Positions 1-12,484 of a DNA stretch of 12,484 nucleotides are shown here, piece by piece; positions within the stretch are counted from its first letter, which is position 1, and the number at the start of each line of letters is the position of its first letter. The position numbers were made by a program, and so were the translations under genes. The notes under the pieces were generated by a model. It did not search any database. It was not told the DNA's origin and saw only the letters and a list, made by a program, of their open reading frames with translations. Source of the DNA: an uncultured Deinococcales bacterium (lineage in GTDB: Bacteria; Deinococcota; Deinococci; Deinococcales; JAAFIG01); assembly GCA_964244895.1 (NCBI GenBank), contig CAXTKV010000142.1, positions 1,672 through 14,155 on the forward strand, in the 5' to 3' direction.

Positions 1-71
1 TGCTGGGTGCGTTCGGTGGTTTCGCGGATTGAGCGTTCCAGGTGATCGGTTTGTGCCGGCGTGCCTGCGCG

Positions 72-97
72 AGGGCAACCACAAGGGTTGCCCTTAC
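72..97 (-). repeat. REP-like hairpin (GTAAGGGCAACCCTTGTGGTTGCCCT on minus strand) just downstream of pncB
   Basis: AGGGCAACC (72-80) and GGTTGCCCT (86-94) are perfect inverted arms with a 5-nt loop. The flanking GTAA resembles the GTAG tetranucleotide of GTAG-type REPs. Confidence 0.6.
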
Positions 98-110
98 GAA
101 ATCGGTGTCG

Positions 111-1550
111 TCACGCCTGCATCTCGCGCTCGAGCTTTTCGATCAGTCGGGTGCGCACCTCGAACAGACCTTCGGACAGGCTGACGCGGTAAATGTGCGG
201 GTTCAGCAAGCGCAATGAACCCTCGGGCAACTGCGTCAATTGCTGGCTGGCGCGCTGCTGCACCGCCTCGAGCGTCTCGGGTTTAAGGGCGCGTTTCCCA
301 CCGTCCAGCACGATGGATCTGGCATCCTCGAGCCGCACACCTTCGGGGATGTACGTGCGGCGCAACGGGTTGGTCGGGTCGGTCACCAGATCGCCGGATT
401 TGGGCGTTTCGGCTTCCAGGCTCATCATGTCCAGCACGAACTGACCGTCCGCACCGAAGGCGCGCCAGACGCGTTTGGCGGAGGGAATGCTGGATTTCTC
501 GCGGTCGGCGGTCAGCTTGATTTTCGGGGCATCCTCGAGCTGCACCAGCTTGTACACGCCGCCCAGCGCGCCGCCGCCCTGCCCGCCGCCCGTGGCGAGT
601 TGCGTGCCGACGCCGTACGTGTCGATCCGCCCGCCCTCGCGGATGACAGATTCGATCACGTGCTCGTCCAGGTCGTTGCTGGCGACGATTCGGACGTTTT
701 CGAAGCCCGCCGCGTCCAGCGCGGTGCGTGCGCGCCGACTGAGGTATGCCAGGTCGCCGGAATCGAGCCGCACGCCCTTCATGTGATGCCCCTTCGCCTG
801 GAGTTCTCGGGCGACCGCGATCGCGTTCGGCAATCCGCTTTCCAGCGTGTCGTAGGTGTCGATCAGCAGGATGCAATCGTCCGGGAAGGCCGCCGCGTAC
901 GCGCGGAAAGCCTCGAGTTCCGAATCGAAGGCTTCCACCCAACTGTGCGCGTGCGTGCCGACCACCGGCAGCCCGAACACCTGTCCCGCCTCCACGTTGC
1001 TCGTGCCCCTCGCGCCACCGATGAAGGCCGCTCTCGCCGCGCTGAGTGCCCCGTCCGGCCCCTGCGCCCGCCGTGCGCCGAATTCGATGACCGTGCCGGG
1101 GCGCGCGCCCGAATGCGCCGCCGTGACGCACCGGGCGGCTTTGGTGGCCACCAGCGTCTGGAAGTTCAGGATGTTCAACAAGGCCGTCTCCACCAGTTGC
1201 GCCTCACCGAGCGCACCCGTCACGGACAGCAAGGGTTCGTGCGCGAACACGACGGAACCCTCCGGGAAGGCCGTCACGGTCGCGTTGAACCGCCAGTCTT
1301 TCAGGTACGCCAGAAAGTCATCGGTGAACATTTCCAGGCCGCGCAAGTACGCCAGGTGATCTTCGGTGAAGCGCAGGTGTTCCAGGTATTCCAGCGCCGT
1401 CTCCAATCCCGCCCAGACCGCGTAAGACCCGCCGAACGGCGCGCGTCGGAAGTACAGATCGAAGGTCGCGCGCTTCTCGAGCAACCCGTTTTCGTGATAC
1501 CCGGCGAGCATGGTGAGTTGGTAGAGGTCGGTAAATAGCGGGTTCGACAT
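111..1550 (-). CDS. pncB: Nicotinate phosphoribosyltransferase (479 aa)
   Basis: Motifs [55 protein letters not shown]. Start placed at ATG 1550 ([10 protein letters not shown]), where family similarity begins. Confidence 0.96.
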
Positions 1551-1567
1551 GGCCTTGCCTTTCGGGG

Positions 1568-1586
1568 ATACCGTCTGGGACGGTAT
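1568..1586. repeat. Short-form copy of the intergenic palindrome family
   Basis: ATACCGTC-TGG-GACGGTAT, perfect 8-bp arms. Confidence 0.75.
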
Positions 1587-1702
1587 GTTCTGAATCTCGA
1601 GAATGCCGTGCTGAAGCGCGAGTAGCCCGTCAGCGATCCTGCCCGTCAGGTGCATGTTCAGGATCAAGACAGGTGCTGTCTCACGAGCAAGAACGGTGTT
1701 GG

Positions 1703-2374
1703 CTAGTCTATCCCCGAGACGATTTCCACTCCGTTCCTCTTCAACTGGTACAGGAACAGCGCGTGGTACAGGTCGCCGGGGTGATCCGGGGAATCCCAGG
1801 TCTGCGCGCAGTTCTCGGGCACAATCACGCGCTGACCCAATCCTCGCGCCAGCGTGCGGAGTTTCAGCCCGATGGCGAGGCTGTACAGGCACAGATCGGT
1901 CACGTCACCGACGGGGATCAGGACTTTCAGGTGCGGCCTGGCGTCCAGCCACGCCTCGAGCGGGGTGTCGACCAGGCTCGAGATCGAGTTCTTCTGGAGG
2001 TGCGTGAACGAATCCCAGTTGGGCAGCGCCTCGAGTTCCTGGACGGCGCGGGCTTCTACGGTGCCCTGGACGCAGTGGGGTGGGTAGGCGGTGAATTCTT
2101 CGGCGTTTTTGGGGTGGGAGTCCTGAATGAACACGATGTCCCTGATGCCCGCGTCCGAGGCGCGCTGCACGAGGCTCACGATGTTCGGGATGATCGCGGT
2201 GACGCGCGGGCTGGCGAGTGGCCCGACCCGGCAGAATCCCTCGATCAGATCGACGGACAGCAGGGCAATTTCGGACGGTTGAACGCCCAGTTCCAGCAGT
2301 TTGATTGGCGCGAGGTTCGAGCGCCACGTCTCGAGTTCGTTGAGGTGGTTCTGGCTCGTTTCTGTGAGGGACAC
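1703..2374 (-). CDS. pncA: Isochorismatase-family cysteine hydrolase, probably nicotinamidase (223 aa)
   Basis: VDLIEGF, DSH, PPHC, KN and GDVTDLC give the D-K-C triad plus metal ligands. GTG start follows AGGAGG, and the gene lies directly upstream of pncB. Confidence 0.8.
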
Positions 2375-2456
2375 GGTGTCCTCCTGGTGGTGAGTTTCGT
2401 CGTTCGGGGTGGTCAACGTCAAGCTCGGGATCGGGCGGATCATCTTAGCTGCACTA

Positions 2457-2485
2457 AGCATATATGTGTATTGCAGATATGTCAA
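2457..2485 (-). promoter_or_regulatory. Sigma70-type promoter of the pncA-pncB operon
   Basis: Minus strand reads TTGACA (2485-2480), 17 nt, TATGCT (2462-2457), in an AT-rich patch about 80 nt upstream of the start. Confidence 0.85.
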
Positions 2486-2498
2486 GATAGCGCTCGAG

Positions 2499-2720
2499 AA
2501 CACCGTGGTGGACGATATTTATCGCGTCTCGAGAACCTGATACTGGACGGTTCCCTCGGTCGCTCGAGATGAATTTCATGCGCGAGGGCGAACACGTCGT
2601 ACCTGCACGCATGGGCGTGACGTTCACCCTACGGGAAAACCGTGTGGGACGATGTTTTTGCGTCGACAGAAACACCGTGTGGGACGGTGTTCCCGTATTC
2701 TCGAGCAAACCGTCCCGGAC
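2499..2720. repeat. Cluster of palindrome-family copies
   Basis: AACACCGTGGTGGACGATATT (2499), AAAACCGTGTGGGACGATGTT (2636), AACACCGTGTGGGACGGTGTT (2671), AAACCGTCCCGGAC (2707), interspersed with CTCGAG. Confidence 0.75.
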
Positions 2721-2769
2721 GCGAACCTCGAGCACGAAATCCAAATCTCGCGCTCGAGGACGCTGTTCC

Positions 2770-4344
2770 TCACTTGACGGTCTGCAAATTCGCCACGCAC
2801 ATCTCGTCCTGGGTGCTTTCACCCCAGACGACGTAACGCGGCTTGCCCTGCGCGCCATTCACCCACGGCTGATGCTGCGCGCTGTTATCAAACGTGCAGG
2901 TCAACCGCACCCGGTCGCCCGCGCGCAACGGCACGGGTTGCTGGAACCAGTACCCGCTCTGCCAGTGGAAATCCCAGCGCGGAATGTCTAGCAGGACCTG
3001 ATGTTTCGGCGTGTCCGGATTCAGCTCTATTTTCAGATTCGTGCCCAGCACGTGCATGTGCCCCTGCGTGCCCAGCGCCAGTTGATCCTTGCTGATGGGA
3101 AATTCGCAACTCGTGGTGATCTCGTCTTCCTTGCCGGGCGTGACGCCGTTCAATGGCGCTTGCTCGCGGCAGTATTTGAGCAATGCTCCACCTTCCAGAA
3201 TCTTCGTCAGCCAATCCTCCTGGTACGGGCGCACCGCGTCGTAACCGGCGTTGCGGTTGCAGCGGTCGCTCGAGTCCATCGGGTACGCGCCCGCGCACGG
3301 GATTTCAACCGGCGCGACCAGACCGAGCAAGCTGATCGGCCTGAGCGGTTCGTCTGAGAAGTACATCTGGGCCGCCGTCCGATCCGCGCCGCCCTCGCCG
3401 CCAATCAGGTTGTAATGCACCTGCACCACCAGTTGCGCGCCCGGTTTGAGCACCACGCCCGTACCCGTCGGGTACTTCACCGCCGCCACGCCCGGAACCC
3501 AACTGCCGACGTAGCCCAGCGTGTCCGGGCCGTTGGACAGGAAATCCGCGTCCGTCACCTGCGCTGCCGCCGCCGTGGCGAGCGCATCGTTGCCGATGCC
3601 GGGCCCGCCGAAGCACGACCAACCGCCGCGCCCATCCTGTTTCTTCTCGAGCGTTCGGGCTTCATCCAGGAACCGTCCGGTCGCCTGGAAGATCAGCACG
3701 TGATGCACCAAGCGCGCGTTGCCCGGCAGGATGTTGTAGCCCGACAGGTAGCGTGTGGACGTCAATTGCGGGTCGATCAGAAAGCAGCGGTACTCGTCCG
3801 TCAGGCTGGTGTCCGGTTTGAAATCTCGCCCGATGTCCACGGTCAGATCCGGCTGGCGTTTCTCGAGGGCGAGTTTGAGGCTCGGTTTCGCATCGCTCGC
3901 CTGACCCATCGGAGCGCCCGCCCACGACCAGTTGGCGATCACGGCGATCTCGTCGTCACTAAGCCTCATCTCGCCCTTGAACTTCGGGCCTTCGCCGCCC
4001 GGCAACCACGGCGGCATGCGCTTCGACGCGACCGCGATTTTGGCCGCCCGCGCGTGCTCCGCGACCGAAGCCGCATCGTCCAGCGCAAACGGCGCGATGC
4101 CGCCCGCCGTGTGGCACGAGGTGCAGTGCTGATCCAGGATCGGTTTGACATCCTTGAAATACGTCGGGATATACGGCAAGAGCTTCGGCTGGCTGGACGC
4201 CCACTCCGTCTGGGACGCCTGCATCAGACCGGACGGCCTGGCGCGCGTCTCACCGACGGACAGCAAGCGCGATCCCGCCAGCGCCCCGCCCAGCACGCCC
4301 AGACCCGCGACCAGCACCGCCCACCGCCACCTCGAGATCGACAT
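2770..4344 (-). CDS. Secreted protein with c-type heme motif and copper type II (PHM/DBH-like) monooxygenase domains (524 aa)
   Basis: Basic then hydrophobic N-terminus; CTSCH (4111-4125); VHHVL and HYN (CuH-like); HMH and DEMC (CuM-like); WDFHWQ. Confidence 0.82.
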   Translation of the reverse strand: MSISRWRWAVLVAGLGVLGGALAGSRLLSVGETRARPSGLMQASQTEWASSQPKLLPYIPTYFKDVKPILDQHCTSCHTAGGIAPFALDDAASVAEHARAAKIAVASKRMPPWLPGGEGPKFKGEMRLSDDEIAVIANWSWAGAPMGQASDAKPSLKLALEKRQPDLTVDIGRDFKPDTSLTDEYRCFLIDPQLTSTRYLSGYNILPGNARLVHHVLIFQATGRFLDEARTLEKKQDGRGGWSCFGGPGIGNDALATAAAAQVTDADFLSNGPDTLGYVGSWVPGVAAVKYPTGTGVVLKPGAQLVVQVHYNLIGGEGGADRTAAQMYFSDEPLRPISLLGLVAPVEIPCAGAYPMDSSDRCNRNAGYDAVRPYQEDWLTKILEGGALLKYCREQAPLNGVTPGKEDEITTSCEFPISKDQLALGTQGHMHVLGTNLKIELNPDTPKHQVLLDIPRWDFHWQSGYWFQQPVPLRAGDRVRLTCTFDNSAQHQPWVNGAQGKPRYVVWGESTQDEMCVANLQTVK

Positions 4345-4527
4345 GAACGCATCGTGACACGATGCCCCGAATGCGACCTTGATCTCAGTTACAACTCAGG
4401 CCCGAAAAGGTGTCGATGAAGTCTCGAGCATTGCGCCTCGGACACACGAAATTCACGCGTTTCAAACGAGCTCGAGCCATCATTCAATACACGCGCTCGA
4501 CCCTCACTTTGACCTTTTACCTGCTTC

Positions 4528-4833
4528 CTAAACCAGCGCGATCACGTACCCCACGAACCCCAGCGCCGCCAGGAGCGCGTGCGGTCTGGAACCACCCCGG
4601 AAGCGCGGCAGCACCGCCAACGCGCCCAGCGTCAACACCAGCGCCCACCACCTGGAACCCGTCAGGATCAGCCCGAGCGTTCCCGCCAGCGCCCCCGCGA
4701 ACACGAGCGCGTATAACGCGTGATGCACCCACCTGAACCGCCGCGTGCTGACCAGCCGGAATTGCACGCCCACACCCAACAGCAAGTTGGCGACGTACAA
4801 CCCGAATCCCAACCACGGCAACGCGTGCATCAC
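4528..4833 (-). CDS. Small integral membrane hypothetical protein (about 100 aa, roughly 4 TM)
   Basis: Hydrophobic segments with short basic loops and paired HH/H residues. GTG/ATG start lies 6 nt after TATACT. Confidence 0.75.
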   Translation of the reverse strand: MMHALPWLGFGLYVANLLLGVGVQFRLVSTRRFRWVHHALYALVFAGALAGTLGLILTGSRWWALVLTLGALAVLPRFRGGSRPHALLAALGFVGYVIALV

Positions 4834-4839
4834 GGCTCG

Positions 4840-4845
4840 AGTATA
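4840..4845 (-). promoter_or_regulatory. -10 box, probable leaderless transcript
   Basis: TATACT-cgagcc-GTG with no Shine-Dalgarno. Confidence 0.65.
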
Positions 4846-4862
4846 CGGCGGAGGGTGACGGG

Positions 4863-4924
4863 AAGACCGTCCCAGACGAGGTTCCTCGAGGTATGATTAT
4901 CGCGTGCTGGACGGTGTTCTCGAG
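4863..4924. repeat. Palindrome-family copies between divergent genes
   Basis: AAGACCGTCCCAGACG (4863) and GTGCTGGACGGTGTTCTCGAG (4904-4924). Confidence 0.7.
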
Positions 4925-4987
4925 CTGTGATCGCTCGAGATTGACCGCGTGCAAGCCACCACGCAGGATTGCAGCTTCAGTGTCCGG

Positions 4988-4993
4988 TACAAT
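4988..4993 (+). promoter_or_regulatory. -10 box, probable leaderless transcript of FKBP gene
   Basis: TACAAT-gcgcc-ATG with no Shine-Dalgarno. Confidence 0.65.
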
Positions 4994-4998
4994 GCGCC

Positions 4999-5328
4999 AT
5001 GCCAAACGAACTGATCATCGAAGACACCGTCATCGGCACGGGCGCGACCGCATCTGCAGGGCAAACGGTCAGCGTGCATTACACCGGCATGTTCCCGGAT
5101 GGACGCAAATTCGATTCCAGCCTGGATCGCCGCCAAGCCTTCGAGTTTCCCCTCGGGGACGGAGCCGTCATCAAAGGCTGGGATGAAGGCGTGCAGGGCA
5201 TGCGCGTCGGCAGCAAGCGCAAACTGACGATCCCACCGCATCTGGGGTACGGCGCTCGGGGCGCGGGCAACGTGATCCCGCCCAATGCCACGCTTGTCTT
5301 CGAGGTCGAGTTGCTGGACGTAAAGTAA
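4999..5328 (+). CDS. FKBP-type peptidyl-prolyl cis-trans isomerase (109 aa)
   Basis: [42 protein letters not shown]. Confidence 0.96.
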
Positions 5329-5359
5329 AGGTTGCTCGAGAGATGAATATTAACGGTGA

Positions 5360-5407
5360 GAATACAGTCCAGCACGCAAATTATGAAATGTGTGCTGGAC
5401 GGTGTTC
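5360..5407. repeat. Long-form hairpin repeat, left boundary of low-GC cassette
   Basis: GAATACAGTCCAGCACGCA, 10 nt, TGTGTGCTGGACGGTGTTC; 16 of 19 arm positions are complementary. Confidence 0.85.
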
Positions 5408-5510
5408 ATCATAAAGAGTCATTAACGAAATACTTTCAGTAGGGATGGATGATTCGGCTTATTCAAGATATTGTGTCTTTAAAACAGTTTCACGCAAGAT
5501 GTGCTATATG

Positions 5511-5539
5511 AATAATGTTACCAGTCCAGTAACATTATT
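5511..5539. promoter_or_regulatory. Perfect AT-rich inverted repeat, putative protein-binding site
   Basis: AATAATGTTAC-CAGTCCA-GTAACATTATT (11-7-11). Confidence 0.55.
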
Positions 5540-5611
5540 TTGACGTGCTGGACGTGACAAATCATGGATCGAATCGCGTGTACACTGACCAACGTAGGAG
5601 GTGAACGATCA

Positions 5612-5839
5612 ATGGGAAAACTCGTCAGTTTTTTTCTGGGTGCTGTGCCAAACGCTCTTGAGGGTGCGGCGCGCATCTTGGACTTTGGAAATACCTTGAC
5701 CGTCTACAACACCTCGAGCGACCCGACAGAGGCCGATGTTCGCGCCATGCGCGCAGACTGGTCACTCCTGGGCAGTGACATGCGATCCGCGATTCGTTCC
5801 GTGAAGAACGAGATCGAGGGATCGTCTAGTGTCCAATAA
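5612..5839 (+). CDS. Small hypothetical protein (75 aa) upstream of the DUF2335 gene
   Basis: Strong SD AGGAGGT (5596-5602) and TACACT -10 (5581-5586). The stop overlaps the next gene by 11 nt. Confidence 0.75.
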   Translation: MGKLVSFFLGAVPNALEGAARILDFGNTLTVYNTSSDPTEADVRAMRADWSLLGSDMRSAIRSVKNEIEGSSSVQ

Positions 5840-6272
5840 GAGAGCCAAAGCGCAACGCCGTGATGGGATCGCGCGTGACAAGTCAGGTAATACCATTGCC
5901 ATGCAAGAAACCCGCATGGAATGGAGGTCAGGACCGTTACCTGATGCAGAGGAACTAGAGCGCCTCGAGCGGCTTGTCCCCGGTTCAGCAGAACGCATCA
6001 TCCAGAAATTCGAGCAGCAGGTTGATCATCGCCACAGTTTAGAGAATTTTGTGATTCATTCCGGCGCGCAACGCTCGAGGCAAGGTCTCGCCGCCGGGTT
6101 TATCGTAGCCTTATCAGGGTTTGGCGTGGCGATCTATGGACTTTCAACAGGTCACGAAATCGCCGCAGCTATAATTGGCGGTCTCGATTTGGTTGGCCTG
6201 GTGACGGTGTTCGTTACTGGTAGCGCTCAACAACGACAAGAGCGGGGGCAGAAGGATAAACTTGCTCGTTAG
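5829..6272 (+). CDS. DUF2335-family membrane protein (147 aa)
   Basis: SGPLPDAEELERLERLVPGSAERII...EQQVDHRH signature followed by two TM helices; GTG start. Confidence 0.85.
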   Translation: MSNKRAKAQRRDGIARDKSGNTIAMQETRMEWRSGPLPDAEELERLERLVPGSAERIIQKFEQQVDHRHSLENFVIHSGAQRSRQGLAAGFIVALSGFGVAIYGLSTGHEIAAAIIGGLDLVGLVTVFVTGSAQQRQERGQKDKLAR

Positions 6273-6315
6273 CGACCTGAGAAAGATCATCGTTTTCAAG
6301 CCTACATATACCTGA

Positions 6316-6377
6316 TGCGCAAGAACACCGTCCAGCACGCATCCTAAGACTTGTGTGCTGGACGGTGTTCTTGCGCA
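6316..6377. repeat. Long-form hairpin repeat, right boundary of low-GC cassette
   Basis: Perfect 23-bp inverted arms: TGCGCAAGAACACCGTCCAGCAC (6316-6338) and its complement (6355-6377). Confidence 0.92.
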
Positions 6378-6453
6378 CTGCACTTTCTCGAGAACGCTTG
6401 AAGTGCTACCCTTGAACCCGCATCGAGCGTCAACCTCGAGCCAGAGGGGTTCA

Positions 6454-7806
6454 ATGAAAGCGCACATCATCACGTACGGTTGCCAGATGAACGAGTACGA
6501 CACGCACATGGTCGAATCGCAACTCGTGGCGTTGGGGACGGAACTCGTGTCCAGCGTGGACGACGCGGATTTCGTGCTGATCAACACCTGCGCGGTGCGC
6601 GGTAAACCCGTGGACAAGGTCAAGGCCGTGCTGGGCGATTTGCGCAAACTCAAGCGCTCGCGTGGACTGATGGTCGGCGTGATGGGTTGCCTGGCGCAAC
6701 TCGAGGAAGGCCAGCAGATCGCTCGAAAGTACGAGGTCGACGTGCTGCTCGGGCCGGGCGCGCTGACGGACATCGGCGCGGCGCTGGAATCGAACACTCG
6801 CTTCTGGAGCCTGGCCTTCAAGGACGAGATTCACGACGTGATCCCGCCGCCACCCGTCGGCAAGCTATCGGCGCACCTGACGATTCAGCGCGGTTGCGAT
6901 CACCACTGCACGTACTGCATCGTGCCGACCACGCGCGGGCCGCAGGTCAGCCGCAAACCGGGCGACATCATGCAGGAACTGGACGCGATGATTGGGGCGG
7001 GCGTCCTGGAGGTCACGCTGTTGGGGCAGAACGTGAACTCTTACGGCAAGGATCAGCCCGGATCGCCGCGCTTCGGGGAACTCTTGCGGATGGTCGGTAA
7101 AAGCGGCATTCCGCGCGTCAAGTTCACGACCTCGCACCCGATGGATTTCACGGACGACATCATCGAAGCCATCGCGGACGCGCCGAACATCTGCAAGTAC
7201 ATTCATCTGCCCGTCCAGTCCGGTTCGGATCGCGTTCTGAAACGCATGGGCCGCGAGTACACGCGCGACTGGTATCTCGAGCGGATCGAGAAGATCAGGG
7301 CGCTCGTGCCGGACATGTTCCTGTCCACCGACATCATCGTGGGCTTTCCCGGCGAGACCGAGGAAGATTTTCAGGAGACGATCAGTTTGTACGACGCCGT
7401 CGGTTACGATGCCGCGTACATGTTCATCTACTCGGCGCGCCAGGGAACGCCGTCTTACGCGCACTTCGATGACCTGCCGCGCGAACTCAAGACGGAGCGG
7501 TTGCAGCGATTGATCGAGGTTCAAAAGGACTGGAGTTTGCGCCGCAACACCGCGCTGGTCGGGCGAGAACTCCAGGCCCTGATCCGAGGCCCCGCCTACG
7601 AGCCGAGCTTCGTGGAAGGTCACACGGAGGGCAACCACCCGATCCTCCTGCCCGCTTCCGAAGCGCCCGGCCCCGGCCTGTACCGCGCCCGGATCGAACA
7701 CGCCACGCCGCACATGCTCTTCGGTAAGGTCACGGAAACCATTCAGACCTCGAGCATCGCGCCCGCGCTGCACGCCTCGCCCGTGATCTCGAGCGCGACG
7801 CTGTAA
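6454..7806 (+). CDS. miaB: tRNA i6A37 methylthiotransferase MiaB (450 aa)
   Basis: TYGCQMN, NTCAVR, GCLAQ; radical [33 protein letters not shown]-like C-terminus; SD-like AGAGGGG. Confidence 0.94.
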
Positions 7807-7835
7807 TTTTTATGGGGACTCAAAAGCTTGCCTTT

Positions 7836-7876
7836 CTCCCCTCTCCCGCTTCTGAGAGAGGGGTCGGGGGTGAGGG
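7836..7876 (+). repeat. CCCCTCTCCC...GAGAGGGG-TCGGGGGTGAGGG type REP-like element
   Basis: CCCCTCTC/GAGAGGGG stem followed by a GGGGGTGAGGG tail, downstream of miaB. It resembles a widespread intergenic repeat type (from recall). Confidence 0.65.
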
Positions 7877-7890
7877 CGCTCCAAACGGTT

Positions 7891-7951
7891 ACACCGTTCC
7901 ACACGCAAAAATGAATGTCCGAGAAACACTGTTCAGGACGGTGTTTCTCGG
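7891..7951. repeat. Palindrome-family copies upstream of the membrane protein gene
   Basis: ACACCGTTCCACACG (7891) and hairpin CCGAGAAACACTGTTCAGGACGGTGTTTCTCGG (7919-7951). Confidence 0.8.
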
Positions 7952-7960
7952 GGGGTACGC

Positions 7961-8362
7961 GTGAATTTCCCGCCGCAAGCCATCGCGCTCGGGGTGCTGG
8001 TCGGGCTGGGATTCGGTTACGCGACCTTCGGGCTGATCACGGTGCTTTCCAACGTGATCGTGGGTCAACGGTTGTGGTGGCTGGAATGGGGTTTCGGGTT
8101 GGTGGTCGCGGCGCTGGTGTCGGTTCAGTTCTCGCGAATTCAATCCCAGCAAGCCAACGCGCCCCGAGCGGATCGCGGCGAACGGGTCATCTGGCGGTTG
8201 TCGTACCGTCGTGGGCGCACCCTGAGCTTGGATCAGATCACCGCAGAGACCATGCTGGACGAAACTGCCGCGCTCGCTGCGCTCCGAAATCTGGAATCGC
8301 AAGGCCAGGCTGAAGCGCTCGAGGACGGTCGCTGGCATCTGCTCGAGCTGCCCCGGACGTGA
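7961..8362 (+). CDS. Hypothetical 2-TM membrane protein with possible C-terminal winged-helix-like domain (133 aa)
   Basis: Two hydrophobic helices, then LSLDQITAETMLDETAALAALRNLESQG. GTGA overlap with the next gene. Confidence 0.7.
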   Translation: MNFPPQAIALGVLVGLGFGYATFGLITVLSNVIVGQRLWWLEWGFGLVVAALVSVQFSRIQSQQANAPRADRGERVIWRLSYRRGRTLSLDQITAETMLDETAALAALRNLESQGQAEALEDGRWHLLELPRT

Positions 8363-9279
8363 ATTGGGCGCAGACGCTCGGCGCGCTGAAGGACGGCACG
8401 GCTGCCAGGGCCGCAGCGCTCTGGGAGGCCGATCCGGGCTCGCTCGAGTTCGTGTCTAGAAGTGCGAACGCCGTCTACAGGTTCACGTCTCGAAGGCAAA
8501 CGAACTACTTGCGCCTCGTTCACCGCGACTTGCGGGACTCCGAATTCCTGGCGGCGGGCATTTCGTTCGCGCGGCATCTGGCGCGGAATGGCGCTCGGGT
8601 CAGCGTGCCGCTCGAATCGGTGCGCGGCAACCTGATCGAGAACATCGTGCAGGATGGTTCCGATTTCCTGGCTGCCGTCTGGGACGGTATCCCTGGCTCG
8701 GCCCTGAACGATCACGCCGGCCCCGCCGTACTCGGGGCGTGGGGCGAATCGCTGGCCGCGCTGCACGCCGCCAGCGCGTTCTACAGGCCAGAAACGGTGC
8801 AGACCTCCGATGGCGCGGTCGCGCCGGAATCGTTTTATCTCGAGCAATTCTGGAAGAACATCGCGGGCGTGGTCTCGAAAGACCCCGAATTGCGGCTGGC
8901 CCACGCGAGACTCGGCGCGTGGCTCGAGACGCTGCCCAAAGACGAAATGATCGTGACGCACAACGATTTCCGCCCCGGAAACTCGATCAGGGACGGGAAT
9001 CAGGTCTGGATCGTGGATTTCGACGAACCCGCCCTGGCCTGGCCCGAATACGACGTGGCCCGCGCCATGATGCGCGACGAGGACGCGCTCGTTCAGGATC
9101 GCCCCGGCCACCGCGAGACCTTCCTGGTGGGCTACCAACGCATCCGAGGGCTCGAGGTCTCGCGCATCGAGACGTTCGTCCAGGTTCGCGCGCTCCTGAT
9201 GTACGCGTGGTCGCTCGAGGACGAAAGCTGGGTCGGGCCGGAAAGCCTGCGCGACCTGGTCGTGCGCGGCATTCAGTAG
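8359..9279 (+). CDS. APH/choline kinase-like phosphotransferase (306 aa)
   Basis: SANAVYRF, YLRL, LAALH, Brenner motif HNDFRPGN, and VDFD. Confidence 0.88.
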   Translation: MNWAQTLGALKDGTAARAAALWEADPGSLEFVSRSANAVYRFTSRRQTNYLRLVHRDLRDSEFLAAGISFARHLARNGARVSVPLESVRGNLIENIVQDGSDFLAAVWDGIPGSALNDHAGPAVLGAWGESLAALHAASAFYRPETVQTSDGAVAPESFYLEQFWKNIAGVVSKDPELRLAHARLGAWLETLPKDEMIVTHNDFRPGNSIRDGNQVWIVDFDEPALAWPEYDVARAMMRDEDALVQDRPGHRETFLVGYQRIRGLEVSRIETFVQVRALLMYAWSLEDESWVGPESLRDLVVRGIQ

Positions 9280-9313
9280 GGGAGACGCCCCCTCGAGCCG
9301 GATGAATCCGCAA

Positions 9314-9360
9314 AACACCTTCCAGCGCGCGTTCTCGAGAAACGCGTCCTGGACGGTGTT
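9314..9360. repeat. Long-form hairpin between convergent genes (possible terminator)
   Basis: AACACCTTCCAG-cg-CGCGTT-ctcgaga-AACGCG-tc-CTGGACGGTGTT. Confidence 0.8.
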
Positions 9361-9366
9361 CCCTGT

Positions 9367-10566
9367 TCAGGAATTGCGGTGCTTGAAATCCTGGTAGGTG
9401 AACTCGCGCACCACGTCAAAAGAACCATCCTCGCGCAAGATGCCGATCGCGGGGTGCTTGACGCCGTTGAACATCGTGGTCTTCACGATCGTGTAGTGAA
9501 TCATGTCGTCGAACACGACTCGATCACCGATTTCCAACGGCGCTTCGAAGCTGTAATCGCCCATCACGTCGCCCGCCAGGCAGGTCGTGCCGCCCAATCG
9601 GTAGGTGTGCGGTTTCTCGCCGGGTTCGGCGGCGTTCAGGATTTCGGCGCGGTACGGCATCTCCAGCACGTCCGGCATGTGCGCGCTGACCGACACGTCC
9701 AGCACGGCGATGTCCATGCCGTTGTGGAGCGTGTCCACGACGGAACTGACGAGCCATCCGGTTTGCCAGCCGACGGCCTCGCCGGGTTCGAGGATGACTT
9801 CGACGCCCCATTTTTCCCGGAAGGCTTTCACGACCCGAATCAGCAACTCCACGTCATACGTGGCCTTGGTGATGTGGTGCCCGCCGCCGAAGTTGACCCA
9901 TTTGACGTTTGACAAGAACGCGCCGAAGTTGCGCTCGATGACTTCGATCGTGCGCAGCAGCGTGTCCGAACCCTTGCCGCACAAGCTGTGGAAGTGCAGC
10001 CCTTCCAGCCCGTCCAGTAGGCTGGGATCCTGCTCGAGCGCGCGATCAAATTCGTGCTTGGTTACGCCGAGCCGGGAAAAGGGCACGCACGGGTCGTAGA
10101 GGGGCGTCTCGACCTCGGAGAATTCCGGATTGATGCGGATGCCCGCAGAGATGGCTCGCGGCGCGTTTTTCACCCGATCGCGGTATCGCGCCCACTGGGA
10201 AAAACTGTTGAACGACAGGTGATCCGCGATCTCCAGAATTTGCGTCATGTCCTCCGGCGTGAAGGCGGGACTGTAGACGTGAACCTCGCCGCCGAATTCC
10301 TCGCGCCCGAGCTGCGCCTCGTACAATCCGCTGGCGGTCGTGCCGTGCAGGTATTCGCGGATGATGGGGAAGCTCGCCCACAGGGAATAACCCTTGAGGG
10401 CGCAGATGATTTTTGCGCCCGATTCGCGCTGCACAAGGTCCAGGATCTCCATATTTTTCCGCAAGCGCGACTCGTCCAGCACGTAGCATGGCGATGGGAA
10501 CGCGGTGAAATCGATCTGCTCTGATGCTCTGACGTTGGCGCTGGCTCTGGGTTGGGTCTGTGTCAT
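9367..10566 (-). CDS. nspC: Carboxynorspermidine/carboxyspermidine decarboxylase (399 aa)
   Basis: SPCYVLDE, ALKG (PLP lysine), YDPCVPFSRLG, GLHFH, NFGGGHHIT, HMPDVLEMPYR, CLAGD, HYTIVKTTMFNG. ATGA overlap with the upstream gene. Confidence 0.93.
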   Translation of the reverse strand: MTQTQPRASANVRASEQIDFTAFPSPCYVLDESRLRKNMEILDLVQRESGAKIICALKGYSLWASFPIIREYLHGTTASGLYEAQLGREEFGGEVHVYSPAFTPEDMTQILEIADHLSFNSFSQWARYRDRVKNAPRAISAGIRINPEFSEVETPLYDPCVPFSRLGVTKHEFDRALEQDPSLLDGLEGLHFHSLCGKGSDTLLRTIEVIERNFGAFLSNVKWVNFGGGHHITKATYDVELLIRVVKAFREKWGVEVILEPGEAVGWQTGWLVSSVVDTLHNGMDIAVLDVSVSAHMPDVLEMPYRAEILNAAEPGEKPHTYRLGGTTCLAGDVMGDYSFEAPLEIGDRVVFDDMIHYTIVKTTMFNGVKHPAIGILREDGSFDVVREFTYQDFKHRNS

Positions 10567-11432
10567 CGGGGAACCTCTTCGGGCGCGGATTCTGGGCTCG
10601 AGCGCTGCCGGAGGCGTTCGAGTCGGACGGGTTCGGATTCGCAAAACCACGGATCTTTTGAAAGGAATTCGTGCGCCCGCTCAAAGTGCGCTGCGGCCTG
10701 CGCGGGGTTCTCGAGCGCCAGCAGGTTCTCGGCGATCTCTTCGTGAACGTAAGCGTCCGTTTTATCGCGGGCGTCGAGTTGCTCGAGCAATTCGAGTTGA
10801 ACCTTCAGGGCTTCCCTGAACTGCCCGAGCGACCGCAGAACCCGAGCCGCGCTCCAGCGGGCGATGAAATGCCGATCGAAGTCATCCCGATGCAAGGCCA
10901 CGGTTTCGTCGAACACCTCGAGCGCTTCGGTGAATCGGCCCGCGTCGTGCAAAGACCAGCCGATGTTGTTCAACAGACTGGCTTTCCATTGCTGCGCGCG
11001 CGCATCCGGACTGGTTCGGGCCAGCTCGAGCGCCCGGTCATTCCACTCGAGCGACGCCTCGCCCGGCATCAGCGCGACCATGTGCGCGGCATCGATGGTG
11101 AGCGCGTCCTCGCCCAAGCTGGAACTCAGCTCGAAGGCCCGCACGAACAGGGGTTTCGCCCGTTCCAGGTCTCCCGAGGATCGAAACGCGCGACCCCGCT
11201 CGAGCCAGCAACGCACCTGAGCCCGAGAGCCCGGCTTGAGGAGTCGCTGGGCCTCGTCGAGCGCCGCGTGCGCCTCGTCGAAGCGCCGTTGAAGCCCCAA
11301 CGCCCGCCCGATCTGGGTTTGCAATTCGGCCAGGGCTGAAGGTTGATGCGCCAGAGCGGGTCGAAGTTCGAGAAAAGCCCGTTCGGTCGATTCGGGATCG
11401 TCGAAATTCCAGAGCGTATCGATATCGGTCAT
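10563..11432 (-). CDS. Tetratricopeptide repeat protein (289 aa)
   Basis: Repeated helical TPR-like units (GRALGLQRRFDEA, NNIGWSLHDAGRFTEAL); SD GGGGAG. Confidence 0.85.
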   Translation of the reverse strand: MTDIDTLWNFDDPESTERAFLELRPALAHQPSALAELQTQIGRALGLQRRFDEAHAALDEAQRLLKPGSRAQVRCWLERGRAFRSSGDLERAKPLFVRAFELSSSLGEDALTIDAAHMVALMPGEASLEWNDRALELARTSPDARAQQWKASLLNNIGWSLHDAGRFTEALEVFDETVALHRDDFDRHFIARWSAARVLRSLGQFREALKVQLELLEQLDARDKTDAYVHEEIAENLLALENPAQAAAHFERAHEFLSKDPWFCESEPVRLERLRQRSSPESAPEEVPR

Positions 11433-11448
11433 CGGTTTTCTCCCCCAC

Positions 11449-11496
11449 GAACACCGTCCTGCGCGCACCCTTTTGGTTTGCGCCCTGCACGGTGCC
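11449..11496. repeat. Degenerate long-form palindrome-family hairpin
   Basis: GAACACCGTCCTGCGCGCA...TGCGCCCTGCACGGTGC. Confidence 0.65.
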
Positions 11497-11498
11497 CT

Positions 11499-12134
11499 TC
11501 ACGGTTTGAGCGGTATCTTCTCGCTCGTGACCACCAGACCGCGTTCCGCCATGCGCCGGTCGTAACGCACGGTCGTGACCCTCGAAGTCTTCTGCGCCGT
11601 GTTGTCGCGCTTCGATTGCAGCGCCAGCACGCCGCCGCGCGTCTCGAGGATCAACCCCTGCGCCTCGATGCGCTTGCCGTCGAAGCGCGTCAGTTCCGTG
11701 TCGGTGGCGCAGTCCTCGACCATCGCGGATTTTCGCGCGATCAATTTCAGCGATGAATTGAACTTCAGCCAGATCACGTCCTCGCTCAAACCCGCGCCGC
11801 ACATGCCCTGAACGTTGCAACCCGTGTTGGTCGTGACCTGCATCAGCACGTACCCGAAGCCCGATTTGAACGTCTGATCCAGCACCCGCGCGCGCACGCT
11901 GCCGCCGAGTTTCTGTCCGGTTCCGCCATCGAAAAGCCTGCCGGAGCAGCCGCTGATGTTGGATTTCAGATCGTAAACCGTGCGCGCGCGGCCCTTCACG
12001 AAACGGAACTGCCCATCGTTCAACGAGGCGATCCGGATCGGGTCTTTCAGGCTTTGCACGGCGGGCTGGCTGGATTGCGCCAAGACCGCGCCGAGCATCA
12101 CCGCACCGAATATCAAACCGTTCAACACTCGCAT
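11499..12134 (-). CDS. Secreted hypothetical protein (211 aa)
   Basis: Signal peptide MRVLNGLIFGAVMLGAVLA; four cysteines; the ORF fills the intergenic gap. Confidence 0.75.
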   Translation of the reverse strand: MRVLNGLIFGAVMLGAVLAQSSQPAVQSLKDPIRIASLNDGQFRFVKGRARTVYDLKSNISGCSGRLFDGGTGQKLGGSVRARVLDQTFKSGFGYVLMQVTTNTGCNVQGMCGAGLSEDVIWLKFNSSLKLIARKSAMVEDCATDTELTRFDGKRIEAQGLILETRGGVLALQSKRDNTAQKTSRVTTVRYDRRMAERGLVVTSEKIPLKP

Positions 12135-12209
12135 CGCCGCTCCTTCTCGAGCCTTCGTTTTTTGCGCGTCCAGTCCTCGGGCGTTCTCGGCTTCGAGACG
12201 CGGTTTGGA

Positions 12210-12484
12210 TCAACCGAAACGAACCAGGTTGTTCTTGAAGCCCGCGACCTTCGGTGTTTTGCCGCTCGAATCGATGCTGAAGCCTTCTCGCTCGAGCAAG
12301 CCAGCGTGCCCGTCCAGTCCGCCCGGAAAGTGCGCGATCAACTCGCCGGATGCCTTGACTACCCGCCAGTACGCGACCCCCGAACTCGGGTCGTTGGCAA
12401 TGGCGCGCAGGGCCTGCTTGGTGTCGTAAGGGCAGGTGACTTGAACCTTAAACCGGGCGGCCAGTTCTTTTCGCAAGAGATCGG
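12210..12484 (-). CDS. MGMT/alkyltransferase-like DNA-binding family protein, 5'-truncated by the window edge
   Basis: The frame is open to the edge. AYWRVVKASG...FPGG...LLEREG resembles the P(C/W)HRVV..G...LL..EG pattern. Confidence 0.6.
   Translation of the reverse strand, partial: DLLRKELAARFKVQVTCPYDTKQALRAIANDPSSGVAYWRVVKASGELIAHFPGGLDGHAGLLEREGFSIDSSGKTPKVAGFKNNLVRFG

Follow-up and report, generated by a model that had tools for sequence, protein, structure and literature searches.

In the 12,484-nt stretch of DNA from an uncultured Deinococcales bacterium analyzed here (the window), a mobile gene pair sits between two copies of a repeat found at more than two thousand loci of the same genome. 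The repeat family is REP-like but has an unusual geometry, and the gene pair is an ordinary mobile module. The reading that we judge probable is that the repeats are residents of this genome, likely serving as docking sites on duplex DNA, and that the pair, which encodes a DUF2335 protein and a 75-aa ORF, landed by host recombination behind the repeat that follows an FKBP gene, the two flanking copies being independent of each other. The initial annotation had singled out this locus as a cassette bracketed by recombination or insertion sites that would capture small genes with no recombinase encoded in cis.

Both hairpins exist as described there. The 41-nt pattern of arm, ten variable bases, and arm occurs in direct orientation at 5367-5407 and 6330-6370, it was seen in 0 of 200 shuffles, and both copies have a predicted DNA hairpin fold (z = −5.7 and −11.9) without extrahelical bases in the stems. 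The full unit is longer (48-50 nt). The left unit (5359-5408, no strand assigned, like all repeat features given below) belongs to the 25-bp spacing class and consists of two 23-bp sites with two arm differences from the consensus. The right unit (6322-6371) is near-consensus, and its stem runs 6 bp further outward (6316-6377 with this extension), a length reached by 6 of 995 units (2.2 expected). The 31 non-spacer bases said to be shared do match, but the full-length unit adds two further arm differences, which lie outside the left boundary originally drawn. In total, the two units differ at 8 of 48 positions, and 6 of the 10 spacer bases are different. The G/T mismatch common to both stems is present but commonplace, since 11% G-T and 10.5% A-C mismatches were counted in 648 units on the plus strand.

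The likeness of the two copies is nevertheless unusual, as had been claimed. The exact 31-base variant has two occurrences genome-wide, both at this locus, and the window pair alone among 99 neighbor pairs is identical over 31 bases (0.27 expected). The exact 19-nt right arm recurs in 7 of 639 units on the plus strand and in 5 units on the minus strand. The flanks of the two copies are unrelated (best match 7 nt), and no repeat of the FKBP 3′ end was found at the right copy. The latter sits 49 nt past the DUF2335 stop codon, a usual position for this repeat family, and has a GTT close to its right end.

The description of the DNA between the hairpins as an A+T-rich insert of about 900 bp with two genes was also confirmed. 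The insert measures 913 bp, has a GC content of 0.506 (genome 0.627), and ranks third lowest in GC among 202 doublet-to-doublet intervals. It comprises (i) an A+T-rich leader of 203 bp (5409-5611, plus strand, GC 0.39) with a ribosome-binding-like AGGAGG at 5596-5601; (ii) a 75-aa ORF of an unnamed family (5612-5839, plus strand), which precedes DUF2335 genes in several phyla and in phages; and (iii) a DUF2335 membrane protein gene (5829-6272, plus strand; PF10097; PHROG 3996, moron category) overlapping the 75-aa ORF by 11 nt. Upstream lies the host gene for an FKBP-type prolyl isomerase (4999-5328, plus strand), which has native codon usage; downstream, a host gene with domain matches to Radical SAM and UPF0004 (6454-7806, plus strand) is the one we take to be miaB. 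A gene model trained on the same genome calls FKBP and miaB and neither cargo gene, and GC3 is 0.63 and 0.51 in the cargo genes compared with 0.76 and 0.84 in their neighbors. The promoter region noted earlier in the leader is at best putative, as two weak promoter-like matches compare with 1.2 ± 1.3 in shuffles. Near 5521-5555, the leader also contains a decayed repeat-like stretch scoring under the threshold of the position weight matrix. No Rfam match and no phage genes were found in the window. Further upstream, at 2770-4344 on the minus strand, the window encodes a protein of 524 aa in which a cytochrome c-like motif occurs together with domains of the copper type II monooxygenase kind; it has three paralogous matches elsewhere in the genome.

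The repeat itself is abundant. Its 16-nt arm occurs 430 times exactly and 1237 times with at most one mismatch (0 and 1 in the reversed genome), and a weight matrix detected 3579 arms in 2201 loci (three arms in the reversed-genome control), a density of about one locus per 2.3 kb. The family is restricted to this lineage: the twin pattern has 853 matches in the genome of the window, 0-2 per genome in 363 others from the phylum (all 18 from the bacterial family among them), and none in viral contigs. Based on gene calls from a custom script on a genome that is 91% complete, 2001 of the 2201 loci fall between genes and 119 within genes, while 81 are at the edge of a contig. Among intergenic gaps of 60-400 bp, a copy is held by 386 of 489 convergent, 1040 of 1772 tandem, and 179 of 464 divergent gaps, and the median distance to a stop codon is 20 bp. 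Further members in the window are (i) upstream of FKBP, a repeat of the 35-bp class whose left site has decayed (4861-4920); (ii) a repeat of the 26-bp class between convergent native genes (9312-9362); (iii) a decayed twin unit between native genes (11448-11498); (iv) a decayed cluster of sites (2630-2723); and (v) a decayed single palindromic site downstream of miaB (7923-7947). Also behind miaB, at 7835-7877, lies a CCCTCTCCC-type hairpin repeat whose short motif matches 16 times in the genome. We take it to be of the kind found beside DUF559 genes; DUF559 has one weak match in the genome. Judged by title, no paper among the literature matches listed deals with the sequence of the twin repeat, and the family tables of PMC3733652 may hold a related consensus.

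Underlying the family is a 23-bp palindromic site whose center spans 5 bp; 93 perfect copies of it stand alone. Doublets have conserved outer halves, whereas their inner halves are A+T-rich and degenerate; the ten variable bases of the initial annotation therefore mostly correspond to two inner tails. Center-to-center spacing falls into discrete classes of 25 (672 units), 26 (54), 35 (282), and 36 bp (81), as opposed to 8 units at 30 bp. Even the 942 apparent singles have weak partners at 25-26 (248) and 35-36 bp (250), over a background of about four per offset. Nearly every copy is unique, with 647 distinct sequences among 648 units of the 25-bp class. Signs of local copying are few: inner identity of at least 0.9 was reached in two direct and three inverted of 197 comparisons (0.22 expected per orientation). 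At two places in the genome of the window (G000, C30:19381-19640 and C319:1466-2056), neighboring units carry identical inverted inner segments, which points to local copying or conversion. Between the two arms of one unit, center positions covary (0.60 vs. 0.46), as would be expected of hairpin formation or of subfamilies no less than of protein docking. On the transcribed strand, 360 G-T wobbles compare with 388 A-C mismatches and no U-tract bias was detected; selection on an RNA hairpin is thus not evident. Two candidate identities were rejected: an intrinsic terminator, as neither a U-tract on the transcribed strand nor a G-U tolerant stem was evident, and a MITE or insertion sequence, as the units are distinct and target-site duplications of 2-8 bp in the flanks did not exceed shuffles. 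Flank complementarity was not found either.

In distribution and shape, the family agrees with the REP, BIME, and REPIN elements as portrayed in parts of two reports (PMC3733652; PMC6006769), and the term REPIN-like used previously is appropriate to that extent. Shared features are lineage restriction, hundreds to thousands of copies, an intergenic location near gene 3′ ends, enrichment between convergent genes, and a predominance of inverted doublets, and some of the families described there have no transposase. No tetranucleotide foot and no associated RAYT was found, and further differences are the degenerate inner half-sites, spacing classes one helical turn apart, the near absence of identical copies, and the phased wave in the flanks described below. 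We weighed a REP/REPIN family of the classical kind, which a lost or unassembled HUH enzyme of the RAYT type would have spread in the form of folded single strands and which would be kept as RNA or DNA hairpins, and regard it as possible, with a chance well short of even. Placement with respect to convergent, tandem, and divergent gaps and to stop codons is REP-like, the inverted doublets have covarying arms, the 91% completeness of the genome counts in its favor, and, in the portion of PMC3733652 that bears on this point, REP families of the CGTC type are likewise described without a transposase. What speaks against it is that no conserved GTAG/GTGG foot (the flank columns are weak and CTCG-like) and no terminal CGTC/TGTC tag, which in CGTC-tagged REPs stands outside a stem of 8-9 bp with a CCA tail, was found, CGTC being located inside the arm and not at an end. 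Spacing quantized by one helical turn, a wave locked to the site, the lack of a wobble strand bias, and a single repeated unit in 648 argue in the same direction. The RAYT profile PF01797 has no match in the genome, and NF047646 has one match below the cut-off, in a lone RAYT-like gene that carries a different repeat of the GTAG type. This 188-aa ORF (L029:1405-1971, contig C12 of the same genome) has a GTAG-type palindrome at its start, and another lies in inverted orientation within the reading frame. The motif of this palindrome has nine matches in the genome, and a palindrome resembling the GTAG family is located at 74-97 of the window, directly downstream of a nicotinate phosphoribosyltransferase gene.

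Evidence for docking on double-stranded DNA comes from the flanks. Around 1147 doublets, A+T content follows a wave with a period of 11.5 bp and an amplitude of 0.029 at offsets 20-90, reached in 0 of 300 jitters; past offset 90 the wave is gone. It persists in coding flanks and in 1038 flanks without half-sites, 504 of them also without CTCGAG, and a decayed third site was therefore rejected as its cause. Its phase is equal in both spacing classes, and it is weak around lone palindromes. At 722 gene ends, the wave was locked to the site (0.024) and not to the stop codon (0.002). Its amplitude at codon positions 1, 2, and 3 was 0.029, 0.019, and 0.025, respectively, the value for position 2 being barely above the jitter maximum of 0.018. 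The individual flanks in the window do not show the wave (r = −0.06 to 0.10). The codon-position and stop-anchor tests of the wave are new here, as is the landing-site comparison of the gene pair presented below. A site-locked wave of 11.5 bp suggests docking of a protein on the duplex, and since it is also present in amino-acid-changing positions, the wave would mostly reflect where copies were placed.

We infer that a protein binds the paired sites and bends or wraps the flanks. Two dimers of this putative DNA-bending protein would occupy the paired sites in a fixed helical phase; our genome searches found no cognate protein for the sites. The copies may have been placed by an enzyme preferring bendable, periodic DNA near gene 3′ ends. 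A more far-reaching version, in which a novel enzyme reads DNA bendability in the form of the 11.5-bp wave, extending some 70 bp to either side, and the roughly 2200 sites are interchangeable landing pads of a recombinase-free cassette system, seems to us quite doubtful. The nearest analog in geometry is the gyrase motif of Escherichia coli, together with BIME-2: in the parts of PMC6379681 that treat them, BIME-2 repeats are preferred gyrase sites, and periodic G+C arms around a central site are read as DNA wrapped on protein. The gyrase motif is degenerate and has a period of 10.75 bp, whereas the repeat reported here has a period of 11.5 bp and a sequence-specific core. A REP-like family with turn-quantized spacing and a phased wave suggests that a sequence-specific protein bends or wraps the DNA at thousands of places, and the repeats offer a bait for finding it.

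Some features of sequence composition were seen genome-wide. The hexamer CTCGAG occurs 21,883 times (4.3 per kb; in the window, for example, at 4917-4922 and 6387-6392). It peaks 13.5 bp from the repeat center (471 of 3304 flanks) and seldom flanks a unit on both sides (7 of 902, P = 3 × 10−4); a literature search for CTCGAG as a highly iterated palindrome found nothing. Several other 6-bp palindromes are strongly avoided, with 31 occurrences of CGGCCG and 60 of CCCGGG. An AA/TT autocorrelation of 11-11.5 bp is also present away from the repeats.

If the hairpins were dedicated capture sites, they should mark accessory genes. Units of the arm-spacer-arm type proved common, and no clear tie to genes of atypical GC or to accessory genes emerged, which is largely the outcome that the initial annotation had named as speaking against its proposal. 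Repeat copies flank 397 of 5669 ORFs on both sides. Among ORFs that span 100 aa or more and lie clear of contig ends, bracketing was rarer at low GC than in native genes: it was seen for 4 of 152 below a GC of 0.55, 23 of 499 at 0.55-0.60, and 351 of 3476 at 0.60 or above, with a low-GC set that includes possibly spurious rescued ORFs. Low-GC regions were bracketed in 11 of 217 cases compared with 7.2 expected (P = 0.09; 38 edge regions dropped), and a GC of at most 0.52 was seen in 5 of 202 doublet-to-doublet intervals compared with 1 of 286 repeat-free intervals. Both results lean towards the proposed link to accessory genes, and neither is strong. No paralog family stood out among the 302 ORFs of at most 450 aa flanked on both sides, and inspection by eye of the 70 most atypical ones yielded no mobilizer candidate.

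Searches for an enzyme elsewhere in the genome did not bear out the proposal either, as no matching RAYT, no integron integrase, and no IS110 transposase was found. The best match to the integron integrase model TIGR02249 scored 32.7 bits against a cut-off of 265, in an incomplete genome and with a cut-off that no control genome passed. Nine tyrosine recombinases matched above the Pfam cut-off, none of them bracketed by the repeat on both sides. The one GIY-YIG match is in a 610-aa ORF, which reads like UvrC and is presumably that enzyme. Dedicated sites of an attC or REPIN type, at which a recombinase acting in trans would capture and release cassettes, are, in our judgment, highly improbable. 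Their direct orientation, the stable hairpins, the low-GC mobile cargo, the GTT near the right end, and the nine tyrosine-recombinase matches had spoken for such sites. Set against these are the density of the loci (one per 2.3 kb) and their location mostly near native genes, the integrase score of 33 bits, the stems without extrahelical bases, the lack of IS110, and the lack of a recombinase ORF bracketed by the repeat. Ordinary tyrosine recombinases need matching spacers, and those of the two window copies do not match. Integron cassettes, as presented in part of 10.64898/2026.03.17.712381, share the hairpin-bounded blocks of small ORFs, but attC sites vary in sequence, whereas the arm here is fixed, the copies are dispersed and not arrayed, and no IntI was found. 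The label attC-like is hence not supported. With no integron integrase, IS110 transposase, or matching RAYT and with no target duplication, the idea of dedicated cassette sites largely fails; from the capture of a cassette without a recombinase in cis, what holds is that these two genes are mobile and specify no recombinase.

Mobility of the pair is evident from its relatives. DUF2335 occurs in 20 phage and 9 plasmid records, and in the literature it receives passing mentions. In a Leptospira phage (39% identity) and, with weak similarity, in an Alteromonas phage, a relative of the 75-aa ORF immediately precedes DUF2335, so that the phage morons of PHROG 3996 share both the membrane-protein family and the small upstream ORF, distantly so for Alteromonas; here, the pair is chromosomal. 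The same order was found at 12 of 14 loci in Chloroflexota, Planctomycetota, Acidobacteriota, and a Nomurabacteria genome, and one of the two loci without DUF2335 after the 75-aa ORF reaches the contig end. Used alone as a query, the 75-aa ORF had no viral relative and no Pfam, PHROG, or PADLOC match, and PADLOC gave no match for the pair. Twin hairpins around the pair were absent from the seven loci examined in other phyla. Within the bacterial family, DUF2335 was detected in 5 of the 18 other genomes and the pair in 3, and in a tree of 20 the DUF2335 of the window groups with these three (G003, G013, and G015; support 94/88). The pair is located behind leuA in G003, behind lon in G013 and G015, and behind FKBP in the genome of the window.

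At lon, cargo is often followed by a copy of the gene end. In G013, the lon terminator precedes the pair and a copy of that terminator follows it (30 nt exact, 40 nt at 92.5%), and copies of the lon 3′ end or terminator of 40-97 nt follow cargo in G013, G009, G015, and G007. No lon 3′ copy was seen in G003, and in G011 the contig ends at a possible copy. Behind lon in genus g4 (L156-L161, L175), variable arrays of small cargo were observed (toxin-antitoxin pairs, with ParE, PIN, and RelE/HTH, the DUF2335 pair, and uncharacterized genes), with lon copies in four of six genomes. The junction of leuA with a DUF2461 gene is similarly variable, with five states in six genomes of one genus (L125, L176-L180). 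Nothing is inserted there in G015, whereas G003 has the pair, with no duplication. G013 has a Uma2 gene at this junction and G011 one nearly identical to it; the insert in G007 is non-coding, and G009 has another gene followed by a 28-nt copy of the leuA 3′ end. Genome-wide, duplicated gene 3′ ends are mostly tandem paralogs (9 matches vs. 2 in controls at score 40, 3696 genes).

The lon and leuA cases are instances of the known insertion with long target duplication. As characterized in the accessible part of Furuta et al. 2010 (PMC2853133), this class comprises small gene blocks without a mobility gene between direct repeats of more than 30 bp, often at a gene 3′ end, as seen at lon and leuA including the pair in G013; the cases in that paper are restriction-modification genes whose repeats are nearly identical and often unique in the genome. 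The duplicated terminator of G013 shows that capture at hairpins with duplication occurs in this bacterial family, though the hairpin in that case is another one, unique in sequence, and the route is known. An eroded event of the same kind at FKBP would mean that the module, as a small circle or via repair, integrated at a single repeat behind FKBP by host recombination over 48 nt of homology, that both copies descend from or were converted by this event, and that their spacers diverged later or came from donor and recipient. The rare arm variant shared by the two copies speaks for this course, which we consider rather unlikely. Precedents are the G013 pair itself, the duplicated lon 3′ ends (43-97 nt) behind other cargo in G009, G015, and G007, the 28-nt leuA copy in G009, and the class of Furuta et al., which in the part of that paper at hand comes mostly from naturally competent species. 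However, the spacers share 4 of 10 bases, about the chance level, and the flanks are unrelated. The 6-bp stem extension of the right copy suits one intact element better than a hybrid, the pair in G003 and G015 has no hairpin copy directly behind it, and one identical pair in 99 against 0.27 expected is weak evidence for a pair picked for its likeness. Differing at 8 of 48 positions and belonging to a family of 2200 loci, the repeats in the window come closer to the third class in the pertinent section of that paper, chance insertion between repeated sequences.

Independent copies, as we prefer, would make the right one a family member in its own right, and the module would move among kin by uptake and short-homology recombination. 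A contig from a public sequencing run (depth 5.8), 92% identical to the FKBP end, has a loose end in which the repeat begins at an unchanged offset. The remaining 833 bases of this contig are not on the insert at 80% likeness and not among the miaB matches listed, indicating that the left copy is resident and that the sequence behind it varies. The run, the one run listed, gave no cover over the insert, to which we attach no weight beyond this contig. In 24 loci of relatives, some of them cut by contig ends, FKBP was absent within 1.5 kb upstream of miaB, and hence no empty site was seen. The best FKBP match in metagenomes had 77% identity, with none close. When the flanks were joined to rebuild an empty target, two boundaries fitted equally well. 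In this bacterial family, small genes accumulate behind the 3′ ends of housekeeping genes (lon, leuA, and FKBP), often with the end duplicated, and provide natural cases for studying the unexplained route of long target duplication. Behind lon in the genome of the window itself (contig C83, around 5200-5480), a terminator, a twin unit, and A+T-rich DNA follow one another in the same layout as behind FKBP.
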